Positions 1 to 64,000 of a stretch of 64,000 bases of DNA are shown piece after piece (positions within the stretch are counted from its first letter, which is position 1; each line of letters begins with the position of its first letter). Origin of the DNA: an uncultured delta proteobacterium. Lineage in GTDB: Bacteria > Desulfobacterota > Desulfobacteria > Desulfobacterales > UBA2156. The position numbers and the translations under genes were made by a program. Under the pieces are notes generated by a model that was not told where the DNA came from, ran no database searches, and was given only the letters and a program-made list of their open reading frames with translations. The stretch covers positions 96,001 through 160,000 of the forward strand of contig CAVTQK010000024.1 of the NCBI GenBank assembly GCA_963736855.1. The letters are read 5' to 3'.

Positions 1-356
1 TCGGCTTGACCCGCGACAAGGTTTATATTTGCAACGTGGTCAAATGCCGACCACCGGGGAACCGGAACCCGCTGCCCGATGAGATGGCCCGGTGTCTCCC
101 TTTTTTGAAGCGGCAGCTTTCAAGCATCCGTCCGGCAGTGATCTGTACGTTAGGGTCCGTAGCCACCCAGGCGCTCTTGGACGTCGAAACCCCCATTTCA
201 CGGCTAAGAGGTCGGTTTCATGACTATCGGGGTATTCCGGTGATGCCGACATATCACCCGGCCTACCTGCTCAGGAACCCGGAAAGGAAAAGGGATGTTT
301 GGGAAGACATGAAGCTGGTAATGTCGAGGATAGACCGAGGACTGAATGAAACTTAG
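1..356 (+). CDS. Uracil-DNA glycosylase family 4 (5'-partial)
   Basis: Motifs NVVKCRPPGNRNP, C..FL..Q and TYHPAYLLR typical of family-4 (Fe-S) UDG; ORF is open at the window start. Confidence 0.9.
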   Translation, partial: GLTRDKVYICNVVKCRPPGNRNPLPDEMARCLPFLKRQLSSIRPAVICTLGSVATQALLDVETPISRLRGRFHDYRGIPVMPTYHPAYLLRNPERKRDVWEDMKLVMSRIDRGLNET

Positions 357-1638
357 ATACCTTTTCCTGTTTCTGTCCATCATGGTTGCACTCACCCTGC
401 CCGCACCGCCGGAGGCAAGAAGCGAGACGGCGATGGTTCACGTGATCCGGGTGTCGGATACCATCAGCCCCGGTATGGCAAGTTTTATCCGCAGCGGAAT
501 CCGAAAGGCCTCCGATGAAAATTCTTCTTTGATCGTCATTGAGCTGAACACGCCCGGCGGGCTTGTTGATTCCATGCGCGACATCGTCATGACATTGTAT
601 GAGAGCAAGATTCCGGTGGTGGTCTTCGTATCTCCCAGCGGGGCCCGGGCCGCATCGGCAGGGGTCATGATCACCCTGGCCGCGGACGTGGCTGCCATGG
701 CACCGGGTACGAACATCGGAGCGGCGCACCCCGTGGGAGCCGGTGGCCAGGAGATCAACAAGACCATGTCGGAAAAGGTCACCAACGACATGGTGGCCTA
801 CATCAAAAGCATTGCGCAAAAACGAGGGAGGAACGCCGTTTGGGCCGAAAAAGCCGTTCGAGAAAGCATCTCGGCCACTGAGACCGAGGCCCTCAAGGCC
901 GGAATCATCGACCTCATCGCAAAGGACTTGGAGGACCTGATCCGGAAGCTGGACGGTCTGGAGGTCAAGGGAAAGGGGAAACTGGCTCTTTCCGACCATC
1001 AGAAGGTTTTCATCAAGGAGAACCTGAGGACAAAGATTCTCAAGACCATCAGCAATCCCAATGTGGCCTATATTCTCATGATGATCGGTCTTGCCGGTCT
1101 TTACTTCGAGCTTTCACATCCGGGGACGATTTTCCCGGGAGTTATCGGCGGGATCTGCATCATTTTGGCCTTTTTCGCCTTCCAGACCCTTCCCGTCAAT
1201 TATGCCGGGATTCTTCTCATCCTGCTTTCCATTATCTTTTTCATCCTCGAAATGAAAATCGCCAGTTACGGCATGCTGAGTGTGGCCGGCATCCTTTCTC
1301 TACTTCTGGGATCCCTGATGCTTTTTGAGGGGGACAGCCCCGAGTTCAGTCTTTCCTGGGGTGTCCTTCTTCCCACGCTGGCCGTCGTTTCGGGATTTTT
1401 TGCCGGCCTTGCGGCCCTGGTATTCAAGTCCCAGATTTCAAAGCCCAGAACCGGGACCAAGGGACTCATCGGGGAGATCGGGGTCGTGAAGAAGGACCTT
1501 AACCCGGAAGGGAAAGTCTTTGTTCACGGCGAGCTTTGGAACGCGTTTTCCAAAAACCCGATCCGGGAAGGTGCCAAGATCCGGGTAGTTCGGATGGAAA
1601 ATCTGGTCCTGGAAGTGGAAGCGATCGACGCACCCTGA
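346..1638 (+). CDS. nfeD: NfeD-family membrane-bound serine protease (ClpP-like N-domain, TM domain, OB-fold)
   Basis: Signal peptide, LNTPGGL, ARAASAG, IGAAHPV, C-terminal GKVFVHGELW; upstream of a stomatin gene. Confidence 0.92.
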   Translation: MKLRYLFLFLSIMVALTLPAPPEARSETAMVHVIRVSDTISPGMASFIRSGIRKASDENSSLIVIELNTPGGLVDSMRDIVMTLYESKIPVVVFVSPSGARAASAGVMITLAADVAAMAPGTNIGAAHPVGAGGQEINKTMSEKVTNDMVAYIKSIAQKRGRNAVWAEKAVRESISATETEALKAGIIDLIAKDLEDLIRKLDGLEVKGKGKLALSDHQKVFIKENLRTKILKTISNPNVAYILMMIGLAGLYFELSHPGTIFPGVIGGICIILAFFAFQTLPVNYAGILLILLSIIFFILEMKIASYGMLSVAGILSLLLGSLMLFEGDSPEFSLSWGVLLPTLAVVSGFFAGLAALVFKSQISKPRTGTKGLIGEIGVVKKDLNPEGKVFVHGELWNAFSKNPIREGAKIRVVRMENLVLEVEAIDAP

Positions 1639-1746
1639 AGCACATGTATTTCGTATTTTGGACGCTTTAAAACGGAAGCCGGTTCGTAACGGTTCCTATT
1701 CTTTTTCCAGCATTGGAATAGACCTCTATCCGCAAAGGAGCAGCCG

Positions 1747-2514
1747 ATGTTTACAGCCATTGCCATTGTGATTATGGCGGCCTTTTTTCTTTCCACGGCC
1801 ATTCGTATCCTAAACGAATATGAGCGCGGCGTGATCTTCCGACTCGGTCGCGTCATCCTGGCCAAGGGTCCTGGCCTCATCATCCTGATCCCCATCGTGG
1901 ACAAGATGGTCAAGGTAAGCCTGCGGCTGGTGGCCATGGATGTTGATCCCCAGGATGTGATCACCCGGGACAACGTGTCGGTGAAGGTCAACGCGGTCAT
2001 CTACTTCCGCGTAATCGATCCGGTCAAGGCCATCATCGAGGTGGAAAATTACAACTATGCCATGTCCCAGCTGGCCCAGACGACACTGCGCAGCGTCTGC
2101 GGCCAGGCGGAGCTCGACGACCTGCTGTCGGAGCGAGATAAGATCAACGCCGAACTCCAGGAGATTTTGGATACCCACACGGATCCATGGGGGATCAAGG
2201 TGGCCACGGTGGAACTCAAGCATATCGATCTTCCGTCCGAGATGCAGCGGGCCATGGCCAAGCAGGCCGAAGCGGAGCGGGAGCGGCGTGCCAAAGTGAT
2301 TAATGCAGAGGGAGAATATCAGGCCGCCGCCAAGCTGGCGGAAGCGGCGGCAATCATCCAAACACATCCGATCGCCCTTCAACTGCGATACCTGCAGACC
2401 GTGCGTGAGATGGCTGCTGAGAATAACACCACCACCATTTTTCCGGTGCCCCTGGATCTTTTCAAGCCCTTCTTTAGTGCTGCAAGAAAAGCCGTGGAGG
2501 AAGATAAAGCATGA
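1747..2514 (+). CDS. SPFH/stomatin (slipin) family protein
   Basis: [52 protein letters not shown] upstream. Confidence 0.95.
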
Positions 2515-2744
2515 CGGAGCTTTTGAGCCTTGGACCCAAACGGAGTCCATGGTATCCTGTCCTCACTAAGGACGGAAGAAACTGTTGACATATTCGACTC
2601 AAATTGTTACATAAATAACTTTACATCGGAAAATCGACAGGCTGAACGACTGGGACGAACCCGGACATCGGGGATCGACTAACTTTTCAACGGCGGGGGC
2701 GACAGGCCTCCGTTTGTGCTTTCAAATCCGACTGGGGGTATGCA

Positions 2745-3071
2745 ATGAGCAAAAAGAAAAAGGGAGAAAAGGAAAAACCGCTCGACAAGATGACCGTCAA
2801 AGAATTAAGGGAGATCGCCTTGGGAATGCCAGAAATATCGGGTGTTCACGGAAAAAACAAGTTCGAACTCCTTGCCGCCATTAAGAAATCCAAGGGGATG
2901 GTGGATGATTCACCTAAAAAAGCAGACTCTTCTTTGCGGGAATTAAAGAAAAAGGTGAGAGAGTTCAAGAAGAAACAGACGACTGCCCTGGAGGCGAAGG
3001 ATGCCAAGATGACCAATATCTATCGTAAAAAGGTCTCCCGGCTTAAGAAAAAGACCCGGAGGTCTGTTTGA
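2745..3071 (+). CDS. Small basic protein with Rho N-terminal-like domain
   Basis: LDKMTVKELREIA...GVHGKNKFELLAAI resembles the Rho_N helix-extension-helix; Lys-rich C-terminal coil. Confidence 0.65.
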   Translation: MSKKKKGEKEKPLDKMTVKELREIALGMPEISGVHGKNKFELLAAIKKSKGMVDDSPKKADSSLRELKKKVREFKKKQTTALEAKDAKMTNIYRKKVSRLKKKTRRSV

Positions 3072-3694
3072 GGGTTATTCAGCGAGAAAATATTGAAGGA
3101 GAGACGCTTCCTTTCACAGGTGGCCGGATCGATCCGACAAGGCTGGCCTTTGATTTCGATGGGGTATTTGCCGACACCATGCATCTGTTTTTGGAAATTG
3201 CCCATCAGGAATTTCGGGTAGACGGCATCCGTTATGAGGACATCACGTGTTACGATTTGGAGAGCTGCATCGATATGGATCCCGGGGTCATCCATGCGAT
3301 CATTGAACAAATCTTGGAAGGCAGCCACATCATTCCCTTACGACCCATGAATGAGGCTCCTTGGGTGATTTCCCGAATCCTCCGTCGGCATGCACCGGTA
3401 CTCTTCGTGACGGCTCGAACGGATCCAAAACCGGTCCTCAAATGGATGAAAGAAGTCTTGGGTCAAAATTCGAGTGCCATCGAGATCGTGGCGACCGGGA
3501 CATACGACAGGAAGGCTGAGGTTCTTTTGGATCGGAGCGTTTCGTATTTTGTTGAGGATCGGCTGGAGACCTGTTTTGCCCTGGATGCCGCCGGCGTGAA
3601 GCCGATAGTATACCGTCAACCGTGGAACCGGGCGCTGCATCCCTTTCCGGAAGTCGGTTCATGGGAGGAGCTTCAACTGCTCATCGATATATAA
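3068..3694 (+). CDS. HAD-superfamily hydrolase (5'(3')-deoxyribonucleotidase-like)
   Basis: FDFDGVFADT motif I, VTAR motif II, FVEDR motif IV, QPWN; start uncertain. Confidence 0.8.
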   Translation: MRVIQRENIEGETLPFTGGRIDPTRLAFDFDGVFADTMHLFLEIAHQEFRVDGIRYEDITCYDLESCIDMDPGVIHAIIEQILEGSHIIPLRPMNEAPWVISRILRRHAPVLFVTARTDPKPVLKWMKEVLGQNSSAIEIVATGTYDRKAEVLLDRSVSYFVEDRLETCFALDAAGVKPIVYRQPWNRALHPFPEVGSWEELQLLIDI

Positions 3695-3707
3695 ATGGCT
3701 CGGATTT

Positions 3708-4652
3708 ATGGATGTAAAAAACCTAAAAGACAGGGTTTTTCAGTTTGTGGAATCCCTGTCATCAGAAAAAGGGTATTCCGCCAATACCTGCCGGGCTTAT
3801 GAGCAGGATCTTGCGGAATTTGTCGGATTCATGGATGAGGACGCTAGCTCACCGGATACACAAGGAAAAAGCCGAAAAGGGACCTTCGATGAAGTGGGTG
3901 TGAATGATATTCGTGCCTATCTGGCGATGCTGCACAACAAAAACCAAAAAGCGACAATCGCCAGAAAACTGGCCGCCCTGCGTTCTTTTTACCATTTTTT
4001 GACCAAACACGGAATGGCTCAGATAAACCCGGCCGAGCTGGTGCGCACTCCGAAGCAGGGGCGTTTCCTTCCCACGTATCTTTCGGTGGACGACATGTTC
4101 CGCCTGCTGGACTCTATTGATACATCACATCTGGCGGGATTGAGGGACCGCGCCATTTTTGAGACCCTTTATTCCACGGGAATCCGCGTCTCAGAACTGG
4201 CTCTCCTGGATGTTTCTCATTTGGATTTTTTAAAGGGGCTGATCCGTGTTTTTGGGAAAGGAAACAAGGAGCGCATCGTTCCGATCGGGGAAAAAGCCCT
4301 GGGTTCAATTTCACGATATCGGGAAAAGCTGGAATCCGATGACAAGTTCCAAAAGGCAAAAAAAGGCAAAAAGGAAAATCCGTTGTTCCTGAACAAGGAT
4401 TTCAGCCGGCTCAGCACACGGTCCATTGCACGGATTTTAGATCGAATTGCCCGGGAATGCGGTTTCACAATGGAAGTCCATCCCCATGCGCTGCGGCATT
4501 CTTTTGCCACCCACATGCTGGATGCCGGCGCTGATTTGCGTGCGGTCCAGGAGCTGCTGGGACACCAGAGCCTTTCCACCACCCAGAAGTACACTCATGT
4601 CAGCATCGACAGACTCATGGAGACCTATGACAAGGCCCATCCCCGGAAATAG
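3708..4652 (+). CDS. xerC: Tyrosine recombinase XerC
   Basis: YSTGIRVSEL, GKGNKERIVP, HPHALRHSFATHML, VQELLGHQSLSTTQKYTH, ends AHPR. Confidence 0.9.
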   Translation: MDVKNLKDRVFQFVESLSSEKGYSANTCRAYEQDLAEFVGFMDEDASSPDTQGKSRKGTFDEVGVNDIRAYLAMLHNKNQKATIARKLAALRSFYHFLTKHGMAQINPAELVRTPKQGRFLPTYLSVDDMFRLLDSIDTSHLAGLRDRAIFETLYSTGIRVSELALLDVSHLDFLKGLIRVFGKGNKERIVPIGEKALGSISRYREKLESDDKFQKAKKGKKENPLFLNKDFSRLSTRSIARILDRIARECGFTMEVHPHALRHSFATHMLDAGADLRAVQELLGHQSLSTTQKYTHVSIDRLMETYDKAHPRK

Positions 4653-4663
4653 TTCATCCAAGA

Positions 4664-4820
4664 ACGATGGCTTCGTAAAAAGTCCATCTGCTGCGTTGCA
4701 CCACATCCTTCGTCATTGCGGCGTACCCATATGTACACCTCATTTCTCAGGATTTGCGCGCCTTGCATCTGAAGCTTTTTACTTTGCCATCCCAATTTTG
4801 AGTTTTTACGATTTCATCAA
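4664..4820. repeat. 157-bp REPIN/MITE-like element, family A copy 1
   Basis: Imperfect inverted termini (GATGGCTTCGTAAAAA ... TTTTTACGATTTCATCAA); near-identical to 11138-11294 and 15465-15621 in opposite orientation. Confidence 0.9.
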
Positions 4821-4838
4821 GAATTAGAGGCAAGGAAA

Positions 4839-5741
4839 ATGGATCATCATGTGGCGGATATCCTGATCGAGGCGCTCCCTTATATCCGACGCTTTTCGGG
4901 CATGACCCTGGTCATCAAGTACGGCGGACATGCCATGGTCGAGGACCAACTCAAGGAGGATTTTGCTCGAGACGCCACCCTGCTTAAGTTCATCGGCATC
5001 CACCCTGTCATCGTCCACGGAGGGGGGCCCCAAATCAATGAGGTCATGGACAAAATGGGAATGCAGCCTCGGTTTATGCGGGGGATGCGCCTTACCGACG
5101 AGGCCACCATGGATGTGGTTGAGATGGTCCTGGGTGGAAAGATCAACAAGGCCATCGTCGCCCAGATCAATCAGCATGGAGGAAAAGCCGTCGGTTTGAC
5201 CGGGAAGGACGGCGGGCTCATCCTCGCTACAAAACTTCACATCGTGCATCAAGAAGATGCCACCAAACCCCCCGAAATCATCGATCCGGGTTTAGTGGGA
5301 AACGTCGCACGAGTGAACGCGGAACTGATCCAGACGCTGTCTTCTAATGGATTCATTCCGGTCATTGCCCCGGTGGGAGCAGGGGAGTCCGGAGAAACTT
5401 ACAACATCAACGCGGACCTGGTGGCCGGTAAAATCGCCTCGGCCTTGAAAGCCGCCCGCCTCATCTTCCTGACTGATGTGGACGGGGTCTTGGATTCCGA
5501 TGGAAAACTCATTTCTTCGCTGGACACGGCTTCGGTTTCCCGGATGATTACCGAAAAGATCATCTCCGGCGGGATGATCCCCAAGATCGAGTATGCCATG
5601 GATGCCCTGGAAAACGGAGTTCAAAAAGTTCAGATCATCAACGGCCGGCGCCGTCACGCCCTGCTTCTCGAGCTTTTTACAGACAAGGGGATCGGTACGG
5701 AAATCGCGGCAAAAGCATCTGAAAGCAAAAAATACGAATGA
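4839..5741 (+). CDS. argB: Acetylglutamate kinase
   Basis: [44 protein letters not shown]. Confidence 0.97.
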
Positions 5742-5772
5742 TCATGAAACCATATAGAGAGAGAAGTAACGC

Positions 5773-6948
5773 ATGAATGAGATCATCCACCAGGCGGACC
5801 AGGTTCTGGCCTCCACCTACAAGAGGCAGCCCCTTCTTTTGAATAAGGGTCAGGGGTATCGGCTCTGGGATTCCGAAGGCCGGGAGTATCTTGATTTTAT
5901 AGCCGGAATTGCCGTGTGCAGCCTGGGACATGCCCACCCGAGAATCGCCAAAGTCCTCTACGCCCAGGCAAACATGCTGGTTCACGTTTCCAACCTGTAT
6001 TATACTCAACCTCAGGTGGAACTGGCTTCCCGACTGGTCCAAAACAGCTTCGCCGATCGGGTCTTTTTCTGTAATAGCGGGGCCGAAGCCAATGAGGCGG
6101 CCATCAAACTGGCCCGGCGGTACTTTAAACAAAAGGGGGAGCCCCACCGGTATCGCATTATCACCATGGAACAATCCTTCCATGGCCGTACCATGGCGAC
6201 CCTTTCAGCCACCGGCCAGAAAAAGGTGAGAGACGGTTTTGAACCCTTGTTGGACGGGTTTGATTTCGTCCCTTTCAACGACTTCGATACCCTGTCCCAG
6301 GCGGTAGGCCCCAATACCTGTGCCGTGATGCTGGAGCCTGTTCAGGGAGAGGGAGGCGTCCGCTGCGCGGATCCGGCCTATCTTCTGGCGGTTAGAAACC
6401 TGTGCGATCAGATGAACCTGCTGCTGATTTTCGATGAAATTCAGACCGGGATGGGGCGTACGGGAAAACTCTTTGCCTATGAACACTTTGGGATTGTGCC
6501 GGATATCATGACGTTGGCCAAGGCCCTGGCCAACGGTCTTCCCATGGGCGCCATGCTGGCCAAAGAGAGCGTGGCAAAAGGTTTCGGCCCAGGCTCCCAT
6601 GCCTCCACCTTCGGAGGGACTCCATTAATTTGCGCTGCGGCCCTGGAGGTCCTGAAGATATTTGAAGAAGACAAGATCCTAGAAAAGTGCACGGCCACAG
6701 GCGCCTATTTTCGAAAAGCCCTCATGGAATTGAAATCACGCCATATATCGGTGATCGATGTTCGGGGGATGGGGCTTCTGCTGGGAGTAGAAATTGCCGG
6801 AGAGGGTGACGCTATAGTGGCGGCATGCCGGGAAAGGGGTTTTTTAATCAACTGTGTCCAGGAAAAGGTATTGCGATTTGCCCCGCCGCTGATCATCGAT
6901 ACGGAAGCTATCGACGCCCTCATCCGCTGCCTGGATGAATTGCTCTAG
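5773..6948 (+). CDS. argD: Acetylornithine aminotransferase
   Basis: FCNSGAEANE, SFHGRT, EPVQGEGG, DEIQTGMGRTG, TLAKAL; in arg operon. Confidence 0.93.
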   Translation: MNEIIHQADQVLASTYKRQPLLLNKGQGYRLWDSEGREYLDFIAGIAVCSLGHAHPRIAKVLYAQANMLVHVSNLYYTQPQVELASRLVQNSFADRVFFCNSGAEANEAAIKLARRYFKQKGEPHRYRIITMEQSFHGRTMATLSATGQKKVRDGFEPLLDGFDFVPFNDFDTLSQAVGPNTCAVMLEPVQGEGGVRCADPAYLLAVRNLCDQMNLLLIFDEIQTGMGRTGKLFAYEHFGIVPDIMTLAKALANGLPMGAMLAKESVAKGFGPGSHASTFGGTPLICAAALEVLKIFEEDKILEKCTATGAYFRKALMELKSRHISVIDVRGMGLLLGVEIAGEGDAIVAACRERGFLINCVQEKVLRFAPPLIIDTEAIDALIRCLDELL

Positions 6949-6993
6949 ACGTGCACCGGTATCGAGATGAAACGCCTTAAGGGAGAAACGCCC

Positions 6994-7911
6994 ATGAAAA
7001 AAGACATCTTGACACTTTTGGGTCTTTCCGCCCGGGAAATGGAGGATCTTTTTCGAATGGCGATCCGGCTGAAGGAGGAAAAAAAGGCCGGTATCACCTC
7101 TTCGGCACTGGCCGGAAAATCTTTGGGTCTTCTTTTCGACAAACCTTCTACACGGACCCGGATCAGTTTCGAAGCGGCCATGATTCAGCTTGGGGGAACG
7201 TCGGTTTTCATCGGCGCCTCGGACAGCCAGATCTCGCGGGGCGAACCGGCCAGGGACACGGCGAGGGTGCTGTCCCGCTACCTGGATGCATTGGCCATCC
7301 GCACCTTCTCCCAGGACCTGCTCAATGAGTTTGCCGAGTTTTCAACCATTCCTGTAATCAACGCCTTGACGGACCGCTACCATCCTTGCCAGGTACTGAG
7401 CGATTTGATGACGGTGATCGAAAAAAAGGGGGGATATCGTGGGATCAAGATCGTATGGGTGGGAGATGGAAACAATGTGGCGCATTCCTGGATCAACGCC
7501 GCGGCGGTGTTGGGTTTCGATCTGACGCTGGCATGCCCTCAGGCCTATATGCCCGACGCCCAGGTGATTCAGGATGCCCGGAAACTGGGAAAGGGGAATA
7601 TCGTTCTAACCGACGACCCGGTGAAAGCTGTTGCGGGGGCAGATGTTGTCTATACGGATGTGTGGGCCAGTATGGGACAAGAAAGGGAGCATAGTATCCG
7701 AAAGTCGGTTTTCAGACCTTTTTGCGTGAACGAAGCCCTCTTGGAAAATGCCGAAAGTGATGTGATCATCATGCATTGCCTCCCGGCACACCGGGGAGAG
7801 GAGATCAGCGAGTTGGTCCTGGAAGGGCCGCACTCCGTGGTATGGGATCAATCGGAAAACAAGCTGCATATGCACAAGGCCATCTTGTTGAAATGCATCG
7901 GATGGAAATGA
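6994..7911 (+). CDS. argF: Ornithine carbamoyltransferase
   Basis: STRTR, HPCQ, DVWASMG, HCLP; ATG at 6994 follows AAGGGAG (alternative start 6967). Confidence 0.96.
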
Positions 7912-7963
7912 TGCGTGGCGGGCGCAGCCTAGACTTTACGGACAGGAGGATCGATTTGGCGAT

Positions 7964-9172
7964 ATGAAGGGAAAAATTCAGAAAGTGGTGCTGGCCTATT
8001 CCGGAGGGCTCGATACCTCCGTAATCTTGAAGTGGCTCATCGAGACTTATGGTTGCAACGTGATCACCTTTTCGGCGGACATCGGCCAGGAAGAAGAACT
8101 GGAGTTTATCCCCCAAAAAGCCAAAGCCACCGGCGCATCCAAAGTTTATGTAGAGGATTTAAAAGAGACGTTCGTCAAGGATTTTGTCTTTCCCGCTTTC
8201 AGGGCCAACGCCTTATATGAAGGGCAGTATTTACTGGGGACTTCCCTGGCCCGACCCTTGATTGCAAAGCGCCAGGTGGAGATTGCACGGATGGAAGGAG
8301 CGGATGCCGTGAGCCACGGGGCTACAGGCAAAGGGAACGATCAGGTCCGGTTTGAGCTGACCTATCTGGCCTTGGAGCCCGGAATCCGGATCATCGCGCC
8401 ATGGCGGGAATGGTCTTTCAAATCGAGAAGCGACTTGATGGCTTTTGCCAAAACGCACCACATCCCGGTTCCGACAAGCCCGGCCAAACCTTACAGCGTG
8501 GACCGCAACCTCCTGCACATCAGCTATGAAGGGGGTCTTCTGGAAGACCCCTGGCAGGCTCCTCCGGAAGATTTATTTACGCTCTCCGTGCCTCCTGAAA
8601 AGGCGCCGGATAGGCCTGAGGTCACCGAGATTGCATTTGAAAAGGGTAACCCCGTGGCAGTCGATGGAGAGCGACTTTCTCCTGCATCGCTTTTAGCACG
8701 CGTCAACCGCATGGCCGGAAAGCACGGCATCGGACGTGCCGATGTCGTTGAAAACCGATTCGTAGGTATGAAATCCCGGGGGGTCTATGAAACACCGGGC
8801 GGAACCCTCCTCAGGGCCGCGCACATCGCCATGGAATCCATCACCATGGACAGGGAAGTGATGCATTTGCGTGATTCTCTTATTACTAAATACAGCGAGA
8901 TGGTTTATTACGGATTCTGGTTTTCTCCGGAGATGCAAATGCTTCAAAAAGTCATGGATGAGGCCCAGACGGATGTCTCGGGTGTCGTCCGCATGAAGCT
9001 TTACAAGGGAAGCTGCACCGTTTTGGGAAGACGGTCGGACGCTTCTCTTTACCGGGAGGATTTTGCCACCTTCGAGGACGATACGGTATATAGCCAGAAA
9101 GATGCCGAAGGGTTCATCCGTATCAATGCGCTTCGGTTGCGTATCCGCAAGATGCTTCAGGAGAAACGATAA
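7964..9172 (+). CDS. argG: Argininosuccinate synthase
   Basis: [32 protein letters not shown]. Confidence 0.98.
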
Positions 9173-9203
9173 GGGCGAAAATATACTATCGCGAGGTAGA
9201 AAG

Positions 9204-10640
9204 ATGACGGAAAAGCTTTGGGGAGGACGCTTCTCGGAACGTACCGACCGGATTACGGAAGCATTTACCTCATCCATTGATGTGGACCGACGCCTGTATG
9301 CTTATGACATCGAAGGGAGCATTGCCCATTGCAAGACGCTCGCTAAAGCCGGTGTGATCACACAACAAGAGGCGGATACACTGATCCAGGGGCTGATCCG
9401 GATTAAAAGAGATATTGAACACCGAAAATTCGAACTGGATGAAAGCCTGGAAGACATTCACATGAACATCGAGGCCAGGCTCATCCATGACCTGGGAAAA
9501 GTCGCCCAGAAGCTGCACACCGCCCGGAGTCGAAACGATCAAATCGTTCTGGACGTGAGGATGTTTCTCAGGGATGAAAGCCTTGCCATCATTCAGGACC
9601 TTTTGCGTTTGCGGAAAACCGTCGTTAATCTTGCCGAAGCCAACATCGATGTCTTTCTTCCCGGATATACCCACCTGCAGAGGGCGCAGCCGGTTCTGTT
9701 GTCTCATCACCTTATGGCTTATTATGAGATGTTCACCCGAGATTTCGAACGATTTCAAGAAACCCTGCGCCGCATTGACGTGATGCCTTTGGGAAGTGCG
9801 GCGCTGGCCGGAACCACTTATCCCATCGATCGTCATTACACTGCAACCCTTCTGCACTTTCCAAAAGTCGCTCCCAACAGCATCGACGCAGTTTCGGACC
9901 GCGATTTCATCCTGGAGTTTTTATCCGATGCCGCTATAGCCATGGTCCACCTGAGCCGAATGTCGGAAGAGCTGATTCTCTGGTCTTCTTCGGAGTTTAA
10001 TTTCATCGAAATTCCGGATGCCTTTGCCACGGGAAGCAGCATCATGCCTCAGAAAAAAAATCCGGATGTTCCCGAGCTGACCAGAGGAAAAACCGGGATT
10101 GTTTTTGGAAACCTCATGGCGATGCTGACCCTCATGAAGGGTCTTCCCCTCTCCTATAACCGGGATATGCAGGAGGACAAGATATTGTTATTCCAGGGGA
10201 CCGATACCCTCAAGGCTTGCCTGGGAGTCTTTGCTGCAATGCTGCCCAAGATCCAATTCAATGCCGAAGTCATGGGACGGGCAACAGCATCCGGATTCCT
10301 CAATGCTACGGACATGGCCGATTATCTCGTGTCCAAAGGGATGGTGTTCCGGGATGCGCATCAATGCGTTGGAGAGGTCGTGAAATACGCCTTGTCCCAG
10401 GGAAAGGAACTCCAAGAGCTTTCCCTCGATGAGCTTAAATCCTTTTCTTCATCCATTGAAAAGGATATTTACGCGATTCTGGAAACCGAAGCCATGATCA
10501 ACCGTCGAACCTCCTTCGGAGGGACGGCCAAACGATGTGTTTTATCAGCCATCGAAACAGCCAAAGCCATCCTTGAAAAAGAGGATAAGGATGGGGATGC
10601 CAGCACACGGAAGGTACAGGAAAAGGATTCCCTCTTTTAG
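9204..10640 (+). CDS. argH: Argininosuccinate lyase
   Basis: Starts MTEKLWGGRF; HTARSRNDQ, GYTHLQ, GSSIMPQKKNPD. Confidence 0.97.
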   Translation: MTEKLWGGRFSERTDRITEAFTSSIDVDRRLYAYDIEGSIAHCKTLAKAGVITQQEADTLIQGLIRIKRDIEHRKFELDESLEDIHMNIEARLIHDLGKVAQKLHTARSRNDQIVLDVRMFLRDESLAIIQDLLRLRKTVVNLAEANIDVFLPGYTHLQRAQPVLLSHHLMAYYEMFTRDFERFQETLRRIDVMPLGSAALAGTTYPIDRHYTATLLHFPKVAPNSIDAVSDRDFILEFLSDAAIAMVHLSRMSEELILWSSSEFNFIEIPDAFATGSSIMPQKKNPDVPELTRGKTGIVFGNLMAMLTLMKGLPLSYNRDMQEDKILLFQGTDTLKACLGVFAAMLPKIQFNAEVMGRATASGFLNATDMADYLVSKGMVFRDAHQCVGEVVKYALSQGKELQELSLDELKSFSSSIEKDIYAILETEAMINRRTSFGGTAKRCVLSAIETAKAILEKEDKDGDASTRKVQEKDSLF

Positions 10641-10649
10641 GGAAAGCAC

Positions 10650-11108
10650 ATGAGAAGATCGGTTCAAGAACGCATCACCGCTTTTTTAATTTTTATTTCC
10701 GCGATTTTTTTGATACAAGGATGCGGTATCAAACGGTCTCCGGTCATTCCGCAGCAGGGTCCTTTGCCGGCCGTCAATGATTTGCGCCTGACCCGGGGAC
10801 CCCAAGGAATCTGGCTGACCTGGTCCATGCCCGAAACACCGTCGGTGGATCCCTTTGACCTGGCCGGTTTTATGATCCATCGCTCCAAGACAGAAGCGGC
10901 CGGCATGGTGTGCCAAGATTGCCCGATCCTGTTCGAGCGCCTTACCCGGGTGCCGATGGAAACTCGGAATGATCCAATAACAGGTGCACTAGTCTTTGTT
11001 TTTGAGGATCGGCCGATAGCGGGTTTCAATTATGTCTACAAAGTAACTCTATTGGACAAAGAAGGCCGGGAAGGCCCGGATTCCAACAGAGTGGAAGTGT
11101 TTTTTTAG
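10650..11108 (+). CDS. Lipoprotein with LptM/YifL-like N-terminus and fibronectin-III-like C-terminal domain
   Basis: Lipobox IQG-C, then GIKRSPVIP; CQDC motif; YVYKV...EGPDSN beta-sandwich end; lies between argH and lysA. Confidence 0.65.
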   Translation: MRRSVQERITAFLIFISAIFLIQGCGIKRSPVIPQQGPLPAVNDLRLTRGPQGIWLTWSMPETPSVDPFDLAGFMIHRSKTEAAGMVCQDCPILFERLTRVPMETRNDPITGALVFVFEDRPIAGFNYVYKVTLLDKEGREGPDSNRVEVFF

Positions 11109-11137
11109 AGTTTATATTTTTTTAGGTTCATCAAAGT

Positions 11138-11294
11138 TTGATGAAATCGTAAAAACTCAAAATTAGGATGGCAAAGTAAAAAGCTTCAGATGCAAGGCGC
11201 GCAAATCCTGAGGAATGAGGCATACATATGGGTACACCGCAATGACGAAGGATGCAGTGCAACGCAGCAGATGGACTTTTTACGAAGCCATCAA
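11138..11294. repeat. 157-bp REPIN/MITE-like element, family A copy 2
   Basis: TTGATGAAATCGTAAAAA ... TTTTTACGAAGCCATCAA; reverse-complement match to 4664-4820. Confidence 0.9.
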
Positions 11295-11317
11295 GTTTTA
11301 TTCAAAGCGAGAATAGA

Positions 11318-12580
11318 ATGCATCATTTCAACTACCGAAACGGGGAGCTTTTTTGTGAAGACGTGCCGGTAAAGGCCGTTGTCGAGGCGTCTGGAACTCC
11401 ATGTTATCTTTACAGTCACGCCACCCTGACGCGCCATTTTCAGGAGTTTTCGGACGCCTTTCAAGGAATGGACCGCCTGGTCTGCTATTCTGCCAAGGCC
11501 AACACAAATCTGGCGATCCTGCGGCTTTTTGTAAAAATGGGGGGCGGCCTAGACATTGTTTCGGGAGGGGAGCTGTATCGAGGACTTGCTGCCGGTTTTT
11601 CGGCGGAGCACATTGTTTACAGTGGTGTGGGAAAGATGGTGGATGAAATCGACTTTGCCCTTGAAAAAGGGATCCTCATGTTCAATGTGGAGTCCATTGA
11701 AGAACTCAAGCTTTTAAACGAAAGGGCCAAAACCCTTGGGAAGACGGCACCCATTGCACTGCGGGTCAATCCGGACGTAGATCCCAAGACACACCCATAT
11801 ATTTCTACCGGGCTGAATAAGAACAAGTTCGGCATCGACACGAAAGGAGCCATGGAAGGATACAGGTTGGCCCAAACGCTTTCCAATATTCGTGTTCGGG
11901 GAATCGATTGCCACATCGGCTCCCAGATTACCGAATCTACGCCTTTCAAGGATGCCCTGAAGAGCCTGGTCGGACTGGTCGGGAAGTTGAAGGATATGGG
12001 TATCCTCCTGGAGCATATCGACGTGGGCGGAGGTTTGGGGATCATTTACGACGATGAGTCGCCTCCCCTTCCCGTTGAATATGCCCGCGCCATCGTGGGT
12101 GCTCTTAAAGGGACCTCACTGAAGCTGATTTTGGAGCCGGGTCGGGTGATTGTGGGGAATGCCGGTATCTTGGTCACACGGGTACTGTACCGAAAAAAGG
12201 GAAAGGCTAAGGAGTTCGTCATCGTGGATGCCGCCATGAACGATCTCATCCGTCCCTCTTTGTATCATGCATACCATGCCGTGTGGCCGGTGGTTAGAAC
12301 GCGACGGAAAAAGATCCGCGCCGATGTGGTGGGACCTATTTGTGAAAGCGGGGATTTCCTGGCCGAGGACCGGGAAATGGCGGATGTCAAAAAGGGAGAA
12401 TTGCTGGCCGTGATGAGCGCCGGTGCATACGGTTTTTCCATGGCGTCCAACTATTGCTCCAGGCCCAAAGCCGCCGAGGTCATGGTGAAGGGCGACCGGT
12501 TCCATGTGGTGCGGGCACGAGAGACTTACGAGGATCTCATCCGGAGGGAATCGATTCCCGAGTTTATCGGATCACAATAG
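11318..12580 (+). CDS. lysA: Diaminopimelate decarboxylase
   Basis: Starts MHHFNYRNGEL; YSAKAN, CHIGSQ, EPGR, GPICESGD, GAYG..MASNY. Confidence 0.97.
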   Translation: MHHFNYRNGELFCEDVPVKAVVEASGTPCYLYSHATLTRHFQEFSDAFQGMDRLVCYSAKANTNLAILRLFVKMGGGLDIVSGGELYRGLAAGFSAEHIVYSGVGKMVDEIDFALEKGILMFNVESIEELKLLNERAKTLGKTAPIALRVNPDVDPKTHPYISTGLNKNKFGIDTKGAMEGYRLAQTLSNIRVRGIDCHIGSQITESTPFKDALKSLVGLVGKLKDMGILLEHIDVGGGLGIIYDDESPPLPVEYARAIVGALKGTSLKLILEPGRVIVGNAGILVTRVLYRKKGKAKEFVIVDAAMNDLIRPSLYHAYHAVWPVVRTRRKKIRADVVGPICESGDFLAEDREMADVKKGELLAVMSAGAYGFSMASNYCSRPKAAEVMVKGDRFHVVRARETYEDLIRRESIPEFIGSQ

Positions 12581-12690
12581 CGAGCCCATTCCCTGCAGAT
12601 TGCTGCAGTGCCCTTCAACAACCGAAGAGGTGTCGGTGGTACCGAAAGGGAGCGGATCCTGTACACAGCCGAAAAGTTACGATTGAGGCC

Positions 12691-13536
12691 ATGAAAAAAA
12701 TCCCTTTTTTCAAAATGAGCGGCAGCGGAAACGACTTTATTGTTATCGACAACCGGGATCCTGTGGTTGACGAGGCTGTGCTGACTCGGTTTATCGCAGG
12801 TGTGTGTCGCAGAAGACTTTCCGCAGGGGCCGATGGTTTGATCCTGGTGGAGCGATCCGGGTGCGCGGATTTCAAGTGGCGGTATTATAACTCGGACGGG
12901 AGCCGGGCCGAAATGTGCGGCAACGGGGCACGGTGTGTGTCCCGGTTTGCCTATTTGAAAGGGATTGCCGGAGCCTCTTTGTCTTTTGAGGCGGATACCG
13001 GCCTTATGGAGGCAATAATGATCGGGGACCGCGTGAAGGTCAAGATGCCCATGCCTCATGACATGAGTATGGATGAATCCGTCGAGACAACGGAAGGTCT
13101 GGTCCGGCTGAGCCGCATCAACACGGGAGTTCCCCACGCCGTGGTGGAGGTTCGGGACCTGGGAGCGGTGGATGTGCGGGCCAGGGGTCGGGAAATGCGG
13201 TTTCATCGGCATTTTGCTCCGGCTGGGACCAACGTCAACTTCATTGTTCCCGAAAAGGACGGAGTGATTGCCATAAGGACCTATGAGCGGGGGGTTGAGG
13301 ATGAAACCTTGGCATGCGGAACCGGCGCCATCGCCAGTGCCCTGGTGACGGCGGTCAAACAGGGGATGACTTCTCCCATTCGGGTTCTGCCGAAGGGAGG
13401 CGGATATTTGACCATCCATTTCAAGCGTGAAAAGATCGGTTTTGACGAAGTGTTTCTCGAGGGGGATGCCCGAGTCATTTACGAGGGAGTCATGTGGGAC
13501 GAAGCCTGGAAAGAAGGAGGGACAACAAACCAATGA
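12691..13536 (+). CDS. dapF: Diaminopimelate epimerase
   Basis: [40 protein letters not shown]. Confidence 0.97.
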
Positions 13537-14714
13537 TCGCCATCGAGAAAGCGGAACGAGTCAAGAGCCTACCGCCGTATCTGTTCAAGGAACTCGACCG
13601 CCAAAAAGAAGCGGTCCGTAGTCAGGGAGTCGATATCATCGACCTAGGAGTAGGTGACCCGGACCTTCCCACTCCCAGACACATCATCGAAGCCCTCAGC
13701 CGCGCAGCCGACGACCCGGCCAACCATAGGTACCCGTCTTATACGGGTATGAAAGCTTTCAATGCCGCTGCAGCAAGATGGTATCAGAAGCGATTCAATG
13801 TGGACCTGGATCCCGAGAGGGAAGTCGTGACACTCATCGGTTCCAAGGAGGGGATTGCCCATCTTCCCCTGGCTTTTATTGATCCGGGGGATGTGGCCCT
13901 GGTGCCGAGTCCGGCGTATCCGGTATACAATATCGGAGTCCGATTTGCCGGAGGGCATTCCTATTTTATGGACCTGACCCTGCAAAATGAATTCTTGCCT
14001 GACTTTGCGGCGATTCCTCCGGAAATCGCTGAGAAGGCCAAGCTGATGTTCATTAATTACCCCAACAACCCTACTGCGGCCGTTGCTCCCAAGAGTTTTT
14101 TTGAAAAGGTGGTGGATTTCGCCCGGAGGTATCAAATCATCGTGTGTCACGATGCCGCTTATACCGAAATGGCCTTTGACGGTTATCGTCCCACAAGCTT
14201 TCTGGAGGTTCCCGGGGCCAAGGATGTGGGGATCGAGTTTCACAGCCTCTCCAAGACGTATGCGATGACAGGATGGCGGATTGGTTTTGCGGTGGGACGG
14301 GCAGAAGTGATCGAGGGTCTGGGGCAGGTGAAGAGTAACATCGACTCCGGCGCATTTCAGGCGATACAACTGGCCGGGATCGTGGCCTTGGAAGGAGATC
14401 AGACGTGCGTAAATAAAATGAACGCAGAATACCAGGCCCGCAGAGACATTCTGGTAGACGGACTTTCAAAACTGGGCCTGGCGGTCCTAAAACCGAAGGC
14501 GACTTTTTATGTCTGGGTCGGAATTCCGAAGGGTTTTTCGTCGGCCGATTTTGCCGGCCGTTTGTTGAAAAAAGCGGGCGTGGTGGCAACCCCCGGGAAC
14601 GGTTTCGGCGCCGCTGGGGAAGGGTATATCCGGATGGCCCTCACCGTGAGCCAAAAGCGGATGCAGGAGGCCGTGGAAAGGCTTGGCGCCATCGACTGGT
14701 CACATGCCTTTTGA
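13533..14714 (+). CDS. dapL: LL-diaminopimelate aminotransferase (class I/II PLP enzyme)
   Basis: [45 protein letters not shown] overlap with dapF. Confidence 0.85.
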
Positions 14715-15204
14715 AGAGGATGTCTTTCTTTCAGTCGGTTCCAACATGGGGGATCGGCTCGAAAACTGCAAACGCGGCATCGGCGGGCTTGCCGAATACG
14801 GGTCCACGCAGCTGACCGGGCAATCCCGTTTTTACCTGACCGAGCCGGTGGATTATAAAAACCAAGATTGGTTTGCCAATGCGGTGATTCGGATCCGGAC
14901 CGACTTGGGTCCACATGAATTGTTAAAAGCCATGCGGTTGATCCAGCATCGCGCAGGCAGAACATCAGACCCAGTAAGATTCGGGCCCCGGATCCTGGAT
15001 CTGGACATTTTGATTTATGGAGATCGAGTGGTAGAGACCAACGATCTCATCATCCCGCACCCGCGGATGCATGAAAGGCGATTTGTACTGCAACCCATGT
15101 GTGATATTAACCCGAACACAGTCCATCCGATTTTAAAAAAAAGCATGCGGTCCCTGTTGGACGCCTTGCCTGAAGGATCCCAGCGGGTGATGCTTTGCCC
15201 ATGA
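14704..15204 (+). CDS. folK: 2-amino-4-hydroxy-6-hydroxymethyldihydropteridine diphosphokinase
   Basis: [33 protein letters not shown]. Confidence 0.95.
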
Positions 15205-15461
15205 AAATTCTGGTTCTGATCGCTGCCGTATACTTGGGATATCGGTTCCTTCGTCACTGGATGGGCCATGTCACCATAACAAACCGAAAATATTCAGGTC
15301 ATGGGAATCGGGAAATCGATGATTTGATGGTCAAAGATCCGGTCTGCGAAGTCTATATTCCCAAGAATGAAGGGATTCGGCTGCTTGTAGACGGTCAGGA
15401 GTATTATTTTTGCAGTTCCAAATGCAGAGATACGTTTCTGGAGAATCGGCGGCGGCATTGA
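15201..15461 (+). CDS. YHS/TRASH domain membrane-anchored protein
   Basis: N-terminal TM; MVKDPVCEVY...YYFCSSKC. Confidence 0.85.
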   Translation: MKILVLIAAVYLGYRFLRHWMGHVTITNRKYSGHGNREIDDLMVKDPVCEVYIPKNEGIRLLVDGQEYYFCSSKCRDTFLENRRRH

Positions 15462-15464
15462 AGT

Positions 15465-15621
15465 TTGATGAAATCGTAAAAACTCAAAATTAGGATGGCA
15501 AAGTAAAAAGCTTCATATGCAAGGCGTGCAAATCCTGAGGAATGAGGCGTATATATGGGTACGCCGCAATGACGAAGGATGCAGTGCAACGCAGCAGATG
15601 GACTTTTTACGAAGCCATCAA
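15465..15621. repeat. 157-bp REPIN/MITE-like element, family A copy 3
   Basis: Near-identical to 11138-11294, same orientation. Confidence 0.9.
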
Positions 15622-15657
15622 AGTTTGATGAACGCATAAACAAGAAAAGAAACGGCA

Positions 15658-16215
15658 TTGGCGGATAAATCCAGTATATTAAGCCCGCCGAATCGGCTGA
15701 CCCTTTTGCGCATCGTCGCGATTCCCGGAATTATCATCTTATTGCATTTTCCTGGGAAAATGACGACGCTTGCGGCAGCAATGGTTTTTAGCATTGCAGC
15801 CATAACGGACTGGCTGGACGGATACTGGGCCCGGCGCTGCGGCTTGGTTTCTAACTTGGGGAAGGTCATGGATCCGGTGGCGGATAAGCTCCTCGTATCG
15901 TCGAGTTTCATCATGCTCACCTACCATGGATGGGTTCCCGCCTGGGTGGTGTGTGTGATTATCGGCAGGGAACTGGCGGTGACGGGATTGCGCAACGTCA
16001 TTGCGGAAAAAGGGGAGGACCTTTCCGCTTCCATGCTGGGAAAGTATAAAACCGGATTCCAGATTTCCGCCATCATCCCTCTTCTTTTACATTTTCCATA
16101 TTTAGGCATCCGTTTTCACGCCATCGGAACGGTCTTTCTATGGCTGGCCCTATTTTTCACCATCTGGTCGGGAGCGGACTATTTTATAAGATATCGAAAA
16201 TTGCTCAAGGGATGA
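15658..16215 (+). CDS. pgsA: CDP-diacylglycerol--glycerol-3-phosphate 3-phosphatidyltransferase
   Basis: PN.LT..R, DWLDGYWAR, G..MDPVADK, GRE..VTGLR; followed by tRNA-Gly/Cys as in many bacteria. Confidence 0.93.
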   Translation: MADKSSILSPPNRLTLLRIVAIPGIIILLHFPGKMTTLAAAMVFSIAAITDWLDGYWARRCGLVSNLGKVMDPVADKLLVSSSFIMLTYHGWVPAWVVCVIIGRELAVTGLRNVIAEKGEDLSASMLGKYKTGFQISAIIPLLLHFPYLGIRFHAIGTVFLWLALFFTIWSGADYFIRYRKLLKG

Positions 16216-16267
16216 AGAAAAGGGGGTTGACAAACGGTGCCGGATTGATTACTTGATCCGAAAAAGA

Positions 16268-16342
16268 GCGGGAATAACTCAGTGGTAGAGTGCGACCTTG
16301 CCAAGGTCGAAGTCGCGGGTTCAAATCCCGTTTCCCGCTCCA
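16268..16342 (+). tRNA. tRNA-Gly (GCC)
   Basis: GCGGGAA/TTCCCGC acceptor stem, CGACC-TTGCCAA-GGTCG anticodon arm, GGTTCAAATCC, CCA. Confidence 0.97.
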
Positions 16343-16352
16343 TTTTTTTTGA

Positions 16353-16427
16353 GGCGGCATAGCCAAGTGGTAAGGCAGCGGTCTGCAAAACCGTTATACT
16401 CCGGTTCAAATCCGGATGCCGCCTCCA
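16353..16427 (+). tRNA. tRNA-Cys (GCA)
   Basis: GGCGGCA/TGCCGCC acceptor stem, CTGCAAA anticodon loop, GGTTCAAATCC, TCCA end. Confidence 0.97.
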
Positions 16428-16625
16428 TATTCGATTCTTCTTTTATGTGCATCCGAGTGAAAACCTCGTCAATTGTATTGGTTACCCAGTCCCTGAAATC
16501 AAAACGATCAAACCTATGCGTCGGTTCTTCCTATCAACCGAACCCAAGGGGTATCAGCCATTCATGTTGTTTCAGATCGATTCGGTTCAAGAAGAGTTAT
16601 AAACCACTTGCCAAGGAGGCCTGCC

Positions 16626-17069
16626 ATGAATCAAATCAGGGAACAAGCCGCTTTCATTTGTTCGAGGGACACAATCGATGGCGCATACCCCAGCCTGATT
16701 TTAGGTATCAATGCCGCCCGGCTGGGAATGGAGACAAAGGTATTTTACACTTTCATGGGGTTGCGCCTGCTCCTTAGAGGCGGATTTGAACGTGCCAAGT
16801 TCATTCCACCCGGCATTCTCGGGGCTATTCCGGGGATGGCCAGCATCGCCACGGCGATGATGAAAAGCAAGATCGACAAGGCTAACATTCCAAGCCTCGC
16901 CGAACTTCAAGAAATGGCGCAGATCGAGGGGGTCGAATTGATCGCCTGCCGGATGAGCGTGGACATGATGGAGCTTAAGGAAGAAGAGCTCATCGACGGC
17001 GCTCTGATCTGGTCTGCCCAGGATTTCATGAAATACGCCAAGGACGCCAAGCTGTGCCTTTTTACCTGA
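16626..17069 (+). CDS. DsrE/DsrF/DrsH-like (DsrE2-type) sulfur-relay protein
   Basis: YPSLIL...VFYTFMGL...IACRMSVDMM; RBS AAGGAGG. Confidence 0.85.
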   Translation: MNQIREQAAFICSRDTIDGAYPSLILGINAARLGMETKVFYTFMGLRLLLRGGFERAKFIPPGILGAIPGMASIATAMMKSKIDKANIPSLAELQEMAQIEGVELIACRMSVDMMELKEEELIDGALIWSAQDFMKYAKDAKLCLFT

Positions 17070-17078
17070 CGGACAAAG

Positions 17079-18638
17079 ATGATGAAAAACGGCCTGACGT
17101 CTAATTCGGAGCATCGCATGAGGCTGGGTCGACGCAAGGAGGACCGGATCCTCCTGGGTCAGTTGAAGCGCTATCACCAGCTTTATCAAGTGGGACAGGT
17201 GATCACCTCGGAGATGAACCTCGAGACCCTGTTCGAGGTGATCATCAACCAAACCGATGAGGTCATGGATACCCAGCGAAGTACGGTGTTTCTCTTTGAT
17301 GAACAGAGTAATACTTTGTGGTCCCTGGTCGCCTCAGGGATGGGGAAAGAACTGATCCGGATTTCGGCCGGAAAAGGGGTGGCCGGATGGGTCTTTCAAA
17401 AGGGCCAGGCTGCCCTGATCAATGACGCATACGCCGATCCCCGCTTCTACCCCGACATCGACCGTAAATCCGGATTTCATACCCGAAATATCCTTTGTAT
17501 CCCGCTGGTCAACCGCAGCAATCATCGCATCGGAGTCCTCCAGACGCTGAATAAAAAAGACGGTGATTTTACTTACGCGGATTTAGAGCTTTTGACCTCG
17601 ATTTCCCATTATGTGGCTATTTCTCTGGAAAACGCCAAGCTCTATGAGGATTTAAAGCTCATGGAAAAAGCCCGGGAGCGGGTCATCAACCACCTGTCAC
17701 ATGAACTCAAGACCCCTCTTGCAGTCATCGGCGCGGCATTGCACCAGATGGGAAAGAAACTCCATAAAAGCCATGTCGAAGGTTATGAGTCCATCCTGAA
17801 ACGGGGCAGACGAAGCATTGAGCGGCTCTTGAATCTTCAGGAAAAGATCGATGATATTTTGAATCAAAAAGTGGTGCTGGAAAAAGATACGCTCACTAAA
17901 ATCATCGAAGATGCCGCTTTTCTGGTGGAAGAGTCGATGGAAGAAAACGGCGGTACGCTGCGTCGAAGTCTCGAGGTAGTGCTGCAGAAGATACAGGCCA
18001 TATATGCCATCGATCCGATGATCATGGAAGACCTGGATCTGGGGAGCATTATAACCGAAGTTTTTAAACATGTTCAGGCCCAAAGCCATAACAGAAACCT
18101 GAAATTCAGAAGCACAATCGAAGAAAATCTTTGCATCCGACTGGATCGGAAGGTGTTGTCCAAGGTGCTGGGGGGAATCCTGAGAAACGCCGTGGAAAAC
18201 ACGCCCGATGAAGGTTGTATCGAAATATCGGCGGGTCGCAAGCAGGATGCAATCCAGGTGGAGATTCGCGATTCCGGCATCGGGATATCCCCCCAGAACC
18301 AAAAGTTAATATTTCAAGGTTTTATTCACATGACCGATACCACGGTTTATTCATCGAAGAATCCCTACGATTTCGGAGCCGGCGGAACCGGTTCGGACCT
18401 TTTGCGGATCAAATTATTTTCCGAGCGCCTGGGCTTTGACGTTTCTTTTAAAAGTGCCCGTTGCCCCTTTATCCCTATGGATCGAGATCAGTGCCCGGGC
18501 CGGATCTCAATCTGCCCTCACATCAATGCCGAAGAGCAATGCCAAGAATTTGGCGGAACGGCCTTCACCCTTCTCTTCCACACTGGGAAACCATTGAAAC
18601 TGCAAAAAGATCAAGGTGCCATGGGGCTCCTTGCCTGA
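17079..18638 (+). CDS. GAF-domain sensor histidine kinase
   Basis: GAF (GVAGWV, DAYADPRF, NILCIPL, NKKDGDFT), H-box LSHELKTPL, NAVENTP, DSGIGI. Confidence 0.9.
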   Translation: MMKNGLTSNSEHRMRLGRRKEDRILLGQLKRYHQLYQVGQVITSEMNLETLFEVIINQTDEVMDTQRSTVFLFDEQSNTLWSLVASGMGKELIRISAGKGVAGWVFQKGQAALINDAYADPRFYPDIDRKSGFHTRNILCIPLVNRSNHRIGVLQTLNKKDGDFTYADLELLTSISHYVAISLENAKLYEDLKLMEKARERVINHLSHELKTPLAVIGAALHQMGKKLHKSHVEGYESILKRGRRSIERLLNLQEKIDDILNQKVVLEKDTLTKIIEDAAFLVEESMEENGGTLRRSLEVVLQKIQAIYAIDPMIMEDLDLGSIITEVFKHVQAQSHNRNLKFRSTIEENLCIRLDRKVLSKVLGGILRNAVENTPDEGCIEISAGRKQDAIQVEIRDSGIGISPQNQKLIFQGFIHMTDTTVYSSKNPYDFGAGGTGSDLLRIKLFSERLGFDVSFKSARCPFIPMDRDQCPGRISICPHINAEEQCQEFGGTAFTLLFHTGKPLKLQKDQGAMGLLA

Positions 18639-18802
18639 TCCCCGGACTAACTCTGACGTTTTGGTAAAATCCATTTTCCTTTTTGATGTGAATCAGTTGC
18701 AGACTGTATGTCGCAGCCGGTATCGAAGTGTGGCGATATCGGAATTGACCCGGCTTGAGCCTTGGGGTATGGAAAAAGGGAAACAGGACGCGAGGCTTTC
18801 AT

Positions 18803-19957
18803 ATGAAATCGAAAATCGTACGGTGGGTGCTGGGGTTTTTAATCATCTTGGGGATCGGGGGATACCTATGGCATGCCACCCGCTCCAAACCGATTGAAAT
18901 CGTTGTTCATCCGGTTGAGCAGGGGTTGGTGGAAAAAACGGTTTCCAATACCCGTGCCGGGACAGTCAAAGCCTGCCGCCGGGCGAAGCTTTCGCCGGGA
19001 ATCGGTGGGCAAATCGTCAGGCTCAACGTCCGGGAGGGAGATCGGGCAAAAAAGGGCCAGCTTCTCCTGGAGCTGTGGAACGAAGATCTCACTGCAGAGC
19101 TGACTTTGGCCCAGCGGGAAGCCGGGGCGGCCTTGGCGAAAAAGAAAGCGGTCTGCCTGAGGGCGGAAATGGCCCAGCGGGAAGCCGAACGGCTTGTGAG
19201 TCTTCGGAAAAGCGGAGCGGCTTCCGAGGAGCGCGCAGACCGGGCCGTCACCGAAGCCAAAGCCCTGCAAGCGGAATGTACGGCAGCCGAAGCGGCTATT
19301 TCCATCAGTCAGGCGCGTGCTGCTGCGATCCTGGCGACTCTGGAACGCACTCGCCTTTTCGCTCCTTTTGACGGCGTTATCGCAGAAATCAACGGGGAGC
19401 TTAACGAATACGTCACACCGTCGCCCATCGGTATTCCAACCCCTCCGGCTGTTGATATCATCGACACCTCCTGTTTCTATGTGGTGGCTCCCATCGATGA
19501 GGTGGACGCTCCCCAGGTATCCGTAGGGATGACGGCAAGGGTCAGCCTCGATGCCTTCCGGGAGCGTCGTCTCATGGGAAAAGTCGAAAGAATCGATGCC
19601 TATGTCCTGGATCGGGAACGGCAGGCCCGGACGGTGGATGTGGAAGTTCGCTTCGCTCCGCCGGAAAATGTTACCCGCCTTTTGGCCGGATACAGCGCAG
19701 ACATCGATATTATACTGGAAGTTCACGCGGACACCCTTCGCGTCCCCTCGGAATCGATTTTGGGAAAAAAGAGCGTGTTTATTTTCGACCCGGCGACGAA
19801 AAAAATTGTGAGACGATCCGTGGAAATCGGAATTTCCAACTGGGATTTCACCGAAATCCGGTCCGGGCTCCAAAAAGGGGAACTGGTGGTTCTCAATGTG
19901 GATGAAGCCGGTGTCAAAGACGGGGCTGCCGCCGTACGCGTCGAGAAACGCTCATGA
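18803..19957 (+). CDS. Efflux periplasmic adaptor (MacA/HlyD family)
   Basis: N-terminal TM, lipoyl motifs VREGD...GQLL and APFDGVI, helical hairpin. Confidence 0.9.
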   Translation: MKSKIVRWVLGFLIILGIGGYLWHATRSKPIEIVVHPVEQGLVEKTVSNTRAGTVKACRRAKLSPGIGGQIVRLNVREGDRAKKGQLLLELWNEDLTAELTLAQREAGAALAKKKAVCLRAEMAQREAERLVSLRKSGAASEERADRAVTEAKALQAECTAAEAAISISQARAAAILATLERTRLFAPFDGVIAEINGELNEYVTPSPIGIPTPPAVDIIDTSCFYVVAPIDEVDAPQVSVGMTARVSLDAFRERRLMGKVERIDAYVLDRERQARTVDVEVRFAPPENVTRLLAGYSADIDIILEVHADTLRVPSESILGKKSVFIFDPATKKIVRRSVEIGISNWDFTEIRSGLQKGELVVLNVDEAGVKDGAAAVRVEKRS

Positions 19958-20631
19958 TTCAGTTGATGGATGTGGACCGGATATTCGAGGTGGGAAATGA
20001 GAAGGTCTACGGACTGAACCGCGTTAATCTATCCGTGGCGGCTGGAGAGTATGTCGCTGTGATGGGGCCGTCCGGATCGGGAAAATCCACTCTTTTAAAT
20101 ATCATCGGTCTCCTCGATCGCCCAACACAGGGGATCTACCGCCTCGACGGTGTGAATACCACAGACCTTTCAGACCACGAGCAGGCCCTGGTCAGAAGGG
20201 ATAAGATCGGATTTGTTTTTCAGTTTTTCCATCTGATTCCGCGGTTGACGGCTGCCGAAAACATCGAACTTCCGCTCATCTTAGCCGGCATGGATGCAAA
20301 AGAACGGAAGCAACGCGTTATGGAAACCCTCAACGCCCTTGGGATTCGGGATAGATCCAGACATCGACCCGATCAGCTTTCAGGAGGCCAACGCCAGCGG
20401 GTGGCCATTGCCCGCGCCACAGTGATGCGGCCCCGCATTATTCTTGCTGATGAACCCACCGGGAACCTCGACCGGGCCTCCGGTACCGAGGTGATTCAGA
20501 TCCTGGAGAAATTGAACCGTATCGGCATTTCGCTGATTATGGTTACTCACGACCCTGCCCTTGGAGAACGGGCGTTGCGGAAAATCGTTATGGAAGACGG
20601 AAAGATCGTCTCAGATAGCCGAAAGGCGTAA
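19954..20631 (+). CDS. ABC transporter ATP-binding protein (MacB/LolD type)
   Basis: [33 protein letters not shown]. Confidence 0.95.
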
Positions 20632-20641
20632 GAGAAAAACT

Positions 20642-21847
20642 GTGAAATCCGGGGACACGCTTCGATTCGGTATTCAAGCCCTTTTCGGGTATCCGGCGCG
20701 CACCCTCCTTGTCCTTTTGGCCATGGCGATGGGAGTGGCCTCCGTCATCGTATTGACAGCTCTGGGAGAGGGAGCGCGAAGGTACGTGACGCAAGAGTTC
20801 ACGTCCCTGGGCACCCATCTCCTCTTTGTACTTCCGGGACGATCAGAGACCGTGGGGGGACCACCCCCTTTTCTGGCTGCAACACCCAGGGACCTTACAC
20901 TGCAGGATGCCATGGCCCTGACCCGGATCGCTTCGGTGGTGCGGGTGGCTCCGATATCGGTTGGATCGGCCCCGGTTTCCTGGCGCCAGAGGGATCGGGA
21001 AGTTACCATCCTCGGTTCCACCTCCGATCTCTTCGAGATTCGTCAGCTATCCATGGCCCAGGGTGAATTTCTACCGGCACGGGATCCCTTTCAGGGAGAA
21101 GCAGTTGCCGTCCTGGGATCCAGGGTGAAAGAAGAGCTCTTCATGAACGAAAACGCCATGGGTGAGTGGATCCGCATCCAGGACCGCCGTTTCAGGGTCA
21201 TCGGAATCCTGTCAAAAAAGGGTCAGTCCCTCGGAATGGACATGAGCGATGTGGTCGTGATACCGGTGGCCTCCTCCCAGTCCCTTTTTAATACGTTCAC
21301 CTTGTTTCGGATCATGATCCAGGCCAAGAGCCGCCAATCGGTGATTCAAACCAAGGCATCCGTCATTGAGGTCATCCGGGAAAGGCATGACGGGGAAGAC
21401 GACATCACCGTCATCACCCAGGACGCGATCTTGTCCACCTTTGACCGAATACTCGTCACCATGACTTTGACGGTTGCCGGTATAGCGGCCATCAGCCTAG
21501 TGGTAGCCGGGATTCTGATCATGAATGTGATGTTGATTTCCGTTTCCCAACGGCAGACCGAGATCGGGCTCCTCAAGGCCCTGGGAGCCCGATCTCCTCA
21601 GATATTGCGCTTATTCTTAGTGGAAGCCTCCACATTGTCCTTTGCCGGCGCCTGTATGGGTTTGGTTATCGGTTATGGCGGAAAATGGGTTTTATCCGGA
21701 ATGTTTCCATCGTTTCCGCTTCACATCCCCCAGTGGTCCCTGATTGCGGCGGTCTGTGTGGCAGTTTCCAACGGACTGATCTTTGGAGTACTGCCCGCCC
21801 GACGCGCTTCGCGCTTAGACCCGGTGCTGGCTTTGGCCAAACGATGA
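20642..21847 (+). CDS. ABC transporter permease (MacB/FtsX family)
   Basis: TM, periplasmic domain, ISLVVAGILIMNVML...EIGLLKALGA, LDPV.AL; GTG start inferred. Confidence 0.92.
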   Translation: MKSGDTLRFGIQALFGYPARTLLVLLAMAMGVASVIVLTALGEGARRYVTQEFTSLGTHLLFVLPGRSETVGGPPPFLAATPRDLTLQDAMALTRIASVVRVAPISVGSAPVSWRQRDREVTILGSTSDLFEIRQLSMAQGEFLPARDPFQGEAVAVLGSRVKEELFMNENAMGEWIRIQDRRFRVIGILSKKGQSLGMDMSDVVVIPVASSQSLFNTFTLFRIMIQAKSRQSVIQTKASVIEVIRERHDGEDDITVITQDAILSTFDRILVTMTLTVAGIAAISLVVAGILIMNVMLISVSQRQTEIGLLKALGARSPQILRLFLVEASTLSFAGACMGLVIGYGGKWVLSGMFPSFPLHIPQWSLIAAVCVAVSNGLIFGVLPARRASRLDPVLALAKR

Positions 21848-21857
21848 GAAGGGTGTC

Positions 21858-23057
21858 ATGAAGTTTAAGGATGCCGCCGTGTTGGGTTTCAATTCCATGT
21901 ATGCCCATCGAATGCGCAGTATTTTGACCGCTTTGGGAATCGCCGTCGGTATTGCCTCGGTGGTCCTTCTCACTTCTCTTGGTGAAGGGGTTCATCAGTT
22001 CCTGCTATCTGAATTTACCCAGTTCGGTACCCATCTGATCGCCGTCAATCCGGGAAAGACCACCACCGCCGGAGTCTCCGGTGCGCTAATCAGCAATGTC
22101 AGACCATTGACTCTCGAAGATGCCCTGGCGATCAAGCGGATTCCTGAGGTCGTCGGGTCGGTTCCGGTGGCTTGGGGAAACGCTTCTGTGGAGTTTGAAC
22201 AGCGCAGCCGTCGGACTTATATTTTCGGGACCGGCTCCGAGGCTCCCCAAGTCTGGAAGATGGCGGTTTCGATCGGCCGATTCCTCCCGGACGACGACCC
22301 GAGGGCTGCCAGGGCATTCGCAGTTTTGGGAAGCCGTGTGAAGGAGGAGATTTTCGGATTGCTCAATCCATTGGGCAAGCGGGTCCGTATCGGAGGCGAG
22401 CGCTACCGGGTCATCGGGGTCATGGAGTCGAAAGGGCAGATGCTGGGATTTGACCTGGATGACGCCGTCTATATTCCTGTAGCAAGGGCTTTATCCATGT
22501 TCAACCGGGGAAGCCTCTTGGAGATCGACCTGGTCTATGAGGCGGGCATCAGCGCCGATCAGATCAAGAATAAGGTCAAAAAACTCCTCATTTCCCGGCA
22601 TGGGAGCGAGGATTTCACCATCACCACTCAGGAACAGATGCTATCGGTGCTTGGCTCGGTCTTGAACATCCTGACGTTGGCTATCGGCGCACTGGGCGGG
22701 ATCTCGCTGCTGGTCGGCGGCGTCGGCATTTTAACCATCATGACCATCGCCGTCCAGGAGCGGACCGGGGAAATCGGCCTTTTACGAGCCATCGGCGCCG
22801 GACGAAACCAGATTCTTTCCATTTTTATCGGCGAAGCCCTTGTTCTATCGGGGATCGGCGGATTGGCCGGACTTGTCCTCGGTAGCGGGGGAGCATGGCT
22901 TCTGAGTGCCTTGGTACCGGCCCTCCCAACGCACACCCCGTGGATCTACGCGGTATTGGCTGAACTCCTGGCGTCGGTCGTGGGCTTGGCGGCGGGAGTG
23001 GTCCCTGCGCTTCGTGCGGCCGGTATGGATCCGGTGGAAGCGTTGCGGGCCGAGTAA
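21858..23057 (+). CDS. ABC transporter permease (MacB/FtsX family), second subunit
   Basis: RSILTALGIAVG, ISLLVGGVGI, ERTGEIGLLRAIGA, DPVEALR. Confidence 0.92.
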   Translation: MKFKDAAVLGFNSMYAHRMRSILTALGIAVGIASVVLLTSLGEGVHQFLLSEFTQFGTHLIAVNPGKTTTAGVSGALISNVRPLTLEDALAIKRIPEVVGSVPVAWGNASVEFEQRSRRTYIFGTGSEAPQVWKMAVSIGRFLPDDDPRAARAFAVLGSRVKEEIFGLLNPLGKRVRIGGERYRVIGVMESKGQMLGFDLDDAVYIPVARALSMFNRGSLLEIDLVYEAGISADQIKNKVKKLLISRHGSEDFTITTQEQMLSVLGSVLNILTLAIGALGGISLLVGGVGILTIMTIAVQERTGEIGLLRAIGAGRNQILSIFIGEALVLSGIGGLAGLVLGSGGAWLLSALVPALPTHTPWIYAVLAELLASVVGLAAGVVPALRAAGMDPVEALRAE

Positions 23058-23107
23058 GTAGGTTAAAGGTAATCCCTGCCAGGAGCATCTATGGACCGGT
23101 TGGACCC

Positions 23108-24076
23108 TCATCGAAGCAGGATATCGTCCATGGAGCGAATTTCCAGACCCTCGGAATCCCGGTACTTGACATACACGGTTTTGGGACCCGGGCCTTCCAT
23201 GAGGACCCATGTCTTGTGCGGGGAATAGGGTTCCCAGGCGGCTCCGGTGAAATCCGCAGTGTTGTTGATGGACACTTCATGGGCATAATCGATGCCGCCG
23301 AATCCGGAAACTTCTTCGTTGGTCATGGACAGTGTAACTTGGCAGACAGGGGTTTCGCTGTCGTCAAAGTTGATGAAAACAGGGAGGACATTGGGCTGGC
23401 TCCCGGCATCGAGGGTCCAATAGGTCTTATGGGAGCCGCCGGCGGAAAAACCGACGCCGATCTCCCTGAGCTGGGGGTGCATCAGGATCGCACAATGGGA
23501 AGGGCTCGCCATCCAGCCAGCCACGACGCTTGCAGGACTGCTATAGCCGGCGGCGATGGTCTCGCCGATGAAACATGAGCCGCCCCCCGGGCCCGGCCCC
23601 CCGCCTCCGCTTTCGATGCCGGAATCGGTGAGGGACTGGGTACCGCCGAACACCCCAAACCCTGAAAGGCATATCCGTTCGGCAGGTGTATATTCCACGG
23701 TGCACTGGTGGGCAAAACAACCGGTATTTCGCATGTGATCTGAGTGGGCCTGAGCCAATGCATTTAAAAGCGGGTTGGCTTTGAAGGGGAGAAGCCCCGC
23801 ACCCAATCGGTTCCGGTTAACGAGGTGGATGACTTCCCGGGAAAAAGCGGCAGACGATTCGACAAATCCCGAAGCGTCCGGTTCCTTTTGAAAAAACGTT
23901 ACATGGCCGATTTGTTCTTGCGGGTCGTAATATCCCAGGGCGAAGTCACTGAAGGGCCCCGATGCCCATGACGAGGCAACCGAGACCGATGTCCAAATCA
24001 AAACAAACAAGGCGGTCAAATGACGGCGATCGCAAAATGTCATTTTACGAAGCGTCGATTGCGGCAATAACCTCAT
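23108..24076 (-). CDS. Secreted CAP (SCP/YkwD-like) domain protein with C-terminal beta-rich domain
   Basis: LVNRNR, AQAHSDHM, FAH, GETIAAG, WMASPSH, EIGVG; signal-like N-terminus. Confidence 0.85.
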   Translation of the reverse strand: MRLLPQSTLRKMTFCDRRHLTALFVLIWTSVSVASSWASGPFSDFALGYYDPQEQIGHVTFFQKEPDASGFVESSAAFSREVIHLVNRNRLGAGLLPFKANPLLNALAQAHSDHMRNTGCFAHQCTVEYTPAERICLSGFGVFGGTQSLTDSGIESGGGGPGPGGGSCFIGETIAAGYSSPASVVAGWMASPSHCAILMHPQLREIGVGFSAGGSHKTYWTLDAGSQPNVLPVFINFDDSETPVCQVTLSMTNEEVSGFGGIDYAHEVSINNTADFTGAAWEPYSPHKTWVLMEGPGPKTVYVKYRDSEGLEIRSMDDILLR

Positions 24077-24252
24077 GAGCGGGCATCCTCATTTTGGCCG
24101 TTTCCATCTGATATTTACTATACGGGACAAATGGCGTCAATTGAAAAAACAATCCTTTCGTCAGACCGTTTACTTCTTACTGGATTTCCATTAGCATAAA
24201 GTGAAATCCTCTTAAGTCCCTTGGATTTTAAAAAGAAAGGTAATTTTTACCT

Positions 24253-25521
24253 ATGATTGGCGAGATTTTAGCCACTGGGGATGAGGTTCGCAGTGGAGCC
24301 CTCATCGACAGTAACTCAGCCCATATTGCCCAGAAGCTGGAAGAGGCAGGGGTTGCCGTCATGCGTCATACTTGTGTGGGGGATGACCACGCGGCCCTTG
24401 TTGCAGCTCTGAGGGAAATCGGGGATAGGGCCGATGTCGCCGTGGTCACGGGGGGGTTGGGTCCCACTGAAGATGACCTTTCAACGGCCGCAGCCGCTGT
24501 TGCGGCAGAGGTGTCACTTGAGTTCTACAATCAGGCCATGCAGGAAATCGAGCGCTTTTTTGAAAACCGTAAGCGCCTGATGAGCGACTCCAACCGAAAA
24601 CAGGCATTTTTACCCAAAGGCTCCATCATGCTGAGCAATCCCATCGGGAGTGCGCCGGGATTTTCCCTCACCATTGGAAAGTGCACTTTTTTTTTCCTTC
24701 CGGGTGTGCCGGTGGAAATGAAAAAGATGCTCACAGAACAGGTTCTGCCCCGGCTTCCCAGGGTTTCTCCGGAGCACCGAACACTCTGCTTGATACGCAC
24801 CTTATCCACATTTGGATTGCCCGAAGCGGCGACCGGAGAACGGCTCTCCGGTCTTTCGGACCTGTTCCCCGGGATCAAGCTGGGGCTCAGGGCAAAGTTT
24901 CCGGAAATTCAGGTCAAACTCTATGCATACGGCAAGGAGGATCAAAACCTCAAAGAGGCATTGGAAAAGGCTTCATCCTGGGTGGCCAATCAGCTTGGGA
25001 AATGCATCGTTTCTATGGACGGCAGCTCCATGGAGGCGGTGATTGGAAGGCTCCTCCTGGAGCGAAACGCTGCTGTCGCCGTGGCCGAAAGCTGCACCGG
25101 GGGCCTGATTTCCCATCGGCTTACCAATATTCCGGGAAGCTCCGACTATTTCCTTCTTTCAGCCGTTACTTATTCGAATGCATCCAAAATCTCGGTACTG
25201 GGGGTTTCTCCAGAAACCATCGATCAATTCGGAGCGGTGCATGAAGAGACCGCAAAGGAGATGGCACTGGGGGTCAAACGGATATCCGGTGCCGACTATG
25301 GTCTTTCCACCACCGGAATTGCCGGTCCCGACGGCGGATCACCCGAAAAACCCGTGGGGACTGTCTGCATCGGCCTGGCTTCGCCCCAGGGTGTGTTTTC
25401 CAAAAAACTCCATTTTTCTTTTGGGAGCCGCCTCATGCACAAAAAAATATTTGCCCAAAGCGCCATGGATATACTCCGGATGAACCTTCTTCACAGTTGT
25501 CCCGAAAAAGCCAGTGCTTAG
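24253..25521 (+). CDS. cinA: Competence/damage-inducible protein CinA (MoCF-like domain + NMN deamidase PncC)
   Basis: GDE, GGLGPTEDD, PGVP.EM, AESCTGG, TGIAGPDGG..EKPVG. Confidence 0.93.
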   Translation: MIGEILATGDEVRSGALIDSNSAHIAQKLEEAGVAVMRHTCVGDDHAALVAALREIGDRADVAVVTGGLGPTEDDLSTAAAAVAAEVSLEFYNQAMQEIERFFENRKRLMSDSNRKQAFLPKGSIMLSNPIGSAPGFSLTIGKCTFFFLPGVPVEMKKMLTEQVLPRLPRVSPEHRTLCLIRTLSTFGLPEAATGERLSGLSDLFPGIKLGLRAKFPEIQVKLYAYGKEDQNLKEALEKASSWVANQLGKCIVSMDGSSMEAVIGRLLLERNAAVAVAESCTGGLISHRLTNIPGSSDYFLLSAVTYSNASKISVLGVSPETIDQFGAVHEETAKEMALGVKRISGADYGLSTTGIAGPDGGSPEKPVGTVCIGLASPQGVFSKKLHFSFGSRLMHKKIFAQSAMDILRMNLLHSCPEKASA

Positions 25522-25560
25522 CGAGCGGTTGGCAGGGTAAAAGAAGCATAAAAAGAGACT

Positions 25561-26793
25561 ATGGATCTACTAAGGATTTGCGCCGGCTGGCTGATCGACG
25601 GGACCGGCGGCGCCATTCTCCGGAATGGAGTCATGGAAATCGACGGGGAAAGAATCTTATCCGTTTCCAGGATGGATCCCGGAGCCCGGAATCAGGGAGA
25701 AGTTCTCGATTTTTCAGGGTGTACGCTGATACCCGGTCTCATCGATTGCCATGTGCATCTCTGCATGTCCGGAACCACGGACATGACGGTACGGGAAAAG
25801 CAACTGACGGCCGGTTTCGATGAAGCCGGTTTGAGCATCACCCGACACCTGAATCAAGACCTTGATTTCGGCGTAGTTGCCGTGAGGGATGCCGGTGACC
25901 GTTTCGGTCACACCTTGAGATTCAAGGAACAAAAGTTAAAAAATAACCCGTTTTCCGTCCGTCTTCATGCGGCTGGAAAAGCATGGCACGCACCGGGTCG
26001 ATACGGAAGCCTTATCGGAAGGTCCACTGAAAAAGGAGAGAGCCTGGCCCAGGCCATAGAAAGAAAAAGTCTTGGCATTGACTGCGTCAAGATCGTTAAT
26101 TCAGGTGTCAACAGTCTGATCCGGTACGGCAGACAGACCTTGCCCCAATTTAACGCCGAAGAATTGGAAAAAGCGACTCAAGCGGCTCGGGCACGGGGCC
26201 TTCCCGTCATGGTGCATGCCAACGGTGTCGAACCGGTACTGTCGGCCGTATCCGCCCGCGTTCAGTCCATTGAGCATGGGTTTTTCATGGGGACCGAAAA
26301 CCTGAAGCGCATGCGCCATCAGGGTGTGACTTGGGTTCCCACCGCTTTTGCCATGAAAGCCCTCGCGGATCCGGCGGTATGTAAAAACCGGATTCTTTTT
26401 AAAAACGGCTCCAAAGGCTTGCCGCATACGCCTGTTGAAGCGCGCAGTCGAAAGGTTGCCGAACAGACTCTGTCACACCAGCTCGATCAGATCCGGAAAG
26501 CCAAAGAGATCGGCGTCGAGATCGCCTTAGGGACCGATTCCGGTAGTATCGGTGTTAATCATGGGGTATCCACGGTTCAGGAGCTCTCCCTGCTGCTGGA
26601 GTCTGGGCTTCCCATACAGGAAGCCATCCACTGTGCCACCGAAGTCGGCGCAGCCCTTTTGGGTCTTGAAGGACTGGGAACCCTGGTTCCGGGAAAGGAG
26701 GCAACCTTTCTGGTGGTCAAGGGGGCGCCACACAAGCTTCCTGAAAGCCTCTATCAGATCAATACGTTGTACGTGAAAGGGAAAAGAATCTAA
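25561..26793 (+). CDS. Amidohydrolase family protein (Xaa-Pro dipeptidase-like)
   Basis: PGLIDCHVH, VRDAG, VHA, SIEHG, LGTDSG. Confidence 0.88.
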   Translation: MDLLRICAGWLIDGTGGAILRNGVMEIDGERILSVSRMDPGARNQGEVLDFSGCTLIPGLIDCHVHLCMSGTTDMTVREKQLTAGFDEAGLSITRHLNQDLDFGVVAVRDAGDRFGHTLRFKEQKLKNNPFSVRLHAAGKAWHAPGRYGSLIGRSTEKGESLAQAIERKSLGIDCVKIVNSGVNSLIRYGRQTLPQFNAEELEKATQAARARGLPVMVHANGVEPVLSAVSARVQSIEHGFFMGTENLKRMRHQGVTWVPTAFAMKALADPAVCKNRILFKNGSKGLPHTPVEARSRKVAEQTLSHQLDQIRKAKEIGVEIALGTDSGSIGVNHGVSTVQELSLLLESGLPIQEAIHCATEVGAALLGLEGLGTLVPGKEATFLVVKGAPHKLPESLYQINTLYVKGKRI

Positions 26794-26844
26794 TCCCCCT
26801 TGATTCGTTGAACCCTTCATCGATCAGCTTTAGCAATCAGCAGA

Positions 26845-27606
26845 TCATTTTTTCTGTTTGAAATCCGGATAGAGTTTCTTGAAGCACTCCGGACAGACGC
26901 TGTGGCTGAACGACAGCTCGGAGTGGGCCTCCAGATAGTTTTCGATCTGATTCCAGTACCCTTTGTCGTCCCTGATTTTTTTGCATGAGGCGCATATAGG
27001 GAGCATGCCTTGAAGTGTCTTAACATTCGACAGAGCCTCTTGAAGACTTGCAACCAGCTGATCACGCTCTTCTTCCGCTTTCATTTCCTTGGTGACAACC
27101 GTCAACATTCCCAGGGACAATGAGATATGGTCATAGGGATAAGTTTCGATGACTGCCTGATCCTTCAGCCAGATGGGATTCCCGGTCTTTGGAAGCACCT
27201 TGTAAACCGCCTCGATGGCTCCGGTTTTCAGGGTAGTCTTTCTCAACTTGTCCCGAATTCCTTCCAAGTGGCTGAGAGTTAGAACCTCTTTATGAATGCT
27301 TTCTGATTCCGTGTATCGGTAGGTACGGTGGTCTATGATATGCGTTTTGAAAGTATCGGCCAGCTCGGTAAAAGAGCACTCCATCAACTCCATGAAGCGT
27401 TTTGCGGCATATTCATACCAGATGTCTTTTTTCTTTTCTTTCCAGGCGGCGATATACGGGATGGCCGGTGTTCCCGTCTCTTCGAACAAGGTGAAAATAT
27501 CGATGTATTGCGCTACGCGGTCTTTGAGATCACGGCTGAAGTCTCCGGTCAGGATCTTCCCTAAATATTTATTTAAAGAGGGGGCCTCGTCGCTGGTTCC
27601 GTTCAT
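26845..27606 (-). CDS. Putative sensory protein (PAS-like region + C-terminal Cys/His motif)
   Basis: IWLKDQA...GMLTVVT PAC-like segment, coiled coil, LPICASCKKIRDDKGYW...FSHSVCPEC. Confidence 0.7.
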   Translation of the reverse strand: MNGTSDEAPSLNKYLGKILTGDFSRDLKDRVAQYIDIFTLFEETGTPAIPYIAAWKEKKKDIWYEYAAKRFMELMECSFTELADTFKTHIIDHRTYRYTESESIHKEVLTLSHLEGIRDKLRKTTLKTGAIEAVYKVLPKTGNPIWLKDQAVIETYPYDHISLSLGMLTVVTKEMKAEEERDQLVASLQEALSNVKTLQGMLPICASCKKIRDDKGYWNQIENYLEAHSELSFSHSVCPECFKKLYPDFKQKK

Positions 27607-27639
27607 CGCGGGTTTTCTCTCCTTTCACTGTTGTTTTTA

Positions 27640-28371
27640 TCATAACAAAGATCCGGCCGTCCGGATAAACCATTTAGTTGCCTCTTGAATAAAAATAGCT
27701 TGATGAACGGGATTGCTCATTCGATGATCTCCTGCCTCAAATCGGATCAGTCGCTTGGGGTTTTCGGCTTTTTCCCGGATTTCAAGGGCATTGGAAAAGG
27801 GAACGGTCTCATCGGCATCCCCGTGAAAAAGAAGGATGTTCCGAATGCGAGGCAAATACTGGGAAAGATCAAAATGAAGGGGATTTCTGTTCAACAGCGC
27901 CCTTGTCAAGGGATCGTGATTCGAATCCGGGTCGGATCCTTTGATTTCGCGGCTTCGGAGCGGTGCGGCCACGGTGACCAGGGCAGGAACGGCACGCCTT
28001 GAAGCAACCCATAAAGATGCGGCACCGCCCATGCTGCTTCCAAACAGGCCTAGAAAGGGCCCTAAGCCTTTTCGGGCGTTGAGCACCTCAATGGCGTTGA
28101 GGATATCCGAGGCTCTCCCCTCAAGAGAGGTTACTTTCACAAAATCCCCATCGCTTTTTCCGCATCCCCGATGATCGAACCGGAAATAGGCGATCCCTTT
28201 TTCGGAAAGTGTTTCGCCAAGGCGCACCTGCTTGGGTGAAGCGGCGTCGCTGAAAAGTCCATGACTTCCGACGACAAAAGGCGAGGCTGGTCGGTTCGGT
28301 TCATGCAAAACACCCCGGAGTTGCATGCCGTCGGATTGAAAAAAGATTTCTACTGAGTCGGAGCCGAACAC
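27640..28371 (-). CDS. Alpha/beta fold hydrolase
   Basis: HGL, RFDHRGCGKS, GSSMGG nucleophile, HGDADETVP, GDH. Confidence 0.9.
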   Translation of the reverse strand: MFGSDSVEIFFQSDGMQLRGVLHEPNRPASPFVVGSHGLFSDAASPKQVRLGETLSEKGIAYFRFDHRGCGKSDGDFVKVTSLEGRASDILNAIEVLNARKGLGPFLGLFGSSMGGAASLWVASRRAVPALVTVAAPLRSREIKGSDPDSNHDPLTRALLNRNPLHFDLSQYLPRIRNILLFHGDADETVPFSNALEIREKAENPKRLIRFEAGDHRMSNPVHQAIFIQEATKWFIRTAGSLL

Positions 28372-28393
28372 GAGGTGCTTCCCTCTTTACGAG

Positions 28394-28453
28394 GTGCGCC
28401 GCAATGAGGAAGGGTGCTGCGCAACGCCGTAGTTTGATTTATATGATGCCATC
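28394..28453. repeat. Degenerate partial family A element
   Basis: GTGCGCCGCAATGAGGAAGGGTGCTGCGCAACGCC...GATGCCATC aligns with the last ~60 bp of copies 2 and 3. Confidence 0.75.
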
Positions 28454-28618
28454 CTGCTTGATTTGTCGGTTTGAATCGCATATGCAGCAAGGACTCGATT
28501 TCTTAAAACCCTTGACCCCTTAAATCTTTTTTTTGAGAAAATTCGAACCCATATTTTTACCCAAAGGCAAATGATTTTTCCCAATTACCGTATGAGATAA
28601 CAAAGTATAAACACAATC

Positions 28619-30007
28619 TTGGAAATAAAAAAAGGGAAAATAGTCGAGCTTGATATTGTGGCCATGGCCTTCGGCGGTCGTGGGATCGGCCGCATCGACG
28701 GTTTGGTGGTGTTTGTGGATCATGTTGTTCCGGGTGATCGGGCGCGGGTTGGCATCATCAAGAAGCGCAGCAGCTATGCCGAAGCCCGGCTAGTGGAGCT
28801 CCTTTCCCCCTCTGAGTATCGAACCGATCCTCCCTGTCCATACGCCGGTTTTTGCGGGGGATGCAGTTGGCAACACATCCGATACGATCAGCAGCTCGGA
28901 TATAAACGTCAGCATATCACCGATTCCCTGGAGCGGATCGCCGGTCTTTTTCAGGTCACGGTGCATCCGGTGCTCCCGTCGGTGCGTATTTATGGATATC
29001 GGAATAAGATGGAATTTTCCTGCTCCGACCGAAGATGGCTTTTACCCGAAGAGATGGATAGGCCGGTGGGCCGAACCGATTTTGCCCTTGGGCTTCATAT
29101 TCCCGGGACTTTCAATAGGATCATCGATATCCAAAGATGCCTCCTTCAGCCGGAAGCCGGAAACGCTATTGTAGGCACGGTTCGTTCCCTTATCATGAAT
29201 TCTGGGCTTCCTCCTTATGGCCTGAAGAGCCATGTCGGTTTCTGGCGCTTCGTGATGCTGCGCCATTCCGAAACCCATGATCGGTGGATGGTAAACCTCG
29301 TCACGGCATCGGAGGATCTTGAAAAGATGCATCCGGTGGCCGACCGTCTGGTTAGGCAACACCCCGAAATCCTTTCCGTGGTCAACAACATTACTGCAAA
29401 AAAGGCAGGAATCGCCGTGGGGGAACGGGAAATTCCTCTTGCCGGCCCATCGAAAATTTCGGATCGCCTGGGACCTTATGATTTCCGGATTTCGGCAAAT
29501 TCTTTTTTCCAGGTGAATCCTTCAAGTGCCTGGACGCTTTTCAGTACGGCCAAACGATACGCACAACTCACCGGCACCGAAACCGTCCTGGATCTTTACA
29601 GCGGCACCGGGGCCATCGCCATCGCTCTCTCCGGGAGTGCCCGATCCGTCATCGGGATGGAGATCGTATCGAGTGCCGTAGAAGATGCACAGGAAAATTG
29701 CCGGATTAATGGGATTGCGAACTGCCGGTTTCTCTGTGGGGATATTCTGGATCTGATCCCCAGGATGGAAAAGCGGCCTGACGTGGTTGTCATCGACCCT
29801 CCCCGGGCCGGGATGCATCCGAAGTCCGTGGCAAAGATCCTGGAGCTCAAACCTGAACGGATGGTTTATGTTTCCTGCAACCCGGCGACCCTGGCCAGAG
29901 ACCTTAGCCTCATGAAGGAATCCTATGGTGTTTTAGAGGTCCAGCCGGTAGACATGTTTCCCCATACCCCCCATATCGAGGCAGTTGCGAAACTGGAAAG
30001 AAGATGA
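28619..30007 (+). CDS. rlmD: 23S rRNA m5U1939 methyltransferase
   Basis: TRAM domain, C.....CGGC Fe-S motif, SFFQVN, LDLYSGTG, DPPRAG, YVSCNPATLARD, DMFPHT.HIE. Confidence 0.93.
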   Translation: MEIKKGKIVELDIVAMAFGGRGIGRIDGLVVFVDHVVPGDRARVGIIKKRSSYAEARLVELLSPSEYRTDPPCPYAGFCGGCSWQHIRYDQQLGYKRQHITDSLERIAGLFQVTVHPVLPSVRIYGYRNKMEFSCSDRRWLLPEEMDRPVGRTDFALGLHIPGTFNRIIDIQRCLLQPEAGNAIVGTVRSLIMNSGLPPYGLKSHVGFWRFVMLRHSETHDRWMVNLVTASEDLEKMHPVADRLVRQHPEILSVVNNITAKKAGIAVGEREIPLAGPSKISDRLGPYDFRISANSFFQVNPSSAWTLFSTAKRYAQLTGTETVLDLYSGTGAIAIALSGSARSVIGMEIVSSAVEDAQENCRINGIANCRFLCGDILDLIPRMEKRPDVVVIDPPRAGMHPKSVAKILELKPERMVYVSCNPATLARDLSLMKESYGVLEVQPVDMFPHTPHIEAVAKLERR

Positions 30008-30930
30008 AACCGGAAGAACAAAAGCGGACAATGGTCGGCATTGCCAGCCTTGTGGGGGCCTTCCTGATCTGGGGCACCAGCCCTATCTATTTCAAGTGGC
30101 TCAAAGTGGTCCCTCCCTTTGAAATCCTGATGCACCGAATGATCTGGTCATTTGTGTTTCTGATGCCTTTGGTCCTTCTCTTAGGTCAATGGCGTGAATT
30201 TCTGTATGCTTTAAAAAATCGTTTCACTCTTGGAATCCTTTTAGGAACGACCCTTTTGGTTTCTGTGAATTGGTTTTTGTTTATCTGGGCCATCAACAAC
30301 GATCAGATTCTGCAGACGAGCTTGGGGTATTACATCAATCCGCTCGTCAATGTCCTTTTAGGAAGGATTTTTTTAAAAGAAAGGCTCAGATCGGCACAGA
30401 GGGCAGCGGTTATCTTGGCCGCTTTGGGGGTCGGATATTTGACGGTTCAATTCGGACAGGTCCCTTGGATTTCTTTAGCCCTGGCTTTGACTTTCGGCTT
30501 TTACGGACTGATCCGCAAGGTGGCGCCTGTGGGGGCACTGGTGGGACTGACTCTGGAGACGCTTTTAATGTGCGGCCCTGCTCTGACATATCTTTTTTAT
30601 ATAAATACCAATGGCGGCGGCGCCTTTTTCAGAACAGGAACTCGAATTGATTTGCTTCTTATGGCCGCCGCCCTGGTGACGGCCTTTCCCCTTCTTCTTT
30701 TCACCGAAGGGGCGAGGCGGATCCACTTTTCCACGGTGGGGATCCTGCAGTACCTGGCGCCGAGCTGCACCTTTATCCTTGCGGTCTTCATTTACGGAGA
30801 GCCGTTTTCAGTGGCGAAGTTGTGGACGTTTATCCTGATCTGGATCGCTTTGATCATCTATTCCACCGATTCGATCCTGAATTTCCGCAAGCACGGATTC
30901 GAACCCCGGCAAAGTCCACAAAAAAGATAG
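30004..30930 (+). CDS. rarD: EamA/DMT transporter RarD
   Basis: NWFLFIWAINN, SLGYYINPLVNV, FGFYGLIRK, GILQYLAP. Confidence 0.93.
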   Translation: MKPEEQKRTMVGIASLVGAFLIWGTSPIYFKWLKVVPPFEILMHRMIWSFVFLMPLVLLLGQWREFLYALKNRFTLGILLGTTLLVSVNWFLFIWAINNDQILQTSLGYYINPLVNVLLGRIFLKERLRSAQRAAVILAALGVGYLTVQFGQVPWISLALALTFGFYGLIRKVAPVGALVGLTLETLLMCGPALTYLFYINTNGGGAFFRTGTRIDLLLMAAALVTAFPLLLFTEGARRIHFSTVGILQYLAPSCTFILAVFIYGEPFSVAKLWTFILIWIALIIYSTDSILNFRKHGFEPRQSPQKR

Positions 30931-30934
30931 GGTG

Positions 30935-32845
30935 TCACATTACGACGGCATTGATAAAAAGATGCACGAGGATAGCGGCGGCATACCCCAGAGCGATCAC
31001 TGGAGTCCAAATGAGGTGAGAGCCGAAGGTATAAATGCCTCTCGCTGTCCCTAAAAGACCCACACCGGCGGCGGATCCGATGGCAAGTAAACTGCCACCT
31101 GTTCCTGTAGTCAGAGTGATCAGAAGCCATTGCCCCGTGGACATGGAAGGATCCATGGTCAAGACGGCGTACATTACCGGGATATTGTCCACCACGGCTG
31201 AAAGCAATCCCACGAGGATATTGGCAATGGTGGGACCCAAGCCCGTGTACATGAGGTTGGAAATCAGGCTAAGATAGCCGAATTCGGCCAAACCCCCCAC
31301 GCATAAGATTACGCCGTAGAAAAACAGCAGGGTATCCCACTCGGCGCGGGCGATCCGTTTCATCAGGTCGAAATGCTCCGCCATCTTTTTTTGCTCGGTG
31401 CAATCCTGAATGATCTCGATGGCGCCGATGACTTGGCCTTTTCCATCTTTGACGGGTGCGGCGGTGAACCCGAGCCATTTCCCGTCTTTTCCGAGGGTCG
31501 GGAAGAAGTCCGCGGCATCATAGGCTTCTTCGGCCAGGGGGCTGATGCGGTGCTTGCCCTCATAAAATTTGCCGATCTGGACCTCGGGCATACTGTCCAG
31601 AACCAGGTCCGCCAGGGCAGGGCGTTTGCTCTTGTAAAAAGGGGACCACGTCAGATTCGTCCCGGCCCGTTCGGAAGCCGAAACACCCGTCAATTCCTCC
31701 ATCCCCTTATTCCATACGGTGATCTTGTGATCCCGGCCGATCATAAATGCCGGCATGGGGATTTTTTCGATGACTTGGCCCACATCTTCCCCGTATTTCC
31801 GCAAAAGGCGCAAAGGGTTTAGACTTTCGTCGGGTCGGGCTCCCAGGATGGGGTCATAGCGATAAAGGCGGCCTTCCTGTTGTTTGACGTGGTGGCTTAA
31901 AACCCCTAAAAATCCGAGTCCCAGCATCATTCCTGCTGCAGGGGGGAGATGCAGGAAGTGATGAAAACAGACTGCCGTGGCGATAGTCAGGATAAAGAGC
32001 CCCATCATCAATTTTGCTCCGTACTTCATCTGAATGTGCTCGTTTAAGGGATGGGGCTTGTCTTTTCCAACCGCAAAATTCATGGCCAAAGCCGGTATAA
32101 ACCAGTTGATCAGGGAGGGTACGAAGACCAGGAAGAATTCTGAGAACTGGACCTTTCCCTTTTGCCATACCATCAACGTCGTGATGTCCCCGAATGGGGA
32201 GAAGGCGCCGCCGGCATTGGCCGCCACCACGATGCTGATGCAGGAAAGGCTGACGAAGCGATGGTTATCCCCGCCTACCGCCATGACCACCGCACCCATT
32301 AAAAGCGCTGTGGTGAGGTTATCCGCGAAAGGTGAAATAAAAAAGGCCAACAACCCCGTGATCCAGAATATCAGGCGCAGGGAAAATCCCCGGGAGACCA
32401 AAAAGGCGCGCAGGAACTGGAAGACGTTTCGTTCTTCCAGGGAGTTGATATAGGTCATGGCCGCAAGGATGAACAGGAACAGTTCTGCATACTCGAGGAG
32501 GCTCGCGCGGATGGCTGTTCCGGCGGCATGAAGATTTCCGGCCCGAGTGTATGCGATGGCCACGAGAACCCAGATTAGGCCTGCGGACATGAGGACCGGG
32601 ATGCTCTTTCTCAAGTGCAGTTTGTTTTCCAGTGGGACAAAAGAATAGGCAAAAACAAAGAGCGCTAAGGAAAGATAACCCCAATAGGTTCGTGACAACT
32701 CCAACGTTGAGGATCCGCCGGAGCTCCCGCTGCTTGCCCACACTACCGTCGTCGTGATCAAGAGTATGGCCGCAAACAGGAGTCGTTTGCTGCATAAGCG
32801 CTTCAAAAACGTCATCAATTTTCTTTCAATAGTGGGTCCCTCCAT
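30935..32845 (-). CDS. nhaD: Na+/H+ antiporter NhaD with internal PAS domain
   Basis: LRKSIP, EYAELFLF..AMTY, ADNLTTAL, ANAGGAFSPFGDITT, EWDTLLFF, DNIP, GGSLLAIGSAAGV; PAS insert between helices. Confidence 0.9.
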   Translation of the reverse strand: MEGPTIERKLMTFLKRLCSKRLLFAAILLITTTVVWASSGSSGGSSTLELSRTYWGYLSLALFVFAYSFVPLENKLHLRKSIPVLMSAGLIWVLVAIAYTRAGNLHAAGTAIRASLLEYAELFLFILAAMTYINSLEERNVFQFLRAFLVSRGFSLRLIFWITGLLAFFISPFADNLTTALLMGAVVMAVGGDNHRFVSLSCISIVVAANAGGAFSPFGDITTLMVWQKGKVQFSEFFLVFVPSLINWFIPALAMNFAVGKDKPHPLNEHIQMKYGAKLMMGLFILTIATAVCFHHFLHLPPAAGMMLGLGFLGVLSHHVKQQEGRLYRYDPILGARPDESLNPLRLLRKYGEDVGQVIEKIPMPAFMIGRDHKITVWNKGMEELTGVSASERAGTNLTWSPFYKSKRPALADLVLDSMPEVQIGKFYEGKHRISPLAEEAYDAADFFPTLGKDGKWLGFTAAPVKDGKGQVIGAIEIIQDCTEQKKMAEHFDLMKRIARAEWDTLLFFYGVILCVGGLAEFGYLSLISNLMYTGLGPTIANILVGLLSAVVDNIPVMYAVLTMDPSMSTGQWLLITLTTGTGGSLLAIGSAAGVGLLGTARGIYTFGSHLIWTPVIALGYAAAILVHLFINAVVM

Positions 32846-32980
32846 GCTTCAGAAGCCGCGAAAGTCCCGGTTACGAAAAAATAGGTCCCGGGGCATTCGT
32901 TTCACTCCTGAACCCTTTGAATCCTTGGACTCTGCATATTTCATTTTGACCAAAATCTCATTTTTTTCAAGTAACAAATC

Positions 32981-33174
32981 TTGATGAAACCCTAATAAGG
33001 CCGATTTTTCTCGCGCCGCAAGTCTTTTCGGAAGATCCAAAGGGTTTCGCTAAATCTCAAGAACTCGGCACAAGTGCCTCAAACAGCTTGAGATTTTTAA
33101 CGCTCAACCCTTTGCCTCTCTTTTTCCGAAAAGACTTGAATGGCGCTCACAAAACCTTTTTACGAAGCCATCAA
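32981..33174. repeat. 194-bp REPIN/MITE-like element, family B copy 1
   Basis: Same termini as family A; long internal inverted repeat; reverse-complement match to 34696-34889. Confidence 0.9.
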
Positions 33175-33269
33175 TCTTGGCTTAGAAGGAATCTTGAAGA
33201 GTTCACCCTGTTGTTGCAAAAGCCGTATTTTTTCTATACCTTATCATGTTTTTTATGCAACTGCAGCGT

Positions 33270-34115
33270 TCACTCAAACCGAGCCAAAAACGATTCCGGT
33301 ATCAGGCGGATCCAGTCATAGAGCCGGCCCTTGAGAATGAAAAGGCGGGGGGCTTCCGGAAAGTCGAAGAGCCGATAGAGGCGATACGAATCCGGGTTGG
33401 CGGCTGAAAATGCAAGTTCGGCCGCCGAGAGGGAAAAGGGGAAACGCATACCGCATGATGTGGTTTTAACCTTGATGAAAATGGGCTTTTCATTGTATTC
33501 GTAAGAGAGGATGTCATAGGGTGAAACCGATGCCCGTTTTACGGAGATTTGCTCTATGCGATCGGCCATCCGGAGACTCACTTCCTCCCGAAGTCTTGCC
33601 CTTTCAAGATCCAGAACAAACCCTTTTCCGGCCTCTTTCAGGTCGGAATTGTTCGCTTCTGCAGTGGCGAAGGTGTATTTCTTCATGGTTTTTCTAAGGA
33701 GACGTTCCTTATTACCGGATCCGGGGGGATGAGACTCAGGGGGATCCACGATGGTGGCACGGAAAAAGAGATCTCGCTGAACCGGTGCCAGCAGGGATCT
33801 TTCGGCATAAGCCATCAGGATGTCGACAATTTCGGTGTGTTTTCCCAGGTGTGAGTCGATCTGCTCGATCAGGAGCATTTGATAATTATCCAGGGGTTTA
33901 TAACCCCTGATGTATGGCAGATTTAGGGCCAGAAGAGCGGCGCTGATGGTCTGATATTTTTTTTGGACGGCTCCGGCATTGCGTGGGGTCAATTTTTCGA
34001 CGAGCCGGTTTCGGTGATCCATTTTGCTGTAAGGTTCCCCTTTAAGTTCCCTGCAGAGCATAATAAAGTAATCCGCCACGATGGCTTCTACTTCTTCCTT
34101 GCTCCAGGGATTCAT
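33270..34115 (-). CDS. DUF3883 (No-vein C-terminal-like, PD-(D/E)xK fold) domain protein
   Basis: N-terminal W..EE....VADY..ML, GYKP..NYQ; C-terminal YDILS, VKTT, F..S..E, Y.LYRLF.F. Confidence 0.75.
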   Translation of the reverse strand: MNPWSKEEVEAIVADYFIMLCRELKGEPYSKMDHRNRLVEKLTPRNAGAVQKKYQTISAALLALNLPYIRGYKPLDNYQMLLIEQIDSHLGKHTEIVDILMAYAERSLLAPVQRDLFFRATIVDPPESHPPGSGNKERLLRKTMKKYTFATAEANNSDLKEAGKGFVLDLERARLREEVSLRMADRIEQISVKRASVSPYDILSYEYNEKPIFIKVKTTSCGMRFPFSLSAAELAFSAANPDSYRLYRLFDFPEAPRLFILKGRLYDWIRLIPESFLARFE

Positions 34116-34139
34116 CTCGGCGGCCCTTACGGTGATGAG

Positions 34140-34508
34140 TTATACAGATTTTTCATTTTCGACGATGGACAACCCTACGAGATAATGATCCTTGTAAGGT
34201 CCTTCCCGGCAAAAGGTGATGTGACGGATTTCAGTCAGGATATTCTTTAATAGCCTGGGCGCATTCAAGGGGGCATAACTCATGCTATGAGTTTCCCCTA
34301 CTTTAATGTGAGCAAGAATTGCCGAATCCTGACGGATGGCAATGCAAAGTCCGCCATTGGAAATATCGCGCAGTTTGAACTGGTAAGCCGGGCTTTCCTT
34401 GCTGATTGCAAACTGTACGCTGTAATAGCAATCCACGAGAGTTCTGGGGGAAGCTCTTTTTTCCCTGAAATCGTCTTGGGTGTCCTGTTGTTTTTCCATG
34501 GCCGCCAT
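34140..34508 (-). CDS. Stand-alone PilZ domain protein
   Basis: EKRASPR (RxxxR) and DISNGG (DxSxxG) motifs; the ORF-track extension to 34730 runs through repeats. Confidence 0.82.
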   Translation of the reverse strand: MAAMEKQQDTQDDFREKRASPRTLVDCYYSVQFAISKESPAYQFKLRDISNGGLCIAIRQDSAILAHIKVGETHSMSYAPLNAPRLLKNILTEIRHITFCREGPYKDHYLVGLSIVENEKSV

Positions 34509-34536
34509 TATTCGGATATTTTTGGGATACTCAAAA

Positions 34537-34693
34537 TTGATGGCTTCGTAAAAAGTCCAATTTCTGCGTTGCGCTTCATCCCGTTGCGATTTCGACGTAC
34601 GATAAGTACGCCTCATCACACGGGATTCGCGACGCCTTGAACTTGAACTTTTTACTTTGCCATCTGATTTTCGACTTTTTACGAGTTCGTCAA
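34537..34693. repeat. 157-bp diverged family A element
   Basis: Same length, termini and internal layout as the other family A copies, with many substitutions. Confidence 0.85.
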
Positions 34694-34695
34694 AA

Positions 34696-34889
34696 TTGAT
34701 GGCTTCGTAAAAAGGTTTTGTGAGCGCCATTCAAGTCTTTTCGGAAAAAGAGAGACAAAGGGTTGAGCGTTAAAAATCTCAAGCTGTTTGAGGCACTTGT
34801 GCCGAGTTCTTGAGATTTAGCGAAACCCTTTGTATCTTCCGAAAAGACTTGCGGCGCTAGAAAAATCAGCCTTTTTACGATTTCATCAA
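34696..34889. repeat. 194-bp REPIN/MITE-like element, family B copy 2
   Basis: Abuts the diverged A copy (2-bp gap); inverted relative to 32981-33174. Confidence 0.9.
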
Positions 34890-34919
34890 AATTGACTTAA
34901 TCTTAACAAAGGGTTGCTG

Positions 34920-37331
34920 TCAAGCCGTGCCTTTTTGGGAAACATGTTTTTGGATGCACAGCCATGCCGACAGATAGGACACCGCTGCAAAGAGCAGGTT
35001 TGTCGATATTCCGAAACCGATGGCAATTTGAACGGCGGCAACAGCGGTTAATACCGATGCACACCCGTTGGCCGCCCAGGCAAAGGCTCGTTGTTGAGGG
35101 CCGTCCAAAAGGATGCGCATCCCCATGGGAAACGGAAGGCCTGCCGGAAGACCCATCGGCAAAAGGAGTATAAGGGCGAAGACCGTGCGAGAGGTTTTGG
35201 GAAGTCTTAACGCCTGGTGAATCCCCGAATCCAGCATCCAATAACTGACAGCCGCTAGAATTGTCAGTGCCAAAAGGGATTTTTGCATCGCACCTTTTCG
35301 CAGATTCTGGGATATCCCGCCCCCTGCGCCCGAAAAAATAAGGATCCCGGCTATCCCGGCGACGAAGCTGACTACCGGATCTCCTAGAAGCAGGGTGAAA
35401 GCCTGAATGAAATACATTTCCAGAAACATGAACCCCATACCCACGAAAAAAAAGAAGAGGAAATTTGGAAGGAGATGATTATCGCCTCGCCGAAAAATTG
35501 AAGAAAGCGGGAGCAATAGGAAAAGGATACTGATAGCCGCCGCTTCGATCAGAACGACCCAAACGACGATTTCCCCGGACATGAAGAGGGAGTAAAAGCG
35601 GCTTCCGGTGCTCCGGTATAGGGTCCGGATCCGGTCGTACTTGATGAATCTGTCCGGAAAAGGACGTTCATCCGTACAGGGTTTGACATCAATGAGGTAG
35701 TCATTAAAGAAGGTTTCCGGTTTGTCCTTTTCATAGGCATCGGATAGCTCGGAAAGAGCGCGGTGGTAGTAAGGCTCCGGAAACCGATTAAACCGGTTCA
35801 CAGGGTGAGCAATCGATATCTTGCTGAAAACAAAATCGAAATTGAGTCGATTTGCGAAATCGATCAGAGGCGCCGGGTCAGGCAGTGCCGACCTGGAAGC
35901 GATCAGGACGAAAGTATCCCAGTTTCTGAGGATGAGGATATGGCGACCCGGATCCGAGACGCCCTTTTGGACGAGGCACTTGTAAGCGGTGGACCACAGC
36001 CGGAGCGAGTCTGCCGGTGGAAGACGAAGCTTCCTGGAAACGATCAAAATGCCTCGATGCGAAAGACGATTCAGATATGCCGCAAAAGCATCCAGCGTCA
36101 GGAGATAGTCCTGGGTCAGGGCACCGGTTCCGGGAAGGGAGGGACCCCAGTTTTCTACATGGATGACGTCGAATGTCGGTCCGGGGGCTGCCAGAAACGC
36201 CCTGGGCGCGTCGGAAACGACGGTGATCCGATAATGTTCTTGGGTCAGTTGTGCCAGGAAAGGGTGGGGTTCCACCACCGTGATGCTTTCGGCTCCCGAT
36301 GCCAGGGCACAGGGGATTGCGGTGCCGCCTCCAGGCTGAATAATCAGAACCCCTCCGGGGTTAGGTATCAGCACATATCCGGCATACTGAAGGGTAAACC
36401 GGGCAAAAGCCTTGTTCGTGTTTGTTTCGTAGAAGGTTAAAGGATGGTCGCCATCCTTGAAGGCCGCCCACTGGGCCGGAGGTGTTGATGGATACTTCAA
36501 GCTCAATCCCGGCGCATACCTGAGGTGAGGGCTTTGCAGACAATCCACCCGGCCGTAAATGCTGGAGGCCTTCTGAAAAACCTGGGAGTCCGGAAACTGG
36601 AGGGACTGACTCAAAGCCTTGTAAGGGGAAGGGCGGATCTGCAGCAGGGCGTTGGTGCCTGAAAAAAGAAAAACAGCGAAAACGCAAAGAATCCCAACGG
36701 CAGTGAGCATGGCCAAGGAAACGCCTTTAGTTTGGGAAAAGAAGGGCTTATGAAAAAAATCTTGGAGAAGGCTTTTCAGACCATCGCCTGCCGCGGGAAT
36801 TAAAGGGATCAGGGCGGATAGGGCCGCAGCCCCCGTTTCACCGAATAGAGAGAGAAGCGGGATCGAAGCGGCGGCGCCGCACGCCGATCCAGCCATGCTG
36901 GCAAAATACAAGATTCCGCTTTTTTCAGGACAGGCGGCATATCCGATCATGATGGCCAGGCCGCAAAAGAAAAAGGCAACACCCAGCACCAGGTAAAGGA
37001 TGAAAAGGTAAAGGATCTGTCTGGGTTCGAAGGGGAGCCTGAAATAATCAAAAGGAATCCGGCTTAAGATGAAAAGCGAAAAGAGGATGCTGATCGAAAA
37101 AGCAAAGGCAAGGAGGTCCAGATGAATTCCTGCCGACCACTTCCTTTCCCAACCGGGCATGCGACCGTCCAAAAGGGAGAACAGGACGCCTCCGGCTGAA
37201 AAACCGAGAAGGGCGATGCTGATCACCATGAAAGACAGATGGTTCCACTGGCTTATGGAAAAAAGGCGTGTCAGGAAAATTTCAAAGGCCAGTGAGGAAA
37301 AGGAAAGAAAAAATACGGTCCACAGGATCAT
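34920..37331 (-). CDS. Large membrane protein with central spermidine synthase-like/SAM-methyltransferase domain
   Basis: N-terminal TM bundle (LAFEI.LTRLFS), VLIIQPGGG, ITVVE, DAPR, FDVI, PCTDERPF, C-terminal TM bundle (GFMFLE, W.ANG..SV). Confidence 0.78.
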   Translation of the reverse strand: MILWTVFFLSFSSLAFEIFLTRLFSISQWNHLSFMVISIALLGFSAGGVLFSLLDGRMPGWERKWSAGIHLDLLAFAFSISILFSLFILSRIPFDYFRLPFEPRQILYLFILYLVLGVAFFFCGLAIMIGYAACPEKSGILYFASMAGSACGAAASIPLLSLFGETGAAALSALIPLIPAAGDGLKSLLQDFFHKPFFSQTKGVSLAMLTAVGILCVFAVFLFSGTNALLQIRPSPYKALSQSLQFPDSQVFQKASSIYGRVDCLQSPHLRYAPGLSLKYPSTPPAQWAAFKDGDHPLTFYETNTNKAFARFTLQYAGYVLIPNPGGVLIIQPGGGTAIPCALASGAESITVVEPHPFLAQLTQEHYRITVVSDAPRAFLAAPGPTFDVIHVENWGPSLPGTGALTQDYLLTLDAFAAYLNRLSHRGILIVSRKLRLPPADSLRLWSTAYKCLVQKGVSDPGRHILILRNWDTFVLIASRSALPDPAPLIDFANRLNFDFVFSKISIAHPVNRFNRFPEPYYHRALSELSDAYEKDKPETFFNDYLIDVKPCTDERPFPDRFIKYDRIRTLYRSTGSRFYSLFMSGEIVVWVVLIEAAAISILFLLLPLSSIFRRGDNHLLPNFLFFFFVGMGFMFLEMYFIQAFTLLLGDPVVSFVAGIAGILIFSGAGGGISQNLRKGAMQKSLLALTILAAVSYWMLDSGIHQALRLPKTSRTVFALILLLPMGLPAGLPFPMGMRILLDGPQQRAFAWAANGCASVLTAVAAVQIAIGFGISTNLLFAAVSYLSAWLCIQKHVSQKGTA

Positions 37332-38050
37332 CGGCGTCTCATAACGTGTCCGGTAAGAGGCACAAAGAGAACTCCGCAGATCTGATCGACGGTATAATCC
37401 TCCCCCTTTTTGGTGACCCGGACCAGGTTCTGGTAGCTGAAGGGATTTCCCAGGGGAAGGATGAGGCGACCGCCGTCTTTGAGTTGTTTGAGCAGAGGCG
37501 GTGGAATGTGATCCACTGCCGCAGTGATCATGATGGCGTCGAAAGGTTGAACTTGTTCCCAGCCGAAGTATCCGTCTCCGTGCCGAGTTTGTATTTTTGT
37601 ATAGCCAAGATTATTTAGGATCTTGGATGCATTTTCATAAAGCTTTACTTTAATTTCAATCGTGTAAACGCTCGGCGTCATTTGGGACAAAACGGCGGCC
37701 TGGTAACCGGATCCGGTACCCACCTCCAGCACCTTGCTGTCCGAATTGATGGACAACTTTTCAGTCATCAGTGCCACGATATAGGGCTGGGAGATAGTTT
37801 GGCCTTCTCCGATGGGAAGGGGATGATCTCCATAGGCACGACCCCTCAGTTCTTCCGGAACAAAGAGGTGTCTGGGGACTCTTTCCATCGCCGAAAGGAC
37901 CGCCTTGTCGATGATGCCCCGGGCTTGAATTTGGGTTTGAACCATCATTTCGCGCTCTTTTCGATACGGATCGATGGTTCCGGTATCGGAAGCGTGCGAT
38001 GGTCTTGTGAGGAGAAACAGGATGGCAAAAATCAGGCTGAATCGTTTCAT
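37328..38050 (-). CDS. pcm: Protein-L-isoaspartate O-methyltransferase with N-terminal signal-like peptide
   Basis: VPRHLFV, GQTISQP, VLEVGTGSGYQAA, GDG..GW, FDAI, LKDGGRL, FVPL. Confidence 0.95.
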   Translation of the reverse strand: MKRFSLIFAILFLLTRPSHASDTGTIDPYRKEREMMVQTQIQARGIIDKAVLSAMERVPRHLFVPEELRGRAYGDHPLPIGEGQTISQPYIVALMTEKLSINSDSKVLEVGTGSGYQAAVLSQMTPSVYTIEIKVKLYENASKILNNLGYTKIQTRHGDGYFGWEQVQPFDAIMITAAVDHIPPPLLKQLKDGGRLILPLGNPFSYQNLVRVTKKGEDYTVDQICGVLFVPLTGHVMRRR

Positions 38051-38232
38051 TTCAATCCTTTTTTGCTTGATGAAAAGATGACGGAGGTGACGGCCAAAGT
38101 CAAGGGCAAAGTCCCGGTTTCGGGTATAGACAAGAAGAGGCTTTTATGGTTTGATCCCATCCGACGGATCTTATTATCCAGATGGATACCGGCTTCAGCC
38201 GATAGGGAGCCTGAGAGGAAAGGAATCTGCCC

Positions 38233-39762
38233 ATGAAAGCGATTTTGAAAAACTTGGGAATCAAAGCGACGGAGGAAGGCGGTGGAACCGGATCTGCAAT
38301 CCGTTGCCACGGAAGACTTATGGACGTGGTTTCTCCGATCAACGGAAAGCTTATCGGCAGGGTGCGTCTTGCCGATCGCAAGGATTATGAAAGCGTGGTC
38401 CAATGCGCCGTCGATGCTTTTACGTCATGGAAGATGGTGCCGGCCCCGAAGAGGGGAGACATCGTGCGTCAGATCGGTATCGCACTGCGGGAAAAAAAGG
38501 AAGATCTGGGGGCGTTGGTCAGCCTCGAAGTCGGCAAGATCCGTGCAGAAGGGGAGGGTGAGATCCAGGAGGCCATCGACATGTCGGATTTTGCCGTGGG
38601 CCAATCCCGGATGCTTTATGGACTCTCCATGCACAGCGAACGTCCGATACACCGTATGTATGAGCAATGGCACCCCTTAGGGCCTGTCGGTGTAATAACT
38701 GCGTTTAATTTTCCTGCGGCGGTCTGGTCATGGAATGCACTGATCGCCCTGGTTTGTGGAGATACGGTGATCTGGAAGCCATCTTCCAAAGCCCCCCTCA
38801 CCGCCATTGCCCTCATGAAGATCGCACAAGGGGTTTTGCAGAAAAACGGGCTTCCCCAGGGGATTCTGGGATGGGTTATCGGAGATCGTCATGAGGTGGG
38901 GGAAGCCTTCATCAACGATCCGAGGATTCCGCTGATTTCGGCCACCGGGAGTGTGGCCATGGGAAGGCATATCTCCAAGGCTGTTTCCCGACGTTTGGGT
39001 AAAACCCTTCTGGAACTGGGCGGAAACAACGCCGTCATCGTCACGGCAAGAGCGGATATGGATTTGGCGGTGCGCGCCATCGTGTTCGGCGCCGTGGGAA
39101 CGGCCGGGCAGCGATGCACCACTACACGCCGGGTGATCGCGCACAAGGACATTTACGATGTGCTCACCCAGGCATTGATGAAAACCTATCGGCAGATACC
39201 CATCGGCGATCCCCTGAACCCCTCAACCCTCATGGGCCCCTTGATCGACCGAAAAGCTGTTCAAAACATGCAGTCCGCCCTTTCCAGCCTCAAAAAGCAG
39301 GGAGGGCGGATACTGTACGGAGGAGAGGTCCTTTCCGGAAAGCGCTTTTCCGCCGGCACCTATGTAACCCCGTGTCTTTGCGAGGCGCCTCCCGATGCCC
39401 CCATTGTTTCCGAGGAGACGTTTGCCCCTATTTTATACCTCATCCGGTACGAGACGCTTCAGGAAGCCATCCGATACCATAATGCGGTACCACAGGGGCT
39501 GTCTTCAGCCATCTTCACCGCCGATATGCGGGAAGCCGAATTGTTTTTATCCCAGATAGGAAGCGATTGCGGGATTGCCAACGTCAATGTGGGCACGTCC
39601 GGAGCCGAAATCGGAGGTGCTTTCGGAGGCGAGAAAAATACGGGAGGCGGCCGAGAATCCGGGTCCGATGCCTGGAAGATTTACATGCGTCGTCAGACCT
39701 GCACCATCAACTGGGGAACCGAGCTGCCCCTGGCCCAGGGGATCCGATTCGAACCGGTTTAG
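38233..39762 (+). CDS. Aldehyde dehydrogenase, ALDH7/antiquitin (piperideine-6-carboxylate dehydrogenase-like) family
   Basis: ITAFNFP, LLELGGNNA, GTAGQRCTTTRR, EETFAP, GAEIGGAFGGEK.TGGGRESGSD. Confidence 0.92.
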   Translation: MKAILKNLGIKATEEGGGTGSAIRCHGRLMDVVSPINGKLIGRVRLADRKDYESVVQCAVDAFTSWKMVPAPKRGDIVRQIGIALREKKEDLGALVSLEVGKIRAEGEGEIQEAIDMSDFAVGQSRMLYGLSMHSERPIHRMYEQWHPLGPVGVITAFNFPAAVWSWNALIALVCGDTVIWKPSSKAPLTAIALMKIAQGVLQKNGLPQGILGWVIGDRHEVGEAFINDPRIPLISATGSVAMGRHISKAVSRRLGKTLLELGGNNAVIVTARADMDLAVRAIVFGAVGTAGQRCTTTRRVIAHKDIYDVLTQALMKTYRQIPIGDPLNPSTLMGPLIDRKAVQNMQSALSSLKKQGGRILYGGEVLSGKRFSAGTYVTPCLCEAPPDAPIVSEETFAPILYLIRYETLQEAIRYHNAVPQGLSSAIFTADMREAELFLSQIGSDCGIANVNVGTSGAEIGGAFGGEKNTGGGRESGSDAWKIYMRRQTCTINWGTELPLAQGIRFEPV

Positions 39763-39792
39763 CCTGAAGGACGAACCGCCGGCGCTTGCATC

Positions 39793-41265
39793 ATGAAACC
39801 CTATTGGATTGCAGGGATCGTTTTCGGGATCATTTTTACCTCGCTAATGGCGGTGCGTCTCAATCTGCTTCACTTGCAGTCGCCAAGCCCTCCGGTCGGA
39901 TTGATCGCTCTGTCTGAAAGAGACACATGGATGAATCTTTTTCAGGAGGGGCAAAAGATCGGGTTTTCCCATTCGGTCCTGAAGCGTGATGAGGTCGGAT
40001 ACCGACTGGAGCAATCGGTTCACATGCGCTTGAACATCATGGGAATGGTTCAGGATGTCGTCATCGTAACGGACTCCCGCCTTAACCCGGATTTGTCCCT
40101 GGATTCCTTTGATTTCAGCATGGATTCCGGACGGTTCCTGTTTAAAGCGAAAGGAATGGTTTCAAAAGGGATGCTGATCGCCGACCTTGAGGGTACCGGG
40201 GGAGAACAGCGGATGGAAATCCCATTACCGCGCGCACCGCATCTGGCCTCCGTGCTTTATGACGCTGTCATCGCGGGCGGCATGAAACCCGGAGAATCGC
40301 GTACCTTCGAGATCTTCGATATTGCCTCCCTTGCCCAGGTGCCCGTATCGGTGCAAATGAAGGGGAAAGAAAAGATTCAGATCATGGGCGCAATCCGGGA
40401 TGTCTCCCGGATTGTGGTCCAATACAAAGGGATGGTCCAATCGGCATGGATCAGCGAAGAGGGGGAGGTATTGCGGGAGGAAGGGCTTTTGGGTATGCGA
40501 CTGGAAAAAACCGATTCCCACAGCGCGATTGCAGGAATCGTTTCCCGGCCAGGCCATGATCTGACCCTTTCCGCATCGGTTCAAGTGGCCACCCCCATCC
40601 AAGACCCAAAGACCCGAACCCGGATTGCCCTCAAGATCGAGGGGATTTCCATCGAGGGTCTGGAACTTCACGGCGGACGGCAGGCCCTTTCCGGAAACAC
40701 CCTGGTTGTTGAAAAAGAGCCTCTTTCGGACTTGCAAGATGAACCCCTGGACCCGCAGAAGGCCGCCCCTTATCTTAAAGCCGCACCGTTTATTCAGTCC
40801 GATCATGAAAGGATCGTATCCCAGTCCCGTCAGATCACGGCGTCAAAGACGCATCCCCTGGATAAGGTCCGGGAACTCGTCGTCTGGATGCAGGATAACA
40901 TCGAAAAGAAACCGGCGATCTCTATACCCGATGCGCTTTCGGTTTTGGAAAACCGGTCGGGCGATTGCAATGAGCATGCGATACTCTTCGCCGCGTTGGC
41001 CAGGGCCGCCGGGATTCCGGCCCGGGTGGAGGCCGGCCTGGTCTATCTCAAGGGGCGGTTTTATTACCATGCCTGGAATCTCGCGTATGTGGGCCGATGG
41101 ATCACGGTGGACGCCCTTTTCAATGAAATCCCGGCCGATGTCACCCATATCCGGCTGGTGAACGACGCGGAAAGAAATCAACTGGACCTGCTTCCGGTCA
41201 TCGGAAGGATAAAAATCTCCGTGGTTGACGATGAGGCGGCACGGAAAAAACGAGAGGCGTTTTAA
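39793..41265 (+). CDS. Membrane-anchored transglutaminase-like domain protein
   Basis: N-terminal TM; catalytic GDCNEHA, YYHAW, WITVD. Confidence 0.88.
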   Translation: MKPYWIAGIVFGIIFTSLMAVRLNLLHLQSPSPPVGLIALSERDTWMNLFQEGQKIGFSHSVLKRDEVGYRLEQSVHMRLNIMGMVQDVVIVTDSRLNPDLSLDSFDFSMDSGRFLFKAKGMVSKGMLIADLEGTGGEQRMEIPLPRAPHLASVLYDAVIAGGMKPGESRTFEIFDIASLAQVPVSVQMKGKEKIQIMGAIRDVSRIVVQYKGMVQSAWISEEGEVLREEGLLGMRLEKTDSHSAIAGIVSRPGHDLTLSASVQVATPIQDPKTRTRIALKIEGISIEGLELHGGRQALSGNTLVVEKEPLSDLQDEPLDPQKAAPYLKAAPFIQSDHERIVSQSRQITASKTHPLDKVRELVVWMQDNIEKKPAISIPDALSVLENRSGDCNEHAILFAALARAAGIPARVEAGLVYLKGRFYYHAWNLAYVGRWITVDALFNEIPADVTHIRLVNDAERNQLDLLPVIGRIKISVVDDEAARKKREAF

Positions 41266-41267
41266 GC

Positions 41268-42017
41268 ATGATCGTGCTGAATCATTTGACCAAGCGTTAC
41301 ACCAAGACTCTGGCGGTCAACGATCTGAGCCTCGAGGTTCCCAAAGGGGAAATCTTCGGGTTCATTGGCCCCAATGGTGCGGGGAAGACCACCACCATTA
41401 AAATGATGGCAGGACTCATGGCTCCCACCTCGGGAAGCGTTTCGATTTGCGGGATCGACATGGCTCAAAATCCCCGGGAAGCCAAGGCCAAAATCGGATT
41501 CATACCGGATCGGCCGTATCTTTACGAAAAGCTCACCGGAATGGAATTTTTGAAGTTCATTGCCCGTATCTACGGGATTCAAGCATACGATTTTAAAGAA
41601 AAGGCCGAAAAAAGCCTTGAGCGGTTTGCCCTGTCGGATTGGGCCCATGACCTCATCGAGGCTTATTCCCACGGTATGCGCCAGCGGCTCATCATCGCCG
41701 CAGCCCTGATCCATGACCCGGAAGTGATCATCGTGGATGAACCCATGGTGGGCCTGGATCCCATAGCGGTCATCCTGGTCAAGAGGATTTTCAGGCAATT
41801 GGCCGCGCACGGCACAACGATCTTCATGTCCACCCACTCCCTGAGCGTGGCCCAGGATGTGTGCCATCGAATCGGCATCATCCATCGAGGTATTCTCATT
41901 GCCACCGGAACCCTGGATCAACTTCGGGATGGCGCCTCCGCAACGGGTGCCGACCTGGAAGCCGTCTTCATGTCCTTGACCGCCGAAAACGCGAACAATT
42001 TATCGGATGAACCATGA
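41268..42017 (+). CDS. ABC transporter ATP-binding protein (ABC-2 type)
   Basis: GPNGAGKTT, YSHGMRQR, IVDEP. Confidence 0.93.
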   Translation: MIVLNHLTKRYTKTLAVNDLSLEVPKGEIFGFIGPNGAGKTTTIKMMAGLMAPTSGSVSICGIDMAQNPREAKAKIGFIPDRPYLYEKLTGMEFLKFIARIYGIQAYDFKEKAEKSLERFALSDWAHDLIEAYSHGMRQRLIIAAALIHDPEVIIVDEPMVGLDPIAVILVKRIFRQLAAHGTTIFMSTHSLSVAQDVCHRIGIIHRGILIATGTLDQLRDGASATGADLEAVFMSLTAENANNLSDEP

Positions 42018-43699
42018 AAACGGTGGGGTTATTGATTCTTCCGCGATTGTGGCCGCTTAAAAGACCCCTGGCATCGGCCAAGGGAAAAAAGCCTTTTAGG
42101 ATCCTCATTCTGGGAGGAATCGGCACGGTCTTTTGGGTCGGAATTCTCGGCGTATCCATGCGGGTGCTGCGCTATTTCCGGGGGATCGAAGACGTGGGCG
42201 ATCTGGTTCTGGCAAAGCTTCTCTCGATGATGTTGATCACTGTCTTTTCCCTTATGATCTTTTCCGCCATCCTTACCTCGCTTTCTAAGCTCTATCTCAG
42301 TAAAGACCTGCCCCTGGTCTTTTCCCTTCCTGTGAGGAGGCATCACATCTTCATCGCCCGATGGATGGAAAGCGTCTTCGACAGCGCCTGGATGGTATTG
42401 ATCTACACGCTTCCGGTCCTGATTGCCTACGGTATCGTCTATGATGTTACGCCCCTCTATTACGCCTACCTGTTGGCGGCTCTGATTCCCTTGACGGCCA
42501 CGGCCTCCGGAATCGGTGTTCTCGTGGTGATGCTGGCCGTGATGGTGATCCCGGCCAGCCGAATCCGCACGCTTTTTGTCTTTTTCGGTCTTTTTGCATT
42601 CATCGCGATTTACGTGGCCTTCCGCTTGCTGCGCCCGGAGCGGCTGGTGGATCCCGAGGCTTTCGCTACAGTCCTGGTCTATCTGCACGCTCTCAAGTCT
42701 CCGGACTTTCCCTTTCTTCCGAGCACCTGGGCCTATGACGGAATTCATGGACTGCTGAACGGAGATGTCAGGCAGGCTCTTTTTGCGGCATCCCTTTCAT
42801 TTGCCGCTATGCTTACCCTCTTTTGTGCCGCGGTCCTCACCGCGGATGCCGTTTATTTTTCAGGTTTATCCAAAGCACAGACCGCCAAGGAGCATCTGTT
42901 CCGGGCAAAGCGTGAGGCGGTAATGAAAAAGGGGGTGCTTCCCGGACCGATCCGCGCGTTGGTCGAGAAAGAGATCAAGACGTTTTTCCGGGATCAAACC
43001 CAATGGTCCCAAATCTTTCTTATCGCCGCCCTGGTGGTCATTTATATCTATAATTTCAAGGTACTTCCTCTGGAACGTTCCCCTATAAAAACCCTTTATC
43101 TGCAGAACCTGCTTTCTTTTTTAAACATGGGACTGGTCTCCTTTGTCCTGATCGCGGTGACGGCGCGTTTCGCCTTCCCCGCGGTGAGCAACGAGAAAGA
43201 TGCTTTCTGGCTGGTCCTCGCCTCCCCAATTCGGATGCGGACCTACCTTTGGGTCAAGTTTTTTATCTACTTTTTCCCTTTGCTGATTTTGTCGGAAATT
43301 TTAATTGTGGGCACCAATATTTTATTGAAGGTAACACCCCTGATGATGGGCATTTCGACAGCCACCATCTGTGTTCTGGTTCCCGGGGTAGTCTCTTTGG
43401 GGATCGGTCTCGGGGCGGCTTATCCGGACTTTACCTCTGAGAATCCTGCCCAATCGGTGACGAGCTGGGGCGGCCTGCTCTTCATGATGCTGGGCGCGGT
43501 ATTCGTGGGAGCCGCCATTTTTTTAGAGGCAGGCCCGGTTTATCGCTTTTTCATGGCTCAGGTGAAAGGGCACACCCTGTTTCTGTCGGATTGGATCTAT
43601 GCCGGCATCTCCTTTGCCGGAGTGCTTATTTTGGCCGTTTTTGCCGTCATCCTCCCCATGCGGTATGGAGAGAGAGAACTTTTGAAAACGGATAGCTGA
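42014..43699 (+). CDS. Putative ABC exporter permease
   Basis: Many TM segments; coupled to the ATPase; KE...FFRD, FPAVS.E motifs. Confidence 0.8.
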   Translation: MKTVGLLILPRLWPLKRPLASAKGKKPFRILILGGIGTVFWVGILGVSMRVLRYFRGIEDVGDLVLAKLLSMMLITVFSLMIFSAILTSLSKLYLSKDLPLVFSLPVRRHHIFIARWMESVFDSAWMVLIYTLPVLIAYGIVYDVTPLYYAYLLAALIPLTATASGIGVLVVMLAVMVIPASRIRTLFVFFGLFAFIAIYVAFRLLRPERLVDPEAFATVLVYLHALKSPDFPFLPSTWAYDGIHGLLNGDVRQALFAASLSFAAMLTLFCAAVLTADAVYFSGLSKAQTAKEHLFRAKREAVMKKGVLPGPIRALVEKEIKTFFRDQTQWSQIFLIAALVVIYIYNFKVLPLERSPIKTLYLQNLLSFLNMGLVSFVLIAVTARFAFPAVSNEKDAFWLVLASPIRMRTYLWVKFFIYFFPLLILSEILIVGTNILLKVTPLMMGISTATICVLVPGVVSLGIGLGAAYPDFTSENPAQSVTSWGGLLFMMLGAVFVGAAIFLEAGPVYRFFMAQVKGHTLFLSDWIYAGISFAGVLILAVFAVILPMRYGERELLKTDS

Positions 43700-43718
43700 A
43701 TTTGCAGGGAGAATTTCG

Positions 43719-44384
43719 ATGAAAGTGACCGCGAACGTTCATGCCTTTTTCTGGGAATCCATGACCGAGAACAACTGCAACACCTACCTGATCGACGGCA
43801 AAAAAAAGATCTTGATCGATCCCGGGCATCTCCACCTTATCGATCATGTTGCAAGGGGGCTTTCGGAGCTGAATGTGAATCAGGGCGATATCCATCTGGT
43901 GATCTGCACCCATGCACACCCGGACCACATGGAGGGGGTGACCCTGTTCAGAAAAGCCGGCGCCTTGTTTGCCGTTCACGAAAATGAATGGAAACTGATT
44001 CAATCGATGAGCCATTTTGTCGAGGACAGTTACGGAATAAGCGTGGATGCGCTGGCCCCCGATTTTTTCCTTGCGGAAGGCGATTTGAATGTGGATGGAT
44101 TGGATATCCGGGTTTTCCACACCCCCGGGCATTCGCCGGGATCGGTATGCCTGTATTTGCCGGCGGAGAAGGTGCTCTTCACCGGCGACTTGATTTTCAA
44201 GGAAGGTCTGGGGCGAACGGATCTGCCGGGTGGAAACAGCGCCCGGATCAAGGAGAGCGTCCGGCAGCTTCAGGATCTGGATGTGGAATATCTCCTTCCT
44301 GGTCACGGGGAAATGCTGACAGGTAAAAAGGAGATTCAGGACAATTACGGTTTTTTGGAGCGATATGTTTTTGCCTATGTATGA
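43719..44384 (+). CDS. MBL-fold metallo-hydrolase
   Basis: LIDPG, THAHPDH, HTPGHSPG, FTGD, PGHG. Confidence 0.92.
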   Translation: MKVTANVHAFFWESMTENNCNTYLIDGKKKILIDPGHLHLIDHVARGLSELNVNQGDIHLVICTHAHPDHMEGVTLFRKAGALFAVHENEWKLIQSMSHFVEDSYGISVDALAPDFFLAEGDLNVDGLDIRVFHTPGHSPGSVCLYLPAEKVLFTGDLIFKEGLGRTDLPGGNSARIKESVRQLQDLDVEYLLPGHGEMLTGKKEIQDNYGFLERYVFAYV

Positions 44385-44447
44385 GACAAAAGAGGATTCA
44401 AGGGGCAAGGGATCCAAGGATCAAGGATTAGAAAGAAGGAGTAATTT

Positions 44448-44975
44448 GTGACGGAAGTTAAGAGCACACTCGAGCTGGTTCTGGAAAAGACGAAGCATTT
44501 GAAACTCAGCAGGGATGAGAAAGAAGAGCGACAGAGGAAAGAGATTGAGAGTATTCTCAGGGGCTTGCTGCAAAAATATCAGGACGGCATTCTGTCGTTA
44601 AGGAACATGGAAAAAGAAATTGCTCGTTTAAGAAATCGCTTCGGATTCGATGAAAAATCCATTTTGCGGGAACTGGTATTCGAACGTTTTGATCCGGACG
44701 GCGAAAACGACGCTCTTCTTGAAATTGTTCGACGTTTGCTGAAGGAAGATACGAGCGGCATCGAAGGCGTATTGAAAGGATATCAGAAGGCGCGCGCGGA
44801 ACTCCTTCAGGAGGCTTTTAATTCATCCCTTAAGACGCTTCGGGAAAAATACAGAATATCAGGATCCGCGGTCCTGCCGAACCCGGTTGAGAATTCAGAC
44901 TTCAAAGCATCCCTTCAAAAACTCAGAGAATCTTTCGAAGCTGCCCTTTCAATAGAAAAGAAACCATGCAAGTAA
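44448..44975 (+). CDS. Hypothetical helical protein
   Basis: 175-aa charged ORF with AAGGAG RBS filling an operon gap. Confidence 0.75.
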   Translation: MTEVKSTLELVLEKTKHLKLSRDEKEERQRKEIESILRGLLQKYQDGILSLRNMEKEIARLRNRFGFDEKSILRELVFERFDPDGENDALLEIVRRLLKEDTSGIEGVLKGYQKARAELLQEAFNSSLKTLREKYRISGSAVLPNPVENSDFKASLQKLRESFEAALSIEKKPCK

Positions 44976-45069
44976 ACCCATAACCCCCGGCCTCCGATCA
45001 GAGGGTCCTTTACAACCCCAAGCCCCGATGGTATCAAGGGCGACAAACATGGAGTAATGAAAGGATTTC

Positions 45070-45903
45070 ATGCGTTCTTCGATCCTGTGTCCCAATTGCC
45101 GGAAGCTGATCAGCGCTGATGAGCGAAAATGCCCGTATTGCGACCTTTCGAATCCTGCCTCTCCGTTGAAATACAATTTCTGGACCCGCGGCCTCGCGGA
45201 TCCCTACCGGATTGTCCGCTGGATCATCTACCTCAATGTGGGGATGTATTTGATTTCTTTGCTTCTCAACCCCTTGATCCCTCGCTTTTCCTATAATCCG
45301 CTGGTCTTTCTGTCACCGGAAAACAAAAGCCTGCTGCTGATGGGAGCTACGGGGACTATCCCCATCGGCCGGCTGGGACGATGGTGGACGCTGATCTCCG
45401 CCAATTACCTTCACGGCTCCATCCTGCACATTTTTTTCAATATGTTCGCCTTCAATCAGATCGCTCCCCTGGCGATCCGGGAGTTCGGCGCCAACCGCAT
45501 GATCATCCTTTACACTCTGGGCGGGGTCTTCGGCTTTATTGTTTCCTATTTTGCGGGTGTGACCTTTACCATCGGCGCCAGCGCCGCACTTTGCAGCCTC
45601 ATCGGGGCGAGCCTCTATTTCGGGAAAAGCCGGGGCGGTGCCTACGGGCAGGCCATCTACCGCCAGCTCGGAGCCTGGACCTTAGGGATTTTCCTGTTCG
45701 GGCTGATTTTTCCGGGAATCAATAACTGGGGCCATGGGGGAGGACTGATTGCAGGGGCCTCCCTGGGATTTCTGGTGGGATACGAAGAGCGAAAACGGGA
45801 GACGTCCACCCACAAAATACTGGCCGGAGGATGTGCCATCGCGACCATGCTGATCCTGATCTGGGCTGTTTTGTCCGCAGTATACTATCGGACTCTCGGA
45901 TAG
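45070..45903 (+). CDS. Rhomboid intramembrane serine protease with N-terminal zinc ribbon
   Basis: CPNC..CPYC, WW...LHG..HI.FNM, GASA, NWGH.GG. Confidence 0.92.
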   Translation: MRSSILCPNCRKLISADERKCPYCDLSNPASPLKYNFWTRGLADPYRIVRWIIYLNVGMYLISLLLNPLIPRFSYNPLVFLSPENKSLLLMGATGTIPIGRLGRWWTLISANYLHGSILHIFFNMFAFNQIAPLAIREFGANRMIILYTLGGVFGFIVSYFAGVTFTIGASAALCSLIGASLYFGKSRGGAYGQAIYRQLGAWTLGIFLFGLIFPGINNWGHGGGLIAGASLGFLVGYEERKRETSTHKILAGGCAIATMLILIWAVLSAVYYRTLG

Positions 45904-45911
45904 CCTGTTTC

Positions 45912-47837
45912 CTACCAGCCGCTTCCACCTCCGCCGCCTCCTCCGCCACCGGATGATCCTCCCCCTCCGCTTCCCGAACTCGAACCCGGGGCGGTAGCGG
46001 ATGAGGCGATGGCTCCGGAAAAGGCCGATCCCAGGCTGGAAGCAAACCCAGAGCTTCCGAGATCGCTCCAGGACCTTCCGCTATACCAGACAGGGGAATA
46101 GGCTTGCCCTTCTGTCCCGGCCCGGGCCAGCACATCCGAGAATTGCTCGCTCCATTTATGTTCCACATCCAGGGCCAGGGCATATGGGAGATATTTTTCG
46201 AAAAGTTCCGGCGTCTTTTCAGGCGGATTGAGGACCCGCAACCGGGGCGCTTCGGCCACGGAAAGATATTGTTTGAAACCTTCGATCTGGTCCATGATCT
46301 TTCGGCCGAGTAGGGTAGGGGCCTTGAGCAGGTGGTAAAAAAGGAGATTCAAAAGGGCCATGGCCAGAAGGGCGATGACGGCTCTTATGGAAGTCATGTA
46401 TGTCAGCATCGAGATTCCGAAGATTTCTCCGATGAGAAAAGGAATCGAGAAAAGGGTGATGAACACGGCCGATCCTTTGGAAGAAATGCCGCCGCCCCGT
46501 GCGGCTTTCCAGCTGTTTTTGACATGAACGACCAGCGCCGTACACGCGATGGTCCAGCCCGTCAGCCACAACCCAATGAATCCGGCGCCGGGATTGGGCA
46601 GAGTAGCAACGGTGATGCCGACAAGGGTCAAAATGGTGATGGCGGCGCCGGGTATAAAATAGTTTCTGTTTTTCAGGAAGTAGGTTTTTTCGAAATCGAG
46701 CTTCAGTCTTTTTTTGAAGGCTTCCACGGCGCTGCCGATCTTTGCGTGGTTTTCATTTTTCAGCTCAAGCCGATCGGAAGTTCCGAAGAGCTTGTCGGCA
46801 AGGCCCTTTTCTCGGGGTGAAAGGGCAGAACTGTTTTTAGAGGTACGAATCAACGAGTACTCCTTTTTCTTTTCCTCCACGATCTTCAGGTATCCCTTGA
46901 CCGCCATATTGACAACAGCCGATGCTAGCGTCTTGTCATCATATCCCATCCGCATCACATAACGCGCAGCGGCTGGTGTGATATCTTTGGGGGGTTCAAA
47001 CAGGGGGATGATGGTTCCCTTCTCCGGATCCCGACCCACTTTGTACCAGGCCGCCACATAATAAATTAGCGATAAGGCAAGTCCGGCCAGAGAGACGGTC
47101 AGGAGCAGGTTGTCTCCGAAAAAATGTCCGGCTTTTTTGGAAGCGCTGGGTGCGGTGACCAGCCCTTTGGGCCAGGCTGCCGCAATGGTCAATCCCTCCC
47201 CGGGTCGCAACGGACGGGTGGTGGCAAACCGGATGGATTCATTCGTCTCAGAATCGATGACGAAATCTTTCTCCCGGGCACCCTGCGGACCGGTATAGGC
47301 CGCTCTTTGCAAGATATTACCGCCCTGGGGGATCTTTACCAGTGCTTCGGCCCTCTCAATTACAAATGTCCAGGCGTTTCCCGTGACGTTCCAGTAAAGT
47401 TCATCGTATCCCTCGAAAAAACCGAGTTGGCGGCCGGTCTTGTATGTGATGGCATATGTATAATATCCGGGATTTAAATAAACATCCTTGTGGCCGATAT
47501 AAATCTTTTTTCCGTTGGAAACATTTTCAACATGATACGGTTCGGATCGGCCGTCTTTCTGGATGGAGACGATCTGAAACGGCACCGTGACGGTTTCTCC
47601 GGTACGGCCTTTGTATGTCGTTGGAAAATCCCGAACAATGCCCCGCTTGATTTCCGCTCCTGCGCAATAGACACGGATGGTCTCGGTCACGGTGATGGAG
47701 GCGTCCGGATGGACGGTTATCCGGCTATTAAAATCGGTGATCCTTTCAACTTCATCGGAAAAGGCCGGGCATAAAGTCAGAATAAGAAAGACAACTATCC
47801 CCAGAAACCCCAAGACAGCTTTTTTACACATATGCAT
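45912..47837 (-). CDS. DUF2207 domain membrane protein
   Basis: Signal peptide, DELYWN.TG, YLPYA.AL, Gly/Ser tail ending in W; downstream of lemA. Confidence 0.9.
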   Translation of the reverse strand: MHMCKKAVLGFLGIVVFLILTLCPAFSDEVERITDFNSRITVHPDASITVTETIRVYCAGAEIKRGIVRDFPTTYKGRTGETVTVPFQIVSIQKDGRSEPYHVENVSNGKKIYIGHKDVYLNPGYYTYAITYKTGRQLGFFEGYDELYWNVTGNAWTFVIERAEALVKIPQGGNILQRAAYTGPQGAREKDFVIDSETNESIRFATTRPLRPGEGLTIAAAWPKGLVTAPSASKKAGHFFGDNLLLTVSLAGLALSLIYYVAAWYKVGRDPEKGTIIPLFEPPKDITPAAARYVMRMGYDDKTLASAVVNMAVKGYLKIVEEKKKEYSLIRTSKNSSALSPREKGLADKLFGTSDRLELKNENHAKIGSAVEAFKKRLKLDFEKTYFLKNRNYFIPGAAITILTLVGITVATLPNPGAGFIGLWLTGWTIACTALVVHVKNSWKAARGGGISSKGSAVFITLFSIPFLIGEIFGISMLTYMTSIRAVIALLAMALLNLLFYHLLKAPTLLGRKIMDQIEGFKQYLSVAEAPRLRVLNPPEKTPELFEKYLPYALALDVEHKWSEQFSDVLARAGTEGQAYSPVWYSGRSWSDLGSSGFASSLGSAFSGAIASSATAPGSSSGSGGGGSSGGGGGGGGGSGW

Positions 47838-47845
47838 CGTCCCTG

Positions 47846-48400
47846 TTAAAAAGAAACTTTAGGCACCGCGCGGTCGGCCTCATCTGTGATTTCGAAAAAC
47901 TCCGCCTGCTTGAAGCCGTAGAAATTGGCCACGAGATTGCTGGGAAAAGACTCCACCTGAATGTTATAATCCCTAACGGTCCCGTTATAGTAACGACGAG
48001 CCATCTGGATCTGTTCTTCGAGCTGGGAAAGCTGTCCCTGGAGATCCAAGAAATTCTGATTGGCCTTCAGGTCCGGATATCCCTCGGCCACGGCGAAAAG
48101 ATTTGCCAGAGACCGGGAGAGAGCGCCTTCCACTTTCGCCCTTTCTCCCACATTCTGGGCACCCATGCTCTGAGCCCGCAGTTCGGTGACCTTTTCCAGG
48201 ACGCCGCGCTCGTGCCCCATGTATCCCTTGACGGTCTCTAATAAGTTGGGGATGAGATTGGCCCGTCGCTTGAGCTGGACTTCGATGCCGCTCCAACCCT
48301 CTTTGACCATATTCCGATTTTTCACCAGGCTGTTGTAAATCGCAACCAGGTAAACACCGATCACCAGAACGATACCGATGAAAATCAGCAGGGTAATCAT
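47846..48400 (-). CDS. lemA: LemA family protein
   Basis: YNSLV, QLKRR..LIPNL, E.YPDLKA, ARRYYN, FPSN; ATG at 48400 after AAGGAG. Confidence 0.95.
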   Translation of the reverse strand: MITLLIFIGIVLVIGVYLVAIYNSLVKNRNMVKEGWSGIEVQLKRRANLIPNLLETVKGYMGHERGVLEKVTELRAQSMGAQNVGERAKVEGALSRSLANLFAVAEGYPDLKANQNFLDLQGQLSQLEEQIQMARRYYNGTVRDYNIQVESFPSNLVANFYGFKQAEFFEITDEADRAVPKVSF

Positions 48401-48500
48401 GAAGAGGCTCCTTTCATCAAAACTCAGGCTTTTCAACCGCGAAATAAAATAGAAAAGCCCTTAGATGATAAAAAAAATCGGTAATGAAGACCACAATAAT

Positions 48501-49052
48501 TTATCGATCCACACAATCAAACTTTGTTTTACCCACCCTCCATGTAGCCGGTCTGTGGCCATATGATTGATTTCGTTTCTCATCAAACAATCGAGAGCCG
48601 GTGCTCTTGATGTTCTCGGCGATGAAAACCAATTTTACGGTTTTTCCCTCGTCGCTGTGGAGGAATATCTCAATATGGAGACGCTTGCAACTTTCTCTTC
48701 CCTCTATACGGCCGATGACTCGGATACCATTTGGATCGGGATTTACGCTCACCATAAATATACGATAGGATTGGGGAGGCGTGTCGACTGTTTTTTTTAA
48801 CAAGGTGCTTTTCTTGGATTTTTTGCCGGGGCTGCGTAACGGCGCCACAATTTCCATATTTTCCTCGGCATCGGTTTCTCCTATGTTTTTAGGGGAATGA
48901 TCGATTTCGGCTTCTTTTTCAATTCGTTGAGCATCTGAAGGTGGGCATGTATTGCTGAAATGCCTCACACCATTTTCATCAGTCCAGTGATAAAGCTGAG
49001 GTTGAACTGTCAACGGAAAGATTACAATCACAACAGACAAGGAAATGACCAT
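48501..49052 (-). CDS. DUF4124 domain secreted protein
   Basis: Signal-like N-terminus followed by LYHWTDENGVRHFSN..P; start uncertain. Confidence 0.8.
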   Translation of the reverse strand: MVISLSVVIVIFPLTVQPQLYHWTDENGVRHFSNTCPPSDAQRIEKEAEIDHSPKNIGETDAEENMEIVAPLRSPGKKSKKSTLLKKTVDTPPQSYRIFMVSVNPDPNGIRVIGRIEGRESCKRLHIEIFLHSDEGKTVKLVFIAENIKSTGSRLFDEKRNQSYGHRPATWRVGKTKFDCVDR

Positions 49053-49516
49053 GAATATTTTTATTTGCAAAATCAAATCTTTTGGCGCCCCGGGTTTAAT
49101 GGACCATCAATAAGATCATGAGATCATTTCCGACCGATCATGCAAAACAAAAGTGCGATAAAAAATCAGAATTTTATCTATTATGGATTTGTTTTAGATA
49201 GTGCCTATCTGATTTATCTTTCGGGTGTCAAGATGTATGACTTATCCGGCAGATGCTGAAAGCTTCCGGTAATATCTGAGGATTTTCCTTGATTATGCGA
49301 AAACAGAGTATTTTTAGCCCAATTCTAAAGGTCTCCGTTATCGGGATTGTAATGGTAATGTTCCCTATCATAGTTCGTTGATTACTCTTCTTATCAAAGG
49401 GTTTTCAATTCGGCAAATCATTCCGCTGCAGGCAAGACCTTCCCCTGCATGCTTCAACCGGAGTTGACGGATGTTCAGTTCCGGAAAAACTGGTCGCGCC
49501 TGATCCAAAATATTTA

Positions 49517-49559
49517 CCCGGTTGAATTTCCCGAAGGGGACCCTATTCAACCGGGTGAA
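49517..49559. repeat. REP-like hairpin inserted into the IS91 remnant
   Basis: CCCGGTTGAAT...ATTCAACCGGG arms splitting the TAT codon of IY|EV. Confidence 0.8.
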
Positions 49560-49750
49560 TGAGGTCAACCTTTTAATCTGCCCCAAGTGCCGGGGAAATA
49601 CAACGACATCCCTCATCCTTCCGCAGAGAATTCCATCGCCGACCTGGTTTATCCCATGGATGCTTATTTATAAAAAAACCCGTCGGCGTTGATCCGTCGA
49701 GCTGTGTCCGTATCCGCCAAAATACCGGCCTTTTGCCGGTCATTTCCGTA

Positions 49751-49779
49751 TTGACAGCCGATCTTCCTTTGGGTATCGA
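49751..49779 (+). promoter_or_regulatory. Candidate outward sigma70 promoter in module 1 right end
   Basis: TTGACA-N17-TATCGA, position conserved with 55329-55357. Confidence 0.5.
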
Positions 49780-49975
49780 TTTATCCGAACGGCACGGCAA
49801 CGGACCGTTCCCATATTCTGGGGTGTAGATAAGGACGGAACACAATTCTTTTTCACGCTCTATCCGCACCCAAAAAAAAGGGATTCTTATCAATTCAATC
49901 ATTTCTCTACAGCAAGGAGTTGGTCAAGAACGCGACATAGACCGGATTGGACCCTGCGTGAGCGAGGAGGTAAGC

Positions 49976-50767
49976 ATGGAATCGGCCGGCGTGAAGGAAA
50001 TGGCGGAGTTTATCAGCAACAATTTGCGGCTCAAGACCTTTCCCCTGGCGGTCAAGTTTCTCAAAGACCGTAAAGATTTTCCAGTCAAGACCAGGCAACC
50101 CTCGGTGGTGCTGGGAAAACGCGTCAGCATTTGTCAGGGAGTCACCATGGCGCGGGTGTATGGTTGGACCGTGGGACTCACTCGTGACGACCTGATCTGC
50201 GTGCCCGCCATGATCGCTTTCGGATTCAGCGGCGCAGCGGACCCCGCTGAATCACTCACGGGACTCTTCTGCGAAGTGGACTTTGCCAGCGATCGCGACG
50301 GTGCGGCCCGGGAAGTGGCGGCCATCACCCGCCTGGAGAACCAGGAGTACGACGCCCTGGTGTTGGCGCCCCTCGAAAAAGGCCTTTTTGAACCGGATAC
50401 TGTGGCTATTTATGGGAATCCAGCGCAGATGATGCGCCTGATCATGGCGCTGGTCTATATGGAGAAACGCCGCATCGACGGCAACTTCGGCGGCAAGGTC
50501 GAGTGCACCGAATACTTGCTCGCTCCGTTCAAGACCAGGTCACCGCGCGTCGTTATTCCGGGAATGGGGGATCGGATCTTTTCAATGACCCAAGATGATG
50601 AAATGGTGTTGTCCATCCCGGGTAGTCTTCTGGGAAAGCTGGTTAGAGGTCTTGAGGTATCCGGTAAGAAGATCGGGGCGCGCTACCCGGTCACCTTCTA
50701 TCAGAACTTCGAACCGGAATTTCCCAAGGCTCATAAGGAACTCGGCAAAGTCCTGGGCATTTTTTAG
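49976..50767 (+). CDS. DUF169 family protein
   Basis: L.....P.AVKF, ICQ....AR..G, C, APL, PD.V..YGNPAQMM.L, C, G.GDR, DDEM; RBS GAGGAGG. Confidence 0.82.
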   Translation: MESAGVKEMAEFISNNLRLKTFPLAVKFLKDRKDFPVKTRQPSVVLGKRVSICQGVTMARVYGWTVGLTRDDLICVPAMIAFGFSGAADPAESLTGLFCEVDFASDRDGAAREVAAITRLENQEYDALVLAPLEKGLFEPDTVAIYGNPAQMMRLIMALVYMEKRRIDGNFGGKVECTEYLLAPFKTRSPRVVIPGMGDRIFSMTQDDEMVLSIPGSLLGKLVRGLEVSGKKIGARYPVTFYQNFEPEFPKAHKELGKVLGIF

Positions 50768-50875
50768 TCAGGAGTCGGATCCAGGAAGCAGTCTATGGAC
50801 GTCCCCTTATACTCGTCTCCTTATATTGCCCTATCCTCTAAATCTAAAGTCGAACCGCGCTGAATGACGAAGTGT

Positions 50876-51496
50876 TTATTCTTTTTGGCAATCCTGTAAC
50901 AGGGTGTCACCTGCTCCATCTACTCCAAGACGGTATGCTTTCGGACTTTGCCCGGTCCACTCCTTGAAGGCCCGGGTAAAGGAACCAGCTTCCGTGTAAC
51001 CCAGCAAATAGGCTATTTCGGAAACCGAGAGTTTCTGGTTTTTTAGATAATTCATGGCAAGGTTCTTTTTGGTTTCTAGACAGAGACTTTTGAAAACGCT
51101 TCCTTCTCGACGGAGCTTCCGGTTCAGCGTCCATCGGCTTAAATTCAGCTTGTTACAGACGAGCTGGATATCGGCCGGCTCAATGGGAAGACGCTCCAGT
51201 ATAATCCGTTGAACCTTATCAGTGAAATGTTCCCCACTTTCAATATCCACCAACAGTTTTTTCGCGTGCCCGGTCAGCAAGTCATAAATATACAACCGAT
51301 GTCCGGGATTTTTCAGATTAAGATCGGATTGGGCGATTACGAGGGCATCTTCTTTCGCCTTGAATTTCAAGGGTGCCTGAAACACCTCTTCGTACACCTG
51401 AACATACTCGGGTTGGTCGTACTTGAAACGAACCTCAATGGGACGGTAATTGACCCCCGTTAATTTCCGTGTCCTAATAATATCCGACGACCCCAC
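50876..51496 (-). pseudogene. 5'-truncated AraC-family regulator (OruR/VqsM-like)
   Basis: EVRF, F.AP..F, LSRWTLNRKL, SVSEIAYLLGY.E.GSF.RAFK.WTG.SP..YR; N-terminal half of the sensor domain absent. Confidence 0.7.
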
Positions 51497-51647
51497 CCGT
51501 GCTTCTGTGTCAGATGCGGTGATCGTCTACACATTGCCCTGAGCCATGCCTGAAGATATGGGCATATAAGCGGGCGGGGACGCGACATGCTGGAATCACT
51601 GCTGCGTCTTCTCCTCTTTCTCAATCACTGCCGGATTAGGGAGTTGC

Positions 51648-52104
51648 CATTAGTCGATAATTTAAGTCGGGAATGCCTGGCGATTCATGTCGATCAGGCC
51701 ATTAAGGGAAAAGATGTAGTCCATGTCATGGAGCGTTTACGACTTTTTGTAGATCGTTGCCCCGAACGGATTCAGGTGGATAACGGGCCTGAGTTTATAT
51801 CCAAAGATCTGGACAAATGGGCCTATGAGAATGGAGTGACGCTTGACTTCTCAAAGTCTGGAAAACCAACAGATAACACACTGATCGAGTCATTTAACGG
51901 CAGTTTCCGGGATGAATGTCTGAATATGAACTGATTTTTATCTATTGACGACGCCAGAAAAAAGGTTGAAGCTTGAAGAAGGGAGTACAATCATTTTCGA
52001 TCACATTCATCGCTAGGAGATTTAACCTCGATGCAGTTTCAGGAGCAACATAGAGGAAGCCAGAAATCTCTACTTTTGATTGTATAGTTTTTAGGAGAGG
52101 CTCA
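51648..52104 (+). mobile_element. IS3-family transposase remnant (partial integrase core) with right end
   Basis: VDNLSRECL, IQVDNGPEF, GKPTDN..IESFNG.FRDECLN, YN..R.HSSLG; two in-frame TGA; ends TTTTAGGAGAGGCTCA. Confidence 0.88.
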
Positions 52105-52168
52105 TCACAGTGCATTTTCGTTTGCGATCCGGAGCCAAAAGGGGACTAATTACTAAAGGTAAGAAAAT

Positions 52169-53371
52169 ATGTGGACTCGCCGCCCAGCGCAATTCGTCGT
52201 GCTTATTATGTTTATGACGCTCAGTGGAAGTTGTGCAACCGTGAAGACCATCGGAGAGAGCACTAAAAAAGTCGTCAAAGGTAAGGATATCGACACAAAG
52301 GGCTTGGAAAAGGCCATAGCGGAAGATACGAAGAAAATCGAAGCCCAGTTGCAACAATTGCGCCGCAAGTTCGAGGAAGCCCTCGCGAAGCTCGAGGCCA
52401 ACGTGCAGAAACACTGGGGCAAGAAGGACACCAAGGTCGCCACACGCACCGTGTATGTGAAATATACTCAGAATTACACGAACCGTGTCGTCACCGACTT
52501 CGACCACGGCTTGCTCACTGTCGAGACCCTGGACGACAAGAATCCGCAGGATAGTCTCAAGGCCTCCATCGTCGCCGCGCTCCTCACATCGAACGACCCT
52601 GCGTCCGTGGACCTTTTCTCTGACAAGGATGTCACCTTGGATTCAAACCGTACTCCTTATCTTTATGGCCTCGTGCTTGACAACAACGGCAAGCCAATCC
52701 GCACGCGTAAGCAGGCGGAAAATTTCGCAAGTTTTCTTGTGCCAAATAAAATCCAAACGCGTGTGGTAAAATCAGAGCAGGGCGAAAAGAAGACATTATT
52801 CGTGAAGCTCGCTATGGTCAAGAACTTTGAAGCGAAGGGGGCGGAGCGTTACCGCAGTAGCGTGCTCAAATACTCTGCACAATATCAAGTCAGCCCGAGC
52901 CTCGTGTTTGCGATCATTCGGACCGAAAGTAACTTCAACCCGTTTGCCGTGAGCGGAGCGCCCGCCTATGGACTGATGCAGCTCGTTCCCACGAGCGGTG
53001 GCCGTGCTGCCTACCGACGGGTGGAGGGTGTGGACCAGATTCCAACGGTCGAGCATCTATTCGACCCTGAACGAAACATTGAGCTCGGCACAGCATATTT
53101 GAGCGTGCTCAATGACAACGAGTTCCGCGCTGTCGATAGCCATAATTCGCGCGACTACTGCGTCATCGCGGCTTACAACACGGGCCCGTCCAACGTAACC
53201 CGTACATTTGCGAGGGACAAGAACGAGGCTCTCAAGGTCATCAACAGCCTTAATCCCTCGGAGTTGTTCGACCGGATGAGAACATCACTGCCCCGCCAGG
53301 AAACACGTCGATATATCGAGAAGGTCACGAGCTATCGAAAACAGTTCGTGGACACTGCGGCTGTCCAATAA
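52169..53371 (+). CDS. mltC: MltC-like membrane-bound lytic murein transglycosylase (DUF3393 + SLT)
   Basis: Lipobox-like LSGS-C, YVKYT.NY..R, IIRTESNFNPFAVS, YGLMQ, NIELGTAYL, AAYNTG, ETRRYI.KV. Confidence 0.85.
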   Translation: MWTRRPAQFVVLIMFMTLSGSCATVKTIGESTKKVVKGKDIDTKGLEKAIAEDTKKIEAQLQQLRRKFEEALAKLEANVQKHWGKKDTKVATRTVYVKYTQNYTNRVVTDFDHGLLTVETLDDKNPQDSLKASIVAALLTSNDPASVDLFSDKDVTLDSNRTPYLYGLVLDNNGKPIRTRKQAENFASFLVPNKIQTRVVKSEQGEKKTLFVKLAMVKNFEAKGAERYRSSVLKYSAQYQVSPSLVFAIIRTESNFNPFAVSGAPAYGLMQLVPTSGGRAAYRRVEGVDQIPTVEHLFDPERNIELGTAYLSVLNDNEFRAVDSHNSRDYCVIAAYNTGPSNVTRTFARDKNEALKVINSLNPSELFDRMRTSLPRQETRRYIEKVTSYRKQFVDTAAVQ

Positions 53372-53645
53372 GTACAATCCCTGACCCACTGTGGTAGTAA
53401 AATTGACATGCTTCTAAGCCTCATTTTTCAATTAAAGCAAGCGCATTAATTTATTTTCGCAGGTAATCCGCGCCTATTTATGGACACCTCGAATTGCATT
53501 CTGTTGGAATCGAATTCTGCTGCGTATATAATTTAGCTCTTCTTGAAGTCTTACATTTACCTATGAAGGCCCCCCATGTGACGGTCTCTATTGTGAGGGC
53601 TGTAATGGTACTATTTCTTATCATAGGTGGCTATAAACTCTTCTA

Positions 53646-53680
53646 CCCTCCGACCTCTGCCCTCTGATCTCTGCCCTCAG
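53646..53680. repeat. Degenerate heptamer tandem repeat (5 x ~CCCTCTG)
   Basis: ccctccg acctctg ccctctg atctctg ccctcag. Confidence 0.8.
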
Positions 53681-53690
53681 AACTTTTTTC

Positions 53691-53720
53691 TTGACTCTAA
53701 TCATTATGAATGACTATAAT
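53691..53720 (+). promoter_or_regulatory. Sigma70 promoter for the ATPase gene
   Basis: TTGACT-N18-TATAAT about 40 bp upstream of the ATG; TCATT-atg-AATGA palindrome in the spacer. Confidence 0.65.
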
Positions 53721-53762
53721 ACGGTCAATTTTCAATGAAAAATCACGGCAAATAGGACAAAA

Positions 53763-54917
53763 ATGATTAGACGGATACTTAAAGACCCGAACCACAGCTT
53801 TTTTCTTCTGGGTCCTCGGGGCACCGGCAAAAGCACCTGGCTTCGGGCGACCTTCCCCGAGGCCTATTGGGTGGACTTGCTGTCCGAAGACACCTATCAA
53901 CGGCTTCTCGCCCAACCGGGTCTTTTTGCCGATGAACTGCGAGCCCTTCCCTCGGGCCAAAAGGTGATCGTTGATGAAGTACAGCGCTTGCCCAACTTGT
54001 TGAACGAGGTACATCGGCTGATAGAAGAAAAGCGGCTCCGGTTTATATTGTGCGGATCCAGTGCGCGAAAATTAAAACGGACCGGGGTCAATCTCCTGGC
54101 CGGTCGGGTCTTGATGCGTTATATGCATCCTTTTACTCCCGCTGAATTGGGGAACCGTTTCGATCTCGAACAGGCCCTCCAATTCGGTTTATTGCCGATT
54201 GTCTGGGATTCTCCACAAAAGGCCGAAACCCTGGCCGCTTATGCCCAGCTTTATTTAAGGGAAGAGATTCAAGCCGAAGCCCTGATACGAAATCTGCCTG
54301 GCTTCGCCCGTTTCCTGCCTGTTGCTGCCCTTTTCCACGGCCAAAACATCAATACTACCAACATTGCCAGGGAAGCGGGGGTGGCAAGAACCACTGTGGC
54401 TGGGTTTTTACAGATCCTTGAAGAAACACTGCTTTGTTTTCAGATACCCGCCTATGAAGCCAAACTTCGCGTCAGGGAGCGCAAGCAGCCAAAATGGTAT
54501 TGGTGCGATCCGGGACTGGTCCGGGCCATGAAACGGGCCTCAGGCGGTGTTGTCGTAGAGGAAAAGGGGGCTTTGTTTGAAGGATTGGTGGCCCAGTTGA
54601 TCCGGGCCTCAATAGATTACCATGGCCTTGGCGCTGAATGTTATTATTGGGCTCCTGCCTCAAAAGCCGGGACAGAAGTGGATTTTCTGTTGGTTAAGGG
54701 GAGAACGATCATTGCGGTTGAGGCCAAGTCAGGGAGGAATTTTTCGGAAAGCTGGTGCAAAGGGCTTCGGGCCGTGGCTCCTCTCAAAGGCCTGCAACGC
54801 CGCATCATTGTTTATCCCTCCGGCCCGAGTCTGAAAACCGAGGACGGTATCGAAATCATCCCCTTCCTCCGTTTTTCAGAACAATTAACCCAGGATTTTT
54901 TTAATAACAAAAAATAG
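53763..54917 (+). CDS. AAA_14 ATPase with DUF4143 (PD-(D/E)xK-like) C-terminal domain
   Basis: GPRGTGKST, IVDEVQ, CGSSA, LAGR, D.GL, LFE, EVDF, AVEAKS. Confidence 0.9.
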   Translation: MIRRILKDPNHSFFLLGPRGTGKSTWLRATFPEAYWVDLLSEDTYQRLLAQPGLFADELRALPSGQKVIVDEVQRLPNLLNEVHRLIEEKRLRFILCGSSARKLKRTGVNLLAGRVLMRYMHPFTPAELGNRFDLEQALQFGLLPIVWDSPQKAETLAAYAQLYLREEIQAEALIRNLPGFARFLPVAALFHGQNINTTNIAREAGVARTTVAGFLQILEETLLCFQIPAYEAKLRVRERKQPKWYWCDPGLVRAMKRASGGVVVEEKGALFEGLVAQLIRASIDYHGLGAECYYWAPASKAGTEVDFLLVKGRTIIAVEAKSGRNFSESWCKGLRAVAPLKGLQRRIIVYPSGPSLKTEDGIEIIPFLRFSEQLTQDFFNNKK

Positions 54918-55328
54918 TGGCGGATCGAGCGATGGCTCTCTGAACTGGCTTGCCCAACAAAAGGACGTTATCACTATAATACAGCACAACGTGTTGCCAG
55001 TTTTTCAGCGCCTGTTAAAAACTCTTCAACTCTAAATGCCAAGGGGAAATGCGGATGGTCGCATTTATTGAAGATTTGGATGTATTCAAAATAAATACTC
55101 AACTATCTGGATTTATAAGAATCCAAACACCCGATAAGGCCAGTGGCTCATGCCCAGCCAATCATGGAATCCTCCGCATACGACGACAGCCCTCAGCCTT
55201 CCGCCGAGGACTTCATCGCCGACCCAGTTTATCCCATGGATGCTTATTTTTAAAAACCCGTCAGCGCTGGTCTGTCGAGCCATGCCCGAATCTGTAAAAA
55301 TAATGGCCTTCTGCCGCTACAATGCCGA

Positions 55329-55357
55329 TTGACAGCACAATCACCTTCTGTTATTTT
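55329..55357 (+). promoter_or_regulatory. Candidate outward sigma70 promoter in module 2 right end
   Basis: TTGACA-N17-TATTTT with an extended -10 TG. Confidence 0.55.
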
Positions 55358-55796
55358 AATATTCATTATCCTCGACAATTTCAGCTTTCCATATCTTGGG
55401 GTGTCGATCGCGGCAAAACACAATCCGTTTCCGGGATCCATTCCCATGTAAACAAGCGGATTCTTATCAATAATAATAAACGAGATGAAGCCTGCACGCG
55501 AAGTAGGGCGTCGATGGATGGTGTCGGGACAGGGTTAGACCTCGTAAATAGATAGTTAAGCGGGATGGAGGTTAGATCTCAATAATCAGTAATCCATTGA
55601 TACGAACCCAATAAATTGTACTTGGGGTTGCGAAGGTATGGGTCCACCACCGCCATGAGCACAGCGATTCGGCGGTTCGGTGGGCTTCTGACGAGCGACC
55701 GTAAACACGGTTAGCATTCTCTAAGGTCGAAGCAAAGTTTTTGAAATGTAGCCCCGACCTTAATGAGCCAGAATTTGCGGACGGGGGCTTGAATCG

Positions 55797-56426
55797 ATGG
55801 CTGAAAAGTACATCGTGAATCAGGGCGACTGCCTGTCCTCTATCGCCGCTGAGCGCGGGCTGTTCTGGCAGACGATCTGGAACGATCCGGCTAATTCGCG
55901 GCTTAAAAGCAAGCGGAAGGATCCCAACGTCCTCTGCCCCGGAGATGTGGTCATGCTTCACGATAAGAGGCCAAAGTCCGCCCCGGCTGCCACCGACCGC
56001 CGACACCGGTTCTGTCGCAAGGGCGTCCCGGAGAAACTCCTGCTCCAAATCATCGAGGATGGACAGCCCAGGGCCAACGAGTCGTATACCCTCGATATAG
56101 ATGGAGCTTTGATACAGGGAGTTACCGACGCGGAGGGGCGTGTCGAGGAGGCGATCCCTCCCAATGCCAAAAAGGCTCGTCTCTTGCTCGGGAATGAACA
56201 GACGGAATATCGGCTCGACCTTGGACACCTCGATCCCATCGACCTGTTATCGGGAGTTCAGGCGCGCCTGAACAGCCTTGGCTACGACTGCGGCGTCGCT
56301 GATGGTACTCCTGGACCCAGAACCGAAGCCGCCTTAAAGCGCTTCCAGCAGGAACACTCATTAACGGAATCCGGGACCGCCGACCAACAAACCCAACAAA
56401 AACTCCGCGAGGTATACGGGCGCTAA
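55797..56426 (+). CDS. LysM-like + peptidoglycan-binding (PG_binding_1) protein
   Basis: YIVNQGDCLSSIA...PNVLCPGD; G.TDAEG; VQARLNSLGY...DG..GPRT.AALKRFQ...L..SG. Confidence 0.85.
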   Translation: MAEKYIVNQGDCLSSIAAERGLFWQTIWNDPANSRLKSKRKDPNVLCPGDVVMLHDKRPKSAPAATDRRHRFCRKGVPEKLLLQIIEDGQPRANESYTLDIDGALIQGVTDAEGRVEEAIPPNAKKARLLLGNEQTEYRLDLGHLDPIDLLSGVQARLNSLGYDCGVADGTPGPRTEAALKRFQQEHSLTESGTADQQTQQKLREVYGR

Positions 56427-56436
56427 TTCTTTCGCG

Positions 56437-57867
56437 ATGAGTCTCTACGTAAAGATTATCGACGGAACGACCACCCGTGTGGTCGCTCCGTTGGAGGTTC
56501 TCAATTGGGATGGCAGTCGCTGGGCCACCCCGCCGGAGAAGCGAATCCTCGTTAAGATCCACGACGTTAATAGGGACGTCTGGATATCGCCCGATGAGTT
56601 TCGCGACGACCACTACTTCTTCAGTCAGCGTTTCTCCGACGTCACGGCCCGCCGCTACGAGATCTACCATCCCAGATACCCTAAACAACGCCTCACCGTG
56701 TCACCTGGCGGTTCAACGCATTACGTGGCCCGCTCCGCTCCGCAACAGCAGATCACCTCAGGAAGCCATCGAATCGAAGTACGGCTCACGCCGCATCATC
56801 TCGTGCCTTTCACGGGTCGCGACCGATTCGTCTTCGGAGCGAACCTTGCGTGGCTCGATGGCCAGTACGATCATGATTTCGGATCCAACTTTTTGTATAC
56901 CCCAGCACGCTCCGCTTACCTGGATCCCACTCATACGGATTACCGAATCCGGTTGCAAAATCTCGAAACGTACTTTGAACATATGAGGAAAGGATTTGAG
57001 TGCAGGGTGGTCAGGGTCTGGGTTTTCGAGGGGTGGGAGGGATTGATCCACAGCGGAAGTACTGTGGCCATGGATGCCGTCCTCCAGACGAGTGTTCAGA
57101 AGATACTGGAAATCGCCGAAATCAAGGACCTCTACATCTATTGGTGCTTGCTAACCTCCAAACCTGAACACCGGGCCTTTCCCATGGACTCGTGGATTAT
57201 CAACAGTGCGAGAAATCCGGGATCAAGTCCGTTTCTCAATCGCGCCTTGCTGTCATTTTGCCTGGCCATTCAAGGTCATCCTCGGACGTTCGCCATTGAT
57301 GTCATGAACGAACCAGAGAAGTATGTTGCCCGTGGAAATGTGAGCTGGGATGTGATGCGCACGTACATTAGGGAAAGTTGTCGTAAAATTAAGGGCTACT
57401 TGGGACAATCGGTGCTCGTCTCATGTGGAAGTAAGGGGACGGGGTGGGTAGGGGAAACGACGTTTGTCGAAACCATGAGAAATTATATTGGACTGGGATT
57501 GGATTTTTACGACTTTCATATCTATAACGACACGGGCGATTTGCCCATGAGTTATGATAATCTCTATAAGGAACTGCATACGGCAACACAACTGCTGGAC
57601 AAACCTTGTATTGTCGGGGAGTGCGGCCAAAAGAGAACGGGTTTCCTCGATGACTTTCAGAAGGGAGTTGTCACGAATTTCATGCAGCAAGCATGGCATC
57701 TGGGCTTCGGTGGATGCCTGGTCTGGAATTACAACTATAACAACTTCGAGTACGTCAAGAGGAATATTGATCACTACCACTCTCTCATTTATCGCAACGG
57801 TTCCGCCAGACCGGTCGCTGGGCCGATGAGTGCCTTTGCCGGGAATTATGGGGCCTATATGCTGTAG
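56437..57867 (+). CDS. Glycoside hydrolase family 5-like protein with unknown N-terminal domain
   Basis: GANLAW...YDHDFG, VRVWVF, DVMNEPE (acid/base), LDFYDFHIY, KPCIVGEC (nucleophile), GCLVW. Confidence 0.8.
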   Translation: MSLYVKIIDGTTTRVVAPLEVLNWDGSRWATPPEKRILVKIHDVNRDVWISPDEFRDDHYFFSQRFSDVTARRYEIYHPRYPKQRLTVSPGGSTHYVARSAPQQQITSGSHRIEVRLTPHHLVPFTGRDRFVFGANLAWLDGQYDHDFGSNFLYTPARSAYLDPTHTDYRIRLQNLETYFEHMRKGFECRVVRVWVFEGWEGLIHSGSTVAMDAVLQTSVQKILEIAEIKDLYIYWCLLTSKPEHRAFPMDSWIINSARNPGSSPFLNRALLSFCLAIQGHPRTFAIDVMNEPEKYVARGNVSWDVMRTYIRESCRKIKGYLGQSVLVSCGSKGTGWVGETTFVETMRNYIGLGLDFYDFHIYNDTGDLPMSYDNLYKELHTATQLLDKPCIVGECGQKRTGFLDDFQKGVVTNFMQQAWHLGFGGCLVWNYNYNNFEYVKRNIDHYHSLIYRNGSARPVAGPMSAFAGNYGAYML

Positions 57868-57903
57868 GGGAGCCAACGAGCATGGAAGTGGAGTGTTGGA
57901 GAG

Positions 57904-58266
57904 ATGGCTGAAGAGTACATGGTGAAACAAGGCGATTGCATCGAGAGTATCGCTTTCCGGCGTGGATTGCTCCGGAAGAAGATCTGGAACGTCGGGGCGA
58001 ATACGGCCTTGAAGACGGAGCGGAAGGGTCCGAACGTGCCTCTGCTCGGAGACAAGCTAACCATCCCACCGATCCAAGCCAGGAAAGAAGCGGATGCGAC
58101 CGAGCAGCGCCATGTGTTCCGGTGGCGCGATGTGCCATCGAAGATGAAGCTGCGGTTTCTGACCGATGACCATAAACCCAGGGCCAATGAGCCGCATGCC
58201 CTGCAAATCGAGGGTGAGTTGTCGAGCGGGGCGCTCGACGTGGAGATCCCCATCCTCAGGAGATGA
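57904..58266 (+). pseudogene. Truncated paralog of the LysM-like protein
   Basis: MAEEYMVKQGDCIESIA...PRANE aligns to the 55797 product; PG-binding domain missing. Confidence 0.7.
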
Positions 58267-58585
58267 GGGTAATGGGGTCATCATAGAACGTTGTCGATAC
58301 ATTTTTGAACAGAGATGAAATCCGGTTGACCTCCTTTCTGAAGTTTTGGTGGTTTTTTCGATCGGCGGTTCGTTTTACCACGATGGCATCTTTCAACCCC
58401 TGATGACTGATGTAGGTGTCTGTGGTGTTTCTCTGATAAGGGCTGCTAAAGTTGAGTAAAAAGCTTCGCTGAACTTTACTGCTACGCAAAATGCATTTTC
58501 CGACACATTTGACCTATTCTTTAGCGAAGCTTTTGGCGAAAAAAAAGGAATTGGAAAAGATTTCCCAAGTCCTTGATTTTATTGA

Positions 58586-58670
58586 TGGTGCCGAAGGCCG
58601 GACTTGAACCGGCACGGGTCTCCCCACTACCCCCTCAAGATAGCGTGTCTACCAGTTCCACCACTTCGGC
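58586..58670 (-). tRNA. tRNA-Leu (GAG)
   Basis: Reverse strand GCCGAAG/CTTCGGC acceptor stem, CTATC-TTGAGGG-GGTAG anticodon arm, long variable arm, GGTTCAAGTCC, CCA; follows secG. Confidence 0.97.
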
Positions 58671-58680
58671 ACAAAGGATT

Positions 58681-59064
58681 TCATTTCTGCGGGGTTTCCA
58701 TCGGGGTGCCCTGTTGGGTCGCGGCGGCCGGTTGGCTGTCGGTTGGGGCCGGCGCAGCCGGTGCATCAGGCACTGCCGGAGCGCTTTGTTCCATTGGCGC
58801 TTTTTCCTGGGTCATGATGGATGTGTCGGTCCGCGGACCGGCGGTGATGTAAGCCAGTGTCAGGGAGGTGATCATGAAAATGATTGCCGCAATGGTCGTC
58901 GCTTTGCTCAAGAACGTGGAAGCACCGGTGCTGCCGAACAGGGTCTGACTGGCTCCTCCGCCGAACGCGGCGCCCATGTCCGCTCCTTTGCCGGTTTGCA
59001 GCAGCACGATCATGATCAGCGCCACGCACACAATCACATGCAGTACAATAATCAAGGTTGTCAT
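58681..59064 (-). CDS. secG: Preprotein translocase subunit SecG
   Basis: VLLQTGKGADMGAAFGGG, FLSKATT; tpiA-secG-tRNA-Leu synteny. Confidence 0.96.
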   Translation of the reverse strand: MTTLIIVLHVIVCVALIMIVLLQTGKGADMGAAFGGGASQTLFGSTGASTFLSKATTIAAIIFMITSLTLAYITAGPRTDTSIMTQEKAPMEQSAPAVPDAPAAPAPTDSQPAAATQQGTPMETPQK

Positions 59065-59080
59065 ATGACTCAATCCGCCT

Positions 59081-59839
59081 CTAATATCTGATGATTTTTA
59101 AAAACGTCTCCGGATTCAGGCTCGCCCCGCCCACGAGGCCACCGTCCACATCGGGCATCGCCATGAGTTCGGCGATGTTGTCGGGTTTTACGCTTCCGCC
59201 GTAAAGGATTCGCACACCATCGGCGGTCTCCTGGTCGATGGCCTTTGCAATCCAATTCCGAACAAAGGCATGCACCTCCTGTGCCTGGTCGCTGGTGGCG
59301 GTTTTCCCGGTTCCGATGGCCCAGACCGGCTCATAGGCCACGACCCAGGCTTCCGGATTATCTAAAACCAAACTTTTTAAACCATTGGAAAGCTGTTTGT
59401 CAAGTACAGAAAAGGTTTCACCGGCCTCACGTTGGGGTTCGGTTTCACCAATGCATATAACAGGAATCAAACCGGCATCAATAGCGGCCTTGCATTTTTT
59501 ATTGACCTTTTCGTCCGTCTCCCCAAAATATTGGCGCCTTTCAGAATGTCCGATGATGACGAAACGACATCCGGCAGAGACCAGCATAGGCCCCGATATT
59601 TCGCCGGTGTAAGCTCCTTCTTTTTCCCAGAACAGGTTCTGGGCGCCCAGCGCGACGCGGGTTCCCTTGAGCACTTCAGATACGGCGGTCAGGGCGGTGA
59701 AAGGTGGAGCGATCATCACCTGGGCGCCTCCATCTCGGTCGGCGAGCTTTTTAGCCAGCGAACCGGCGGATTCCACGGCCTCGGCAACGGTTTTGAACAT
59801 TTTCCAGTTTCCGGCAATCAACGGAATTCGTTTCTTCAT
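59081..59839 (-). CDS. tpiA: Triosephosphate isomerase
   Basis: AGNWKM, IGHSERR, AYEPVWAIGTG, YGGSV, LVGGASL. Confidence 0.98.
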   Translation of the reverse strand: MKKRIPLIAGNWKMFKTVAEAVESAGSLAKKLADRDGGAQVMIAPPFTALTAVSEVLKGTRVALGAQNLFWEKEGAYTGEISGPMLVSAGCRFVIIGHSERRQYFGETDEKVNKKCKAAIDAGLIPVICIGETEPQREAGETFSVLDKQLSNGLKSLVLDNPEAWVVAYEPVWAIGTGKTATSDQAQEVHAFVRNWIAKAIDQETADGVRILYGGSVKPDNIAELMAMPDVDGGLVGGASLNPETFLKIIRY

Positions 59840-59879
59840 GAGCTCTCCGTTTCTATCGATCCTGAATGGTCATTCAAGC

Positions 59880-60915
<1,036 letters not shown>

Positions 60916-61025
60916 TTATACCGTTATACCGTATTTGCGCGAATCGGTGTATGGTACCTCTTCTTGCTATTAAACCCCGAAGCATTGGTTGCCTTTAATG
61001 CTCCGGGACGGAGTTGGAAAATCGG

Positions 61026-61439
61026 TTAGCTGCGTTTGTTTCCCCTTAAAATGCCGCTGGCCAGGGAAATGCTTTTTTTCCCGAACTCTTCGAGATATTT
61101 CCCCAACTTTCCAAGTTCCATCTGACTGCGGGCGTCCACAGCCTTGATTACCAGGGGAAGGTTGACCCCTGTTAAAACGTCCACGCGTCCTTCCTCCAGA
61201 AAGGAGTAGCTGAGGTTGGAAGGAGAACCGCCGAACATGTCCGTTAAGATCAATATGCCTTTTTTCCGATCGACCTTCTTGATGCCGTCCGAGATTTTTG
61301 CCCTGAGTTTATCAACCGGTTCATTGATATTGATAGAGACCGCTAAAACGGACTCCGGCAGACCGCTTAGTATGGACGAAGCCGCTTCAATCAGCGCTTC
61401 TCCCAGTTGGCCATGGGTGACGATGACGATTCCGATCAT
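61026..61439 (-). CDS. PTS mannose/fructose-type IIA component
   Basis: IVIVTHG, LTDMFGGSPSN, GVNLP. Confidence 0.92.
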   Translation of the reverse strand: MIGIVIVTHGQLGEALIEAASSILSGLPESVLAVSININEPVDKLRAKISDGIKKVDRKKGILILTDMFGGSPSNLSYSFLEEGRVDVLTGVNLPLVIKAVDARSQMELGKLGKYLEEFGKKSISLASGILRGNKRS

Positions 61440-61528
61440 GGTTTTCCTGCCTGATAATACTGTTTATCTGCGATGGCGCTGATGGTCATGCTCACAAGGG
61501 ATTTTCTTTATAACCTTGCCGTCGTGGT

Positions 61529-62392
61529 TCATCGGTCGATGTCGCGGTGCGTAACCTTAACTTTTCGTTTCGATCGCTCAATGTGTTCGCCGATTTCGTT
61601 GGCGACGGTCACTGAACGATGGCGACCGCCGGTGCACCCCAGGGCGATGGTTAAATTGGACCTTCCGTCTTTCTCATATAATGGGATCAAATAGTCAAGT
61701 AGATCTAAACATCTTTTCAAAAAATCCTGAGTTACAGCCGAATCCAGAACGTAGCGTTTTACAGATTCGTCATCTCCGGAAAGAGACTTGAGTTCGGGAA
61801 CGAAGTACGGATTCGGAATGAACCGGACATCCATGACCAGGTCCGCCTGGGGCGGCAAGCCGTATTTATAACCAAAAGATTCCACGTGAATTCTTACCGG
61901 TAAAAAGTTTTCGGCATTTTCCAAAAGAGAAAACAGGGCCGATTTAAGCTGGTGAAGATTTAGGTTTGATGTGTCGATGATCTGATCCGCCTCTTTCTTC
62001 AAAGGTTCCAGCTGGACCCTTTCAGACCGGATGCTTTCCAAGAGATTTTTATCCCTCGCAAGGGGATGCTGCCGCCGGGTCAGACCGTATCGTTCAAGCA
62101 GCACCTTCTCGTTTGCTTCCAGGAAAAGGATATTGAATTTGTATCCTTTTTCTTTCAAGGATTCGAGAACCGAGGCATAGGTCGGCAGGAAACGCTTTTC
62201 CCGGATATCCATGCCGAAGGCCAGGCCGGCGATATCTGTTTCAATTTCGATGGGTAATTCCAGGAATTTAGGGAGCAAGGCGATGGGTAGGTTGTCCACG
62301 CAAAAAAACCCCGCATCTTCGAAGGCATTCAATGCAGTGCTTTTCCCGGATCCGGAAAGACCGGTGATGATGAAAATCTTCAACCGATTCAT
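61529..62392 (-). CDS. rapZ: RNase adapter RapZ (YvcJ/YhbJ)
   Basis: TGLSGSGKS, CVDNLP, TRR.HPL, SFGYKYG, DVRF.PNP, GCTGGRHRSV, HRDI. Confidence 0.96.
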   Translation of the reverse strand: MNRLKIFIITGLSGSGKSTALNAFEDAGFFCVDNLPIALLPKFLELPIEIETDIAGLAFGMDIREKRFLPTYASVLESLKEKGYKFNILFLEANEKVLLERYGLTRRQHPLARDKNLLESIRSERVQLEPLKKEADQIIDTSNLNLHQLKSALFSLLENAENFLPVRIHVESFGYKYGLPPQADLVMDVRFIPNPYFVPELKSLSGDDESVKRYVLDSAVTQDFLKRCLDLLDYLIPLYEKDGRSNLTIALGCTGGRHRSVTVANEIGEHIERSKRKVKVTHRDIDR

Positions 62393-62464
62393 GATATACC
62401 CGTCTCAGGGCAATCGATCCAGACCCCTGATGAGTACCCATTTGCGGAATGCATGCAAAAGCGC

Positions 62465-62923
62465 TTAAAATTCCTCATCGTGTTCCCGGATGATGTTCAG
62501 CACTTCTTCCCGGTCGGCAGCATTGAAAAGGCGTTCTTTGACGGATTCATCCTTGAGCAGCTTTGAGATCCGAGCCAGAAGCTTAAGGTGAACGCCGGTA
62601 GAATTTTCCGGCGTGAGCAGTAGAAAGAAGATGTGAGAAGGGCGATTGTCCATGGACTCGAAATCCACCCCTTTTCTGCTTAACCCGAAACCGAGGATCA
62701 ACGTATCGAGTCCCTTCATCTTTCCATGAGGAATGGCGATGCCGCCACCGATTCCGGTGCTTCCCAACCGTTCCCGGTCCATCAGGATTTTCACCAGTTC
62801 ATTGCGGTCGATACGGGTGATCCCGGTGACAGGCTCCACCAGTTCTTCCAGGACCCCCTTCTTGTCCATGGATTTCAGGTCGACAAGGACGGCGTCTTTG
62901 AACAGTACATCCAGAATTTTCAT
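62465..62923 (-). CDS. ptsN: PTS IIA-Ntr-like protein
   Basis: RERLGSTGIGGGIAIPH, GVDF.S.D, HLKLLA; in rpoN operon. Confidence 0.9.
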   Translation of the reverse strand: MKILDVLFKDAVLVDLKSMDKKGVLEELVEPVTGITRIDRNELVKILMDRERLGSTGIGGGIAIPHGKMKGLDTLILGFGLSRKGVDFESMDNRPSHIFFLLLTPENSTGVHLKLLARISKLLKDESVKERLFNAADREEVLNIIREHDEEF

Positions 62924-62961
62924 GGCGTGGAAACCCTATCGTCTCTTTTTTGGTTTCGCAA

Positions 62962-63495
62962 TCAGCTGCTCGGCTGGATCAGACCGAGGTGCCCGTCGTT
63001 GCGCCGGTATAGTACGTTGATCTGCTCAGTCCGGGCGTTGGTGAAAACAAAAAAGTTATTTTGGGTTACCTCCATTTGCATGACCGCTTCTTCCACATCC
63101 ATGGGTTTATAATCAACGTATTGAACCTTGATGAGTCTTTCTCCTCCATCGGATTCCGAAGCGGTAGCCTCACCGCTGAACTCTTTGAGTTTGCTCTTTA
63201 ATTTACCTTTTCTTTCACGAATCTTTTCTTTGCTCTTTTTGATTTGTTTTTCCAACTTATCAAAAGTCAAGTCGATGGCGGCGTACATGTCGCCGGCTTC
63301 TTCCTTAGCGATGATGTTCATGCGGTCGCCGGATATGCTGATTTCAGCGATATGCCGATGTTTTTCCACCGAAAGAACCACTACGGCGGATGCCGGGTTG
63401 TCCAGATATTTGTCGAGGCGATCCAACTTTTCCCCGGCGTAGTTTTTGAGGTTCTCTGAAGGGTCGATGTTTTTAAAAGTTACGGCAATTTGCAT
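62962..63495 (-). CDS. hpf: Ribosome hibernation promoting factor (long HPF/RaiA)
   Basis: DMYAAID...KLEKQ, KPMDVEEAV.QM, F..F.N, LYRR.DG..GLI. Confidence 0.94.
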   Translation of the reverse strand: MQIAVTFKNIDPSENLKNYAGEKLDRLDKYLDNPASAVVVLSVEKHRHIAEISISGDRMNIIAKEEAGDMYAAIDLTFDKLEKQIKKSKEKIRERKGKLKSKLKEFSGEATASESDGGERLIKVQYVDYKPMDVEEAVMQMEVTQNNFFVFTNARTEQINVLYRRNDGHLGLIQPSS

Positions 63496-63517
63496 GATCA
63501 GACCTCCCTGTGCGATT

Positions 63518-64000
63518 TCACCAAGGCTGCTTTCGCATGTTCGATGGCAGTATTTTCATCACTTCGCGATATTTTGCAACGGTCCTTCGGGCGATGTTGA
63601 TGTTGTCGTCCTTGAGAATTTCAACGATTTTGCTGTCGCTGAACGGTTTTTTCGAGCTTTCATTCTCGATAACACGACGGATTTTTTCCTGAACGCTGGC
63701 GGAAGCCAGCGCTTCTCCGTCAAAGCGGCTGATAGGGCTGTTGAAGAAAAATTTCAGTTCGAAGATCCCCTGCGGTGTGTAGGCGTACTTGTTGTTGGTC
63801 ACCCGGCTGATGGTGGACTCGTGCATGCTGATATCCCGAGCGACGTCCCTGAGCACCATGGGTTTTAAATGCGCGATTCCTTTTTCAAAAAAATCCTTTT
63901 GAAAACCGAGAATGCTCTTCATGACCCTGTATATGGTTTTCTGACGTTGGTGAATGCTCCGAATGAGCCAGGTTGCAGACCGCATTTTTTCCTGAATATA
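63518..64000 (-). CDS. rpoN: RNA polymerase sigma-54 factor (5'-partial)
   Basis: LKPMVLRDVA, HESTISR, RpoN box ARRTVAKYRE. Confidence 0.97.
   Translation of the reverse strand, partial: YIQEKMRSATWLIRSIHQRQKTIYRVMKSILGFQKDFFEKGIAHLKPMVLRDVARDISMHESTISRVTNNKYAYTPQGIFELKFFFNSPISRFDGEALASASVQEKIRRVIENESSKKPFSDSKIVEILKDDNINIARRTVAKYREVMKILPSNMRKQPW

Follow-up and report, generated by a model that had tools for sequence, protein, structure and literature searches.

Can a secondary ion carrier hold its own signal sensor within its membrane domain? The question is raised by a gene in the 64,000-nt stretch of DNA analyzed here (the window), which encodes an NhaD-type protein with a PAS domain inserted in an internal loop (Table 1). 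The preliminary description had read a complete NhaD motif set in an intact frame, and both observations held, as all of the quoted motifs are present in the translation and the single frame of 636 protein codons contains no internal stop. The NCBIfam profile NF038006 (NhaD_1) scored 550.8 bits against a cut-off of 80; the match is split into two stretches, placed by a genome profile search at profile positions 1–246 and 275–405, and either half alone exceeds the cut-off. The TIGR00775 score was 399, below its cut-off of 577. Since most homologues are only 614–626 aa long, the second ATG (32815) may be the true translation start, and the N-terminus that follows it resembles a signal peptide, with predicted cleavage after VWA. 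A full-length AF2 model was obtained with a pLDDT of 82.5, and the best Foldseek matches to it were the IT-fold carriers Pho90, INDY, NaS1, and ArsB (TM to target of at most 0.67), along with PAS domains. In the model, the membrane part adopts an IT/VcINDY-type fold with two helical hairpins, and Na+(Li+)/H+ exchange is the function predicted from the family profile. One RNA run (X14) contributed two 151-nt pieces, both within the N-terminal core, which is no evidence of transcription. Sequencing runs with a small share of matches were uninformative on habitat.

Table 1. Positions of the NhaD–PAS gene and its features in the window.
Feature	Position	Strand	Basis
NhaD–PAS gene (P0001), 636 aa	30935..32845	minus	ORF, profile scores, homologue lengths
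Signal-peptide-like N-terminus, residues 11–37	32735..32815	minus	Basic stretch, hydrophobic helix, VWA end; hydropathy and model
N-terminal NhaD core, residues 53–324 (TM1–3, arm, HPin, TM5–8)	31874..32689	minus	First NF038006 stretch, model, IT/DASS fold
VPLEN, cytoplasmic end of TM1, residues 70–74	32624..32638	minus	Clade-specific P71 and N74; E73-N74 corresponds to E64-E65 of Halomonas NhaD1 by offsets
HPin ion site, S171-x3-D175-N176	32318..32335	minus	Corresponds to Na1 site of HhNhaD1 (S162, D166, N167)
Remnant of native TM8–TM9 loop, residues 325–343, YD-x-x-LG	31817..31873	minus	Motif also in PAS-less sister clade
Inserted PAS module, residues 344–488	31382..31816	minus	Pfam/TIGRFAM profiles, model, fold search, subfamily comparison
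Linker helix, residues 483–501, one helix with TM9a in the model	31343..31399	minus	Model; fixed spacing
C-terminal NhaD core, residues 502–636 (TM9a, arm, HPout, TM11, TM12)	30938..31342	minus	Second NF038006 stretch, model
HPout ion site, S549-x3-D553-N554	31184..31201	minus	Corresponds to Na2 site of HhNhaD1 (S401, D405, N406)

The insertion point lies directly after the YD-x-x-LG loop remnant. The TM8–TM9 loop of the window's protein spans 182 aa, compared with 32–42 aa in the 118 measurable proteins among 120 close PAS-less relatives and 23–55 aa in 66 more distant PAS-less NhaD proteins, so that the net insert amounts to ~147 aa. The insert announced by the preliminary description was therefore confirmed, but not its length of ~160 residues, as 171 residues separate ...LSHH from FDLM.... 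Its identification as a PAS domain is borne out by both profile and fold. Pfam PAS_4 covers residues 360–486 with 28.8 bits (cut-off of 23.1), TIGR00229 scored 25.5 on the protein (cut-off of 22.9), and the module modeled in isolation (pLDDT of 89) is laid out as an N-terminal helix, a five-stranded core with an extra helix, and the start of a C-terminal helix. Nearly all of the 50 listed fold-search rows were PAS-fold entries (best Z of 10.7, rmsd of 2.5–3.1 across 93–101 residues), and Atlas feature hits for the module reached 0.95–0.96. None of the closest structural matches stands out, all being at most 22% identical, and several of the best are presumably PAS domains without a known ligand. 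A sequence search for solved relatives returned only weak phytochrome B PAS matches (E of at least 0.039). The alternating Lys/Arg-rich loops and the topology of the related SiaM/VcINDY fold suggest that the loop faces the cytoplasm, as a PAS rather than a Cache domain; the expected periplasmic loop at residues 229–235, with about two basic residues, is an exception to the charge rule. The topology and modeling check proposed at the outset thus yielded a PAS fold in the TM8–TM9 loop, on what is probably the cytoplasmic side.

The fused proteins form one clade, found mostly in sulfate reducers and also in Neptuniibacter, and the fusion has a single origin. The core of this clade is 72% identical to that of its PAS-less sister clade. 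The fused gene is scattered in its distribution, being present in 3 of 40 relatives, in 1 of 5 members of the same genus, and in none of 200 sampled across the phylum, and frameshifted copies exist (G003 and L031). Cultured hosts include Desulfobacula toluolica DSM 7467, D. phenolica, Desulfofustis glycolicus DSM 9705, and Neptuniibacter. Genomic context offers no hint of the signal, since no neighbor gene or operon partner was common to more than 3 of the 17 fused loci, four of which have only 1.5-kb flanks. Rfam matched no riboswitch around the gene in 13 fused loci, the single hit being a tRNA. Counts of promoters and terminators were as expected by chance. Two candidate cases of natural PAS loss did not hold up: two proteins of 471 aa from a 617-aa cluster are N-terminally truncated with the PAS kept, and L034, despite an HFDFM junction like that of the fused clade, retains E at position 74 and falls within the PAS-less sister clade, so that a loss is not demonstrated by it. 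Nine longer NhaD representatives, from 150 listed, matched Pfam CitMHS alone, with no other domain in the TM8–TM9 loop.

Inspection of the membrane core revealed that the ion sites are retained. Residues S171, D175, G213, S549, D553, N554, G584, and G590 are present in all 120 fused proteins and N176 in 119 of them, and the equivalents of HhNhaD1 S162, D166, N167, G204, S401, D405, N406, G436, and G442 all occur at identical offsets, the mapping being made with residue offsets taken from a review and not with the HhNhaD1 sequence itself. In the passages of this review that treat HhNhaD1 (PMC9408914), mutation of the ion-site residues reduces or abolishes function, and E64, E65, R454, and R464 are cited as a published proposal for a cytoplasmic pH sensor. 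The latter set is incomplete in the fused protein. The equivalents of E64 and R454 (E73 and R602) are kept, while that of E65 is N74, and that of R464, K/R in 118 of 120 fused proteins, is I612 in the window's protein, which also has a private change at another conserved site (V377 for H). P71 is found in 120/120 fused proteins and in none of the PAS-less sets (0/66 and 0/120), where the equivalent position holds I, M, or V; N74 is found in 117/120 fused proteins, at a position that is E or D in 66/66 and 120/120 PAS-less proteins. Because P71 and N74 represent one event on one branch, they may reflect a founder change with no relation to the insert. The proposed pH sensor is situated in the region of the cytoplasmic latch between scaffold and transport domain, where the fused clade has lost one glutamate. 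A lost salt-bridge partner at R279 was also considered, and dropped because this residue, although invariant in 120 close sisters, occurs in only 27 of the 66 broader PAS-less proteins.

The connection between the two domains is rigidly conserved. D481 and E502 are 21 residues apart in all 120 fused proteins with no indel, and the E477–E502 interval is likewise free of indels in 17 of 17 genome loci; the loop of the PAS-less sisters occurs in seven lengths among the 118 more closely related proteins.

What the domain might sense was approached through its relatives. The insert belongs to a subfamily of tandem PAS domains from histidine kinases, GGDEF proteins, and LuxR proteins (e.g. L002, P0121, P0140, and P0170), with best-match identities of 43–50% and the extra helix common to both, and a comparison with 100 dereplicated PAS domains, most of them from signaling proteins, gave some 25 common positions at a conservation of at least 75%. 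A kinase-like protein of the same genome has a tandem pair of PAS domains from the same subfamily, with identities of 47% and 43% to the insert. The subfamily is the likely donor, judging by these sequence similarities. R408, D413, and E477 are kept in 88–98% of NhaD PAS domains and in 91–99% of the signaling set, while positions 358, 368, 435, 461, 478, and 489, conserved in the signaling set, are relaxed in NhaD. The retention of these polar residues alongside several relaxed positions fits a retained interior with an altered outer surface, R408, D413, and E477 presumably facing inward.

The insert was examined for the hallmark residues of haem-, FAD-, FMN-, and PYP-type PAS domains (PMC10468136), with PAS elements assigned from the model's secondary structure. 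The F-alpha segment (408–417) lacks the His found on F-alpha or E-eta in haem PAS domains of the FixL/DosP and Aer2 clusters; position 399 is Q in 79/120 and H in 30/120 fused proteins and T in the window's protein, and the conserved His373 and His377 sit in the first beta hairpin. No Trp corresponding to the F-alpha Trp of FAD-binding NifL/Aer occurs in 405–430, the conserved W400 preceding F-alpha in this secondary-structure assignment. No Cys exceeds 24/120 as a candidate for the FMN-binding Cys of LOV domains, and the Cys/Tyr/Glu set for p-coumarate in PYP lacks a conserved Cys. A redox or gas signal is thus unsupported. Of the sensor-gated transporter envisaged in the preliminary description, the structural half is supported (a PAS domain, a fixed linker, and intact ion-site residues), and gating of Na+/H+ exchange by a small molecule is a proposal that we share.

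On balance, we favor the reading that the protein is a Na+(Li+)/H+ antiporter that is allosterically regulated by a ligand of its PAS domain. An elevator-type antiporter of the NhaD family, with the IT fold, would have acquired an entire PAS module of a signaling protein, and this module would serve as a built-in cytoplasmic regulator. The PAS would bind a small ligand or ion other than haem, flavin, or p-coumarate, with R408, D413, Y428, W457, and E477, shared with kinase-borne relatives, probably among the contacts. TM8 and TM9a would both belong to the fixed scaffold, so that the PAS would not pull on the moving domain and would more likely act on the cytoplasmic latch. The ligand state would then set the ease of elevator cycling, partly replacing pH control; as a guess, the signal might release a brake. 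The fuller version, in which a ligand-binding PAS switches the carrier directly, displaces the carrier's own pH sensor, and signals through a kinase-style helix into the elevator scaffold, is possible, and we put it forward tentatively.

Somewhat unlikely, in our view, is a ligand-free PAS that acts as a structural module, stabilizing or orienting an NhaD dimer or docking a regulatory protein, with control exerted via assembly or a partner. The absence of a cofactor motif is consistent with such a role, as are the best structural matches, which include the cytoplasmic PAS domains of CitA and ThkA that probably function in relay or dimerization. The place of TM8 and TM9a in the scaffold and the dimeric state of the IT-fold carriers found in the fold search would also suit it, and the fixed helical linker is as compatible with a coiled coil on the two-fold axis as with signaling. 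However, R408, D413, and E477 were kept while several positions conserved in the signaling set were relaxed, as for a retained interior, if these residues indeed face inward. We consider improbable a transceptor-like arrangement in which the NhaD PAS pairs with a same-subfamily PAS of a histidine kinase and a two-component system is informed of the transport state, or vice versa. The tandem-PAS kinase-like protein of the same genome and the frequency of the subfamily in kinases, cyclases, and LuxR proteins speak for it, but a kinase- or regulator-like cluster accompanies just 2 of the 17 fused loci, with 2 PAS-less loci having one as well, a weak search for an NhaD of 1114–3180 aa found none, and many relatives have such kinase PAS domains without a fused NhaD.

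It is highly improbable that the fused clade carries another cation or an anion, sensed by the PAS as a feedback control on its own substrate. Function was assigned by profile alone, the IT fold also serves carboxylates, sulfate, phosphate, and arsenite, and one source annotates the protein of D. toluolica as a predicted divalent anion symporter; yet both hairpin aspartates and all of the checked ion-site residues are as in PAS-less NhaD, with which the sister-clade comparison gives the core identity stated above. The probability that the insert is a passenger without a role, tolerated in a permissive loop, is very slight. Such a loop is indeed length-tolerant without the PAS, and divergence is faster in the PAS than in the core (mean pairwise identity of 47% and 78%, respectively). 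Against this, the dN/dS of the PAS was 0.03–0.13 in 5 of 5 pairs (core, 0.04–0.10 in the 4 computable pairs), so that the domain is under purifying selection, which shows only a need to fold; no truncated insert was found in the 120 matches or 17 loci; the P71/N74 mark is absent from every PAS-less protein compared; and invariant PAS residues persist at this low mean identity.

A chimeric assembly joining nhaD to a kinase gene, conceivable given the 47%-identical PAS elsewhere in the genome, is excluded by the shared loop length of the homologues and by independent contigs across both junctions. The best 120 protein matches (the window's protein included) all have a 181–185-aa loop, the other 119 being 61–85% identical to it, and a precomputed Pfam match to PAS exists for 115 of the 120. 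The junction check called for at the outset was satisfied by contigs from two studies, gap-free over 30700–33009 with 59 differing letters (X1) and over 30943–32780 with 68 (X2), which span both junctions; no joint bypassing the insert occurs among the contig matches listed, and the complete chromosomes L027 and L038 have the same junctions.

Comparison with known systems places the protein closest to canonical NhaD (TC 2.A.62; Vibrio NhaD, Halomonas NhaD1 and NhaD2; PMC9408914), with which it shares the NF038006 profile, the IT/VcINDY-like fold, and both S-x3-D-N sites and, according to the HhNhaD1 passages of that review, the glycines reported as essential and the E64 and R454 equivalents. 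It differs in the ~147-aa PAS insert in the TM8–TM9 loop and in having Asn for E65, with Pro three residues earlier. We found no paper describing the NhaD–PAS architecture in the mostly open-access literature searched, nor a tested PAS-controlled secondary carrier, nor ligand data for the tandem-PAS subfamily. The design is nonetheless less isolated than first thought, since MFS transporters fused to PAS are catalogued in a review (PMC10710835, with reference to two 2019 papers by Willson et al.). In its MFS–PAS passages, the fusions are usually C-terminal, and no experimental example of a PAS-controlled carrier appears. As far as these passages go, both systems combine a secondary carrier with a fused PAS proposed to be regulatory, but the fold differs and the PAS of NhaD is inserted between two scaffold helices. 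The text and supplement PDF of a PAS survey (PMC10468136) contain no transporter, antiporter, NhaD, or CitMHS, while its data archive S1–S8 of domain compositions may list the architecture. The same survey covers KCNH (EAG/ERG) potassium channels, in which a PAS modulates the channel and PAS ligand binding alters activity; these also carry a PAS on an ion-moving membrane protein, but are eukaryotic channels and not coupled carriers, with an N-terminal PAS of a LOV-related cluster.

The PAS relatives in kinases, GGDEF proteins, and LuxR proteins are tandem and have enzymatic or DNA-binding output, whereas NhaD has one copy, with its C-terminal helix running into a transmembrane helix. Cation/proton antiporters with ligand-binding regulatory domains include KefC/KefB (RCK, glutathione), CpaA and KhtTU (c-di-AMP), and SLC9C1 (cyclic nucleotide). 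Their direct control by a cytoplasmic sensor is the most likely working analogue of NhaD–PAS, which is not a member of this group, as they have the CPA fold, terminal or separate domains, and known ligands. Yeast Pho90 has an SPX domain, and DASS/CitMHS permeases have TrkA-C or CBS modules. Pho90, the top fold match, and these permeases share with NhaD–PAS the combination of membrane fold and soluble regulatory module, but are anion symporters with unlike domain types and attachment points.

Post-synthesis regulation of elevator-type IT carriers is barely known, and the family amounts to a natural experiment with PAS-less sisters, cultured hosts, and standard NhaD assays. Given a core identity of 72% with the PAS-less sisters, the insert should be cleanly swappable. 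If the PAS controls transport, NhaD–PAS would lend itself to reporting the ligand of an orphan PAS subfamily, so that an antiport assay would reveal the signal for a whole subfamily abundant in sulfate-reducer kinases and cyclases, and would provide a template for ligand-switched transporters. Fusion of regulatory domains to transporters is an established theme, to which NhaD–PAS would add a small family.

In the preliminary description, the gene had been read as an NhaD core interrupted by a PAS domain within an intact frame, and our profile searches of the product (P0001, one 636-aa frame) bore this out: NCBIfam NhaD_1 matched it in two stretches (550.8 bits), and Pfam CitMHS and PAS_4 both scored above cut-off, the latter at residues 360-486 with 28.8 bits (cut-off 23.1). 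GC content was 49-58% in 300-base windows across the gene, without a sharp step at the insert. Profile searches of the host genome detected no other NhaD, three CPA-family matches and, with the profiles used, no match for NhaA, NhaC or MnhE. A NOV_C gene in the same orientation is found upstream of nhaD-PAS. The interspersed repeat preceding the nhaD-PAS start gave about 44 BLAST matches in the genome (66-96% identity among the 40 listed) and none in Rfam; it is also multi-copy in contigs from other studies, and shows weak inverted self-similarity, being MITE- or REP-like.

Coordinates of nhaD-PAS, its surroundings and related features in other contigs
Feature	Sequence	Positions	Strand	Remarks
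253-aa ORF	window	26845-27606	-	no Pfam match at E 0.01; Cys-rich C-x2-C...C-x2-C C-terminal stretch
EamA permease gene	window	end at 30930		convergent with nhaD-PAS
nhaD-PAS ORF	window	30935-32845	-	unbroken
I612 of P0001	window	31010-31012		private change; K/R in 118/120
V377 of P0001	window	31715-31717		private change; H in 107/120
~200-bp interspersed repeat	window	32977-33179		upstream of nhaD-PAS start
43-bp second repeat	window	33228-33270		~26 genome matches; ends at NOV_C gene stop
803-aa membrane protein	window	34920-37331	-	no Pfam match at E 0.01; overlaps PCMT methyltransferase gene stop
1076-aa frame (L002, L003)	host genome, G000:C21	644600-645560		kinase motifs; two tandem donor-subfamily PAS domains
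Twin NhaD-PAS copies (L009)	G017:C105	2644-4497 and 5630-7483		identical scores; inverted divergent orientation
Tandem NhaD or IT-family permease genes	PAS-less locus L032	6013-9405		also in L043, L044, L047, L011

The junctions, for which a read-level check had been proposed, were both crossed gap-free by contigs from two studies; an assembly chimera of NhaD and PAS was excluded. Among the 40 of 79 entries listed, 31 of 38 in-gene differences from the spanning contigs, and seven of the eight inside the PAS, fell at third codon positions. The loop at the insertion site measured 181-185 aa in all 120 best protein-collection matches (query included; the others 61-85% identical). Our GTDB search yielded at least 602 confirmed matches, of which 79 loci were kept; 13 carried the PAS, and four from a search of relatives made 17 fused loci. 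Hosts include Desulfofustis glycolicus DSM 9705, Desulfobacterium, Desulfobacteraceae and Desulfuromonadales MAGs and two complete Neptuniibacter chromosomes, with Desulfobacula phenolica, D. toluolica DSM 7467 (WP_014956628.1), Desulfobacter and Desulfosarcina added by cluster look-ups; databases name the proteins NhaD in some cases and PAS protein in others. The family is small (one full-length 50%-identity cluster plus fragments, among 150 listed) and patchy, occurring in 3 of 40 relatives and in none of 200 genomes sampled phylum-wide, nine of which had PAS-less NhaD (scoring covered up to six candidates per genome). The architecture is real and, within reach of our literature search, uncharacterized: no publication on NhaD with a PAS was found, although subscription papers or the PMC10468136 data archive could mention it, and a term search of PMC5942162 gave nothing relevant.

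Several copies deviate. A same-genus genome (G003; C6, C8 and C11) contains several copies or fragments of NhaD-PAS that are interrupted by frameshifts or stops, and the L031 copy has a frameshifted tail; these may reflect decay or sequencing error. The twin G017 copies are possibly an assembly duplication. Among other NhaD representatives, P0142 and P0146 carry long insertions directly after the first hairpin motif and P0125 a soluble C-terminal extension, with nothing beyond CitMHS in Pfam.

The full-length model (pLDDT 82.5, pTM 0.73) resembles IT-fold carriers and PAS domains, and its helices agree with the 12-segment plan of SiaM (TM1-3 and TM7-9 as scaffold, HPin entering from the cytoplasmic and HPout from the periplasmic side; available text of PMC9971032), with the insert between TM8 and TM9a. 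Loops 73-82, 136-155, 258-278 and 599-613 are rich in K/R, loop 298-302 has none, and loop 229-235 breaks the charge rule; because of this loop pattern and the SiaM-like plan, the insert is predicted to be cytoplasmic. As anticipated, it folds as a PAS when modeled alone (pLDDT 89), its best structural matches being CitA PASc, ThkA, VqmA and a Geobacter kinase PAS; these are tied (Z 10.0-10.7) and at most 22% identical, and therefore the fold points to no ligand. W378, N379, F403, Y404, R408, D413, Y428, W457, E477 and D481, among others, are common to the NhaD PAS and a set of PAS domains mostly from signaling proteins, while positions 358, 368, 435, 461, 478 and 489 are relaxed. By the strand register of LOV domains, E477 presumably faces the pocket. 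In the model, a single helix (residues 483-522) leads out of the PAS and into TM9a; D481-E502 spacing is 21 residues in 120/120 fused proteins and the N-side linker varies by at most three, alongside a PAS-less sister loop of seven lengths (32-42) in the 118 of 120 proteins measurable.

On balance, we lean towards the PAS being an allosteric regulator of the putative antiporter. It would sense a cytoplasmic ligand or ion and might act either via the fixed helix leading into TM9a or through docking, its candidate target being the scaffold/transport-domain latch, the remodeled site of the proposed native pH sensor. A ligand-free structural or docking module could share the fixed helical connection and the fold that points to no ligand; with residues common to signaling PAS domains retained, we consider it rather unlikely. 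The 17 fused loci yielded no conserved neighbor gene, the 13 of them searched no riboswitch near the gene, and a weak search no long NhaD fusion, so that none of these hints at the signal.

Stripped of their inserts, the 17 fused cores formed one clade in a 46-sequence tree (SH-aLRT/UFBoot 97.3/100; 91.9/84 once columns around diagnostic sites and junctions were removed), and 52 dereplicated NhaD PAS domains formed one clade (support 0.993) against about 98 signaling-protein PAS domains, two extra members being NhaD-PAS fragments. The insertion was one event. The sister clade consists of PAS-less NhaD proteins whose records are mainly those of Desulfobulbia and Desulfuromonadia; their loop retains a YD-x-x-LG motif and an FD...AEWD helix, so that the added sequence, about 147 aa, lies between the two. 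Fused NhaD in Neptuniibacter suggests that the gene moved between phyla. PAS domains of the probable donor subfamily are found as tandem copies in histidine kinases, GGDEF and LuxR proteins, and the two domains of the host's own kinase-like frame are 47% and 43% identical to the NhaD PAS; coupling of the NhaD PAS to a kinase is nevertheless improbable, no neighbor being conserved. Members show an extra helix and conserved R, D, Y and E, and the P0121 kinase has at least seven matched stretches; our literature search found no ligand data for the subfamily.

Section 5.4 of PMC9408914 gives S162, D166, N167, G204, S401, D405, N406, G436 and G442 as ion-site residues of Halomonas HhNhaD1, and E64, E65, R454 and R464 as its proposed cytoplasmic pH sensor. 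P0001 matches all nine offsets derived from that section exactly, as do 62-66 of the 66 PAS-less proteins, and the residues are retained in 119-120 of 120 fused proteins. By profile, fold and ion sites, P0001 is of the NhaD family, a predicted antiporter whose proposed pH sensor appears incomplete: the E65 equivalent is N74 in 117/120 fused proteins (D, E and H once each), whereas position 74 is acidic in all 66 and all 120 PAS-less proteins, and P71 is present in 120/120 fused proteins versus none of either PAS-less set. At position 74, 15 of the 17 fused loci have N and one has A, with the residue missing in the last; at position 71, 14 have P, two have T and one lacks the residue. Further changes across the clade include N115S and F495M. 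A connection of P71/N74 with the insert is suggestive only, because each change happened once, on one branch, and related proteins are not independent observations. A changed substrate in this clade is very improbable, given ion sites so retained.

For the PAS, dN/dS was 0.03-0.13 in five pairs (dS near saturation in two); in two pairs a frameshifted tail was included and raised the core value. Pairwise identity averaged 47% for the PAS and 78% for the core. None of the patterns by which, in the available text of Xing et al. (PMC10468136), heme (His), FAD (Trp), FMN (Cys) and PYP (Cys/Tyr/Glu) clusters are defined was conserved in the fused-family alignment. Judged from these sequences, the domain is under selection, yet of no known cofactor type; that it is a passenger, as its divergence might suggest, is the least probable reading.

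Kef/CpaA-type antiporters are ligand-controlled, and NhaD-PAS would most plausibly work alike, but on a different fold.
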